Of a stretch of 64,000 nucleotides of DNA, positions 1-64,000 are shown piece by piece (position 1 is the stretch's first letter; the number at the start of each line of letters is the position of its first letter). The stretch spans positions 30,851-94,850 of the forward strand of contig JAAPAO010000068.1 in assembly GCA_013115145.1 (NCBI GenBank). The letters are read 5' to 3'. The position numbers were made by a program, and so were the translations under genes. The notes below the pieces were generated by a model. It was not told the origin of the DNA. It was given only the letters and a program-made list of their open reading frames with translations, and made no database searches. The stretch comes from Perkinsus chesapeaki ATCC PRA-425 (taxonomy: Eukaryota; Protista; Perkinsozoa).

Positions 1-1486
1 ATTTCCTTACAAGCAGCAAATTGAATGGATCCCCCATTTAGAAGGGTTCTTTGTCTGTTATCGTGAAGTTTAGCGGGTAGCTATGCCCGACGTCTCAGCT
101 GGCGAGGTGTTACTCATTGAGTAACACTCAAGGCTCCTGATTCGCACATGACTTCCCGTTCTTTTATTCGCTCCCTCCCTCGTGGTTTAGCCATGTTGTA
201 CGCGCATTTCTTGTGGCGGCGCCCGCTCGCCAGGGCCACTGTGGCAAATCCGCTACTATACTTTGTCGTTGCTCGCATTTATGTCGATCCTCGGGTCGAG
301 CATCTCAATGGTGATGTCTGTCCCTTAACTTGGCTTTGGGGACTCCCCAATGGGGAGTATGTAGGCCCCCGATGATCTTGTATCTCGCGCTGCGCTTTCC
401 GTTCCCAAGCGTCACGCTTGAAGCGTGCCAGAGGTGGTCCTGGTAGGTGGCATGATTGGGGTCCCAAGCCCGCGATAGTGGCGCTTTTTCACATACAATC
501 TGACTGTTATGCTTTCTAATGGTTGAGGCTAGTGAAAAGAAGTCCTTCGGTCACTCCCGAATCATCATAATAATTCTGACAGAATTCCCCAATTTGAGTT
601 CAGAGATCCGGCTACAGATGCTACTGGCATGATCAACTTGATCCTCTTCGCAGAGCCCGTGCGAATCGAAACTTGACATATAGAAATTTGTTTTCAGATA
701 CGCAAGCTCCCCGAGTTTAGCGGTGGAGACGGAACGGAAGATATCTCCTCTACACAGTTGAGAGCTGTTCGCGACAAATGGAGTTCCCTGCGACGCGACG
801 AAGTTGATAGAGTCACATACGACAATTGCGCATCTTATGAGCCTTGAACCGAAAAACTACTTTGCACCGGCATTAGCCTCAGTCAATTTGCCTCGCTCGT
901 TCCTTGCGTTTGGCGCTACTTCGTGCGTTGTTCCGACTGGGATTTTCTGGCAGTATGAATAACGAGAGTTCCCCCGCTAATGGTATGGCGCCGCCGCTAG
1001 ATTCATGTGGTGCAGCACGGTTTACGGCTTCGCCACCAGCTCCAGGGTCATTGCCTACTGGCTCAAGTAGGACGGGAGTCTTAATATTTTATGTGTATTC
1101 AATATAATTGCGGAGTGAGCAGAGCGAGCGGGGCGTATACTCTCACTTTGCTGGCACTTTGTGCGTGCGTGCGAATAAATCACCCAGCTCGATGATCTAG
1201 AGGGGTTATGATCACAACCTTTGCACCAATCGATAGCTCTTACTCTGGGGATACTAGGAAGAATACGGAAAGTGGGTTCTGATTGTATCAGAAGGTCAGC
1301 GGGACAAAAAATATTTCTTCTGCAGAAAAATGACAGGCCTGGGGATCGAACTTGCTAGATGCTTTGAGAATTCAACGGCCAATTACGGACGACCCCACGC
1401 ATCTCTTCTATCAGTCCTGAGCTTCTGCAATTTTTACAGGCACTAGTACCGCCGGGCAGCAGCAGTTCAAGTTGTCCACCGCAGCA

Positions 1487-3917
1487 ATGGCTGCTATTTG
1501 TTCGAAGATTAGGATGGCGAATAATCCAGCATCTAATGCTTCCCGGACAGCCGCTTCAATGATCAATCGTTCGTAAGTGCCAACACTTAGCGGAGCTCTT
1601 CATGCGACTCCTGACTCTGGAGTCCTGAGGCGCTCGTCATTAGCAGCTACTTGTTCCTCCGTTCTGACCCTTTTTGTTCGTCAGCTCCGTGGCGCCGTCT
1701 ACGTCTTCTGCTCCCACCAAACCTATTTCACAGCCAACTGTTAATGCAGCGCTAATCGAGCGGCTCCGAGCAGATATGAGGGCCAAAGGGTACACTACGT
1801 CTGGGTCGCCTACTTCAACCGGTTCGGATTCCAGTGCTCAAACGCCACCTCCGCAATGGCCCTCGTCGTCTACTCGGAACGTAAGCCCGTAAGCTGCCCC
1901 TGCACTGACTTGAATGTTTTCACTTAGAGCCACAACCCTGGCTGGCTTCCGACCTGTCGAATACCCGGCGTCATATGTGCCCACGGTGGCTGCAACAAGG
2001 AAGACATCGCATGGAATGATACTGTTCCGACAGAGATATTCACATTTGGTAAATCCTGCATTGTCAACATATTCCGATGTTACCGCTCGCTTCCGGCAGG
2101 AAATTCACGTCCCGCACATGTGGCGTATTCTGTTCGTAGCAGGAGCACACTTGTAACATTTGGCCTCTGCCCAGAACACTATAAAGAAATCAAACTGGCC
2201 CTTTCTATTTTCCAGGTTAGCAGCTCCGTTACGTACGCCCATCTGAATGACTCTCTTTCAGCAATCTAACCTTCCCGTTGAGTATTTGGTCAGTACCGTT
2301 CGCGCTATTGATCGATCAAAAGCAAGGTCGTCCACTGCTGATGAACGAATCTCTAATCACGGTAGGGATGGAAAGACTGCTGAAAGGCGCCGCGAATGGC
2401 TCTCGAGTCATATGCTACTCATTCAGAGCCAAGGAGCTCGCCAACCCAACAAATATCTCCTACTGCGGCAGTGAGTAAGACGAACACTGTGAACGGCTCA
2501 GTATCCCGGCCGGAAGCCATGTCTGGTGGGCTTATTTCTGAGCTGTTCGGCCATCGATAACTGTTGATGGCAGGATCACGGCCGATTTCTACGGCCGCTG
2601 TCAGCGACTTAGTGAGCGAGAAAGCCGAAGGTGTGGAAGTGATAGCCGCTGACGATGATGAGGATAGTGATGTATTCGAGGCTATGGTCATCACTGATGA
2701 AGGCCCGACAGTAACCCCATCTACAGTGCCCGCAGAGCCTATCCTAGCTGATGATTGCCGTGATGAGTGAGTTCTGTTTGTTAGTGCATTTTCATCCCTG
2801 CATAAAATCAGGGCATCGATATCGACTGCTCCCGAGCTATCGGTGCCAGACCAAACCGAGCAGATCGAGGAAGACGTAGGGGTTCCCGTCACAGCTAATG
2901 AGGGGTCGGCTTCACCGGCTTCCGACATCAGCAAGAAGCCCCACGATCTTGCAGAATGCGAGAGTGCTAAGGCTGAAGATACGGTGAAGGCGTCTACTGA
3001 CGAGCCTACAGGGCAATTGAGGGAGAAGGCGGCAGGAAAGCGAAAGTTGTCTGACGATATTCCTCCCAGCGAGGAAGCTGTCGGGAAGAAGCGATCGAGG
3101 CGGGGGAGTATATCTAAAGGGAAGTCGGAGGATACGAAAGTGACAGTCGCGAAGCTGGAAGGGGACAGTTGTGTCAAAAAGGTAAGGGTCCCATACTAAG
3201 GGACAGAACTTTAATTCCGGGAAAGCCTTGCCGAGTGAGGTGCGAGGTTCATCACCTGGTTGGCTGTTACAGTTGCTATAACAACCAGTTACTGTAATAC
3301 AGTTGATGCTTCGAGGATCTAGTAGTGGAACTAATATTAGGATGTTTGTGTTGGCTGGCTGCAGCTAGGCACCAGTGAGGCTACCGGAGCTTGTTCAGGA
3401 ATCCCCTAAACGGCAGAAAAAGCGCAAAGCTTCGACCAAGGAGGTTGATGATGCGATACAGCATGCAGAGCCTACCCCATCCGTCTCCGATGATTCCGTT
3501 GATGAAGACAGTGGATCGGAGGAGGAAGTGTAAGCTAAGCAAGCCTTCTCTAGCACATCGGTGTTTCGGTATGCATTGCGGTGCTCACCGAATAGCCATT
3601 GATAGAAAGTGGGATCGTCTAAGTTGCCTAGGTTTAATGTTGAGAAGCTACTGCAGTGGAAGCTGGACAAGCATGGACATAGAAAATTTCTTGTTAAATG
3701 GGAAGGCTATCCTCTGGCGGAAGCCACCTGGGAGCCCGAGTCCAACTTCAACGAGTAAGTTTGTTTTACCCACAGACTGTAAACTACAGTGTGTCTGTGT
3801 TCCATCATATTCCTCAGATCTCCGGAAATCGAAGAGCTGAAGAACGTGGTACTTGCAAAACCGCCAAGATTACCTCGGCGGAGCCACGTAAATAAGAGAA
3901 AGCAACGCCGCCTCTAA
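1487..3917 (+). CDS. Multi-exon protein with acidic low-complexity middle and C-terminal chromodomain (start approximate)
   Basis: Exon ~3631-3754, in a frame not shown by the ORF track, reads FNVEKLLQWKLDKHGHRKFLVKWEGYPLAEATWEPESNFN (chromodomain pattern xVExI...YLVKWxGY...TWEPExN). A GT-AG intron follows, then a last exon ending RKQRRL* at 3915-3917. Upstream exons correspond to ORF pieces 1674-1892, 2564-2770 and 2843-3199. Confidence 0.75.
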
Positions 3918-4133
3918 ACCTAATTCTACTTGTCCTATTTCCCACTCTATTGAACGAGGTTCTTAGTTCTTGCAAAAATGTCATCTTATAGTAGTTCTTC
4001 TGCAAAAAGTCTCTCTATGTATAATTTCAACGAATCATCACTATTATACCTGAATTCTCCTAAAAGCCTCTGTTGTGTTCGAAGTTGAACTGGACTGCTC
4101 GATCATTCACTCCGAATCTTTCGACAAGGGAGC

Positions 4134-5092
4134 TACGTGGATATTTGATCCGTATGAAGGAACATGTCGTACCAGGCTGCTTGCGACCACTCGAGTCACT
4201 TTACGTCCTTAGAGACTTTCTGCGCGGGCAACGGTACCCACTCAGTTCGAAGGTACGAAGTTCCTGAGTCCTAGGGAGGGCATCGACTGTATGTGTGCTT
4301 CCGTGGGCAACTAATGATCACGACCTCGACCCTGCCAGCACTATGTCTATACTCCTTTACGCAGGCCCTTGCTGTCGAATGCGGTGGTGACACTTCAGGG
4401 CGAGCCCGTGCAACACTTCAGTGCGTCTCCCAGTGGATCCATAGTTTCTGTAGGAATTCTTCTGGGATAGCTGTTAAGGAATACGGCCCTTTTGAGCTCC
4501 TCACGTACGCTGAAAATGATCGTGCAGGACGGGCTCGGAGTTGTCTTCGTTTTAGGATATACGGTGGCGCTCCCTTGGACATGCTTGAGGCCATTCTGAC
4601 CGAGGCTACCAGTAAAGTTCATCAAAAGCAAGTTATTATCATTAGAGATCCAACGGCTTGTTTTGGAACCTCAAGTAGTGCATACTCTGGAGGCTTTGAC
4701 GACGATGATGAAGGTGACGATGATGCCTGGGATGATAGTAGCGTTGTGGTAAGCTTATTTCTCTCACCAGTTTATTCATCGCCAATGCCGCTCAGGCTCC
4801 GTCAAGCTCAGACTGTGCAACGGGCCTTGCCGTATGGCTCTCTGAGCGCGTGCCTCTAGGAGTCCGTATCGTTTTTTTGTTGCCTACAGGATCGATGATC
4901 GACACTCTGGGGCGGGTGTGCGGTTTAGTACGGCTAAGCATGGCAGAGGTAACCCTCATTTCTGTGGTGTGGCAATTTCCAATGATGATTCTTTATACCG
5001 CATGGATCATCCGTCTTCCTGGAAGACTCTGGAAGACGCTTCCATTTTGTCATGCGAGCTCAGTAGAAATGATGTCCTGTTCAGGTTCCTGA
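4134..5092 (+). CDS. Hypothetical multi-exon protein
   Basis: Long open exon 4293-4750 with an acidic tract, a GTAAGC donor at ~4749 and a further exon at 4890-5092. No recognisable family. Confidence 0.35.
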
Positions 5093-6460
5093 TCTGGCAA
5101 GTTGCACAATAGAGACTACAGATTCATCTCCCCGTAGCACGCTCTTCCTTGGCGGAATCCGGGAAACTGGGAATGACACCGCCCGTGGAGGACTAGTAAG
5201 CGCGCTCTATACTCTGTACTGTATACTCTATACTCTCACTCTGCGCTCTGTACTATCAGTAGTCTGTATTGCCGATTCGTTTAGGTATGTTTATACGGGC
5301 GGAGCGGTAGTGGGAAGACGCAAGTGTTGAGGCATCTCAAAGAATCCGCGATATCGGGGAGGGTTGTTAATGTAAGTTTCGTGGCCCCTTTAACGGCCTA
5401 TCGTTGTCCAAACGTCCTCGGATCCTTTTTTTGTAACTTGGTGCTAGCGGACCGGCGGTCCGGGACCGCTAGTGCCGGTGCTTTCAGTGGCTTTTAGTCA
5501 GATTCGTGAAGTATCTCAGTGAGATTATCCGACGTCGCATTGCAGCTCCTGGTGTTTAGGTGCGTATTGCCGATATACTGGCTGCAGAGCTAGGAGAGTC
5601 CCAAAGACGACTACGCAAAGTATTGTCAACTCAGTCGTGAATGACTCTCTATTCTGTTTCGCAGGTTTACAGCGAGTTGGCTTCGTCCTCAAAGTTTCTA
5701 CCAGCAGCTTTTGTAGCTTGTACATTTGACGATTGCGATTTATGGTTGAAAAGCTCTGGGAAGATCATTCGGGAGGTCTTATCCCAGTGGACTGGTCTTA
5801 TCGATAAGCATGGCAACGATATTCTAACAGTAGGCTCCACCGAACAGTTTTGAACGCCAGCTTCACCGTTCCAGGTTATCACGTGTCAAGACAAATCGGA
5901 TCTACCTCGAGCTCTTTCGTGCCGGGTCTGCAAGTGGATTGATCTGAATGGTGATAATGATCTTACTTGATAATTGTCCAAAGAACGAATGTTGTGTTGA
6001 GCCTCTCAACTTGGGAGACTATATCCTGTATTGTAGTATGTAGTCAATTAAGGTGGAATTGCTCAAACTTTCCGGCGCGGAGCACGGGTTTGTTTTATTT
6101 GTCTCTAAGTGAGTCGTTCAGTTGATCCTGAATGGATTCTGGAATGTGTTTTACTCAACTTTACAAACAGTCCGGACGCAACGCAACGGTCATTTACACA
6201 GAAAGATCTTGGGATCGTTTAATAAACCGATTTTGAAATTCAGAATCGATTCCAGAACTGCTTTTAACACGTAAAATGCGATGCTGGAATCGATCCCGAA
6301 TCTCAGAATTGGTTTAATGAACATTGGGCTTGTTTTGTAACTTACAAAACAAGATTCTGTGTAAATAGCGCGCGCCATAGTAATCTATAAACTGATCTTG
6401 AGTGGGTCTGATTCATCGGCGAGGCTACTGGCCCTTGGTATAGTTTATTCATCTGCCCAC

Positions 6461-8738
6461 ATGTCCAGTGCACCATCGTCATCTTCCCCTGCCGAGGATC
6501 ATAAACAGGAGCCCAACTCTAGGGAATCCCAGGAGTTCGAGACTCCTATTAGTACCCCTCCTGCTGCTGAGCAAGCCGATGATGTGGTAATAAAGTGCTG
6601 GTCGGGGCTATGCCATCACCACTGTTAATCAGGCTGCCGAGGAAGCCGACATTAAAAGCATGCTAGACAAAATGCACATCGCTCCCGCGCCTCCGAAGCC
6701 GGTAGGTTATCTTGGAATCGCTCGGAGAATAACGAGTGAATTCCGCAATGGCGAGATTGAAAAGATATTTGCTTTCAGCATAAGTTTTGGAACACACAGC
6801 CGGTGCCTCAGCTTGACGCAGATCCCGTATCCGAGGATGCTAGAGGTACTGGTCAGCTGACTGGTCGGGGATTGGTGAAGAGAGTTCTCATAGGTCCGAT
6901 TGATGTGCCCAAGAAGGTCTCGGACATACCGAAGGAGCCCTACAACCTTCCAGCTGCCTTCGAATGGAGCAACATCGATGTTAATGATGCTGAACAAATC
7001 CAAGAGGTCTATACTCTTCTCAATGAGAACTATGTTGAAGACGACGAGGCTATGTTCAGGCAGGAGGGCCTTTGAGTGGATCGTTCCCTTCTCATGGGTT
7101 AGTTGCTCAGGTTTGACTACAGCCCAGAGTTCCTCCAGTGGGCGCTCACACCGCCTCATTATGTCGCAGACTGGCACTTTGGCGTTAGAGTGAAGTCTAA
7201 CGGAAAGGTAGCCCTTCTCGAAAGCTGAACTTTATAAACTATCAATCAGTTGGTCGGTTTCATCACCGGCATTCCCGCTACTATGAGAATCCGTGGCGAC
7301 GAGATCAGGACAGCCGAAATCAATTTCCTTTGCGTGCATAAGAAGCTCAGGTGCGGCACAGTAGAGCATGCCCCCGTTCAGGCTATCCTTAGGTCCAAGC
7401 GCCTTGCTCCCGTCCTGATTAAGGAGATTACCCGCAGAGTTAATTTGACGGATCGGTGGCAGGTGATGTGGATACCAACGCATTATAAGCCAGTCTTGCA
7501 TCTAGGCCGTGTACACTTCCGGAGCCATCTTGCCCCGGCCCATCACTACTGCTCGATATCATCACAGGTATCCCTGAAAAATCAGACATTTAGTATCTTA
7601 AAGTGTAGGTCGTTGAATCCAAAGAAGCTATGCGAGGTTGGCTTCACTAGGCTGGCCCCTCGGATGACTATGGCGCGGTGCATCAAGCTCTATAAGGTAC
7701 GGGCTCGTGATGGGAACAGGAGGGGGAATGTGTGACTGACAGGTTCCGGATCATCCTAGCACCTCAGGTCTGAGGCCGATGGAAATGAAGGATAGGAAGC
7801 AGGTTACTAAGTTACTTAACGAGTAGTCTTTCGGGGAGGGGATGGCTGGTGAGGATGGCAACTGACATTCCAGGTATCTGTCCAAGTTTAAAGCGCATCC
7901 GATTCTCTCCCAGCATGACGTTGGCCATTGGCTCTTGCCTCGAGAAAATGTCATACAGACTTATGTAAGATCGCACGGAAATCCGACTCGGTGCGCTGAC
8001 CTCCAACGGCGATGGAGATTTGGCATATGGAGGTCAGCAATTTTTTCATGAAAAGAAGCGCCTTGTTGACAGATGTATGAGGGCTGTGCTCGGCCATCTT
8101 CGGGGAGCCGAGGTCCTGCGCAGAAAAATTCATCGGAGGCTTAGTGCCTTGCGGCGAATATTTGAGCGTTGGCCCTTAGACAGGGGTGATCTGATCACAC
8201 TGTACCCATCAGGTCCGCGAGGAAAATGGTAAAATCACTGATTTCCTGTCTTTCTATTCCTTACCAAGCTCCGTCCTCGGAAACGACAAGCACAAGTGGG
8301 TTCCTGTTGTTCGCTTCCACGCCAGTGACTGCCATCAGGACCCTTTACGCAGCGTACTCCTACTACAACGTGGCCACGACGGTCAGCTTGAAGCAGCTCA
8401 TGTCGGACGCGCTTGTGCTGGTAGGCTTGTCCGGTCCTTCGATCGGTCGGGTGGCATTTTCGAAATTGTCAGGCTAAGCAGGAAGGCTTCGATGTCTTCA
8501 ACGCGTTGAACCTCATGGACAACAACGAGTTTTTAGAGGTACTACCAACGGGGGATCTCAGGCGGCAATTTCGTGGCGCGCGGTTTAGGATTTGAAATTC
8601 GGTCGGGGCGATGGTGACCTCCAGTACTACCTTTACAACTGGAAGTGCCCCTTCATGGAGCCCAAGGACATGGGTCTGGTAATATGATTCGTTGCTTCGC
8701 TCCGCCTTTAATTGTTGATTCCTCAGGTGCTTTTGTAA
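6461..8738 (+). CDS. NMT: Glycylpeptide N-tetradecanoyltransferase (N-myristoyltransferase)
   Basis: Spliced exons give [86 protein letters not shown] and [16 protein letters not shown], ending MGL|VLL*. Confidence 0.96.
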
Positions 8739-8888
8739 ATGACTCAGAGTTATCGTTACTGTGCGTTCGATCCTACCGAAATTGGTACAATACTACAGAT
8801 AGTTTCCATCAGCCTTCCTCGTGAACTTGCGCATGCGTGCAAAGATTCACACGATGGCAGTTTCTTTTCCGGGTGAATCCTTTTATAA

Positions 8889-9294
8889 ATGGGTGCAGTA
8901 GTGTCTCGTATGTCCGGCTTCCTGGAGGAGCATCCCAAGCTCAAGGTTGCCAAGAATAGACTTACCAAGGTGCGTTTCCGTCCCATCAGCAGTTGGCCTT
9001 GTTTAATAGCCTTTTGCTTGGCAGTTGACTTCTAATGCGCGATGGCTGGGAGGCAATGTGATCTGGACAGCGGTCGTCTCCGCGATTGTGTTGGCTGTCC
9101 CCGTGTTCTTCGAGTAGGTCCAGAGTGATGTTGTTTTCCCTACTTGGCATTTAACAGGTACGAACGGGAATGCCAGTTCTTCGACCAGATGAACCAGTTG
9201 CAGCAAGCACAGATGAACGTAAGCCGCCGGTTGCCGTGGTGCTGGTGTGGCGTGGGATTTCCTGTGGTGTTAGGCAGCAGCATCGAGCGCGTAG
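8889..9294 (+). CDS. TOM22: Mitochondrial import receptor Tom22 (short alveolate/plant type), 4 exons
   Basis: Spliced: MGAVVSRMSGFLEEHPKLKVAKNRLTK|PFAWQLTSNARWLGGNVIWTAVVSAIVLAVPVFFE|YERECQFFDQMNQLQQAQMN|AAASSA*. It has a single TM helix with the WxxxxSAxxLxxP motif followed by FEYERE. Confidence 0.75.
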
Positions 9295-9449
9295 AGGAAG
9301 CGTATAATGATGATACAATTTATAGATGATAATGATGAGGCGTCCCTTACCACAAACAAACACAAAAGCCGACATCTTTTCAGTTAAACTAGTATGATTG
9401 TTATTTGTATAGTCACAGGCCGGGATAAAGTGCTTAATAGAGTTCCCTA

Positions 9450-12400
9450 ATGTCCCAGGGCCACAGGGTCACAGGGTCAGCATCCTCGAGTGGATTTCGT
9501 CACTTCAGAGCTGGCGAGCCAATAGACGAGCGGGAGGCTGCCCGTAATACCGGGAGGAGGGATTGGCTGGGCTCGTGTATCATTACTAGTGTCAGCACGC
9601 CTATCAGAACGATGCCTTGTATTATTGGCATCCTATTGGCCTCGTTCATTTTCAAATCGCATCTAACCCAGACATATAAGTTGGAATATGGTAGACGGAT
9701 GGACTGGCGGAGCTACTGACAATCGACCGTCTTTCCAATTGTGTTCCTCTTCCCGCCTTCACTGCTTGCTGTTCTACTTCAACTGGATGGACTGGCGGAG
9801 CTACTGACAATCGACTCTCCCTCCGATTGTGTTCCTCTTCCCGCCTTCACTGCTTGCTGTTCTACTTCAACTGGATGGACTGGCGGAGCTACTGACAATC
9901 GACCCTCCCTCCGATTGTGTTCCTCTTCCCGCCTTCACTGCTTGCTGTTCTACTTCAACTAACGTTCTTCATTGCACTGATGTGTCAGGCACGTGGGAAT
10001 CGCTTAAGTCGGCAATACAACAGATCCACAGTCACAATGCAAGCCATTTGTCATTCGAAGAGCTCTACCGCAACGGGTAGCGTCGTCCTTTGCTCCCTCC
10101 GCACTATCCCTGAGAGTTAGGTATAATCTTGTTCTACATAAATATGGGTTGAAGCTATATAAAGGCGTGGAGGAGACGGTGGCCCAGCACTTGATGGAAG
10201 TCTCGAAACGGTGTATGGAAAGTACTAATCTGGGAACGGCGAAATGTAACATTTAGTCGAGTCGTCGAGAGGAAAACTCACTGGAAGCACGTTACTTTCG
10301 GACGATCGACGTTAGTGCAGCGACGAATCGTCATCGTCGCCGACGATGACAAGTATAATACGAAATTTCTACAGTCAAAAAGTGGGACATTCCCACTTTT
10401 TCCCTCTGGGAGCCAAATGCCCTTCGTGGGGAGAAATTCGGCAACTCTGGACGATCGTTTATTCCACTCGCGCTGGCAGCCTCGCTTGTGAGATCGTACC
10501 AATGAAGCCATCCATTTTTCATTAGTAGTGAAATCGAGAGTATATGATATGCACACTTTGGAAGCTATTAGTGTAGTATTGGTTACATGCTAGCCAATAC
10601 CACTATAATAGGGAAGGACGGAAGCGGCAGAACCGTAGAATTGCTACCGTCGTGGTGTGGTTGGCGTATAGTGAATCTGGCACGTGTGAAGAGTGTGAAT
10701 TCCAGTCTCATCTAGAATTGATAATTTGTTATCTTACGAAATGGTCTATTATTTCTTGATAAAGCTAAAGCCTGATATCAGTACACCAACTGTACATGCC
10801 ATCCCAGGCCTCGTTCAGCTATTCATTTCTCAGGCACTGATGACGAGCTACTCAAGCGTTTAAAGGAGGAGTGGGAGGATCATAAGATGACTATGGGCAT
10901 GATCAGGGATATCCTCATGTACTGTCATGCGTTATTGAGCCTTCATCTATTTCATAGTCACTACCATTATCAATCACTACTATTATTAGGTACATGGACC
11001 GTAACTATGTAAAGCAGCACCCACAGCAGTGTGTACCAGTGTACGACATGGGGCTCCGGGTAGGACGCCGACAGACGTTTGCTCTGCCGTTCGTGTTAAA
11101 TTTCCGTTCCCTCAGTTGTTCCGAGATCTTGTCATTGGTCATCCTAGAGTTCGACAGAGAGCTATCGAACTGGTGGGTTTCCGTTGGCCACACGGTCTTC
11201 TTAGGCGTTGCTTAGATACTCGGGGAACTCCGTCGAGAACTGTACGGTGATACGGTCAGTGATCCGCAGCTTATACGGAGCATACTGTTAATGCTGGTGG
11301 AGCTATCGACAATACAGACTTTACCGGAGCAAAGGGTGACCCCTGATTTGGGTAGAGGGAGATGTCCGGCGCCGGGATCGAACCTGGGTGCCTTTAGGTT
11401 ATACAGGAGCCTTGTCTTCGCCAGTCTTGGTACAGAATGGAAATGGCAGCAACAGAGGGAGCGTCGCCAGCTCGGGAGAGGCTGGCAGTGTTGTGGACGG
11501 CAACAACGTTTACTACTCATGGTTCGAAATTAGTTATCTTAGGTTGATTCGTGATCTCTACACCGCCGAGGTAGGAAAATCGGAGCGGAGCGAAGCAGAA
11601 TTGGAACGATGCATTCAGGCCAACGAGTATGTGGAGAACCATACAGTGGGGGAGTATCTTGAGAGAGCCGATAGTCGAATGAAGGAGGAAAAGAGGAGGG
11701 TGGATGTTTATATGGACAGAGGGCAGACAATGGCAAAAGTAGGAGGCCCCGGGGATCGAACCAGGGTCGCTTGAAGGACAGTCTGGAATTGGAATTTACT
11801 TTGTGAAGGGTTATATCATTTCCCTTCAGCTCTTTCGGATATCTCGCTCACTTATACCCTATGTCTCCGGTTCCGCCTTCCCAGCGTGATTCGATGCGAA
11901 AGATTAGTCCCTGCGAGACATTAGGCTATACCCAGGCGCAGAAGCAATAGGTGCTGTATTCAGGTTCAAGAGGTTCTGGACTCGGTATGGATTGGGTACC
12001 ATTATAAGTCGTTGATACAGAATGAACAGACCGGATGCAAAGCTATGTTCACCGAGGGAAGGTGGGCCCCACACTGTGCCTCACTGCTGGAAGATTCCCA
12101 TTCAGGGTATCCGATCTGCGTCTCATGTACACCCTGTTCTCTCGAACGTCCGAGGCCTTGACGGATATAGCAGCGGTTATGCAACAGTGTATCACTACGG
12201 CAAGTGAGTGTAGGCGAACACGCTGTCCTTTTTTATGGCTCGTGTTGCAGTCGTCGATCTCATCTCTGATGAGGCTGTGGCAAATGCGCCGGTCACATTC
12301 GTGGAGAAATTATTAGCGCTTCGGGAGAGGTAGGTTTTGGCGCGGTTATCTTAAAGATTGGCCGTGCCAGGTTCGAACGTATAGTTTCGCAGGCCTTTGG

Positions 12401-14355
12401 AAGCTCATTGGACTTCTCCAATCAAATGAAGGTCGCATTCGAGAAGTCGCTCAACAACGATCCTAAGTGCGCCCACTACCTCAGCATGTATCTCGACGAG
12501 CTGCTCAGAAAGAGGTGACGCCTGCCAAGAGAGAAACGACACAGCTTAGCTGTTTCAGGTTCAAAGACATGTCCGATCTAGACTTCCAGTCCTGCATCGA
12601 CCAGGTCATCAGCGTCTTTCGGTATGACGTTGCTTCGCTCCGCTGTCTTTTTGTTAAATGTTTACCGGTTTGTTAGGTATCTTATTGACAAAGATGTCTT
12701 TGAGTCATACTACAGGTCTAGCTTATGTCGGCGGTTACTGAATTCCAAGTAAAAGGGCCATCTCTGGTCCATGTGCCATATTCTGCGAACACTTCGCCGC
12801 GGTTCGCAGCTCTTCGGTTTCCCAGTCTATGTTTTTGCTGATATATAACCGTCTCATCGATACATAGGTTCCCCCGTACCAGCGCTGTTCCTTCTGCTAT
12901 AGCTCATTCTTTTCGGTCAGACCCTCAACCGCCAACATTGAAGAAGCGGAGAAGCTCGTCGTGAGTAAATTGAGAGCGGAGGTGAGCTCACCCTACTGGC
13001 CACTGTCATGATTCCCTCTCTTCAGTGTGGTCAGCAGTACACGTCGAAGCTCGAGGGTATGCTGAGGGATGTAAGCTTAAGCCAGGTGAGCCGTATTTGC
13101 TGTTTCACAGTTCACTTACCATCAATTAGGATATCAGTCGGAGCTACAGTCAATCCTCAAGAGCGAGCTCACAGGACTGTGAGATCGATGTTAAGGTAAG
13201 ATTTATCCTGTCCGCAGGTTGCCGCTTATATTACTTATATCAGGTTTGCACCTCTGGTTTCTGGCCGACACGCTCTCCTCCAAAATGCGACATCCCAATC
13301 GAGATGAAAGTCATGATTGATCGGTGAGCTCGCACTGGCCATTTGCTCGTTCATCTTTCCGACGCCTCTCTACAGGTTCGAGACCTTCTACTTGTCGAAA
13401 CATAGCGGTCGCAAACTAACCTGGATGTTCAACTACGGGACTGGTAAGTGTACATCACGGGTCGTATTATTGACCCTTCCCTCCAGCCGATGTCCGCAGC
13501 AGAGCAGGTCGCACCCCACATGTCCTCACCGTTAGCACTTATCAAGCAATGATTCTGCTGCTCTTCAACTCTTCCGAGGCCCTCAGGTAAAGGTATACAG
13601 AATTTAACCGTAAATAGGATGCTTGATATCAGTTTCGAGCGTATACGGTCCTCACTCAACTGTGGGAGAGGCGATGACCATGGCAATGATGAGAAGTCTG
13701 AGCAGGAGGATGATGTCGAGATTAAGCGCCATCTGATGAGCCTGTACGTGAACCCTCGAGTGAGGTGAGATGTGGCTTTGTCCATCGTGAATGAATTCAT
13801 TTTTATAGGGTCCTCTTACGGGAAAGTTGTCGCGACTCTAAGGAGCCTGCCAATGGTGACATCTTCCGCGTCAACTCGGAGTTCGAGCACCGTGTCCGCA
13901 ACGTTCGCGTGCCCCTTATAGCGTTACCCAGCATTTCTGTTAATAGAGGTGAGTTGTGACCCGAGCCCGGAATCTACTCACTCCAACCGGGCCTCTTTAG
14001 GATCCAGTGGGAGCGGCGGAAGCGAAGTCCCTCAAGCAGTAGAAGAGGATCGAAAGCATCTTGTAGAGGCAGTGTTGGTATGATAGTGTAGCTGTCAGTT
14101 GTGCGATTATTATTTTCCAGGTGCGCATCATGAAGAGCCGGAAACAGCTGGATCACAATTCACTTGTCGTGGAAGCAACTAAACTGTTGGCTCCACGGTA
14201 TGATCCTGGCTCCATGTGGCGCATGTGTTTTAGATGGTGTCTTCAGGTTCCAGCCGTCACCGCAGCTCATTAAACAGCGCATTGAGCATTTGATAGAACG
14301 AGAGTTCCTCGAGCGCTGTCCGCATGACCATAAGACGTACAACTACTTAGCCTGA
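9450..14355 (+). CDS. CUL3: Cullin (cullin-3-like), many exons
   Basis: [29 protein letters not shown]|[25 protein letters not shown]|[64 protein letters not shown]|RIMKSRK (neddylation motif) and [14 protein letters not shown]...YNYLA*. Confidence 0.93.
9697..9960. repeat. Three tandem copies of an 88-bp unit in cullin intron 1
   Basis: Units start at 9697, 9785 and 9873 (GGATGGACTGGCGGAGCTACTGACAATCGAC...TTCTACTTCAACT) and differ at only a few positions. Confidence 0.95.
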
Positions 14356-14401
14356 TGCTTCCCCCTTTATTTAATATGCACAGCGAAGCCAGATGTAAAT
14401 A

Positions 14402-15571
14402 GTGGGGATGTCAAACCGCAATATTTTATCACTGCAATTACCAAGCTTTGTGTTGTCAGTTTTCCGCATCACCATAATACGCGTGAAGTGTTTCTCTCCC
14501 GTTGACTCCCGTATTAACCCAACAACAGTGGCGAATAAGAAATTCTATCGATTTGGTCCTGGTGGCAACTGCACATGTTCACCAGTTGTCGCTTGTCCGA
14601 ATAACCTATCGATAGTATGCCTACTGGAGGCAGTCAACGCTCACTCTTTTAAAGCCTCTATACTGTTGGCGAGTTGCTCCTCGACTTGGTGGCCGAAAGC
14701 ATCAAGAGAGGAACGCATATCAGCGACAGCGGGTGCAGGCAGTACGCCAAGAAGTGAACCTCATACTTCAATCTCCGCACTGTGTGGAGTAAGTCTCTTA
14801 CCTGGATTGCTCCGTCGAACCCCCAGTAGCCGTCGACGCCTGAGGGCATGAGATCTGAAAGATGCCATTAAATGGGGCTACATGTCCTCGACGTTTTCAA
14901 TATCAACCTCGGCCTTCCACAGCAGTTGGTCCAACTCACGTTGACGACGAGTCATATTTTCGGTCGTCTGCACGCCGCCTGCGAATACATCTGAAGAGCA
15001 GACCAACAATCACAAGCTTCCGATGGAAAACTGTGGCTCACGTTCCAGATACATGAGGTCCGAGCTGACCCTATCGAGGATCTTCAGAACCTGGAAAGCC
15101 AGTCACTCAAGAGTGTGGAGTGATGAAATACATCCTCGGCGAGTTCCACGGCACGACAGGCTTCCATCTCATCGTCCTCAACCTCTGTTATTTCGGAGAG
15201 CAAAGATGCATATCTAGAGTGTGAAGGGGAATGGGCGATACAGTAGCGATGGTACGCTGGGCCAGTGCCTGCAGCTAATGACCAGTCAACGCCAGTAATG
15301 GGATCCACGCCATCCAACTTGCGCACAACCTCAGTTCCTGCAGAAAGTTCCAATTGCCACCATGGCGATAGCGGGGCATACCTCTGGTTTCGAGGACCTG
15401 GTCCAGCTCTAATTTAGTGTACTTAAGCCGCTCACGTAGGCGGTCCAATTTCTTTCGAAGGTGCGGGGGAGAAGTGCCTGTAAGGGGCCGACTGAGATAC
15501 GAATTTTCCGCGACAAACGCATCGTCCAGTAGAGAGGCGTAAAAATGTAAAAATATTGTGATACATATCAT
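14402..15571 (-). CDS. Hypothetical multi-exon protein (boundaries uncertain)
   Basis: Successive - strand exon-like ORFs (15275-15571, 15084-15353, DVFAGGVQTTENMTRRQRELDQLLWKAEVDIENVED, 14658-14849). No family recognised. Confidence 0.35.
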
Positions 15572-15610
15572 GTGTGTTCAATATTATACTGTAGTTAAAA
15601 CTTGAACGCT

Positions 15611-17592
15611 TTAACGAAGTCCTCTCGACCGGGGGCTCTTACTTGGGGAAACCTTCACACAGTCGTCAAGGCCTACAGTCCCTCGTTCTTTAACTTCCGC
15701 AAGCTCAAGCAACTGATTTGCACAATGGAGGAGGGATAGCCCAGAAACATCATACCTTCACACGCACGTTCTTTTCCTTCACCGCCTTCTGGAATCTCCT
15801 CGAGTGTGCGAGCAATTGCTCCTTCGATATTGTACCTGCTTCTATGCTTCTATGAGCTTGTAGCCTTCGCTGGAATCTTTACGGTTGCGCTGGGCGCAGA
15901 GGAGAGCTTTCAGGCCGGTGAGCCACGCATCGTATCTGCCACCATCATCAGGATGAGCCCTTGCGGATGGTCCTACTCGAATTCGTCCTTGCACGTGATG
16001 TCTAGGGCACTAGTCTCCCCTTCGGGCACTTTATATATAAGAGAGAACGACAGGTGCTCCAGCATCGGCAGCCGGTACCTCAAGAAGCGGGGAGCCTCTA
16101 AAACCGCTGGAGACTTTACTTGGCGAAAGTGGAGGTCTGCTGACCGAGTCTAAGCTCGCATACGTCCGACAGGTTTATCATGCACTCCTTCCGGTCAAGC
16201 CCAGCTGAATACCTGAGCCGATGCTCTCGATATTTAGGCATTGACAGTCGAACCATAATATCCTCTTGTGGTCGTTGGAGAGCTGAAACTGGCGTAGATG
16301 CGGGTGTCCGGAATTCCCGTGCTTCAAGAGATTGGTACCGAGCCGCATTCTGAAACGATCCCACTGTTACCAGTGGGAATATGTCCACGGTTGTGACCCG
16401 ACATCGTAAGAGGTCGGTGATGTTACTAATATACAGACGGCAACAGAATTTTCGCATTGCGATATCAGGAGGAGTTGGTTCCGTTGAGTGTATGGGAATC
16501 CACGCTAGGAACTGCATCAGTTAAGCGAACGCAGAGCGTAGGGGCGCGGCGAGGGTACCGATGCAGCGCTTTAGTGGCCTCAATGTGCTTCAGAGGGTCG
16601 ATCGGAACCTTCAGCCTTCTCCACTTCTCTTCGCCTAGTGAACCAGTAGAGCCATGGTGAGCGCAGCCACGCTCTCACACTTGTTCGCTCATCCCCGTTA
16701 CGGCCAGCTGTAAGCCGTTCTCCGACTAGAAGGTCGTAATGCGCTCCTCGACGCAGCAGGGGGAGATCCTCATAGGAGTCGAGGTCGATGATAGTCCCTT
16801 CAGCGAGACCTCAAAAGGGCGGCACCGAGTATCGCACCTTTTCTGCGCGAGCGCAGCTTGAACACTTTATCAGTATCATCGGTTATACTGCCAACCGCTG
16901 CCAATATGCATTCACGAACATCCTCGGGAGAAGACACATCCGAGAACCATCCAACAGCATGCCGGCCATGGCTGAGCAAAGCCCACTCGTCCACCCGATG
17001 CGTGGCCGACTATTGATACTCCGAGTGGACGTAGATCCGCATTCTCGTAGCCTCTTGATCCTCCAAGTCGAACTCAGTGAGCACCGGTGCGCATGCCTAA
17101 ACCTTAAAGCTCAGAGTTTCCGTCTTGTGCTGCCATTCTACCCTTATTTCCTGCAAGTCCTCAGACATCACCGATTCTGACCCTGGGGAGCCTGAGCTCG
17201 GCGTTGAGGCCGTTTGGACGGTCGATAAAGGGCCAGCATCTTCGATCTGGTCTAGCGTAGACGCCAAAGGGGATTTTATAATTTTACCGCTTTTTCAATC
17301 AGTTCTTCCAGGCCGGGAAGCTCTCTTGTGAGCTCTGGAATGGTCGGACTCCGCGTGGCGGTGTTTTCTGGTATATTGGTGCCTTCGGAGTTCCCAAAGT
17401 GCGTCTCGTCCGTCCTTTCTAGGTGGACCTTTTCTCCGTTTAAAGTCGGATCTGCTTCATCCAAATTAACAGCTCACCCCTCACATTAGCTGTCGGACCA
17501 TCTGGTGCACTAAATCCCACTGGTTGACTCGCAGTAGCTCTTTGAAAGTCCTGCCAGGCGTCATCTTGCCCCTCCGCGGTTTCAACGCCCAT
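15611..17592 (-). CDS. PH-domain protein (PLC/PRAF-type PH domain), multi-exon
   Basis: Spliced HLRQFQLSNDHKRILW|YSAGLDRKECMINLSDVCELRLGQQTSTFAK|YRLPMLEHLSFSLIY...ALDITCKDEFE matches the FxLSxDxxxLxW...GQxTxxF...SFSLIY...LDLxCKD pattern. Starts MGVETAEG and ends SPRSRGLR*. Confidence 0.65.
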
Positions 17593-17835
17593 TAGCGGCC
17601 GATGCTGATTTCCCACGCGTGAATTTACTAACACAAAGCATTAAAGCATGGATGCATGTTCGTAACCAGTGCGATCTCATAACAACCAAAATCAACAAAG
17701 GCTATCAACGAACAAGCTTCAGTTGATGGCAGACCAGCGGCGAAGTGACCAAATCAGATCCTCCTCGGCATCGCTGCGCCAAGTTTATTAAAATCCCGCA
17801 TAACGTGTACGGCGAGATAAGCTATAATATCAAAT

Positions 17836-19400
17836 TCACTGATTTAGTGCTGAGACTGCCGGAGCTGAGCTCGAGGCTTCCGCGCTGCATGGGACAAGGC
17901 TGCCCGTAGCATAGGCTACCATCAGCTCCTTGATGCTTGCAAAAACCTGAGATGGGAGATCATCCAGCGGCTCGGGCGTCACTGGTTGTACGAAGTTGGG
18001 GAGAAGAGGGCTCTTTTTGAGCTGCTGCTCGTCGGTGCAACCGCTCATCACCAGCGCACAATCGATGCCGTTCTCGATTGCCGTTCGGATGTCCGTGCCT
18101 GATAAGAACACGTAATGTCAGTTTATGACCGCTTGTTCTACCGAGCGAGTCCCCGACAAAGAGGACCGGTCCGAGCGCCGGTGATCGGCCGCGCATACGC
18201 TGTGAGAGAAGCCGTTGTCGGGCCATACGCAGCATGTGTGGATTAGGCTTACCAAGGTTATAGGAGTCAGCGTTTGTGACCTAAGGCAGCTGATGAGAAA
18301 AGTACAATGACAACAGGGCTGAAGAAGCAGTCTGTATTAGTGAGCTGCGCTCTACTGGCTATCCCTAGAAGCTATCATTCAATGCTGGGAGATTGGAGTA
18401 TTGGTACTTAAGGTATTCAAGTCCCGGCAGTCTTTGAGAATCTCAATAACTAAGCTATCTCCAGTTGAGTTTGCTCAACAAGCTAATATATATAGCTCAG
18501 CCTAAACTATAATATGGGCGGGAGTACAGGAATATTTCAACACTGGACGACAGTGACGTGCTACTTTTGATATCATCTCAACAGCAGGCATTGGCATGCC
18601 GAACTTGTAGCTGCCATCGGGAGTAACCTGGGAAGGATAGGTGAAGAAACTGCGTGTAAGCGAGGGCCTACCTCATAGTAGTCTGGGCAGGTGTAGAGAA
18701 GTCTGGCGCCCTCCTGGACACAAGAGCACGCCCGCTCGACATATCGAGTGTTCTCGCTATGAACCTACCAGCAGCGCCTTATCGGGGACGCAGGTTCGAT
18801 CCCCAGGTTGGGCGTTTACTTACCGAACCAATGAGGACATAATCTACTTCCTTAGGGGAGCGGCTTCGGCTCGTATCGCCGGTGATGACAGAATCCTCAG
18901 ACAGACCGTGCTTAACAAATGCTTGCCGAACAGTGGATACCAGCCCGAACTGTCGAGACAATTCCACGCATCGGAGGTCACTGTGCCCTACTTCGCCGAT
19001 TATGAACACGACTCCGGTCCATCCATTGCTTATAAGCCGGGCAAAAAAGTCGGCAGCACCTGAAGCCTCTCTGAGCTGGTCATGGAGAGCGCCGCCCCAC
19101 TGTTGGCAGCAGTATAAATTTGGCTCTCTCGTATGTTCACGCCTAGTATCCCTAAGAGCTTGAGGCTGAGCTCCTCGGTGGTGTAGCGACACTCGTTCGT
19201 TAGAAGCATGTACGGGATCTGCAATGCGATACGATGACTGCTCATCTTTCTTTCGTCACTTGTCCGGCGTTGAGCCGCGTGATAAACTCTCCCGCGCCCG
19301 GAATCGCATGCTCGCACTGGTGGAGGACACCATCCATGTCAAATAGAAAACCGTGGTATCGACTAAGACGGCTCCACTTTTAAACGCAGCCACGCCGATC
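17836..19400 (-). CDS. HAD-superfamily hydrolase, subfamily IIA (NagD/pNPPase-like)
   Basis: Motif I GFLFDMDGVL, motif II LLTNE, QIYTAANS, and motif IV VLFVGDSLG|TDIRTAIENGIDCALVMSG. Confidence 0.9.
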
Positions 19401-19419
19401 AACTTACTCGTGATGAAAG

Positions 19420-20468
19420 ACCGTGCTGAGGGATGTGCTAGGGAACGATGCTCCAGCTATAATCCTGAAAACTTCGCTCCGCTAACATGGCAGGCAATAA
19501 TTCAACGGCCTTACCTGTTGGTTTCGACTTCCATATCATCTGTATGGTCCCTCAGTACGCCCAAAAGGCCCTTGCAGGACTCATTGACAGGTCCCGCCTA
19601 AAGGAAATGAGTCACGCGCCACGAAATTCGTTTACTGTTACATTATCTTCGCCGTCAAAATCTTCCTCTGAAGGCGCGTGGCTCTTCCATTTGTTTCGCA
19701 TTCGCCAAGTGATGTTTTCGACTCGCAGTGTGTCAATCTACCACAAAGATAGCAGCTTATCCACAATAGTAGTATCAAATACAGAGCTACGGTCCAACAT
19801 ATACCCACTGGTGAAATGGTGACATGAGCGCATTGTTGTTCGATCAATATGGTACTGTAAGAGTACATTTAGCCGTCTGAAACGTGCCTCAAAAACTCTT
19901 GAAAGTTGTTGGATGCGCGCGCGTCTCGTACGATACTTAACATTAGGAGCTGCAAGTCTATCCGAGTCTTCGTGGAAAGGTTAATGTTTCCTTCGCGAGT
20001 GTTTAGCTCCTCCAAAGTATATTTCATATAATCGGTAATAAAGTTCGTAAATGGCATTCGCCTCTTCAATATGTTACGAACACTTTTTACAGTCATTTAT
20101 TCAACTTTGTCTGTTGAGGTGTGTCATCGACTCTAAAAGGCGATTGGGCCGCTACATCAGCGTTGATGCCGGGACGCATCTCCCTTCTGTTGAGCATCGA
20201 ACAAGTCCGCCAGAGGTCATCCATGACAGACAACTCTTGCCTTCGAACCTTCATCATCGTCACAAGCGACTATAAAAAGCAAGAATATTCAATGAACCGT
20301 TATAGCGGAGAGCAATAGTGCACCACCCCTCACCTTGCTCTTCAGAGCTATCTCCATGCCTAGAGGAAGTCTCGGTTCGCCATTGTCCGTCGAATCCGAT
20401 GAGGACGTCGTGCTGGCTGCGGAGGATAACCCTTGGACGCGCCTTTTTGAAACAGTGGATTCACACAT
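19420..20468 (-). CDS. Upstream exons: an N-terminal extension of the HAD gene or a separate hypothetical gene
   Basis: MCESTVSKRRVQG...LKSK|SLVTMMKVRRQ... and ORF 19869-20096, with GT-AG junctions. Confidence 0.3.
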
Positions 20469-20726
20469 GAAAGAAAAACTGGTTCAATCTCGTATGAGGA
20501 AACCGCTGTAAGGCATTTATGTCGCTAAGGGCGTATTCGATTCACAACGAGCTTTATCGACTAACAGTCAACCTTCGAACAGGAACCCTTAGTATTCGAG
20601 CCCAATGCGTGCGATAGTAGGTATGGGTCCTTAAGGACCGCAGAACGAAAGATATAATATCACTCACTGAAATGTCTAACAGTAGGCAGATGATAAAGCG
20701 ATAATGAGACATCAAGAGAGCTACCG

Positions 20727-21809
20727 TTACTCGAGGCTCTTCGATAGGTAGTAAGTTGTTATCAGGCAGGGCCTACCGTTCCTTCTTCTGGAACAGCCTA
20801 GATCTTCAAGCTCGTCATCGGAGACGTCGTCGTAGTCGTAGGAATTGCCAAAATAGGGGTCATCCTCTATGCAGTAGACAACGTCCTTATGGCCACAGGC
20901 AAACTGCCTCCCTCTCCCTCCACTAATGTGCGAATCGCTCCTACGCAAATACCAAGTGTTCCCTACAGACCGCAGCATGTCATCGCACAGTGTCAACCCT
21001 CTGGGTCCACGGTTTTGGTACTTGGTTACCGCGACGCGGGTGGATTCATCCAGAAAATGAACTTCCGACACAGAGTTGAGCTCAGTCGACGCGAAGGAGG
21101 TCTCGACTGCACGAAAACTCAGAGGCTCGTGGCGACTCCTCAATTTATAGGTATACAGGCTGAGCTCGTCCTTACAGTGCGACACCACCTGGGCAGACAG
21201 AGGATCTTCGTCGTTCACCATTAGGCAGCTCAATCTGCCCGCGGGTTCAGCGGGTTGTATCAGTTTGGCTTGCCCCCATTCGGAGTTGACGAGACGATCA
21301 ATACAGAAGAGATGGCCGGGATCGAAGAGCACAAAGACGAAGTTGTCAGTGCAGGCCAGACTTGTCTTGGTTTCCCTGACGTGGTCCCTGGAGCCTGGCA
21401 GACCGGACACCTCCAGTGTGACGCCAGTGGATTCGGTTCCAGTATTCAAGTCGTAGTATATCAGCTTGCGATTGACATCAGAGAGGGCGAAGAGGAGGCA
21501 CTTGGCTCTGTCATAGTAGTAGACGGCTTTACCTTTAAAACCAGGTTGTAATACCATCACCTCCTCACCTCTCTCAAGAGGCTTTCTAATATATACACCA
21601 GTAGGAGTAGGATAGACACCAAGAAGCTCTTCATTCATAACAAATATAAATGATGGTGATGGACTAACCAGAATCTCCTCTCGTGGACAGACTAGAGCAA
21701 GCTCCCTCTTTGCGAGGTGTGGGGCGAATTCGTTGGTCATATCAGGCAGAGGGCCATCCCCAGCAGCCTTCTCAAGCACCACCTCAAAAAGCCGCAAGTC
21801 TAGCACCAT
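20727..21809 (-). CDS. Uncharacterised intronless tandem family, copy 1 (ancestral start at 21830 blocked by TAG)
   Basis: 360-aa ORF sharing PREEILVSPSPSFIFVMNEELLGVYPT...YYYD with its neighbours. Confidence 0.8.
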   Translation of the reverse strand: MVLDLRLFEVVLEKAAGDGPLPDMTNEFAPHLAKRELALVCPREEILVSPSPSFIFVMNEELLGVYPTPTGVYIRKPLERGEEVMVLQPGFKGKAVYYYDRAKCLLFALSDVNRKLIYYDLNTGTESTGVTLEVSGLPGSRDHVRETKTSLACTDNFVFVLFDPGHLFCIDRLVNSEWGQAKLIQPAEPAGRLSCLMVNDEDPLSAQVVSHCKDELSLYTYKLRSRHEPLSFRAVETSFASTELNSVSEVHFLDESTRVAVTKYQNRGPRGLTLCDDMLRSVGNTWYLRRSDSHISGGRGRQFACGHKDVVYCIEDDPYFGNSYDYDDVSDDELEDLGCSRRRNGRPCLITTYYLSKSLE

Positions 21810-22046
21810 AGCATGGGCAGGCTACTTCATGAGGTACGGTAAGAAAGACAATCCTATATGCAGCTTACAATGATTACATGCGCGGTGCTTCTAGAAACAC
21901 TCAGATCTTGTTATTATAACAGAAAACACAACACTGAGTAAAGCTAGTAAAAAAGTGCTTCAGCGTGCTGTCGGTAGTCAATGGTCCTTTATATATTAAA
22001 ACGTTCAGCTTGAGGGAGAATTGGGTTGGCAATCTTACAGTAGATA

Positions 22047-23372
22047 TCAGGGATCCATATACATGTAATAAGCTGTAATTTTACATGATGCAGAACACCG
22101 ACGCCTTTTGAAGGCGCGCCCCGCTGTATGCCACGTAGGCCTATATGCCCTTGGGAAAGTTAGCCGACTACTAGTTGATCTCACGTAAGACACAACACTG
22201 CTGCTGTCTTCGTTTAGCTCTAGTTCTTCATCTTCATCATCTTCATCTTCATCATCTTCATCTTCATCTTCCTCGTCATCATCTTCACTGTCTTCATCGT
22301 CATCGCTGTGTTCATCGGAGTCCATATCATATTCATTATAGCCTTCGTTATAGACGTAGGAGGCTCTGTTGGGGCGGGCGGAGTCACTGGGCAGTGACGC
22401 ACTATATAGAATATCTTTTCCACCGTAGACCATCTGACGACACTTGCTGTAGTAAGTATCATACAGCTTGGCTTTGGGACCGAAATGCTTCGTCGGAGGG
22501 TGGTACACATGCATATAGGCATCGATTTCGACTTCGACTCGCCTGAACGTCCGAGTCCTCAAAGCCAGCATATCATCGCCGATAGGATAAACGTCGCAGA
22601 CGTGTTCGGAACCAGAGTACCCCGGAGGGGCTAGCTGCTCATTTGACACTTCTCGAAAGCAGAGAGGCTCCATTCGGTGCCTCATCGAAATCTTCAGCAG
22701 CCTCCATGTATTAGCGCGCGCGCTGCCAACCACCATGACGCTCAACGGGTCCTTAGAATCAGCTACTAGGGAGCAGCCTGTGAGCGGGGTGGACTCGGAA
22801 GACCATATCAACTTGGCTTGTGCAGATTCACCTATGGCTTCACGGTCGATACAGAAAAGTCTATTGTTGCCAAGCAAGATAAAAACGAAAACTTTGGTGA
22901 GGAGCATGCTTGTGGGTTCTGGACGGGATGCATGGTGTTCAATTAAGCCGTGAACTTTGATGGTAGATTTGGATTTAGGTCCGACTGATAAATCGTACTG
23001 GTTGAGCTTCCGCATATCATCATGTAGAATAAACAAGTGGTGGTTCTTGCTGTCATAATAGTAGACTACTTCACCTTTAAAGCCAGGCTTTAAGACCATA
23101 ACTTGCTCATCTCCTTTAAGAGGCTTTTTAATATGTAAACCATTACCGGTAGGATAAACACCAAGAAGCTCTTCATTCATAACAAATACGAATGATGGTG
23201 CCGCGCTTGCCAGAATCTCCTCTCGTGGACAGTCCAGTGTGAGTTCCCTCTTTCCAAGGTGTGGGGCGAACTCGTGAAGCATATCCGGCAGAGGGCCATT
23301 CCCAGCAGCCTTTTCGAGCATCTTATTGAACAAGCGCAGCTCTAGTGCCATAACATGTGGAGGCAGTCTCAT
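22047..23372 (-). CDS. Tandem family copy 2 (with D/E-rich insert)
   Basis: 441-aa ORF with the family N-terminal block. Confidence 0.85.
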   Translation of the reverse strand: MRLPPHVMALELRLFNKMLEKAAGNGPLPDMLHEFAPHLGKRELTLDCPREEILASAAPSFVFVMNEELLGVYPTGNGLHIKKPLKGDEQVMVLKPGFKGEVVYYYDSKNHHLFILHDDMRKLNQYDLSVGPKSKSTIKVHGLIEHHASRPEPTSMLLTKVFVFILLGNNRLFCIDREAIGESAQAKLIWSSESTPLTGCSLVADSKDPLSVMVVGSARANTWRLLKISMRHRMEPLCFREVSNEQLAPPGYSGSEHVCDVYPIGDDMLALRTRTFRRVEVEIDAYMHVYHPPTKHFGPKAKLYDTYYSKCRQMVYGGKDILYSASLPSDSARPNRASYVYNEGYNEYDMDSDEHSDDDEDSEDDDEEDEDEDDEDEDDEDEELELNEDSSSVVSYVRSTSSRLTFPRAYRPTWHTAGRAFKRRRCSASCKITAYYMYMDP

Positions 23373-23694
23373 TGTAAGGGGTTAAGATTTGTCTATTGGC
23401 TGAAATGAGAAGCTTGGAAATGCATCCGGGACATCGCGAAGAATATCAGACATAACGTGAAGTCTACCAGTCGCTAACATCCGCTACTAGTGATAGCTGA
23501 GCACTATGTGTGACTAAAGCACTGTCCGCTCCTAGCCAGGTCGACCGCTTGCATAGGTTCCACCAACTCAACAAGCTATTAAGCATAATGAAAGTCATAA
23601 AAGTACAGCCATTGAATTGTAATGAACCCATACAATACCCCTTAAGGCTCAGGGTTAGGCTACAGTAGGATGATAACGTGCATCTTCAAAGCCA

Positions 23695-24804
23695 CTAGTC
23701 CTTGTACACGTAATACGTTGTTATCTTGCACGACGAGGCCTGTCGCTGCCTTTTGTTAGGGCAACCATTGTTGCCAGCGAATCCTGGGTAATCACGCGCT
23801 CGAGTCAACTGAGCAGCGGTATCTCCTACAGCGAGAGAATAAATAATATCGTTTCCGCCGCAGACCACTTGCTTAGTCTTGTTGTAGTAGCCGTCAAATG
23901 CCCCGGAGGCGGGACCCAAGACTTTAAGGGAGGAATCGATGAAGTGAAGATTAAGCCCTACACGGGTACCACCGAGAGATAGCATTGTCGCCACGATTAA
24001 GTCACTGGACAGGGGAAAGATGTGAAGGACTCTGTGGGCGACGTCCACGTCGGTAGCCGGCGCCATTTCGTCGCTCACCGCACGGAAATAAAGGGGATCT
24101 TTTCGGTACTTCAACTCGAAGCGTATTCGCGTCCACCTGTAGTCCGAAGCGAAGCCCAGTAAAGTAACACCGAGGGCATCACTTCCATGGAGTGACAAGC
24201 AGCACTCGCTAAGACCATCGCCTTCGGCGCACCAAATACTTCTGGCCTGCGCGTAGCTACCTACATCTGCACGATCGACACAGAACAACCGATCGGACGT
24301 ATCCAGTATGAAAAAGAATTCGTCAGTGCAGATCATCTGAGGCTTCCGTCCAGTCAACCCGTCGCAGTCTTTATGGAGACCATGGACATCAATGCTGGAA
24401 ATGGCCTCAGGTTCAGCTGATAAGTCGTACTGGTGGAGCTTCCGCATATCATCATGTAGAATAAACAAGTGGTTGTTCTTGCTGTCATAATAGTAGACTG
24501 CTTCACCTTTAAAGCCAGGCTTTAAGACCATAACTTGCTCAACTCCTTTAAAAGGCTTTTTAATATGTAAACCATTACCGGTAGGATAAACACCAAGAAG
24601 CTCTTCATTCATAACAAATACGAATGATGGTGATGGACTAACTAGAATCTCCTCTCGTGGACAGTCTAGTGTGAGTTCCCTCTTTCCGAGGTGTGGGGCG
24701 AACTCGTGAAGCATATCCGGCGGAGGGCCATTCCCAGCAGCCTTTTCGAGCATCTTGTGGAATAGGCGTAGCTCTAGTGCCATAACATGTGGAGGCAGTC
24801 TCAT
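23695..24804 (-). CDS. Tandem family copy 3
   Basis: 369-aa ORF; the first ~130 aa are nearly identical to copy 2. Confidence 0.85.
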   Translation of the reverse strand: MRLPPHVMALELRLFHKMLEKAAGNGPPPDMLHEFAPHLGKRELTLDCPREEILVSPSPSFVFVMNEELLGVYPTGNGLHIKKPFKGVEQVMVLKPGFKGEAVYYYDSKNNHLFILHDDMRKLHQYDLSAEPEAISSIDVHGLHKDCDGLTGRKPQMICTDEFFFILDTSDRLFCVDRADVGSYAQARSIWCAEGDGLSECCLSLHGSDALGVTLLGFASDYRWTRIRFELKYRKDPLYFRAVSDEMAPATDVDVAHRVLHIFPLSSDLIVATMLSLGGTRVGLNLHFIDSSLKVLGPASGAFDGYYNKTKQVVCGGNDIIYSLAVGDTAAQLTRARDYPGFAGNNGCPNKRQRQASSCKITTYYVYKD

Positions 24805-25085
24805 TATTCAGATGATAGGAGTAGCCGACTACAACCGGAACTTCACGAATAAGCAACGAACAATTCTAAACGATTTACATTTCCTGAAGGTTCGGAGGCG
24901 ACTGTTCAAGAAATCTCTTAATGCTGTCAAACCCGTCGCTGAAGGCAAAGAAAAATCTATTGCTAGCCGTGGAAACTCGGGGGGTCATTTGACACCGATG
25001 GCGCCTTTGCACAGCGCTAGTAACTCAACAGGGATTGATGTAGAAAAATATTGGTACCGTAACTTATCGCTTCCTAATTCAAATA

Positions 25086-26207
25086 TTATCTATAAACGTA
25101 GCAAGTGGCGACTCGACACCCTGTGGAGAATTCTATTCGATCAAGTCGAGACTCGGCAGTCTCAGCAGCATCAGGATCGAAGTCATCCGGTATATAGCAC
25201 TCAGCCAAAGTGTTGTCCTCTCTGCGAAGGTAGATCAAATCTCCCGGGCCCAGTACGATCTGCATGCCCTGTACCTTGATATAGTCACTGGTGGTGAGGC
25301 TGAGGGCCTTTCCCATAGGGCGCAGAGACCGACTATAAAGTGTGAGACAGCAGTTGATTTCTCCAGGTCGTCGGCTGACCACTCCGTAGAACAGGCCGTC
25401 TACATCGATAACCAATATTATATCCGCGGCTCTACCGTTATTTACCAAGACCAAATTGAAGTCGTCAACAGCATAGTCAAAATACAAAGGACACTTCCGC
25501 CTTTTCAACTTCAAAGTGTGGACAGAGTTCCGGTTGTAGCCAAGCATGACCACTTTTATCGCTTCGGGATCATTGGGAACCGACAGCAACATCCGCCTGG
25601 TGCCATTTTCCGAGTTGTAAACGAGCTTGGCTTGAGCAGTCTCACGGATGTCTGAGCGATCGATACAGAAGAGATGGCCCGATGAAAAGAGGATAAAGAC
25701 GAACTCGTCGGTGAGCTTCATGTCCAAGGGAGATTTGCTGGACGTCGAGCCCCGTGGTAATCCGAGGACTTCACTCGAAACACCGTTGCCTGCTAGCCCA
25801 TCTGCGAGGTTATACTGTATCAGCTTGCGGTTGCCTTCGCAGAGGATATATAGCTGGCGCTTCTCGACGTTATAGTAGTGAACGGACATGTCTTTAAAAG
25901 CAGGTTGTAATACCATCACCTCCTCACCTCTCTCAAGAGGCTTTCTAATATATACACCAGTAGGAGTAGGATAAACACCAAGAAGCTCTTCATTCATAAC
26001 AAATATAAATGATGGTGATGGACTAACCAGAATCTCCTCTCGTGGACAGTCTAGTGTGCAGTCCCGAGTTCCCAAGAACTCCGTATAAGGCTCGCCGACT
26101 TCCGGTAGCGCTCCGAGCCTGCCCGACTTCTCCAAAAGAACCTCGAACACCCGATGCTCCAACGCCATTACGTGAGCGGGCGTCTTCATAATCAATAACG
26201 CTCGCAA
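25086..26207 (-). CDS. Tandem family copy 4 (likely start MKTPAH)
   Basis: 373-aa ORF with the family block. Confidence 0.85.
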   Translation of the reverse strand: MRALLIMKTPAHVMALEHRVFEVLLEKSGRLGALPEVGEPYTEFLGTRDCTLDCPREEILVSPSPSFIFVMNEELLGVYPTPTGVYIRKPLERGEEVMVLQPAFKDMSVHYYNVEKRQLYILCEGNRKLIQYNLADGLAGNGVSSEVLGLPRGSTSSKSPLDMKLTDEFVFILFSSGHLFCIDRSDIRETAQAKLVYNSENGTRRMLLSVPNDPEAIKVVMLGYNRNSVHTLKLKRRKCPLYFDYAVDDFNLVLVNNGRAADIILVIDVDGLFYGVVSRRPGEINCCLTLYSRSLRPMGKALSLTTSDYIKVQGMQIVLGPGDLIYLRREDNTLAECYIPDDFDPDAAETAESRLDRIEFSTGCRVATCYVYR

Positions 26208-27353
26208 ACTAAAAAACCAAGTGTAGCGTAGCTCTGTTTACACTGACTATGGCGAGAGCACGATCGCCTTCATGTCAGAGACGCTACCACAAAAATTGGC
26301 AGCATTCCAGAAAACTGGCATCTCTCGACTCGATTGTTCAATAGCAAAGCTTTGAGGCTCAAATCAAGCAGATCTCCCAATGAACGACGACAGGTAGCTA
26401 ATCCGCATCTGTGGTCGGTAGACTAGCCTCACCGATCCGCCAAGGAAACACAATAGCTGCTCATCTGGGGATGAAACTATTAATAAGAGACCATGCAGGA
26501 GGGAGAGTACTGCACAAGCCCGATTGACGGGGAAGTTGCTTTGCAAACCTGTCGGGACTGTGAGCGATCTTGTTGATCCCAGCAACCCTCACCTCAGTAT
26601 CAGGCCTTGTATGATAATACGAAACCAAATCCGGAATTACTCCGGCGGAGTAATCCATCACTGTTATCAATTAAGACAGAATAAAGCTATCGGAAGATCT
26701 GTTGCTCGCTTCAGGCCACTGTGTCCGATTCCTCATCAATACTTTCGAGAGGTAAAAACGCAGTACCTCCGTGGCAACATAGAATTATCGCTACTACTAG
26801 AAGATTGAATATTTCTTTGGCCGACTACAAGTCTCGCAATTCTACGGTTTCATCGTCAAGTGTGTCATATTGTTCACTCACCACCGCTCAAGTACGACAG
26901 CACAGAAGACTACAACGTCCTTAGTCTTGCGAGGACTTCGCTAGTGCGTGTTGTAGTTCCTTCTTTGTTAGCTGCGCTAGCTGGATGTCAAACGTAAGCA
27001 AACAAGTATACGGGAGCCGGAAAGTAAAAGAATTACAAGGGGACCAGATACAGTGGAGAGGTAGAGGCAGCTAATTGGGTTGCTGACCGCCTCACGGCGC
27101 GCGTGGCATGGTAGGGGTGCGCGGCTGAGTAGCGCCTATACCGGCTCCCCAGGCTTCTTATCATATTTTATCTGTGCCACTCAGACTAGGTAGTAGTAAT
27201 GCGATGACGTTATCAACCAATACAGAAACATTAACACTATAATGCTAGTACAAATAGAATGACTTTAATCGATCGTATGGCCATTGAAAATACAACGCAC
27301 CAGCAACATGGAAAGCTGCCAATTAAAAAAGTAACAAATATCTACAACCGTCC

Positions 27354-28508
27354 TCACGACACCATATAGGGATAATAGACGCTGATTCGCTTCGATTGTT
27401 CCCTACCAACATAGTCTCGCACCGTTTCCACCATATCTACTGTGTCGTGGTCGCTAACATAACTCCCCTCGCTGTCAGAGCTCCACTCGTCCTCAGGCAT
27501 AAATGACGGCGAGAAGGAGCTGTCATCTCGGAGGATATAAATGACGCCGTTCGGACCAGATACTATTTGCATGTCCCTCGCATCCACGTACTCCGGTGAT
27601 AGGATGACCGGATCCCCGATGAACCGGAACATCCTATCCCGCAGCTCAAGCCAGCACTCCCGAGGCCTACCGTCCACGTTGTGATAGGTGGCTAATGCAT
27701 AGATATTATCGTCAATAGGGTAGACCATACAGAGCCGAGCGCCGAAGGGGTCATCATGGTAGAGGTCGTGGGCCTGGTGTGGACGCTCCTTGAAATAGAG
27801 AGGGGCCCGGCGACTTTTCATCCTCAAACGCACCACAGTGACACCGGTACGATTTCTCAACAGGACACGGAGGCCCTTCGGATACGTCGGGCTCACCAAC
27901 AGCTGCTCGGCCCGGAATCTGGCACGCCCATTGGACCATATGAGATGGGCCTGCACACTCCTCCGGGGATGAGAGCGATCGATGCAGAATACATGGCGAA
28001 AACCGAACAGAGTGAAAATGAAGGGGCCGCTGCAGACCATCTGGAGGGCACTCCGCCTGTAGTCGGAGGCCCTGGGCAAGCCGAGCACCTCCATGATCGG
28101 ATGTGGCGGTCTATCAGGTTGAAGCTTGTAGTGGATCAATCCACGGTTACGATTGCACAGCACCACCAGGCATTTGCGCTTGCTGTCATAGTAGTAGACG
28201 GCATTACCTTTAAAACCAGGTTGTAATACCATAACCTCCTCACCTCTCTCAAGAGGCTTTCTAATATATACACCAGTAGGAGTAGGATAAACACCAAGAA
28301 GCTCTTCATCCATAACAAATATAAATGATGGTGATGGACTAACCAGAATCTCCTCTCGTGGACAGTCTAGTGTGCAGTCCCGAATTCCCAAGAACTCCGT
28401 ATAAGGCTCGCCGACCAGCTCTGTCACCGCACTGCCTCCACCGCGTGACTCCAATACGGCCTCGAACAGCCGCAGATCCAGCGCCAACGCATGAGACGGC
28501 AATATCAT
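27354..28508 (-). CDS. Tandem family copy 5
   Basis: 384-aa ORF with the family block. Confidence 0.85.
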   Translation of the reverse strand: MILPSHALALDLRLFEAVLESRGGGSAVTELVGEPYTEFLGIRDCTLDCPREEILVSPSPSFIFVMDEELLGVYPTPTGVYIRKPLERGEEVMVLQPGFKGNAVYYYDSKRKCLVVLCNRNRGLIHYKLQPDRPPHPIMEVLGLPRASDYRRSALQMVCSGPFIFTLFGFRHVFCIDRSHPRRSVQAHLIWSNGRARFRAEQLLVSPTYPKGLRVLLRNRTGVTVVRLRMKSRRAPLYFKERPHQAHDLYHDDPFGARLCMVYPIDDNIYALATYHNVDGRPRECWLELRDRMFRFIGDPVILSPEYVDARDMQIVSGPNGVIYILRDDSSFSPSFMPEDEWSSDSEGSYVSDHDTVDMVETVRDYVGREQSKRISVYYPYMVS

Positions 28509-29002
28509 TTATAAGCCCCTCCTACACAGTAGCTCATCGGTATTAGTAGTGCGCCATACAACAATCCCGAGAAATTATGCCCCGATGCCCCGATGATGAC
28601 AATGAAATGATTGTTCGGAAGGAGGTAGAGCAGAAAGCTGTACGTGATTAAGCTCTAATAGTTGCATCTGACGCTCCTCCGACTGCCATCGCATCATACG
28701 ACAATTTATTCCAAAACGAACGCGACTTCCCTGAGATTACTACCACACACAGTTCTGCAAGGAGCATTGCTGCCTTATGGCCTCCAATCAAAGGAGTTTC
28801 TCTTGCCATAATCCATCTGCCTCTAATGAGATCCAAGTCGAGTATAAAGAATTACCCGACATCTGTGGCCACGGTCGGCTATATACACGAGCCGGTCCGG
28901 CAAACTCCTAGGCTCTTCGCCAGCTCGCCTACAATAAGTACGCGAGCAACCGAAGAGCATTTCACAATAACTCAAGGGAAGATGAGGGAAACTGAAATAA
29001 CA

Positions 29003-30142
29003 TCAATACGTGTGATATACCGTCAACCGCATTGGATCCTCGAGAGGAAGCATTTCTGAAACAGACGTGTCGATAGAGCTCACCGACTCGTCATCGCCAG
29101 CCTCGATGAACCGCCGCTGTACTCGAAAGGACGTATCCCTCCGAAGCACATAGACCACATCCCCAAAACCGCAAATCACTTCCATATCGGAGACTTCCCT
29201 ATGATCTTCAGCCACCTTCGTTGCGAAGCCGATCCTCCTAGAACTGCTATCCACCAGTTGAAGCTCACAACTTCTCCTATTAGAGTAGCGGGATGCTGTA
29301 CGATAAACCATTCCTAGTATGCCATACTCCAGCGGCACCACAGTCATCAACTTGTACGATTGTCCGGCTCCAGGCCATGGTACTTCCGACAGCTCCTCAA
29401 AGCAGCGCTTGCCCCCTTTATCGACGAGACGGAGGTCGACTATATTGATACCGAAGTACCCTAGAACAAGCACTCGGACACGGCGGGGATCGGAGGGGTT
29501 GAGGACCAAACGTTCGCAACGATCAGGGTTGTAGCAACCTCGCCAGCCACGATAAGCTTCAACGGTATCATGAACGGTCTGTCGATCGATGTAGAAGAGA
29601 TCGCCGAGCGGTGTTAAGATGTAGATGAAGTCTGTATTCGCAGCCATATCTAGTTTACGGCTCCGACACAGCCAAGGATCCGGCATGCCGGACACCTCGG
29701 AGACTTGCCCAGGTCGATCAGTTGCTTGTATATCGTATATTATCAACTCACGGTTATCCTCACATAAAACAAATAGTCTATATTCAATAGTATGATAATA
29801 ATAGATACCTTTACCTTCAAATCCAGGCTGTAATACAACACCCTCGTCACCCTGTACCAGAGGCTTTCTTATATTCAAACCGGTAGGGGTAGGGTAGACC
29901 CCATAGAGCTCATCGTTCATAATAAATATAAAAACCGGTGGTGGTGTCAAAAGCAGCGTGGCACTGACGTAGCTCAATGCGAGTTCCCTCCTTCTCAGTA
30001 CATTACAGAACTCCTTAAAAACTCCCGACAGGACGCCGTCTCGGCCGCGCCTCTGCATCAGCTCCATGAAGACGCTTACTTCCAGCGCTAAGACGTGACC
30101 AGGAGATTTCATAAAGGGAAACTGACGGCAAGCGTAAGTCAC
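29003..30142 (-). CDS. Tandem family copy 6 (likely start MKSPGH)
   Basis: 379-aa ORF with the family block (FIMNDELYGVYPT...VLQPGFEGKGIYYY). Confidence 0.85.
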   Translation of the reverse strand: MTYACRQFPFMKSPGHVLALEVSVFMELMQRRGRDGVLSGVFKEFCNVLRRRELALSYVSATLLLTPPPVFIFIMNDELYGVYPTPTGLNIRKPLVQGDEGVVLQPGFEGKGIYYYHTIEYRLFVLCEDNRELIIYDIQATDRPGQVSEVSGMPDPWLCRSRKLDMAANTDFIYILTPLGDLFYIDRQTVHDTVEAYRGWRGCYNPDRCERLVLNPSDPRRVRVLVLGYFGINIVDLRLVDKGGKRCFEELSEVPWPGAGQSYKLMTVVPLEYGILGMVYRTASRYSNRRSCELQLVDSSSRRIGFATKVAEDHREVSDMEVICGFGDVVYVLRRDTSFRVQRRFIEAGDDESVSSIDTSVSEMLPLEDPMRLTVYHTY

Positions 30143-30210
30143 CCTCCAGCCACCTTCACCTTAACTAAACAGCTACAGGCTACAAAGCCTAGGAAACTCT
30201 CATGACACTT

Positions 30211-31365
30211 CTAAGGAGAGTACCAAGTACCAACGTAGACGGCCAGTCTCTTGGGGTCATCAGGGCAGACGTCAGATATTATAGTGTCGGAGGACTTAAC
30301 TCGCTTCAACTCCAGATTGACATCCTTTTCCTCATAACGAGGCTGCTCTCCGAAAGATGTGTCCCTCCTTATTACGAATAAATGGTCACCGAAGCCTTCC
30401 AAGATCTGCATGTGATGAACCTCTTTACTGTCCTGCGCCACAGCGAGGCTATAGTAATCACTCCTTCGCAGTGAACTGTTGGTGAGGGAAAGATCGCAAA
30501 CGACTTTGCTACACATATATGTCCGTCTACGCGTCACCACGCCATAAATATGATGAGAAATCGGTATGACCGACACCAACGGTTCCAACAGATCGCCCCA
30601 GTGCACTTTAGACTCCGGGTAGGAGCCGTACCGCGGCTCTCGTCTCATCGAGTCGCTTTGGTCGTCCAACAGAACGTCGACAATGTGTATTGTGTCGCGA
30701 TCTATAGTCAGTACCTTAACCTTATGAGGGTACACGGGGCTCACTAGAAGGTGGTCACAACGACCTATTACTCCGCCAGCAGACCAGACCAGGAGGGCAT
30801 GACAGGAGCCACCTCTCACACTATTACGCTGAATGACGAAGAGGTGGCCAGTCGAAATGAGGATCAAAATGTGTTGGTCGGTGGCAGCCATATCGAACTT
30901 CTTACTGTAGCACTGTGACACGGTGGGCATGCCGGACACCTCGGAGACTTGCCCCGGTCGATCAGTTGCTTGTATATCGTATATTATCAACTTACGGTTA
31001 TCCTCACATAAAACAAATAGTCTATATTCAATAGTATGATAATAATAGATACCTTTACCTTCAAATCCAGGCTGTAATACAACACCCTCCGGTTCTCGTG
31101 CCATCAGCGTCTTTACAGCCACACCGGTAGCGGCAGGATAAGCTCCATAAAGCACATCATTCATTACATACGCGACCGATGGCGGTGGACTCAGTACAAT
31201 CTCACAGGCCAGTTTCTTAAAGACGAGCTTCCTCCTTGACATATAGGAGAAGAAACCCTCAAAGATTCCCGAGAGGTTACTAGACTGACCACGCTTATCT
31301 AGTACCTCCTCGAATATCCCCAATTCGAGAGCCAAAACATGTGCTGGAGTCCTCATTAAATCCAC
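30211..31365 (-). CDS. Tandem family copy 7
   Basis: 384-aa ORF with the family block. Confidence 0.85.
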   Translation of the reverse strand: MDLMRTPAHVLALELGIFEEVLDKRGQSSNLSGIFEGFFSYMSRRKLVFKKLACEIVLSPPPSVAYVMNDVLYGAYPAATGVAVKTLMAREPEGVVLQPGFEGKGIYYYHTIEYRLFVLCEDNRKLIIYDIQATDRPGQVSEVSGMPTVSQCYSKKFDMAATDQHILILISTGHLFVIQRNSVRGGSCHALLVWSAGGVIGRCDHLLVSPVYPHKVKVLTIDRDTIHIVDVLLDDQSDSMRREPRYGSYPESKVHWGDLLEPLVSVIPISHHIYGVVTRRRTYMCSKVVCDLSLTNSSLRRSDYYSLAVAQDSKEVHHMQILEGFGDHLFVIRRDTSFGEQPRYEEKDVNLELKRVKSSDTIISDVCPDDPKRLAVYVGTWYSP

Positions 31366-31647
31366 GACTAAAAATCAACTCAGAGCTGCAGCACCCTCAT
31401 AGAAGAATCAAACCCATAGTACCGACCAGAAACCAGATTTGGCATCTCCGGTTGAGCCATCACCTTATCCGACACTTCCATTATAGACCGACTGCCAATC
31501 CGTCGGTGGCAGGAAATTGACAGGCTTCACCAGACACCCTGGGCATCCTCATCCGCCCCGAAATCCGAATAAGGCACACATTAGGTCAGCTCCGATAACG
31601 AATTGAACCAACTCAAATCCTAACTAGTTCAAAAGTACTGAGACATG

Positions 31648-32770
31648 CTATTGAGAGGGACAATACCAGTGCACAGTGTACACGGCGAGCCTCTTAGGAT
31701 CATCAGGACACACATCGGAGATGATACTATCTGACGATTTTATCCTTGGCAACTCCTCGTTATAATCTCTCTCGGTAAATTTCGCCTGCTCTTTAAAGGA
31801 CGTATCCATTCTTACAAAGTAGAGAGTGTCGCCTGGTCCATCCATTATCCGCATGTGATAGGCTTCCTTACCATCCATCGCCACCTCCGTAGTACAGGAG
31901 CCTATCTGACGGAAGCGACTGTCTGCCAGGCGAATGCTGCAGGTGGCTTTGCTGCTCATTGTCGACTCATCACGTATGATTACGCCAAATACACCAGGCA
32001 CTATCGGTATTACGGACGTCAGAGGCTTATCTATATCGCCGAACCACCGGATTTCGCGGTGCGGGAACACCTCATAGGGCGTGAGTCGTCGCCAACAGCG
32101 CTCATCCAGCAGAACATCGATCACGTACATTTCGTGGCGCGCTGCCGTTACAACTCTGACCTGATAGGGGTACCTCGTCCCCATTATGAGATGGTCGCAG
32201 CGGCCTAAGGTGCCATCGGTGCTCCACCAGAGGAAGGCTTGGCAAGAGTCTCGAATCCTTCCGCGCACAATATAAAAGAGATGCCCGGTTGAAATGAGAA
32301 TCGGCAGCCATGTCGAACTTGCGGTTGCAGCACTGTGACACGGTGGGCATGCCGGACACCTCTGAGACTTGCCCCGGTCGATCAGTTGCTTGTATATCGT
32401 ATATTATCAACTTACGGTTATCCTCACATAAAACAAATAGTCTATATTCAATAGAATGATAATAATAGATACCTTTACCTCTTGGGCGTAATACAACACC
32501 CTCGTCACCCTCTACCAGAGGCTTTCTTATATTCAAACCTGCGGGGGTGGGGTAGACCCCATAGAGCTCATCGTCTATCATGTACGTGTACGATGGAGCT
32601 GGACTGAGAATGAAGTCGTCAAATGATTTCGCTAGAATATGCATTCTCCTCGTCATACAGGATGAGATATCCTCAAAGATTCCAGATAGGTCACCACAGC
32701 GACCACGCCGATTCAGCAGCTCGTCAATCAGGCCCATTTCGAGGGCTAACACATGGGCAGGAGTTCTCAT
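31648..32770 (-). pseudogene. Tandem family copy 8, frameshifted
   Basis: Split over ORFs 32102-32770 and 31648-32268. Relative to copy 7, 17 nt (ACCGACCAACACATTTT) are missing after ATGGCTGCC near 32300. Confidence 0.8.
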
Positions 32771-32911
32771 TCAAGCTACTTCCGTGAAAACAAGCAAAGC
32801 GCGGAGATAGAAGAGCAAATCTTGCTATCTTGTATTTCCTCAACGAGGTAGCTTAATCGATTTGCCTGTTTGGTGTGGTTTATCCTCTAGAGTCTCTGAG
32901 AATCAGTCACC

Positions 32912-33180
32912 ATGGCCAAGTCCAAGAACCATACCAACCATAACCAGATCAAGAAGGCCCACCGTAACGGCATCAAGAAGGTAATCAAACATAATGCTCT
33001 TTTTGACGGCTTTTTCGTTGCGATTCCTTAAATAAAACCCCGCCAGTGTCGACGGTAAAAATATGACGTTGCTATTAGGCCCCTACCTACAAGAAGATGT
33101 CCACTCGCGGTATGTGCCCCAAGTTCCTGCGTAACGCCAAGTACGCTCTTAAGGGCTGCCAGAACAAGAAGTCCGAGTAA
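32912..33180 (+). CDS. RPL29: 60S ribosomal protein L29 (eL29), 2 exons
   Basis: MAKSKNHTNHNQIKKAHRNGIKK|APTYKKMSTRGMCPKFLRNAKYALKGCQNKKSE*; intron 32981-33078. Confidence 0.96.
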
Positions 33181-33247
33181 GAAGGAACTGTTGATGCATT
33201 ATTGACAATGATAATGATGATTGGTTGACGTTTCGTGGACTCGGGAC

Positions 33248-34300
33248 TTTGGAGCATTCTCTATAACGGGAGTTGAGTTTTAGTGATAATGTATTTTCTG
33301 TGGGTATACTAGGAACTCCAACAGGATCTTCTAGAAGATAAATTAAGTCATTCAATGCAAGTCAACTTTAGGCCAGTTTGGCTGTCTCCGTAACGTTCTA
33401 TCGAAAAGCCAGTCTATGCTGCAGTCGATGGGGGTAACCTGAACAAATGCCTTTCAAAGATGACTTTGATATGTCCTACGATGAGGGGTATGCATGCCAA
33501 GCCTATTATAGTAGGGAGGAACTTATCTACAACACAAAGTGGTCGAGGGTGGACGAGCTGAATGTTACTTTTCAGCTATCTCTGCTGTACTATCTTCCTT
33601 GATGCCCAGACGACCCTGTTGATAACCAATCCAGGCACTGCTACACTAGCTAGTAGTTGCCAGCCTAATGTATCGACGGCGACCTTCCACTGGTCGTTTT
33701 TGGCTCTCTTTGTCTTATCGAATGTGTCAGCCAGAACCTTCGATAAAACTGTCAGCAAGCGTTGGCACAGGCCATTACATAGGCAATGGCGGCACCGTAG
33801 GTGGCAATGTAGGCCGGTCTTGAGATAAGATACTTGAAAGATTCCCCGAGCTCGTTCGAGTAGCCCAAAAGCCTCACTGGGGTATCTCTGTACACATCAA
33901 TACGTGAGCCATCAGGTTTGGAACCAAGATGAAAGTACATGCTTAAAATTCAGGCAACTACTGAAGCGAATGGTGGAGGCAGAATTGACGGCAACTAAAC
34001 ATCTATTGGTGATGTGTAAAGGACGTTAGTGCTGTTCCTCGAAATACAGCTGTTCAGCGGCTCGAAACTGTCCTGTGCTCTGCTGCCACCGTTTAACCCG
34101 TCGGAGGGCGTCTCGTCGTTTCCTCTTCCACCCGTCTGTAAGCACCTGCCATACGCAATGTTAACGCTTCATCGATCATGCTTACTTTTCTAGTACTCAA
34201 CCACTCACGGCGAATCTCATCCTCGCTGCCTCGCCTGTAGAAAGGCCGTGCTTTGGGTATCTTCCGCCGGTCGATTGACGGCAAGAGAAACCGATACTCT
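33248..34300. repeat. ~1.05-kb near-identical segmental duplicate of 36210-37266
   Basis: Colinear match from TTTGGAGCATTCTCTATAAC to GAAACCGATACTCTTT, offset 2963 at MTFP1. Confidence 0.9.
33352..33940 (-). pseudogene. MTFP1: MTFP1/MTP18 duplicate with premature stop
   Basis: Near-identical to 36315-36903, but CAG>TAG at 33576-33578 (IVQQR*). Confidence 0.75.
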
Positions 34301-34350
34301 TTATTCTTACTGACGATGGCACCGAAGCCGTGATGACTTCGTAAGGGGTT

Positions 34351-34550
34351 TCAACAAAGGCAGCCATGCCCTATTGGTGAAGCTACTCTCAAGCCGTCTT
34401 GCATGAATTCACCCGACCTTCTGTGCCACGGAGGACGCTCGGAAAGTTCCTCTTTTATTGTCGGCGGTGCCGGTGAGGAGGTACGGTGGCCGCCCTTGCA
34501 CAGATCGATATGAGTATTGCCGTATTGGGCAACCCCTCCCACTGCACCGC
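34351..34550 (-). pseudogene. Relic of the 5' part of the large gene at 37.7-42.2 kb
   Basis: HIDLCKGGHRTSSPAPPTIKEELSERPPWH versus HLDLGEVSHRTSSPAPPSTKGELSELPPWH at ~41900-42010. Confidence 0.7.
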
Positions 34551-34792
34551 TTTAAAGACTAACGCCAAGGCAAACACAGGTGTTGGAAAACATACTTGAT
34601 TGATAGAGACATATTAAGCATAATGCTTCGACGATAAGTCTATCTAAAGCGACCTTACTTCTTCGTTGAGGAGATACATAATAGACGACATTAAAATATT
34701 GTTCCACGATAACAGTACTTACAGTGCTGCTCAACTCGAGAACCGTCAGCGTCGAGTCAGGGGCGTCTGGTTCATCAAGTTCATAACGCTAA

Positions 34793-35302
34793 CTATTTGA
34801 GTAAAACTGCACGACAGTACTGGCCGAGTGTTCCTCCAGCACACACGTGAATGCTACACTTGAAGTCGGTACCACGAGTGACAAAAGCTCTGAAAACGCC
34901 AGCAGCTCCGCCTGTCTCCATGGAGACGTTCTGTTTGAACTGACGGAAAGCATCCAAGTCCTTCGCACTCGCTTTCAGTGAGATTTCGCCAACAGCATGA
35001 GGACTGAACTTCACTTGCACCCACGGAGATATGTATTTCCTTTTTGGATGCAACGCCTTCGATGACATGGTCATACGAACTTGTATTTGCTCCCCGAGGG
35101 TGTCGAAAGCTAAAGTGATTTTCTTAGTGTAGCCCTCGGACACTCTTTTGGTGCGAAAGGTACGACCAGCCACGAGCTTGATGAGGTCTTTATCGGTAAA
35201 CGGTGCAGGGGCGTAGTCTGTGTGGCCAAGATACTGCGAAGGCTCGCAGACAACACTGGCAACCATAAAGATGATGCTGAGGCAGGCGGTGATAGAAGCC
35301 AT
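34793..35302 (-). CDS. Small secreted-type protein, family member S1
   Basis: Intronless 169-aa ORF with a hydrophobic N-terminus; paralogous to 42481-42981. Confidence 0.8.
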   Translation of the reverse strand: MASITACLSIIFMVASVVCEPSQYLGHTDYAPAPFTDKDLIKLVAGRTFRTKRVSEGYTKKITLAFDTLGEQIQVRMTMSSKALHPKRKYISPWVQVKFSPHAVGEISLKASAKDLDAFRQFKQNVSMETGGAAGVFRAFVTRGTDFKCSIHVCAGGTLGQYCRAVLLK

Positions 35303-36314
35303 TGGAAACGGCGAAAGCGGCGTCGTGTGACCTGTAACTGAAGACGTGGAGGCGAACGCCCTAACTCAATAGCTGCGAAGGTTGCAAGTGAAGTCTTGCA
35401 GCACAGCTTCAAAGAGCCGACGGTGGCGACAGCACCAACGGAACACAGTGTTACCAAAGGCCTGTGCCGCAAGGCTGTGCCGCGAATGAGGACTGCTTCT
35501 CGTAGTAAATGCTGCAGCTCATAACCAGTAGCTCGTAGATAGCTCTTGACATCAACAGGAGCCCCTCTTGATGGGAAAACAGTTCTCAACATGGATTCAT
35601 GGACGCAACGGCCGAATCGAAGATCAAGCCCGGCCTGCCGATGCTGGCGCAATATATCACATAAAGCAGCTCAACGAACGGTCCTTGTCTTGTTGCAGTA
35701 GCCGTGTCATGCGCTTGGGGCCACGAACATTTCCCTAAGGAAATGTAGGTGTCACTTTCAAAGTGATATTAGCTACAATATGGAGTGTTTCCGCAGCGGC
35801 ACCAAGCGTGGGCACAAGCCCCGCGCCATGGAGGGACATGTTGCGCGCCGACAACAAGGTCAAAGGATAGACTAGCTCCGTGGAAGTAGCTGCTGCTTGT
35901 TCTACCTTGATAATACGAATGCAAGGGGAAAAGGAAGTCAACAAAGGTTTCTTCGTATTTAGCTTACTCTCGCAAGGGGAATCCCCTGGGCACGCATGTA
36001 CAGTACATGATGTACAATTGAGCGGACGGCGCATGATGAATATCCTTCACGAATAGAGAAGTGACTCAGACAACAACGGGCTTAATACGATGATTGTCAA
36101 TGGCGTACTAAGGAACTACTTGAAATGCTCCGTACTTGAGTTACTTTTGCTGCGAGAGCCTCACAAAAGGAAATCCGCTGTGCACGTATGTACGATAGAG
36201 AAGGAAGATTTTGGAGCATTCTCTATAACAGGAGTTGTGTTTTAGTGATAACCTATCTTTTTGTGGGTTTACTAGGAACTCCAACAGGATCTTCTAGAAG
36301 ATAAATTAAGTCAT

Positions 36315-36903
36315 TCAATGCAAGTCAACTTTAGGCCAGTTTGGCTGTCTCCGTAACGTTCTATCGAGAAGCCAGTCTATGCTGCAGTCGATGGGGGTAA
36401 CCTGAACAAATGCCTTTCAAAGATGACTTTGATATGTCCTACGATGAGGGGTATGCATGCCAAGCCTATTATAGTAGGGAGGAACTTGTCTACAACACAA
36501 AGTGGTCGAGGGTGGACGAGCTGAATGTTACTTTTCAGCTGTCTCTGCTGTACTATCTTCCTTGATGCCCAGACGACCCTGTTGATAACCAATCCAGGCA
36601 CTGCTACACTAGCTAGTAGTTGCCAGCCTAATGTATCGACGGCGACTTTCCACTGGTCGTTTTTGGCTCTCTTTGTCTTATCGAATGTGTCAGCCAGAAC
36701 CTTCGGTAAAACCGTCAGCAAGCGTTGGCACAGGCCATTACATAGGCAATGGCGGCACCGTAGGTGGCAATGTAGGCCGGTCTTGAGATAAGATACTTGA
36801 AAGATTCCCCGAGCTCGTTCGAGTAGCCCAAAAGCCTCACTGGGGTATCTCTGTACACATCAATACGTGAGCCATCAGGTTTGGAACCAAGATGAAAGTA
36901 CAT
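36315..36903 (-). CDS. MTFP1: Mitochondrial fission process protein 1 (MTP18 family)
   Basis: IDVYRDTPVRLLGYSNELGESF...AY|VLADTFDK...VDTLGWQLLASVAVPGLVINRVV...PTIIGLACIPLI|VTPID, the MTP18 family pattern. Confidence 0.9.
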
Positions 36904-36988
36904 GCTCAAAATTCAGGCAACCACTGAAGCGATTGGTGGAGGCAGAATTGACGGCAACTAAACATCTATTGGTGATGTGTGAAGGACG

Positions 36989-37564
36989 TTAGTGCTGTTC
37001 CTCGAAATACAGCTGTTCAGCGGCTCGAAACTGTCCTGTGCTCTGCTGCCACCGTTTAACCCGTCGGAGGGCGTCTCGTCGTTTCCTCTTCCAGCCGTCT
37101 GTAAGCACCTGCCATACGCAATGTTAACGCTTCATCGATCATGCTTACTTTTCTAGTACTCAACCACTCACGGCGAATCTGATCCTCGCTGCCTCGCCTG
37201 TAGAAAGGCCGTGCTTTGGGTATCTTCCGCCGGTCGATTGGCGGCAAGAGAAACCGATACTCTTTCTTAGCCTGGTCCGCCGCTTCGTCGCTAGTCGCCA
37301 CGGATTCAGTATCGTCCTCTGCAGTGACAGTGATCGGCTTCTTCCCCAACGAGGCGAGCCAGGATACTGTTGATGGCACCGAAGCTGTGAAGACTCCATC
37401 AGTGGACCGACGGCAGGAGGCAAGCTACCTCCGGGTGCTGCTGCTCCTTCTTGGCCTTCCAGGTCTTGCTCTTCCTCCTCTTGCTGCTGTTCCATCTGTC
37501 TCTTCTTAAACATGCTCGCGAAGCTCGAGTTGATGGTCCATTTCCGAGGTGACGGTGTGGCCAT
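36989..37564 (-). CDS. Hypothetical small protein (Q/E-rich N-terminus, basic C-terminus), multi-exon
   Basis: MATPSPRKW...QQQEEEEQ...PKARPFYRRGSEDQIRREWLSTRK|VLTDGWKRKRRDALRRVKR...EEQH*. Confidence 0.55.
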
Positions 37565-37699
37565 GATGCAACGGCCCCTTAACAGTATAGGCTGCGGGAA
37601 TAGGCACAGAATTTGCAAACTCAACGCAACCTGAATCAGCCACATCGTCAGTGTACAAGGCATGTACGTGCAAGTGAGAATTAGCGACAAGAAAGGCCT

Positions 37700-40600
37700 A
37701 TTCGGTGTGCTTCGGGCCTTTGGGCTCCGGTTTCCGCGGATGCTTCAACTGAAAGGAGGACTCCCCTGTGATTGGGTTGAACCTGCACCGATCACTTACG
37801 CAAGCGTGGAAGCGTGCCTGCTCACCCCAAATGGTTCCGAGCTGCCAAATGATTTGCCCTCAGCTTTCCTCGCCACTTTACAAGCTCATCGTGGTACTGC
37901 AGTCGACGACCCTCCTAAAGCTCCAAGTTATCTGATGCCCGTAGAAGTCTCCTTCCCCACCTCAGTGTCGTGGTACCCGAGACCGACAATGTCATAGGCC
38001 TGCCCGGATACGTTCTTTCTGCCGAGCATTGGGTCCTCCTGACCGAACGTCAACAACAGCAAAGGCGGCATCTCACTTGTAACCGCTGCTGTCTCTTGGC
38101 TTCCTCTTCTTCCTTCTTCTCGATGGAATTCCATCGTTCCGCCTCTCGATCGAACCTTGCACAAAATTGCCGCTATTGCCATCTGCTACGTAGATCTCAC
38201 CGCTGTTTTCGTAAGGTTTCCGCACACTCGGCTCGGCGCCTCACAAGTGTCTCGTGCTCGACTCTGTTTAGCTGAGAGTAAGAGCTCCAAAACATTTGTT
38301 GGCGTCAACAGCCTACATCCTGGCCGAGGTCGCTCGTGGTCACAAACCGCTCAACGGCCTCCGCGTCCGCTGGACAGCCCTTGAGCACACCGGTGACGCT
38401 TTCGAATGCCTCGTATCTTCCATTAAGATATCTTCCTCAAATCATGGACGGGGACCTACCGGTGATAACCGCCGGTCCTGTTCATGAGCCTTTGCTTTTC
38501 GACCGCATCACGATCCTTGTAAAGTTGCCGCTCTGCTCGAGAGCGAGGAACAGTCATGGCACGTGCTGCTTCACCGATACACAGGACTCCCGGGAACGCA
38601 AGAGGAGACAACGTGCAGTCAAATAACGACTCTTTGGGTTTACATGGTAAACATGGACAGTGCTGCACTGCTGGCAAGATCAACCCCATCACTCAGTCGA
38701 TACCTGCTGCAGCTTCCAACACGCGCAATTGCATACCCGACCCACCTGCCCGATTTCACCCTCGCCATCGGCAGCCTCTTGTCCGTCCTCTGTGTACTCT
38801 GCCACGTCTTCACCGTAATAGTCCTCCTGGGGTAGAGCTAAGATGCCACGGTGCCCGCCAGACCCACCTCCCCCTCGGGCCATATCCTCTGTATGATCTC
38901 CGAAACTTGCTCATTTAGATAAGTGATATCTTGCAGCTGTTTATCTGCGCGCTCAGTCCCCACATATCTGACCACCGGAGATGCGTCGACTACCAGAAGA
39001 TTGAGACTCACCCCATGCCGATCGCGCCCAAGGCGAACAGCAAGGCGATGATCGCCAAGTAGCCCGGAGGAGTAAACAGGGCTGTGCTGCTGTCGATCTT
39101 CTTCGACTCTTCTATCGCATCGTCCACGTGAGCCCGGATGGTGTTCTGAAAGGCAAAGTAATGTCCCACCTGTAGATCTTGACGAAAGAGAAGTACCGGT
39201 GATGTCTTCTCGACAATCGTGCGAAGCTCCTTCTCAATCAAGCCAATCTTATGCTCCTGTACTTCGCTTACTCTCACAAGCGACTGAAACCACCATTGAA
39301 CAGCTAGAGGTGTCAGAAAGAACGTACTTCCACTCGATCCTCAGGGCTGAACACGTACTGGCTGGTGGGATTTTGCAGGAACCGAACTTTAGCCTCGAGG
39401 TCCTCAACTGAGGGGAATCAGCTTCATCACAACAGTAGTCGCTTGAGGTGTACTTCTAGCTGTGAGCTCATCGTCGACTCCCTTAGAGTCACTCGCCCCA
39501 ATATTGATGCTCTCCGCGGTGTCCTTCGCTTCCTTGACGGCCATCGAGTCCACCTTCTGTGAAAGGGCTCGCAACGAGGAGCGCAGGGCCTAAGAGAACT
39601 CCAATGCGATAAGAGGAAGCAGCTCCGATAGGTACCTGCATCGATCTAGCCTGAGCCTCGGATATATGATGAAGTCCGCTAATGTCTTCATCCATGCCTT
39701 CTTGTACACTGTTCAAGTCGGCGCTCAGCAGAGAGAGGCTGAAGGGGCCAAATAAGTGAGATTGAGAGCGACCAGCGGCTACTAGTCCGGATCGTAGGCG
39801 ATGGAATGGTTGCCCCTCAGCTGCCCTCCTTCGCTCAGTTCACTGTGGAGACTCTCGAAGGCTTTTGAGAGCTGAAAGCGTAATGAGGCCGATCAGCTGA
39901 AAGTGAAGCGGACTAACCTGGTCAATCCTATTTCGATTGAGCGTCTCCGCCCTAATGATGTTGCTGACAGCATCCGACAGAGCCGTCACTTTCTTCCGCT
40001 CCTCCTCGGTGATGGCCGGTATAGAAGAGGTTCCATTAGCAGCTGTGAGTTGTTGCCGAAGCATCTTGAGCAAGAAAGCATATTATCTCAAGCACTAGCC
40101 TGACGGTGAGCTACTCACCTCCTCAGCTCGGCTAAGTATCGCCATAGGATCGTCGTTCTTGTCCGTTGAAGGCGGTATAACTAACAAAACCATCATAACA
40201 TCGCTCCGCCTCATCCCTCCACCTTTCCCCATAAGAGCCGCAAGATCCTCCACCAGAGATAATAACGCTTTTGCATTCTGCTGGAAGCCGGCCGTCAACG
40301 TATCTCTCACCGATGTAAGATTTCGCTTCGACACGTCCAATGTGCCACTCTGAAGAGAAGCTAATGCGGATCCGAGGAAGAATCTTCGTTCCTACCATCT
40401 GGCCGAGGGTGGCGTCGAGTCTGTTCTCCTCTCTTTCTATTTGAGATATCCTCTGTTCATCGATAGCTTGCAAATTGGCCTGTAACAAAAATACCGCCAC
40501 CGAGGATCGAACCTACACCCTTGCCTGTTGTGCCACCTCCGTCTGCTGCTGAATCTGCTGTGACATCAAACTGGGCGGTGGAGGGAAGAGTGTGGCGCTC

Positions 40601-42249
40601 ACTGGCTCCGCAATTGCCAACCCGGCGCTGGGCAGAGGGATACTTGACAACGTCTGCGGTCGAGCCACAAAGGGATTCTGACAAAGATTTCAGTCCGCCC
40701 TGATGGAGTTGTCGAGCCTCACAGCGCCGCATTCACAGTGGCAATTAGGCTTCCACCCGCAGACGCTGCTCGGGCGGTCGGTGGCCGTGGACCCTCTCAA
40801 CTCCTGGACACCGCAATCCCGTCTGGTGCAGGCAGGTGCGCATTCGGTAGCGATGCTCTCTAAGAGTCCGCTCGCCGTAGAATAGCGTATCTGTGGACAC
40901 ATGACCGCGCGCCACAAAAAGCGAGCCTACATACCCCTTTTGCGGTTTCGGCGTCCTTGCAGGGCTGTCCCTCCCGCCACAATCGACGGCTCTCAGTGGG
41001 AGCGTAACCATAAACGGTGATCCCTGTGGACAACTTGCGCACAATTTGCCTAAGAGAAATCCCTACCATCGGAGCACTGCAGTCTGAGCTCCATCAAAGG
41101 AGAGCCCGCTGCCTCCGACTCGGCGGCAGTGCTGATGGCCGACATCACAACCTGCACGAAGCTGACGTGAGACTTCACCAAAGTGGCAGCAACTACTCTC
41201 TGGCCATCCTGGCGGTCCATACAGGCCAGTCGCGTCCACTGCTGCTGGTTTGATGCCTTCGGAGTGGCAGGCTGACGAAACAGATACATCATTGATCGAA
41301 GAGCCGCGAGGACTTACCGAATGCTTTAGCTGGTCGAGATCACCATCACAAATGAGCGCCACTGCCGCAACAGATTCGTGCTTGCCTACACTCCACAGTC
41401 GACCACATCGCAACAGCATCGGCTGCTTACCTCCGGTGTATCCCCGAGTAGGATCGTTCATAAGAACCCAGAGGCCCCTAGCTTCATATCCATCAGAGCA
41501 AACCATGTCCCTTGTAGACCTCAGAGTTCCGCCACCGCTAGTGGGCGGCGCCGCCGCCGATGTGGCTGAGCAGAGCAAGTGCAGATTCATCCGAGTCAGC
41601 GCCCTTACTTCGCGTTGTTGTTGTAGTTACGGTTGGTGTAGTAGTTACGGGACTCGTTGGTGCACTCGGGGTGGTACTAGTGATAGCTTTCGAAGCTCTC
41701 GCACGAGTGGCGCTGCTGGTCGCAGGAACTTCCCAGTTGTCGTCGCCTGTGTCCACGTCAAACAATGCCGAACTGCCACCCGCAGCTGATGATGCACTCT
41801 CTCCCTCGCTCTTGATGACGTTCAAAGGATCCACAGACCCATCTGAGGTAAACACATTCCCTATTAATATGACTTCCTCCGCTCAACACTCTATCCGATC
41901 TTACCTTCTGTGTGCCACGGAGGAAGTTCGGAAAGTTCTCCTTTTGTTGACGGTGGCGCCGGTGAGGAGGTACGGTGGCTGACCTCGCCGAGATCGAGAT
42001 GAAAGTGTGACCCGACTTTGTAGTCTAGATCGCCGAGATCGGCTGCAGTAACAGAAGGCCATGGACTCGTCACCAGAGATGCATCTCCAGCTAGCAAAGG
42101 ACAGGGATTTTCGCACTCGAAAGATTCGCCCTACTTCCCAGAGAGTCGTAGTCGTCATCGTCCGAAAAGGAGAACTTCTCCTCTTTTAACCGAGAGAGCG
42201 TCGATATTAACAGAGTGAAGGAATAAAGGAAGAATACATTCGTAAACAT
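37700..42249 (-). CDS. Large multi-exon hypothetical protein: hydrophobic N-terminus, Thr/Ser-rich tract, coiled coil, internal TM helix (3' end uncertain)
   Basis: Exons join in frame through GT-AG introns: MFTNVFFLYSFTLLIS..., TTPTVTTTTTR|TTSAAAPP, EVAQQAR|ANLQAIDEQR, PGYLAIIALLFALGAIGMG|YVGTERADK. No confident family. Confidence 0.45.
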
Positions 42250-42480
42250 ATTAGAAGTAATGGCTGACGGGCACGAGCATGACACAGCCCCCCCACTGCA
42301 CCGCTTCGATGGTGAACACAACGGATGACGAAGCATGGAAAAAGATTTGCCCGTAGTATGACCAAAAAGCTGACAATATGTGCTTCTTCAATATCTTCCA
42401 TCGACTAAACAGATCACAATGAAGGTGTCTTGCATAAGATAGACTAGCCGATACCAACAGCGTGAGGCCTCTGGGCTGAG

Positions 42481-42981
42481 CTACTGGAGTAAGACTGATT
42501 GACAGTACTTGCCGAGAGTACCTCCAGCACAGACATGTATGGTATATATGAAACCAAGGCCGCGAGTAACCAGGCACTTGAAGGAACCAGTAGTTCCGTC
42601 GGTCTCCATGGAGACCTCTTGTTTGAACTCGCGGAAAGCATCCGGGTCATCAGCAGTCAGTCCGAGCTGTCCGACACATTGGGGAGGGAACTTCACGTTG
42701 AGCCATGGAGATACGTAGGTTCTTCCTGGGTGCTTCGCCTTCTCCGACATACTCATGCTAATTCGCACTTCCTCCCCGTGGGCATCGAAGCTCAGAACGA
42801 CTTCTTTAGTGTAGACCCCCTTCTCCGAGGAACGGAAGCTTCGACCTGCCACGAGCTTAACTAGGTCTTTGTCGCACGTGGGTACAGGGCCATTGACCCT
42901 GGGGGTGAAAAGTCCCCAAGCCTCGCAGACAATACTAACGGTCATGACAATGATGCCTAGACGTGTGATGATGGTAGCCAT
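42481..42981 (-). CDS. Small secreted-type protein, family member S2
   Basis: 166-aa intronless ORF sharing DKDLxKLVAGRxF, YxSPW, DAFRxFKQxVSMET and IHVCAGGTLGxYC with S1. Confidence 0.8.
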   Translation of the reverse strand: MATIITRLGIIVMTVSIVCEAWGLFTPRVNGPVPTCDKDLVKLVAGRSFRSSEKGVYTKEVVLSFDAHGEEVRISMSMSEKAKHPGRTYVSPWLNVKFPPQCVGQLGLTADDPDAFREFKQEVSMETDGTTGSFKCLVTRGLGFIYTIHVCAGGTLGKYCQSVLLQ

Positions 42982-43676
42982 TGAAAAGATTGGATGTCAG
43001 GAGGACTTCTACTGAAGAGCAAGTAGCCAGAGCGCCCTCACGAAGAGCAAGACTGAGAGGATGTACTTCCTATGAGCTAAGATTCAAGGAGCCGAAAGCC
43101 TGTAATGACCCGCAATTAGTTGCAGGTAGTGACAACGTGGACCCGCCACGACAGTAGAGTTGAGTGAGTGTTTAGGATGCCCCCTGGTCCGCACGCGTGC
43201 GCACGCAGGTGACGTGCCGTTTGTTCGCCTACATTGTTTATACGTACAACTTCATGAGTAATCAAGTCCTGTAGCTGGGTGAATTGAAATACGGTGAGTC
43301 AGAGATTCTCTATCCTTTTAAGACTAATACGGTCCCGAGCTCTACAGTCGGGCACACCTCAACCAGACCCAACCTGTATGGTGCATCTGACAAAGAAGAG
43401 TCATGTGCGCACCAGGAAGATTCACCAGGTTAGTTTCCCCGCAACCTTCTCGTCTTGTTTCCGTCGTGACGACTCGATCTTAACAAAGAAGAGGAGTAAG
43501 GGGAATATGCATCCGTGAACATTTAGCATAAAATGTTGGGCGATGGATACGACTACAGCACCTCCCTCGCAGTCCACTCGTGGGGAACACAAAGGAACCA
43601 CACACTGAAATATTAGTAGCTGTTGGTCTAAATCAATGTTGAAAAGGCCAACGCCTAACCCCAAAACGAGTTTCTC

Positions 43677-44128
43677 TTAAGCCGCGTGCCAGTATGAGAA
43701 TGTGGCACTAGAAAAGAACTTGTCAGTAGACGTGAACTCGGGGTCACGAGTGAGAAGACTACTCGAAGAGTCAGCTGCTCCACCAGTCTCCATAGCGCTT
43801 TTCTTCTCGAACCCGCGGAAAGCATCCAAGTGATCCGCATCAGCTTCAAGTCCAAGCTGTCTGATAGAGTAACGAGGGTACTTCACATTCAGCCATGGCG
43901 ACACATAAGTCTTCCCTGGGTTCTTCGCTTTCGATGACATACTCATACTAATTTGCTTTCTCTCCCCATGGGTGCCAGCTTTTCAGTGTAGCCAAGCATT
44001 TGCTTGAATTTGAAAGAACGACCAGCCACATAGTGAGCTAGTTCTTTCGCATCAGTCGGTGTGGCATCGCAGACCATACTGAAGGCGGCCATGGCGATGA
44101 AGGCAACAGACGGGGCGATGGAGACCAT
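43677..44128 (-). pseudogene. Secreted family member S3, frameshifted
   Basis: MVSIAPSVAF...YVAGRSF...GYTEK, then a frame change at ~43975 to THGERKQISMSMSSKAKNPGKTYVSPW...DAFRGFEKKSAMET. Confidence 0.75.
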
Positions 44129-44590
44129 TTTATTAGACAAGAAAACGGCGCCGTGCGAGTTCGGCTGAGGAAGTACCGCGACTTCAAGTGCTCTAGATTG
44201 CGGCAAACAGCTCGCGAATAGCGTTGAATCGCTTCCTTGATAGATCTAACTCGCCTGAGGAGAGCAGCTTCGTTGCGGGGGTAATTTCCCGGCAAGTTCT
44301 CACGGGCGCAACATTCAGCTCTCCCTGTGTCACGGAGACACCTTTATAGGTCACCGTCGGTGACTTCAAGTGACCTATGATGGTCCTTCTATCCTCACTT
44401 AAGGATCGTAGACTCCTCAACATCGCTGTATGGTGATAAGGTTGTCAAACAGAAGCAGGAAACCCCTACTGCAGTGAGAGAGAAGTCACCATTAAACATG
44501 TTCTATAAGCTGATAAGTAAGCCCGAAGCCCCGGATTGATGAACAAGGTAAATTCGGTACACAGTGACATCTATATTTCCATGGTTAAGT

Positions 44591-45154
44591 TCAGGATTTA
44601 ATACTGCAAGAAATCTTATCCTTCAAGGTGTTCGACTTCAAATCAATTCTTTTAGACCACAGCGATGTTGTGTCGCTTCCGATCTTCACATACATAGCGA
44701 AACCTCCACCAGAGCCCGGGAAAATGTAAGCGTCGATACTTCCATCAGTGTTGGTTTGCTTGCCCAACTCCGACTTGAAAATGTTAAAGGCGTCTTCCTC
44801 CCCCGGCGCAGGCCCAATGATGGCGCCCTTCTGCCCAATCACGAACTTCCCGCCTATGTTCTGCAGCCTCGGATTCAATGTGATTCTCATCCACGGACTC
44901 TTCAGTATCTTACCCGGCGTGGCGGCTTTTTTGCCGAGTTGCAGTTGGAATCTTGCTCTCCACTTTTTGGCCTCGGCTCTTATTCTCACCGAGGCCTTCG
45001 GGATGAATTCCTCATCCTCACAGGAGGCAAATTTGCGGCCTTCTTCCGAACGAACGTAGTCCGCGAGATCCTGCCTGGTGAGAAGTTTTCCCGATCCTTT
45101 CCCCGCAAGGCTCGAGATGGGGATAAGAGCTACAGCAAGCAGGAGAATGCGCAT
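44591..45154 (-). CDS. Small secreted-type protein, divergent family member S4
   Basis: 187-aa intronless ORF with a signal-peptide-like start MRILLLAVALIPISSLAG; retains DLADYV, KSPW and DAFNIFK. Confidence 0.7.
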   Translation of the reverse strand: MRILLLAVALIPISSLAGKGSGKLLTRQDLADYVRSEEGRKFASCEDEEFIPKASVRIRAEAKKWRARFQLQLGKKAATPGKILKSPWMRITLNPRLQNIGGKFVIGQKGAIIGPAPGEEDAFNIFKSELGKQTNTDGSIDAYIFPGSGGGFAMYVKIGSDTTSLWSKRIDLKSNTLKDKISCSIKS

Positions 45155-45249
45155 CGATAAAGCTCGTCAGGAGCACAAAAAACCCTACCGACAGCCGCTG
45201 GCAAAAACCCATATAGCGGGACGGGCCACCATGTACGCAAGTCGAAGAA

Positions 45250-47316
45250 AGCGAAAATGATAGAAATGATAACTTTAAAAAATATCCATGATTCAAAGGG
45301 CATCCCACCAATCCTCCTCATCGTCCTGAATAAGAAGCTTCTCGCGGGCACAGCAAGGTGGGGATGGCCTACCAGCTCGTCTGCTCTAGGAGAGATAACG
45401 TAAAGGCAAGTGAGACACTCGGACACTAAGGAGAAAATCATGGAAACCAATACGAGGAAGTTTGGGGCGTAGTCCAATAGGAAGTACAAGCGAAGGACGG
45501 TGAAGACCTGAAGAGCTCTACTGAGAGTGATGCAACGGAAACGAGCGACGCACCAGAGTTGCCGAGTAGCATCTCATGTAGCTCTGAATGCTCCGACCAA
45601 ACTCGCAAGCATCCATGGCAGAGATAGGCACATAGAGCCTGAGCAGGACGCTTGATAGGGAGTGCCAGCCTGAGTACTGTGCCGCATGCCACAGCTTAGT
45701 AGCATCTGAAGTCAATAGTACAGATGGCTGCGAAAGTGAGCCTACACCATCCAGCCGGGGTGTGGTTGCCTTGCAGAAATGCTAAGCGCGCCGGCGGGCC
45801 ATTCGCCCCGTCTCGATTTGGCCCTCCTCCTGCTCCGCCGCCGCCGTCTCCTCGCAGTTGGATGTGCTGAGAGACGCCGGGTGGGTTAACTACACCAGCT
45901 TTACTTACTCCTGGTGGCCCCGAATAACTCTTGCACCAGCTGCCTGGCCAGAGCAAGCTCACTGGCCCGAATGCCGAGGTTCCTGTTAGCGAGTACAGAT
46001 CGCGGCGTCGTACCAACGCACAGAGGCTCTGTGGGAAGATCTAGCGGAGCGAAGCTGCGAAAAACCCTACCCGCAACATAGGCAGCAGCTGACCGACTCC
46101 AACGCTTAATGCCCACACTATGATGTACGTCAGGAACAAAGAGCCGGTGCAGCGATAGAATAGCACCTGGGGGGACGCAACAGCTGCTGCTAAGAGGCGG
46201 AGGAGGAGGGCATTAATGGAGCTACCAATGAGAGGACATCCATGAGGATCACCATTCGAGAGCTCACCCCGCACACTAGACCTATGTACTGAAAAACCGG
46301 GCTGTACAGAAGACAGAAGCAATACGACTTACGTCCCAGGTTTCGAGATGGCTCTGGCGGACGAGCCACATGACAGCTGCTATCTCGAACGCACTGGAGA
46401 TCACCATGGCCGAAAGCCACGGTGCCACTGAAGCTATCGATGGTGTTGTCGCTGAAGAAGAGATACGAAGGCCATGACTAAGCGAGAGCCGCACCGCAGA
46501 TATCAGCGAGCTTCCTAGGATCGCCCAGGCCTTCCCAGGCGTCCGAACTATTGAAGACTACCGCAGCCACCATCAACGATGCTGCAGTAGTAAGACCGCC
46601 TGCATTGGGAAGGTAAGCAGCTTGCCGTAGGATGGCCGAGGCATACCGGCAAGCATCGCCACTCCTATCACTTTGTATGCTGTCAACTGAAGGTCGAAAT
46701 GCTCGTAATTGCGGACGAGAGCTTGGCTAGCGTCATCCCTGGACGGAATACCTTCCAGACCGGCCAGCTCCTAAAGGGCACGTTGTCAAGACTGGAGTCG
46801 GGTCTGAGGTGGCGTTATATGCAGGAGGCTGATGGGCTAATATTAGGCCATATAATAGCATAGCATTATAATACTATGGGATGCCGGGTAATAATATATG
46901 GGTATCTCCGCTCCAAAGCGTGTGTAACAGATAGGCATATAAATACTGTAGGCTGATATGGATTCGATACTCTATCAATATGGCTGTTATCCAAGCAGCC
47001 TTTATGGACGACAGTATATAACGGCATTCGATAATGATCTATGTGGCGGCTCTTGGGATTGCTGTCTACGGCTTGGTATCTTTTCCAATTGACTAATATG
47101 GCTCCAATGCACCGCTGGAATTTCAAATCCTGCATATCTCACCTGCTCAATCTCTTGATCCATCAACCATTGCCTCAGCACCCTAGAATCATAGCGCCGG
47201 CCCAAGTCCCGCAAATCCAGCAGTCTCGCCAGGTTCGTCGAGGCCGCCGAGGCACCCGACGGGTCAGCCATGCCTCTAGCAGCGACCACTGGAGGGAGGC
47301 GGGGAGCAGATGACAT
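45250..47316 (-). CDS. Multi-pass membrane protein, possibly a solute carrier (3' end uncertain)
   Basis: Starts MSSAPRLPP; several hydrophobic exons (WLSAMVISSAFEIAAVMWL, SLFLTYIIVWALSVGVGQLL, FLVLVSMIFSLVSECL). Confidence 0.4.
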
Positions 47317-47398
47317 CAACGCCTAGAGAGCAGCTGCGAACGGGAGCAACACAACAGCAGGACCAGCTGAAATGATAAAACAATGGTACACAAGGGAA

Positions 47399-49059
47399 TC
47401 ACAGGTTCAGATTCCACATCAGCAGAATGACCAGAATTAGGAACAACGCCTGAGAGGGGAATGTAAAGTAGCGACTGGAGACGACTCACTATAACGGTGC
47501 AGAGCTGCTTGTGATCGGAGGTCTTGAGAAGCCTCGAGAGGCCTCCCATGACGAAGTTCATCTGCTCCTGCTGTCGATCGATGTTCTCGTCCAATTCGCT
47601 AAGCATCCGCTGTTGGTCCTGGAGAGGGAGGTCGTGAATGTCAAGGATGTGGCAAATGGTCAGGAATGAATGATAAATAATACCCACATTTTTCAGCGGT
47701 TGTCCAGCGGTTGAGGAGAGAGTTGCCCATAATTTTCATCAAAGTTTTCTTCATGATGGAAAAGTTGGTACACCCGGAAGGCCAACATGCCCAGAATGCT
47801 TTTTGAGATTACAAGTGGATTCACTCTAGGGTTGTTAAACTTACGTATAATTCAACGTTGATGGCCTGAGCTGCCTCCCCTAGGCGATGAGTGACCCTCG
47901 CCAAGTCGTCCAGTTGCTCATCTTGCTCCTGGACCAACTGCTGCTGGACTTGCCGGTTCGTACCGATCAGCTTGGAGTTCTGAATGTCCCGCTATGAGAA
48001 TCACCGTGAAAGATGTCAAACGTTACCTCCTCGCTGACGGCTCGTCGAGCCTCTCCCTCTTCCATTTGCAGCATCTCTCGATCCTTGCTGAGCCTCGACC
48101 GGGCGGCCTCCGAGCTGATCGCATTCTTCACTGTGCGCACCTGAGCAACGGCGATAAGATTCCCGTGATGGTCAGAATGAACACAGGCATATGAAACCAA
48201 CGGCCACTGAGCACATCTCTCTATCGAGAGATGTTATATTCCGATTTATTCTATTGTCGATGTTTTTGTTAGTCCCGATGTATTATTATTCAATTGCATC
48301 TCCTCACTATTACTAACACATTCCTAAGAGGCTGGTAGATGTCCGGTTTACCTGCTGTCTCATCCGTGCGGCCCATTCCCTTCGACTGGTAAGCTCGCTG
48401 CTTGAACAATGCCTACAGAAAGGAAGTCTCACATGGGAAGAGTGTATGCAATACCAGGGTATCGTGGAGGACAAACAAGCAGTTGAGTCATACCGGAGAC
48501 AGTACCCGAATAAAATCCAATTTGGTGGAGGCACTAGTATTAATCAAAAACTAGAGTCCGATATATAAACGAGCTAACCTACTCTATCAGAAAGTCCGAC
48601 ATATAGGGAAAGTACAAAATATAAAGATATCAGAAAGTCCGAGCTGACCTACGCGATCAGAAACGACCGAGCTTCTTGGGCCAACAATGCCACCTTCGTA
48701 TCTTTTCGGACATCGCTATGAACTCTTACGGAAATCTTTCCGGGTGCTTTTCAACCGCTCGGATACTCGCATCGACATCTCTCAAATCAGCCGTCAACGA
48801 ATGGGTCTAAAAAGCAAGACATTCCTCATCAAAGGCGCCTGCGGCTTACATCGTCCTTCAATTTATCCTGGAGCTCCGCGAAGCTGGAAGATCTCGCCAA
48901 GTTGCCTCCATTGCTCTGCTTTGCCTGCCACTTCTGGAAGCACCTGGTCATCTCATCCACCGAGCTTTGGACCTACAACAGTATCGACCCCGTATAACAC
49001 TTAGGCGCACCTACCTCATCCCTTGCCACGTAGAACGGATCCGAGGCTGCCGACGCCAT
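47399..49059 (-). CDS. STX6: Syntaxin-6/Tlg1-like Qc-SNARE
   Basis: N-terminus MASAASDPFYVARDE; SNARE motif QEQDEQLDDLARVTHRLGEAAQAINVEL...DQQRMLSELDENIDRQQEQM; C-terminal TM ...LCTVI|VLFLILVILLMWNLNL*. Confidence 0.9.
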
Positions 49060-49444
49060 GAACAAAAAAGTCTAATTCGCACTTTGCTATCCCTTTAGAG
49101 TATCTATAAGCCTTTCCGAGTCGAGTTTTAGAATCCTCCAAGACTGGGTCGATCGGATTTCCCCGAATTTTCGCAAAGTTTTTCCTCCACATTGATCGAG
49201 CATGTGTATAAACGGTAAAGTAATGAACTCGAAGCCTTTGAGAGTGTCATGTGTGAAGGTGGTGGTGGTAGACGGTAAGATCGGTCAGACGGTTTGGTGA
49301 AATGTTCAACTTATTGGTAGCAATGTTATAATAGCCTATGGTAAAGTGGGATGAATGTTATCGAGCAACAATCGCTAAATACACTATCGCTAATCTTTTA
49401 CAAAAATTCAATCAGAATCTACAATATCGACTTCGCGGATGTCT

Positions 49445-52400
49445 TCAGTTCCTGCAGGGGACATCGTCCATAATAGTGTCATCATTGTCGGAGGAGAAGG
49501 ATCCCTCTCGGGCCAGCAGTGAGCTCGCTGCCAACGACATATTAGAAGTACAGCCATCGTCAGCAACTCGACCAGTAGAAGTCCACAGCTCGTTTATCTT
49601 CGAGTAATCAATATGACAACCTCCTGAGAGAGGGAAAATACTGATGAAAATCGGCCGCCATGCGCACGTACTATTTACAATGGTGATTTTTTGTATACCT
49701 TAATACATCCTTCCATTTAGATCAACGCCTATTCTTCGCAAGTTCACAGCGAATTACGAAAAGGCGTTATTTTTCCTGCCATTCCCCACTCACCATCATC
49801 TCCAGTAGTGACGCAAGGCGCAAAGGTAGCGTTGACTACCAGATCATCGATGGTGTAGCTGTGACGAGCTTGCAGCGTCGAACTCGTGTTACCCTCGATA
49901 CCCTGACCAGTAGCACTGATACTATCCATAAAACAACCAGAGCAATATTACCTCGACCAAGACGACGACTTCCCAGTAGCCGCAACGTGAGAGGTAGTCG
50001 TAGATGCGCTCGGCATGGCTTCGATCTCCAACGGAGGCAGCGGAAACGCCTACGAATCAAAACGTCCTGGCTGGTAATCGAACCCGGGTCGTCTTACTTC
50101 CCTCGTGCCCTGCTATTTCATCAGGCGGCAACCTGTGGGAGTATTCCGGGGGACAACCGTTAATCTCATCGTTAACTTGGTTGTAGACAATATGAGCTCT
50201 GAAAAAAACCAAGTTACATCGCTAATGACAGAAAATACACCTGCTGTATCCTATAGTATCAATCGGCCATTATAGGACAGATTTTGCAAGACCCGCTCAA
50301 AAGTGATCCCTTTTGGCTTAATCCAGGCGCTGGTCTCCACCCTTCCACGCGCACGAGTGTGGGAAAAGATACGACTTTCGGGCCTACCTAAGGTCGACTT
50401 TTGTGTGAAATGTCTCCCCACAGGTTGGGCAGCCATAGTCGTCCCGGAAGCCTTGAAGGCCATCGCACTCGCGCAGTGGCGGGAACGGGAAAGTATCGTG
50501 CCGCTGAGCTAAACGACAGCACCACATAATATTTCGTTACGCGTATCATTCACTTACATGGCGGCATCAAGGGAGAATAACGATCGATAGAGTGAATGAC
50601 CAGAGTCGGCATGGCAAGCAGCACCGAGGCGCCCAGCTCATCGTTGGGCCTGTTCAAGCGCATGTATCTGACAAGGTCTCCTGCAAGAGCGGTTGTATTA
50701 TTATTGTTGTCTATTACTCTCCAACAAATCTATATCTTCCACGATGCGAAAAGAAATAACATCTAACGTGAGCTTCTATTAATTGATGTTTTCTCATTTC
50801 AACTATTTGAAACATAAAATATGGTTTGCCATCGGAACCAGTTCTAATAACTGCTTTATCCGAGAACAGTATAGTCTCCGCACGCTTTCCTCCCCGAGAG
50901 AGCCGGGTGTATCTGATAAACCAATCACTCCTTAAATCAACAGCGCGGCCGCCGAGGCGATCAAATCTACACCAGCAATCAACACTGACGCAAAGTGTCT
51001 TCAATGTTAATCTCCCGCGATGTTAAAAATTAGCCGGGGTCACCGAGTTTCAAAAGTGCACTACGCACCCTCCAGTACTGCTGTTGTTGTTGAGGGAGGG
51101 ACGTGTCGAATGATAGCATTCCCTATTGCGCTGAGCCTGTGAAACTGCTCGCGAGCTAAGCGAATCTCTCACGTGACGTTAAAAGAGACAGTATGCCTTT
51201 CGCCTTTTGACTTACAATAGACCTATAATGGATGCATTCAGCAGCACTGTCACACAGCATTGCATTGACAATACCACAACTCCGCTTGTACAATCGGAGA
51301 AGTACCTATGACAGCGAACACCACCAAAAGATGGATGAGTTATAGCACTTACTGATCTGGTGCACCAAACCCCACTGTGGCTTGGGTCTCCATTGAGAGA
51401 TAGAATGCCCTAAGATAGCTGCCTTCGAAAAGTGCTCCACAAGGCTCGTCCACCAATAGCCACAGACCAGCAAAGGCTGCCACAACCGCTATGTAACTGG
51501 ACACGGTGACGATGAAGTAGATAGAGGATACGCCGTAGTCACTTACAACACAAGTATGCCGGCAATAAGCATGTTAGTGTTGATATCCAATACACTATGG
51601 AAGAAGTCGCTCATGTACCTGAGGCGCCGCACGATGCTGGCAAGCTCTAAGGTCCCTCTAGAAAATCAAGAAGCATCTATGAATCTAACCAATCCCAAAA
51701 AATCCACTTCGCTCTTCGAACTCTGTGCTTCAATCCTGCACGGTCGGAATTATCCTATTTGGCTACCGCAAGACCAGTAGCACGCCTAGTCCTCACGGCG
51801 GTACGCCGATAGACCTACAGTGACTGCAGCTGATTCTTCCTGTCAATTTTCATTGTGCCGCTGCTCTGCTTCATGGGGCGTTCTCGGTTGAGTAGTCGAA
51901 ACACCGGCTTGGATCGATGCCCTCCAGGAAGAATGGGAGCCTACCGGCGCCGAGATGACGAGATATCTTCGACTAGGAGCTCACTGATCCGCGCTTCCTT
52001 TCGAATGATATTCCGCTGTCATCGTCTTGATATGCCCCGGCGACATCATCAGCGTTACTGAAGATGACACCCTAGGTGCAGGTTCGATCCCCGGTGGCGG
52101 TGTTTTACTCGAATATTTCCAACCCAGGCCGAGTGACCATGCCCGCCTTGCTATGGAAGGTGTACTCGTTAAGGCTTTTCATTGACATCTGGTTAAACGA
52201 AGTCCACTCAGAGGGCATCCTAAACCAAGTCCATCGCTGCCGGGCCCGACCACAGCGGCTTACCCGTGAACGTTAAAGTCGTTGATAGGGAGTTCCCCCT
52301 CGGTAGCCGAGGGACGGTAGTAGACCGACGGCCGCCTTCGGGTGTTCTCCATAAACGATCTCCTCCTTCTAGAAAGATCTCCGATCCCTGGGCTTCTGGG

Positions 52401-52508
52401 AGGCATCAATTCCTCTCTTGGCTGGAGTAACTGCTGCTGCTGCTGTTGTTCAGCGAAGCTCTCCATCAGAGGCATCCTAAAACGGCGCAGAATGCCACCA
52501 GAACTCAT
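49445..52508 (-). CDS. Inward-rectifier K+ channel, paralogue 1
   Basis: M1, pore AFYLSMETQATVGFGAPDQ|YFSDC, M2 ...LNASIIGL, then RAETILFSDKAVI, HQLIEAHVR, PTLVIHSIDRYSPL, WEVVVLVE|GIEGNTSSTLQARHSY and IDYSKIN. Confidence 0.9.
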
Positions 52509-53218
52509 CCTCCACTATACAGAGATATCTTTTCTCCACATAATGAATGCAAAATTTGCCCATCATTATCCTTCACATGAAATGATGAATAAAACTAAGC
52601 AAATATTCCCCCCGTGGTGGTCTACTCTAGGGTATCCAACAACGTGAACGATCCCCCTAGAAGATATGATCCTTGTCATCCGATACTGTGGTATGATACT
52701 GTCACTGATACTCACCAGAGACGATTGCTTTCTTCGCAATAATTGTATAAATATTCCTATTTCTGCGCACCAGTAGTATACCTTCTACTCTACCGTTGTA
52801 CAAGTTTTCATAAATTGTTATTATTATACTCCGTTACGCGGCACAAGGAGTTCATAGACTATCATAAGGATTATATCCAATGGCCCTATCCTTGGCAATA
52901 GTCATTTTTCCTATTGCAGTCCCCAGCCAGAAACACTTCTCGACCACCCGGAATGGAAAGCACTTACGTTGGTCGGAGGGTTGTGGTATCAGTTGTCCTC
53001 ACCGTCTGCCCTGGACGCCCATCATCCCCATTAGGAGTGCTCTTAACGCTGCTGTTCGAGCTACTCGACATATACAAACGAAACTATCAACACGCTCAAC
53101 CACCTCAATCAGCCAAAACTCAATACCAACAGCGGAGCGAAGCCAAGGAACAGACAGTGAGCCGTAAAGCATGGTAAATAAAAAGAAGGGCGTAAGCCCG
53201 GACGGGCCAGGCTCTATC

Positions 53219-55090
53219 TCAATTCCTGGAAGGAACTTCCGAAATAGTTGCCTCAGCCCCTCTAGCTTCCGAGCTCGGGGGCCCGCTGACGCCCTGTACC
53301 TCCGGGCCCAGCAATGGCCAGACCGTGTTAACGTAGGAATAATCGATAACGCACGAGGAGTCTGGGAGGAGATAACCGTGCGCATGCGTGCAAGATGATC
53401 TTACCATCATTAGCTGTTCCTACACATGGAGCAAAGGTTGCATCGAGCAGCAGATCATCGATGGTGAAGCTGTGCCGAGCCTGGACTGTTGAGCTTGTAT
53501 ACGGTTCGATACCCTATATAGGGTATAACGGCAGAGAAAATTAAGTCGGCCGCCCCACCTCGACCAGAACAACTACTTCCCAGTAACCAATAGCCTTGAG
53601 ATGACTGAACAATACATCGGCCTCTTGGGAGGAGGGGACTGCTCCTCCTAAGGTGGCAATATCGAGGTCCCGGGTTCAAATCGGAGGAGCGTCATTCTCA
53701 CACCGTTATCCCCCCAGCCGGTCTACTACCACTTCCTTTTCGTTCCTCCGTATTGCCATTGCAATGGTGAGAGAATTGTTCAGGTAAGCCGGATAGTTCA
53801 TCCAGGATAGCCCTGTACCTCACGTGCGCCCTACCAGAACCAAAAATTGCAAAACAAAATACGCTTCGCTCCGCTTACCCCAACTGGCTGACCGTGTGGA
53901 AGCTTTCACCGCAAACCCTGCAGTCCAGTTCATCCCTATTACCATCAAGCCCATCCGAGCCTCTCAACTGCGGCAGTGGGAAGGTGTCTTGTGTCGTACC
54001 TGCAGCAACCTGACACCAGCGTCGGTCCACTCCTTACTATTGGGGCACATAGGAGAGTAGCGGTCTATCGGGTGCACTACTATAGCTGGAGTAACCAGCC
54101 AAATTGGAGAACCCCGTCCGTCGTCTGGCCGACTCAGCCGCATTCGCCTGCCATGGAGGTCTCCTGCAGGAGCGGTTGTATTATTATTGTTGTTTATTAC
54201 TCTCCAACGAATCTATATCTTCCACGATGCGAAAAGAAATAACATCTGACGTGAGCTTCTATTAATTGATGTTTTCTCATTTCAACTATTTGAAACATAA
54301 AATATGGTTTGCCATCGGAACCAGTTCTAATAACTGCTTTATCCGAGAACAGTATAGTCTCCGCACGCTTTCCTCCCCTTATCAATCGGGTCGTCCTAAA
54401 TCAGCCCTTTGCTTCGCTCCGCCGACAAGCCGTACAATATGCCCACAACAGATCCATTCAGCAACACCATGGCACAACACTCCATCGCCAAGGTCACCGC
54501 TGCACTAACACAGTCCGACGAATACCTATCGGGAAAATGTGCTCCTTTTTAGCGGAGCGAAGCTCTCCTTCGGATACTCACGGTTCATAAGTCATTTGAT
54601 AAAACGCCTTCCAATAGCTGCCATCAAAGTCCAATGCACATAGATAGTCGATGAGCACCCATATGGCAGCGAAGCCGGCTCGGACTGCCACATAGAGCGC
54701 GAAGACCATACCAATGAGGACGCCAGTAGAGCAGTCTAGCGCGCTATGAAAAAGGTCACTTAGTAACCTACAGGGTATCTTTCAAGGTTCAAGTTCCTCT
54801 ATCCCCACGACTACGCAGCTCTCAATTGTCCCTTCCTCGCTACCCTCATAACCTTCCTACTCCTCCCTCCACTTCTCCGTGGCAGTAGCCTCTGTGACGA
54901 ATATCCAACCATCAGGGATCCCTGGCGCCTACCGCGGTGGATTGATTAGCCTTGATGCTTTGTTCTGATACAGACAAGGCCGGCGATCGCTGACTGGGAC
55001 TGAGATCAGGCAGGTCTATCCTGACTTAGACGATGCAGCTGGCATCACTCTGAGGTCGAGGATCCCAAAACTGCGTCTCCAAAGCGACAT
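53219..55090 (-). CDS. Inward-rectifier channel paralogue 2, lacking the selectivity filter (5' end uncertain)
   Basis: Exons colinear with paralogue 1 and open through to EVPSRN*; the pore exon reads AFYQMTYEP|YSSDC. Confidence 0.8.
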
Positions 55091-55443
55091 TATAACTCCG
55101 CTCCACTCGAGAGAGGTGACTCTACCTTTTCTATGGGAGACAATCACGTTAAGACTCCCGCCCTCTACGCACTCGTGCGGTGAAATCGTCAGTGACAATC
55201 TCGCACTAGAACGACAACTGGTGCCAGTCGAGGTGCATAGTTCAACCCGTCAAACTACTCTCACTATCCCTGCTTTTCCCGCTGAGTCGTCAACAGTCCA
55301 CTACCTCAGAGTCGGCTTAGAGCCATGCGGAACCCAGAGGTCAGCGAGATAGCCACCATTTTCCTCGTACGCTAGTGGCCAACTAAGCCTTCCAAATACA
55401 GCCAGACAGACTTTGTCATCCTTACACTGCAGGAACGCCACTC

Positions 55444-55818
55444 ATCTTATTAATCTGTCGATGCTCCACAGGTGGCTCAGCCTCTGGTATCGTTGATAGT
55501 GTTCGGGCATGGCCCAGGATACACCTGACTTGACCTCCAAGGCATCTACCCCCTCCGCACAGCAGGAGTACTGGTCTACATGTCCTCCCCTACATACGTT
55601 GGCGAAGGAATCGATTTCCACACAACAACTTGGTGTCCCCATACTAGCAAGTTCCGAAGAATCCTTTCCAATGACAACTCATCATGAAAATTGCAAAGCT
55701 CAATCCAATACTCGATCCAATACTGCGGCCCAGTCGTGGAGTTCCCCACCGTTACTACCTTCCCGTCCTCATCTCCCCACCGCTCCGCCGCATTAGTCAA
55801 TCTAACTGCCCCCATCCA
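55444..55818 (-). CDS. Possible small hypothetical multi-exon gene
   Basis: MGAVRLTNAAERWGDEDGK|YWIEYWIELCNFHDELSLERILRNLL|GRTCRPVLLLCGG... can be joined by GT-AG introns; no homology recognised. Confidence 0.25.
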
Positions 55819-55926
55819 TCCCCACACAATTTGGGACAACAAAAAGGAGCACTCCTAGATTCGTAGAAACAAATGATAATCGACATATCCATAAAGGTTT
55901 AAGTAAATCCTGTTCTAAACAATAGC

Positions 55927-58211
55927 TTACAAACCATAGTCAGCAGCGACCGGAGCGGGCTTGCCAGGAGCGCCGCCGACGATCTCATAAGTGGCCTTAG
56001 CGACCTCGAAGGCCAACTCATTGGCTTCCTTCTCTGTCTTTGCTTCAGCGTAGATCCTAGACCAGATATGATGCTATCAACCTCCCAAATATCTTCCATT
56101 ACCTCACGGCATCCTCAGTGCCGCTGGGCCTCACGAAGGCTCTCCCGCTCTCCTTCTTGGCCACAAGAGCGTCAATGGCAGGCTGAAGTGCCTCAGGAGC
56201 GTAGGCTGCGGTCTCATCGGCAGTGCCTGACAACAAGGCAATGCTTCCCAATTGTTTCTCCTTCAACTTACATTTCACCACAGTGCGGTCCTTGACATAG
56301 ATCTTGCCCTGTCTCGAAGGCAAGTCCTCGTACATAGCGTCCCACTCCCCAATGGACCACTTGTTCACAGTAAGAACCTACAGTACATTACAATCACACC
56401 CCGCAAACCAGCGCAGCTTCTTACAGCCTCAACTGCGAGGAAGTCGGAGATGGCATCGCCGACGGCCTGGTTGATGAGCCAGGAAAGTCCGAGGAGTCTC
56501 GAAGCGGCCTCCTTAGCTCTCTTCGAAGCTGACATTGTTCGCTATGAATAATTTCACAGTCCTTCCCTCCTTGTATTACCCTTATCATCAGCCAAGATGC
56601 CATTGAACTTAGCAAGAGCTTCGGGCTTGAACACCACAGTACCGTGACCGTTGGCCTCGAAGTACATGCCAATGGGATACTCGTGAGCGACAGCTTCCAC
56701 CTGAACAACGATTCCAACGCCTACAAGTCGGACGGTCTTACAAATTTGACACCGGTTTTGGCGAGCTCGACCCGTGCACCGAGCTTGTTACGAATGAAAC
56801 GGCCAGAGTTACCGTTGGCATAAGCGGTTTGGACCTGAAGTGTCATTTTCCAGCGCGCCACGAAATGCAAGACTTACCGCAGCGAACTGGCAATCGTCAT
56901 CATCCTTCAAACCAGCCTGATTCAACTGGGTCTGGATGAACTCAGCGAGCAGGGCGGCGATCTTATCACCGTCGAGAAGATGCCACCTGGAGCACATTAC
57001 TGTAACCAAGGCCTCTAGATCTCCTTACTTCATATCAACGTCCCAGAAGGAATACACCAATCGATCGGCATCACCGTCGAGAGAGGCAATTCTATGACCG
57101 GCATCAGCCGTAGAAGAGAAGGCTCCTGAGCACACAGAGTCCTCAAGGCCTTCGGGGAGGTCCTCTATTACCCTTAGGGGGGCATCGGCCCTTCTGGACG
57201 TACTCAGCACCGCACTCGTGGTTGAGGATAAGACCGGGAGTAGCGGGGCCATTACGAGGCACAATGGTTAGAATATCCGACATGGCAGCGGCGACCTTCT
57301 CTACCATCTCGAAGCCAACTCCACCGGCAGCATCGACAAGAACAGGGCCGCGAGCGAGCTGGGCCTCCGCAGGCACACCGGCGGTGACACGACGGAAACC
57401 TTCGTTGAACATACGGACGAAGCCCTCCTTGCTTGCCAAAGACACGTCGTGGCCGAGACCGTTAGACTGACGCACTATGTGGTGAAGGGCAGGAGTGGTA
57501 AGTTCGCCCCAGTTCTCACAGTAGCCGCCAACAGCAGCCACGCCTCTGCAAACCTAAGCGATGGGGAATATGGGAGATGTGCTAAAAGGGAAGGCCTACA
57601 CATCGGAGCAGGCGCTGACTGCTGGATCTGGTATCACAGCCAACGAAGACCACTCCGGCCTTGCAGGTGCATCCCTCGAGGGTCTTCTCGATGAGGCCAC
57701 GGAAGGTGGCAACCTGAGGATGATATGAAATGCGAGGAAATCTCTCAAAAAGGTCGAGTTACGTCGTCGGCGTTGGCCACCTTCTCGCAGAGCTCTTCCC
57801 AGTCAGCGACGAGCATACCGCCGTTGGGCTCAATCATTTTAACGCCATTATCCTGAGCGAGATGCACGCATGAACATAAAGATACCCTCAATGCGACGAA
57901 AAAAACCCTCGTTCCCGAGCCCGATTCTTACGGGCTCGGGATTGTGAGAAGCGGTGATCATGACACCCATAACCTTGCCGCCGAGGACTCTAGAGCGAGC
58001 AGCGGCGAGAGCGCCCATACGGAAGAAGACCGCATCCAAGGGTAACTCATCAGCTACCTCACGGAACCCAGCCGTACCTACATTTGAGAGAAATACGGTA
58101 TGAAAACTACCGCAGAGCACTACCGTAGGCGAGGTTCTTAGAATAGGTCTTCTGATGCTCTGGAAGGGAGGCGAGAGCTTCAAAACAGTCAGGGAGAATC
58201 GATGAGGACAT
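55927..58211 (-). CDS. PGM3: Phosphoacetylglucosamine mutase
   Basis: YG|TAGFR, active-site [10 protein letters not shown]...[50 protein letters not shown] and [12 protein letters not shown]. Confidence 0.95.
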
Positions 58212-58387
58212 CAGTATGAACTAATATAGCTACACGGTACCGTATTGTAATCTCAAAAATATCTATCATGCCTAGTACTAACTATAGCGCACTGCTAGTA
58301 AGATGCACAGTCGTCGACCAGCGTTAAGGAACTGCAAGACTTCAAGATGAGAAAGACTTGTATGATACGTGTGGCGACGAACCAAGG

Positions 58388-58672
58388 TGTCACTATCGTG
58401 ATACATTAAGACTTGAGAAGTAGTAAGATAGCAAGATATGATCCTTGCATTAGCGTATTCTTTGAGTAAGCTCTGTTAAAGCTTAATCCATCAGCCGCTG
58501 CCCAAGTATCAGTTATCTGTTAATCGTCATATAAGTTATTATCTCAAATGGGCAAGAATAGTGTTAAACCCAGTAAGGGAAGGAAAAGCACTGGCCTAGA
58601 AGAAGGAAATCTGTCCGAGTCATCCATAGCTAACAAGAGCCCTCCCCCCTCGCATACTACACCAATGCGATA
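58388..58672 (+). repeat. 5' LTR
   Basis: TGTCACTATCG...CCAATGCGATA, matching 63643-63927 with no difference seen. Confidence 0.93.
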
Positions 58673-61600
58673 TTCTACCGGGATTTCTCCAGTGGTTCAG
58701 AACAACCTTCCGGACATGGACCAACTGAAATTATGTGTCAAAGTGCCATGGCCAGGACCAAGTGCAGAAGTCCCTTACCAAGAATTTAAGGCTAAGGTTA
58801 CTAGAAGCCTTAAAATTTTCAAACTAGAAGGGTTTGCTGCCAATCTGTACCTACTCAGATGCTTAGATGATCCCATATTGAGCAAAGTTGAAGAAATGAT
58901 GGCCGAAGATCTATCGATTGATGAAATATGGGAAAATCTGGATAAGAAGTACAATGCCGCCTGGCGTAAGATAGCTTTGCGGAACAACTGGCAGAATCTC
59001 CGACAAAAGCAAGGAGAAACCCCTACTGAATTCTCTCACAGAGTGGAGACCCAGGCCAGACTGATGAAAGTTGCAGCTAACCGACACATTACTGACGAAG
59101 ACATCGCGGCCAAGTTCAGGGACTCTCTCCGTGAAGAACTACAAGAAAAACTGGAGACCTTCTTTGGTCCAGAGTACGCTGAGCTGGAAGAAACCAGGGA
59201 AGCTGCGGAGTATTTTGAAAGTAAGATGAGGGCACGTAATATACATCGCCCTAATCAGAAGTCTGACAACAAGAAGATCCTATGCCGAGCCATCGCGGCT
59301 GGCAAAACGTGCCGCTTCGGTACGCAATGTCGCTTCAGTCATGATAAAAGAAGCGCATCCTCCCCCAGTACTGAAACGGGCCCTAATGAATCAGCTCGTT
59401 TCTCCTCATCATCTGGTGTTAATAATGCTAAATCAGCAGGGGGAAAAGATCAGGATGCAAAGCCTTCTACTGTATGCTATCGTTTCATTGCAACTGGCGA
59501 TTGTAGTAGAGGAGACCAATGTCCTTATCCTCATCAATTGCCCAATAACAAGTCAACCACCAATGTGGCCAAGACTCAACCAACTACTGCTGCCATTGAG
59601 TGCAGCACTAAGCTCGATAGCTGTGGAGCAATTCTTCATAATAATGACTGTAAGCCCTTAACTGCTGAAATATGTGTTGCTGAAGGTGATGGGTTACCTT
59701 CTATATCTGTCAAAGCATTAATAGATACTGGTTCAACAGTAAATCTCTGCTCTCTATCGTGGGCCAAATCAAATCTTTCGGTCCCAATAGAGACAGACCC
59801 TAATAGCTTCAACTCTATTTGCCCTATTAAGTTAGCTGACGGGACTAGTACCCTTCAGCCAACAGCTCGCATTAACCTCCTTTGTTCTACGTTGCGAGCC
59901 AAATGTCACCAAGATTTCCTTGTGGTGGACTCGCTTTCTCCTGCTTACGACATCATCTTAGGTCTCCCTGCTCTCTCATCTCTCGGCCTGCACATTTGTT
60001 TCACCACTGATGACCCCTGGCCTGTTCTCACCAGCGGTCACGGGCACGAGAGGTATGCAGAGGACAACCTAAACGATAATTATGTCAAGAGCGACCCATC
60101 AGGTGACCCGGCCGAGTTGAGTTCGCTGGACGGACTCATGCCATCTTCTTGTGGCATAACGTTCGAGCCAGCACCTACTATTACTAATATAGTTGAAGCG
60201 TCCTCTATGGATGCCCCTATAATATTTGCTGATCCTATGCCATTAAGCAAAATCATTGATGATTCTGATTCCAATAAGTTCTACTATTTATTAGATGATT
60301 TGCCATGGTCAACTAATCGTAGACCATTTAACAACCGTAGAGAGGTTGAAGCTCGATTCAGATCATTAGAGAAATCTCTCTCGCAGGATCAGCACATTCA
60401 AGTGCAAGATTCATTCTGGGAGCTTATTGATAGTGGCGCTATCGAGTTATGTGATCCGTCATTTGTTAAGTCTTACATTCCACTTAATCCCGTTTTTAGG
60501 GACGCAAGTGTTAGTGCTACTACTCCATGTCGTTTAACTGTTGATGCACGACGACTTAATGAGTTTATAGCCACTGGATCGTGTGAGGGCGCCACCCCAA
60601 TCACGAGTAACCTTACTCAGTGGCGATTAGCGCCCCATTATGTATCATTAGATCTATCTAAAGCCTACTATTCTATACGCATTTCTGATGCAGCAAGTGA
60701 GTACTGTGGAGGATACATGTACGGCCTTACCTTTCGCTGGCGTCGACTCCCCTTTGGACTACGATGTTCCAGCGCATGCCTCCATCAAGCTCTGTACCCC
60801 CTCCTCAAGCCTTTTCATAAAGAATGCTGCCTACATCAGTATGTGGATGATATTGGTCTATCAAATATCAGTATAAGCACGTTGGTGCATAATGAAGCTA
60901 TTATATCAAAAATCCTTGACAATGCAGGATTCACTCTACAGCATAGGAAGCGTATTGCTTCTAATGAGTCTGAAGGAGTATTTAAACAATTTGGTTATCA
61001 ATGGATACTATGTCAAGATGAAGCTGGCCCTTGTGACCACATTCTCTATAAGCTGCCATCGGAATTGTCTGATGGTAAAATCCCTACAACTCGTAGAGAG
61101 TTGTCAAGTGCCTATGGTCGGTGGTACGATCCTATCGGTATATTACCTGCAGTGGCAACTTGCGCTAGGATTAACCTACGCGAAGCATTTCTCCAATCAC
61201 CTGGATGGGACGACTCGATTGACCAGAAGCACATCAAGGCCTTTCAAAGTTGGCGCAATAATATTAGCGAGGGACCGCATATAACGATCCCCCGCGCGCT
61301 CAATCCCTTGGAACTATATATGTACTGTGATTCTTCTACGATTGCTTGGGCTTGCGTAGCCCTTGCGCCTGCGTACATCGACAGCGCGGATAATCTTCAA
61401 GAGAATGCTATCCTTGTCCCGCTACGCGGTACTGGTTCCGTGTATGGGGCATCGATGGAGTCATGGTCTATCCCTAAAAAGGAGCTATATTGCTTATTCA
61501 GAGCATGCGAGCTACTGGTTGAGCTGAGCTCCGCCGTTGATGAAGCCTATCCACAGACCAAGGGCAAAAGGCAGTGGTGCATTTTCTCTGATAGCGCCAT

Positions 61601-63491
61601 CGCCATTTACAGATTGAAGGCCAACCACTCTAAATGTCAACTAACACCCTTGGAAAAGCGCTGGCTGGAGTACGTCCAGCAGGCGTGCACCCAGGGTAAA
61701 TGGCGAGTTGTTCACATTGCAAGTCCCAAAAATCTTGCTGATGCACCATCGCGGGGGATATTACCCATCACACCGTTCTCAACAACACTTGCGGAAGCTC
61801 GCCAATCTGCTGCGGAGTCTCCGGTGGTCGAGTACCAGCCCCAAGAGCAACCTCTAAATAACCCTGAGACAACCGCGATTGTAGCAGCAATAATAGAAGA
61901 GTGCAGTGATGAACAACCAGATCAACGCCAATCCCTACTACCAGTAGACTACGATGCCATCAAGCAGCACCAAGAGAGCGACCCAATCCTTAAAGAGATT
62001 CGGCAATGGCATCAGCGTGGTCAGAGGTGGTCTATACACTTTAACCTACCCAGAAGCTTCCTGGAGAAAGAAGCCCCACTATATGAGATAAACTCAGAGG
62101 ACGGGCTATTATACCGCGTCACTCTGACTAACACCCAAGGAGAGGTATTGCCCCGCATCGCTATTGCAAGTGGAGATAATGGAGACTCCCCCTTCAACAT
62201 CACTAACATCATCGATGCGGCGCACAACAAATTCCTCCACCTGGGTTACCCTAAGCTGGCTGACATCATCGAGGCTACCTACTACTCGCGCAACCTTCGG
62301 GCTCTAGTCAGAAGGCGCCTGAGTACCTGTGATGCCTGCCAAAGAGCCAATGCTCACATTAAGCACAAGAAGAAGTTCGGCAGAGTAAGATTCAAGGGCA
62401 CTGCCCCTGGTCAAGTTCTGGCTGTCGACCATATGAGTATGACTGATGGCCGCAGTATTTCCCACCCTGGTAAAGCGTTCAAGGCTATCATATCCATCAC
62501 CTGTGGTGTGACTGGGTTCACTTGGTTAAGAACCGTCTTCTCCCTTACAGTTGCGGAGCTGATATACCACCTCCAAACCCTATTTGGGGACTATGGCGCT
62601 CCTCGGGTACTTGTATTTGATGGATACGCTGTCAACACCCCTTGGACTGACAACAAGCAGTCACAACAACTAAAATGGTGGGCAAGTGGTCTCGGTATAC
62701 TCCTAGTCACCATTCCTCCTCAAGGAGGGCCATACGCTGGTTGGTATGAAAGGAAGCACCAATTTGTTCGACAAGCTCTTAGAGTCAGCACCCTCACTGG
62801 TTCTGCAATCGACAATTGGCCAGCCGAAATCCCTTATATTCAGCTGGCCCTGAATGCAGCCCCGTATGGCAAAGGAAGTGACCTATCTCCTCTACAACTA
62901 TTCTACTCAAACTGTGGCCGGCTCCCTACCGAGCCTGTGGGAAATGATGATAAAGCTATCCTTGATGGTATACGTCATCTAGTCAACCCTGTTGAGCAGT
63001 CCTTCTTGCAACAACTCCATCAAGATAATGCTACATCTTTCCGCCTCATGTTTCGCGATTACTGCGAGCATTGGAGCAAAATCAAGGAAGCTCAACAAGC
63101 GGCCCACCAAAGACGCCACGGTGCCCGCCATTCCAAAGATGTTATGGTTGGTGATTTGGCATTGGTGTATCGTCCATCTGGTCACAGAATGATTCCTAAT
63201 TTTGTTGGTCCTTATGAAGTTAAAGAGATATTATCTGATAGTACATGCCGTCTTGATATCCCAGATGAAGGAAAAAGGAACATCAGCGAGATTCAATTGC
63301 TCGCCAACGTTGTGCCGTATAGAGTGCGTGACGAGTCCAGTGATGTTATGTCTTGGATACAGTGTTCCAAATGTCTGGCTTGGCATGAAGTCTCTGAACT
63401 ACTATTCAATAGGTTCCGTCATGAGAAGGCGCGGTTCGTCTGCAGTTATGTGAAAAAGCGCTGTGGCCGCCCCCAGGACGCTGACGCGTAA
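58548..63491 (+). CDS. Gag-Pol polyprotein: Gag, 2x CCCH, aspartic protease, RT, RNase H, integrase, zf-CW
   Basis: ALIDTGS; LDLSKAYY...LPFG...YVDD; YDPIG...WDD, YCDSS, IPKKEL, FSDS, KNLADAPSRG; H..H..CDAC, AVDH, VFDG, WYER; WIQCSKCLAW. Confidence 0.95.
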   Translation: MGKNSVKPSKGRKSTGLEEGNLSESSIANKSPPPSHTTPMRYSTGISPVVQNNLPDMDQLKLCVKVPWPGPSAEVPYQEFKAKVTRSLKIFKLEGFAANLYLLRCLDDPILSKVEEMMAEDLSIDEIWENLDKKYNAAWRKIALRNNWQNLRQKQGETPTEFSHRVETQARLMKVAANRHITDEDIAAKFRDSLREELQEKLETFFGPEYAELEETREAAEYFESKMRARNIHRPNQKSDNKKILCRAIAAGKTCRFGTQCRFSHDKRSASSPSTETGPNESARFSSSSGVNNAKSAGGKDQDAKPSTVCYRFIATGDCSRGDQCPYPHQLPNNKSTTNVAKTQPTTAAIECSTKLDSCGAILHNNDCKPLTAEICVAEGDGLPSISVKALIDTGSTVNLCSLSWAKSNLSVPIETDPNSFNSICPIKLADGTSTLQPTARINLLCSTLRAKCHQDFLVVDSLSPAYDIILGLPALSSLGLHICFTTDDPWPVLTSGHGHERYAEDNLNDNYVKSDPSGDPAELSSLDGLMPSSCGITFEPAPTITNIVEASSMDAPIIFADPMPLSKIIDDSDSNKFYYLLDDLPWSTNRRPFNNRREVEARFRSLEKSLSQDQHIQVQDSFWELIDSGAIELCDPSFVKSYIPLNPVFRDASVSATTPCRLTVDARRLNEFIATGSCEGATPITSNLTQWRLAPHYVSLDLSKAYYSIRISDAASEYCGGYMYGLTFRWRRLPFGLRCSSACLHQALYPLLKPFHKECCLHQYVDDIGLSNISISTLVHNEAIISKILDNAGFTLQHRKRIASNESEGVFKQFGYQWILCQDEAGPCDHILYKLPSELSDGKIPTTRRELSSAYGRWYDPIGILPAVATCARINLREAFLQSPGWDDSIDQKHIKAFQSWRNNISEGPHITIPRALNPLELYMYCDSSTIAWACVALAPAYIDSADNLQENAILVPLRGTGSVYGASMESWSIPKKELYCLFRACELLVELSSAVDEAYPQTKGKRQWCIFSDSAIAIYRLKANHSKCQLTPLEKRWLEYVQQACTQGKWRVVHIASPKNLADAPSRGILPITPFSTTLAEARQSAAESPVVEYQPQEQPLNNPETTAIVAAIIEECSDEQPDQRQSLLPVDYDAIKQHQESDPILKEIRQWHQRGQRWSIHFNLPRSFLEKEAPLYEINSEDGLLYRVTLTNTQGEVLPRIAIASGDNGDSPFNITNIIDAAHNKFLHLGYPKLADIIEATYYSRNLRALVRRRLSTCDACQRANAHIKHKKKFGRVRFKGTAPGQVLAVDHMSMTDGRSISHPGKAFKAIISITCGVTGFTWLRTVFSLTVAELIYHLQTLFGDYGAPRVLVFDGYAVNTPWTDNKQSQQLKWWASGLGILLVTIPPQGGPYAGWYERKHQFVRQALRVSTLTGSAIDNWPAEIPYIQLALNAAPYGKGSDLSPLQLFYSNCGRLPTEPVGNDDKAILDGIRHLVNPVEQSFLQQLHQDNATSFRLMFRDYCEHWSKIKEAQQAAHQRRHGARHSKDVMVGDLALVYRPSGHRMIPNFVGPYEVKEILSDSTCRLDIPDEGKRNISEIQLLANVVPYRVRDESSDVMSWIQCSKCLAWHEVSELLFNRFRHEKARFVCSYVKKRCGRPQDADA

Positions 63492-63642
63492 TAGCACGTG
63501 CAGTATATCCTAATTGTGTTGATGTGATGCTGAACCTCTCTCTATCTCTGTCTCTTAATTGTAGCAGTATGTATGACGTAAGTATCATCGTTATACCACC
63601 CCCTTTTTCTGTCTAACGATTAACTCGTGGCGGCGGCGGGAG

Positions 63643-63927
63643 TGTCACTATCGTGATACATTAAGACTTGAGAAGTAGTAAGATAGCAAGATATGATCCT
63701 TGCATTAGCGTATTCTTTGAGTAAGCTCTGTTAAAGCTTAATCCATCAGCCGCTGCCCAAGTATCAGTTATCTGTTAATCGTCATATAAGTTATTATCTC
63801 AAATGGGCAAGAATAGTGTTAAACCCAGTAAGGGAAGGAAAAGCACTGGCCTAGAAGAAGGAAATCTGTCCGAGTCATCCATAGCTAACAAGAGCCCTCC
63901 CCCCTCGCATACTACACCAATGCGATA
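63643..63927 (+). repeat. 3' LTR
   Basis: Identical by eye to the 5' LTR and preceded by a polypurine-like tract. Confidence 0.93.
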
Positions 63928-64000
63928 AAGGTGTCCGTCGGAAAGAGCTGGTGGCGGATCCATAATGAACACAATGCAGATGACGTAAACCAGATACCAA

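Follow-up and report, generated by a model that had tools for sequence, protein, structure and literature searches.

Potassium channel families are defined by their signature sequence, and the K+ filter requires four copies of the signature strand. The locus described here raises the question of what a Kir-type gene can be once that filter is gone: is it a gene in decay, or is it maintained by selection, and if so in what role? It lies in the window, the 64,000-nt stretch of Perkinsus DNA that was analysed, in which a tandem pair of Kir-type genes was found on the minus strand, the filter-less copy (P2) standing directly upstream of a canonical copy (P1). Perkinsus is an economically important parasite of bivalve molluscs such as oysters and clams whose ion channels are essentially unstudied, and our literature search found no paper linking Perkinsus with inward rectifiers.

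Structure of the two genes

P2 occupies positions 53219-54912 of the minus strand in a hand model that was checked by script. The model has 10 exons (54912-54815, 54767-54582, 54525-54436, 54395-54201, 54147-54038, 53999-53879, 53830-53733, 53647-53559, 53513-53405 and 53361-53219) and encodes 412 aa; its coding length of 1239 nt is a multiple of three and runs from the ATG at 54912 to the TGA at 53219 with no internal stop. All nine introns are GT-AG and measure 38-85 nt, three of them being very short (38 nt at 54000-54037, 40 nt at 54396-54435 and 43 nt at 53362-53404), and all nine have their position and phase in common with P1. P1 has one intron more, in M1, which is present in P1 of all three Perkinsus species and is cleanly missing from P2 with the frame undisturbed. 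Exon 2 (54582-54767) carries the slide-helix motif LLSDLFHS, M1, the turret with the first conserved cysteine and a shortened pore helix, terminating in ..AFYQMTYE(P), and exon 3 (54436-54525) carries YSSDC, with the second conserved cysteine, and M2 (VSAAVTLAMECCAMVLLNGSVVGI). For exon 1 another frame, containing an in-frame stop, was discarded, the frame ..RLLPRRSGGRSRKVMRVARKGQLRAA being the one that fits both P1 and the family profile. When the N-terminal exons of P1 were compared by tblastn with 54700-56000 for a P1-like N-terminal extension of P2, only chance-level matches were obtained.

P1 lies at about 53071-49445 on the same strand, with a start codon inferred from the P. olseni and P. 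marinus orthologues. Its conserved core, also modelled by hand and checked by script, extends from 51940 to 49445 in 11 exons, and the orthologous proteins of P. olseni and P. marinus indicate that ~200 more residues precede it at the N terminus, their coding beginning at about 53071. The orthologues comprise two P. olseni entries (KAF4688426 and a second one), both annotated as 'G protein-activated inward rectifier potassium channel 2', and two proteins of P. marinus ATCC 50983, one partial (XP_002777644, 'inward rectifier potassium channel, putative') and one full-length ('Inward rectifier potassium channel irk-1, putative'). A spacer of 147 nt (53072-53218) separates the P2 stop from the inferred P1 start codon, and the upstream neighbour of the pair, taken from the called genes and from blastn synteny, is a phosphoglucomutase-family gene (PGM; 55902-58211, minus strand). 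ARAGORN reported no tRNA genes in 49000-56000.

The missing selectivity filter

In a six-frame search the pore loop of P1 was located on the minus strand as GSYLRAFYLS-METQATVGFG at 51423-51364 and YFSDC at 51304-51290, and that of P2 as GSYWKAFYQ at 54622-54596 and YSSDC at 54524-54510. Read across the exon junction (marked by a slash), the loops are ..GSYLRAFYLSMETQATVGFGAPD(Q)/YFSDC in P1 and ..GSYWKAFYQMTYE(P)/YSSDC in P2. The P1 exon ends in ..GAT CA/GTAAGT, opening an intron of 47 nt (51306-51352, GTAAGT..CATAG), and the P2 exon in ..GAA CC/GTGAGT, opening the homologous intron of 56 nt (54526-54581, GTGAGT...GATAG), which contains the motif GCTTCGCTCCGC; since both exons end after codon base 2, the position and phase of the intron are identical in the two genes. 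Measured from the conserved AFY to Y-x-S-D-C, the P2 sequence falls 10 codons short of that of P1. In alignments, whose exact gap placement is ambiguous, the P2 remnant QMTYE(P) (54582-54598) stands where P1 has LSMETQATVGFGAPD(Q), and P2 is therefore missing 10 codons including T-V-G-F-G, which in P1 is encoded at 51364-51378 and aligns to T-I-G-Y-G of Kir2.2. What has been lost is the C-terminal end of the pore helix together with the entire T-V-G-F-G signature, and in the family-profile alignment likewise the K+ signature T-x-G-Y/F-G is absent from the P2 model, with 10 positions deleted. The original prediction had described both pore-loop strings, the common intron position and phase, and a P2 loop 10 codons shorter and lacking T-x-G-(Y/F)-G, all of which we recovered on the minus strand. 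It had also held that both genes stay open to a similar stop, which they do, but it had exchanged the two contexts: P2 ends in PSRN* (53233-53219) and P1 in PCRN* (49459-49445).

An alternative exon restoring TxGYG, which the same prediction had raised as a possible objection, was not seen between the P2 ATG and P1. The motif [TS]-x-G-[YFLWM]-[GS] does not occur on the gene strand from the ATG (54912) to the first exon of P1, its sole minus-strand match in 52800-55900 being ~800 nt upstream of that ATG, and no frame of the 56-nt intron contains filter-like coding. Nor does a single 10-codon (30-nt) gap suffice to derive the P2 loop from a P1-type loop; the best alignments of the two require two gaps, or several replacements at S-x-E-T and G-x-P-D, which are conserved in filter-bearing relatives. 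The flanks of the gap are strongly diverged, AFY-QMT-YEP in P2 against AFY-LSMETQ..GAPDQ in P1, and this disfavours a single recent deletion. On an alignment that is short and ambiguous, it suggests a long drift of the P2 loop in the absence of a filter, with selection continuing on the remainder of the gene.

Family membership and retained features

The Pfam profile IRK_C matched exon 4 of P2, the exon shared with P1, at 27.3 bits (cut-off 22.5) and exon 5 at 17.2 bits, at the collinear profile positions 62-91, and further exons gave collinear sub-threshold matches to IRK or IRK_C. With single exons as queries of Pfam IRK, the P2 pieces had no match at E up to 1 and the P1 pieces scored 13-15 bits, and the full P. 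olseni P1 orthologue passed both profiles (IRK 45 bits, IRK_C 69 bits). The P. marinus P1 orthologue matched Kir2.2 (3SPH, 3JYC) at E=8e-20, with ..SMETQATVGFG.. placed over ..SIETQTTIGYG... The best match of the shared exon was a partial P. marinus ATCC 50983 'inward rectifier potassium channel', whose 90% cluster includes P. olseni proteins. Relatives were collected by an exhaustive search with the shared exon (n=339) and a word search with the Perkinsus P1 protein (n=145), the majority coming from transcriptomes of marine protists and from stramenopiles, Blastocystis and Salpingoeca. They form a protist Kir-like subfamily with a zinc-finger insert, spread over stramenopiles, alveolates and a choanoflagellate, and in many of them Pfam recognises a C2H2-type zinc finger within the cytoplasmic domain. 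The P. olseni P1 orthologue scored 20.7 with zf-C2H2, below the cut-off of 25.2, and the P2 exon had no match. We found no functional data on this protist Kir family with a zinc finger in the cytoplasmic domain.

The pore region could be read in 105 relatives, and all of these except two carry a signature of the type T-[IVF]-G-[YFW]-[GSEF], T-I-G-Y-S being a frequent variant; of the two exceptions, one has apparently been predicted wrongly upstream and the other reads Y-T-G-F-F, a degenerate form. A filter deletion like that of P2 is thus unusual in the family. Two Logan proteins (..STRRSGTPD..) that might have passed as degenerate filters were rejected, the ORF caller having read through an intron that splits T-I-G from G-T-P-D.

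The family profile aligns the entire C-terminal domain of P2, and M1 and M2 are ungapped. In alignment with P1 and its relatives, P2 retains the N-terminal strand, the D-x-F-H-S slide-helix motif, M1, both loop cysteines, M2 with the rectification-controller position occupied by asparagine, the basic tether that follows it, the VLVEGIE...QARHS block that is the G-loop region of animal Kir, the cytoplasmic Ig-like domain and the C-terminal ..VP-x-RN tail. The cysteine pair flanking the pore loop, ..DYLC../..YSSDC.. in P2, occupies the columns of ..EPCG../..FSDC.. in P1 and relatives and corresponds to C122/C154 of Kir2.1; in P2 the loop enclosed by the two has 23 residues. Features of the subfamily are also present, namely the R-L-L-x-R strand, D-x-F-H-S, the MRL-x-P-D-D block and the zinc-finger-like C-x2-C-x12-H insert, which in P2 reads C-R-V-C-G-E-S-F-H-T-x7-H. 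The conserved N-terminal Q-S-x-G motif is gone as well, so that the losses of P2 are concentrated there and at the pore-helix end and filter, with conservative replacements elsewhere.

Selection or decay

At the DNA level, blastn aligned P1 and P2 only over a tract of 222 bp and two short weak stretches. The tract (54157-54378) is 98.2% identical to P1 50674-50895 and spans the greater part of exon 4, which encodes the M2-proximal tether and the first beta strands (GGKRAETILFSDKAVIR...), and the greater part of the intron that follows; it is a recent gene conversion. With the tract excluded, the two proteins are 47% identical over 344 codons. Identity by codon position was 0.58/0.66/0.33, with 0.26 expected by chance at the third, and among the P1 orthologues themselves it was 0.92/0.96/0.44, a pattern which indicates that replacement sites are protected and silent sites saturated. 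A direct estimate of dN/dS was attempted, but four-fold sites were 0.31-0.33 identical, most estimators failed or returned dS >1.5, and synonymous sites were saturated even among the P1 orthologues. As saturation makes the omega of P2 unreliable, we relied on the codon-position asymmetry, on simulation and on tests of conserved columns.

P2 bears none of the marks by which a pseudogene would be recognised, having 0 stops, 0 frameshifts and 0 lost splice sites. When the P1 core was evolved neutrally in 20000 simulated runs, the time that matches the first and second position identity of P2 (t ~0.55) left 0/20000 sequences free of stops and predicted 34% amino acid identity against the 47% observed; at t=0.3 the fraction with an open frame was 5e-5. 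At columns conserved across the non-Perkinsus relatives, P2 has the residue of P1 in 52 of 69 cases, compared with 50 of 142 at variable columns (Fisher P=4e-8), and it carries the family consensus residue at 51 of the 69. A profile built from non-Perkinsus relatives only aligned residues 5-381 of P2 in one piece with 310 bits (P1, 427 bits), and the single internal profile deletion falls within the block SletmtTIGYGvpd. The irregular splice sites of P2 are no warning sign, since equally irregular 5' splice sites (GTAGAC, GTCAGT, GTGACC and GTGGGT, in introns of 44-54 nt) occur in functional P1 orthologues. Introns verified by cDNA in P. marinus are as short as 39 bp (PMC3101222), and the 38-, 40- and 43-nt introns of P2 lie at this limit or under it.

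With about 0.5 replacements per non-synonymous site and an intact frame, a long neutral history of P2 is excluded, whereas a neutral phase shorter than ~0.05-0.09 substitutions/site, extrapolated from the simulation, would leave the frame open. Constraint is nevertheless much relaxed, with a P2 branch of 1.32 substitutions per column versus about 0.04-0.05 in the P1 orthologues. The comparisons indicate that P2 is a fast-evolving gene whose frame, splice sites and family-conserved residues have been maintained by selection, and we consider it probable that it is a selected, intact gene without a filter. Two further parts of the original prediction are upheld by these data: the assignment of the pair to Kir, through IRK_C above its cut-off on the shared exon and the IRK, IRK_C and Kir2.2 matches of the P1 orthologues, and the argument against simple decay, through the open frame, the splice sites, the codon-position pattern, the conserved residues and the end-to-end profile match.

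Origin and distribution

As judged from its sequence, P2 is a copy, made at the DNA level, of the core of its neighbour P1. The contigs that encode P1 in P. marinus and P. olseni align collinearly with the window, their DNA being 70-80% identical to it, and the three species are about equidistant from one another; the window thus belongs to a third Perkinsus species (Alveolata, Perkinsozoa), and its proteins were absent from the databases searched. In both, blastn synteny shows PGM followed directly by a single P1 with no P2 between; tblastn of the P2 exons on these syntenic contigs matched only the P1 copy, and no P2-like protein came up in the protein databases, either in the exhaustive search that used the shared exon or in word searches with the P1 proteins of P. 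marinus and P. olseni. The absence of P2 in two species, with the P1 of the window sister to that of P. olseni, suggests that P2 is a lineage-specific gain. In the tree, the four Perkinsus sequences form one clade (100/100) and P2 falls outside the three P1 orthologues (93/89); forcing it to be the sister of the P1 in the window costs 7.5 log-likelihood units (AU p=0.035). Long-branch attraction may be the cause of this conflict between tree and synteny, and amino acid sites that differ between the P1 orthologues carried no signal on the placement (1 vs 2).

Possible roles of P2

We favour, at what we would call even chances, the reading that P2 is a selected, fast-evolving, filter-less subunit that acts as a modulatory or dominant-negative partner of P1. 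The original prediction had proposed, as possible roles, a non-conducting dominant-negative or regulatory subunit or a non-selective pore. P2 would be unable to provide the four-fold carbonyl cage by which K+ is selected and for this reason would not, alone, be a K+ channel; the interfaces that it has conserved, transmembrane and cytoplasmic, could allow it to co-assemble with P1, and its presence in P1 complexes would then lower or alter their conductance. This reading is favoured because the parts for assembly and gating are kept, the gene stands in tandem with P1, the shared exon has been converted, co-transcription is possible, and subunits with a mutated GYG provide a precedent as dominant negatives through co-assembly (PMC13524552). 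Co-transcription or co-expression of the two genes is plausible given the 147-nt spacing and the spliced-leader trans-splicing of Perkinsus (PMC3101222). That P2 is expressed, co-transcribed with P1 and built into heterotetramers whose pore is non-K+-selective or shut is, taken as a whole, a long shot; if it were true, the subunit ratio would be a genetically encoded control of the membrane conductance of the parasite, and P2 would be the first known case in nature of a Kir subunit with its signature deleted and not mutated.

It is hardly credible that the filter is present after all, in a missed exon or behind an alternative splice site, or that the 30-nt gap is an assembly error. Such mistakes do have a precedent in the two database proteins whose ORF calls run through an intron splitting T-I-G/Y-G, but the gene strand from the P2 ATG to P1 is free of any filter-like motif, the intron is just 56 nt with boundaries homologous to those of P1, and many substitutions besides the gap separate the region from P1, which is not what a collapsed assembly would look like. 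A gene disabled recently is a weightier proposition, although we still think it unlikely: P2 would have been a working, fast-evolving paralogue until the filter deletion, its first lesion, and would now be a relic, not expressed or of no use, in which there has been too little time for the frame to be broken. The motif lost is the very one that the function of the family needs, the Q-S-x-G motif has gone with it, the gene is missing in two related species, its branch is very long, and both the introns of 38, 40 and 43 nt and an open frame compatible with a neutral phase below about 0.05-0.09 substitutions/site can be fitted to this history. It is harder to reconcile with a deletion that is in frame, with the retention of both loop cysteines and M2, and with the diverged gap flanks, which offer no clean single 30-nt deletion and suggest long evolution without a filter.

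The pore might instead have been altered, the shortened loop (..QMTYEPY..) of P2 homotetramers or of heteromers with P1 lining a wider, non-K+-selective cation path gated by the retained Kir cytoplasmic machinery. M1, M2, the rectification-controller asparagine, the tether and the G-loop block, for which a pure scaffold would have no need, are all kept, and the loop still has an acidic residue and aromatic residues; yet there is no clear precedent in the family, where all but two of 105 relatives keep the signature, and we regard such a pore as improbable.

Comparison with known systems

From the R-L-L-x-R strand to the ..VP-x-RN stop the architecture of the two Perkinsus genes is alike, and the Perkinsus-specific blocks DTFP.P.LR..DGL.G.RD, GYWEVVVLVEGIE and ATFAPCV are common to both, whereas P2 is without the 10 pore-helix and filter codons, the ~200-aa N-terminal extension and the M1 intron, and evolves many times faster. 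Animal and bacterial Kir channels (IRK PF01007 and IRK_C PF17655; Kir2.2 3SPH/3JYC, Kir3.2, Kir6.2, KirBac3.1) have the same M1-P-M2 and cytoplasmic Ig-like domain, and the P. marinus P1 orthologue aligns to Kir2.2 residues 86-251, including SIETQTTIGYG. Of the features of these channels, P2 recognisably has the two loop cysteines, the basic tether that follows M2 and the G-loop block, but the protist family differs from them in its C2H2-like zinc-finger insert and P2 also in the loss of the signature sequence. If P2 is under selection without a filter, the Kir scaffold could be reused beyond K+ selection, for regulation by co-assembly or for a different pore.

A literature search for K+ channel subunits that lack the filter or GYG in the sense of P2 found none among the papers it covered, and pore-dead K+ channel subunits are, as far as we know, mainly laboratory mutants. 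Engineered subunits with GYG changed to AAA resemble P2 in keeping the assembly interfaces while contributing no filter, with co-assembly presumed in the case of P2, but they are laboratory point mutants of unchanged loop length, whereas P2 is natural and has a segment deleted. Electrically silent Kv subunits are paralogues whose main mode of action is to heteromerise with a subunit that conducts, and to our knowledge both they and Kir5.1 keep an intact signature sequence, which P2 does not. The likeness of P2 to Kir5.1 and to the silent Kv subunits would be that of a paralogue acting through a conducting partner; Kir5.1 is described as mostly non-functional on its own (PMC10008857). Set beside these systems, P2, if indeed kept by selection, would be an example from nature on which to test how far the fold depends on the pore loop.

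A near-identical tract in P1 and P2, and their introns

The canonical Kir-type gene P1, with its T-V-G-F-G filter, and its tandem paralogue P2, which lacks the filter, share a 222-bp tract of 98.2% identity (54157-54378 in P2 and 50674-50895 in P1) that takes in the greater part of an exon and of the intron after it; outside this tract the two genes are scarcely alignable at the DNA level. Judged from the sequence, the tract looks like the product of a recent gene conversion. Among the three Perkinsus species, the protein encoded by the exon in this putatively converted tract is 95-98% identical, and nucleotide identity over the exon is 73-82%.

The intron content of the paralogues also differs. 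A 50-nt intron within the first transmembrane helix, M1 (51497-51546), is found in P1 of all three species and is precisely absent from P2; either P2 has lost this intron or the P1 stem has gained it. Strings resembling a tRNA T-arm (GGTTCGATT, GGGTTCAAATC and GGTTCGATCCCC) were observed, in differing orientations, within three introns, at 50050-50097 in P1, in the homologous P2 intron at 53648-53732 and in the N-terminal intron of P1 at about 52060-52107; ARAGORN calls no tRNA genes at these introns.

P2-P1 spacer and a recurrent 12-mer

The stop codon of P2 and the inferred start codon of P1 are separated by only 147 nt (53072-53218), and the spacer upstream of P1 is about 630-1000 nt in P. 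marinus and P. olseni. Such a short distance raises the question of where the P1 promoter sits, and of whether P2 and P1 form a single transcription unit resolved by trans-splicing.

The 12-mer GCGGAGCGAAGC occurs nine times in the window, in both orientations (8694, 11585, 12632, 19471, 46044, 53132, 53863, 54411 and 54552), with 0.3 copies expected and none of 100 shuffles reaching nine; three copies lie inside P2 introns and one in the spacer. The sequences flanking the copies are unrelated to one another, so GCGGAGCGAAGC is a short motif and not a repeat element.

Orthologue records and family features

In the P. olseni assembly (JABANP010000152), two P1 exons carry small indels relative to the window (11800-11840 and 13790-13800 of the extracted stretch, L002) that break the reading frame. 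These indels account for two anomalies of the annotated 633-aa protein, its unusual N-terminal portion and its premature end. In the full-length P. marinus P1 protein, encoded on GG675180 (L003), an intron in the zinc-finger region is read through. Both are probably assembly or annotation errors.

In the protist Kir-like family the cytoplasmic domain is interrupted by a zinc-finger motif of C2H2 type (C-x2-C-x12-H...); the corresponding stretches lie within 50388-50508 in P1 and 53879-53999 in P2. Several family members have a precomputed Pfam zf-C2H2 annotation, and the designed zinc-finger protein 2I13 is among the PDB matches. We found no described function for this insert in the family. 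The filter signature itself varies across the family, with T-I-G-Y-S replacing T-I-G-Y-G in many members and T-I-G-W-G or T-F-G-F-S present in a few.
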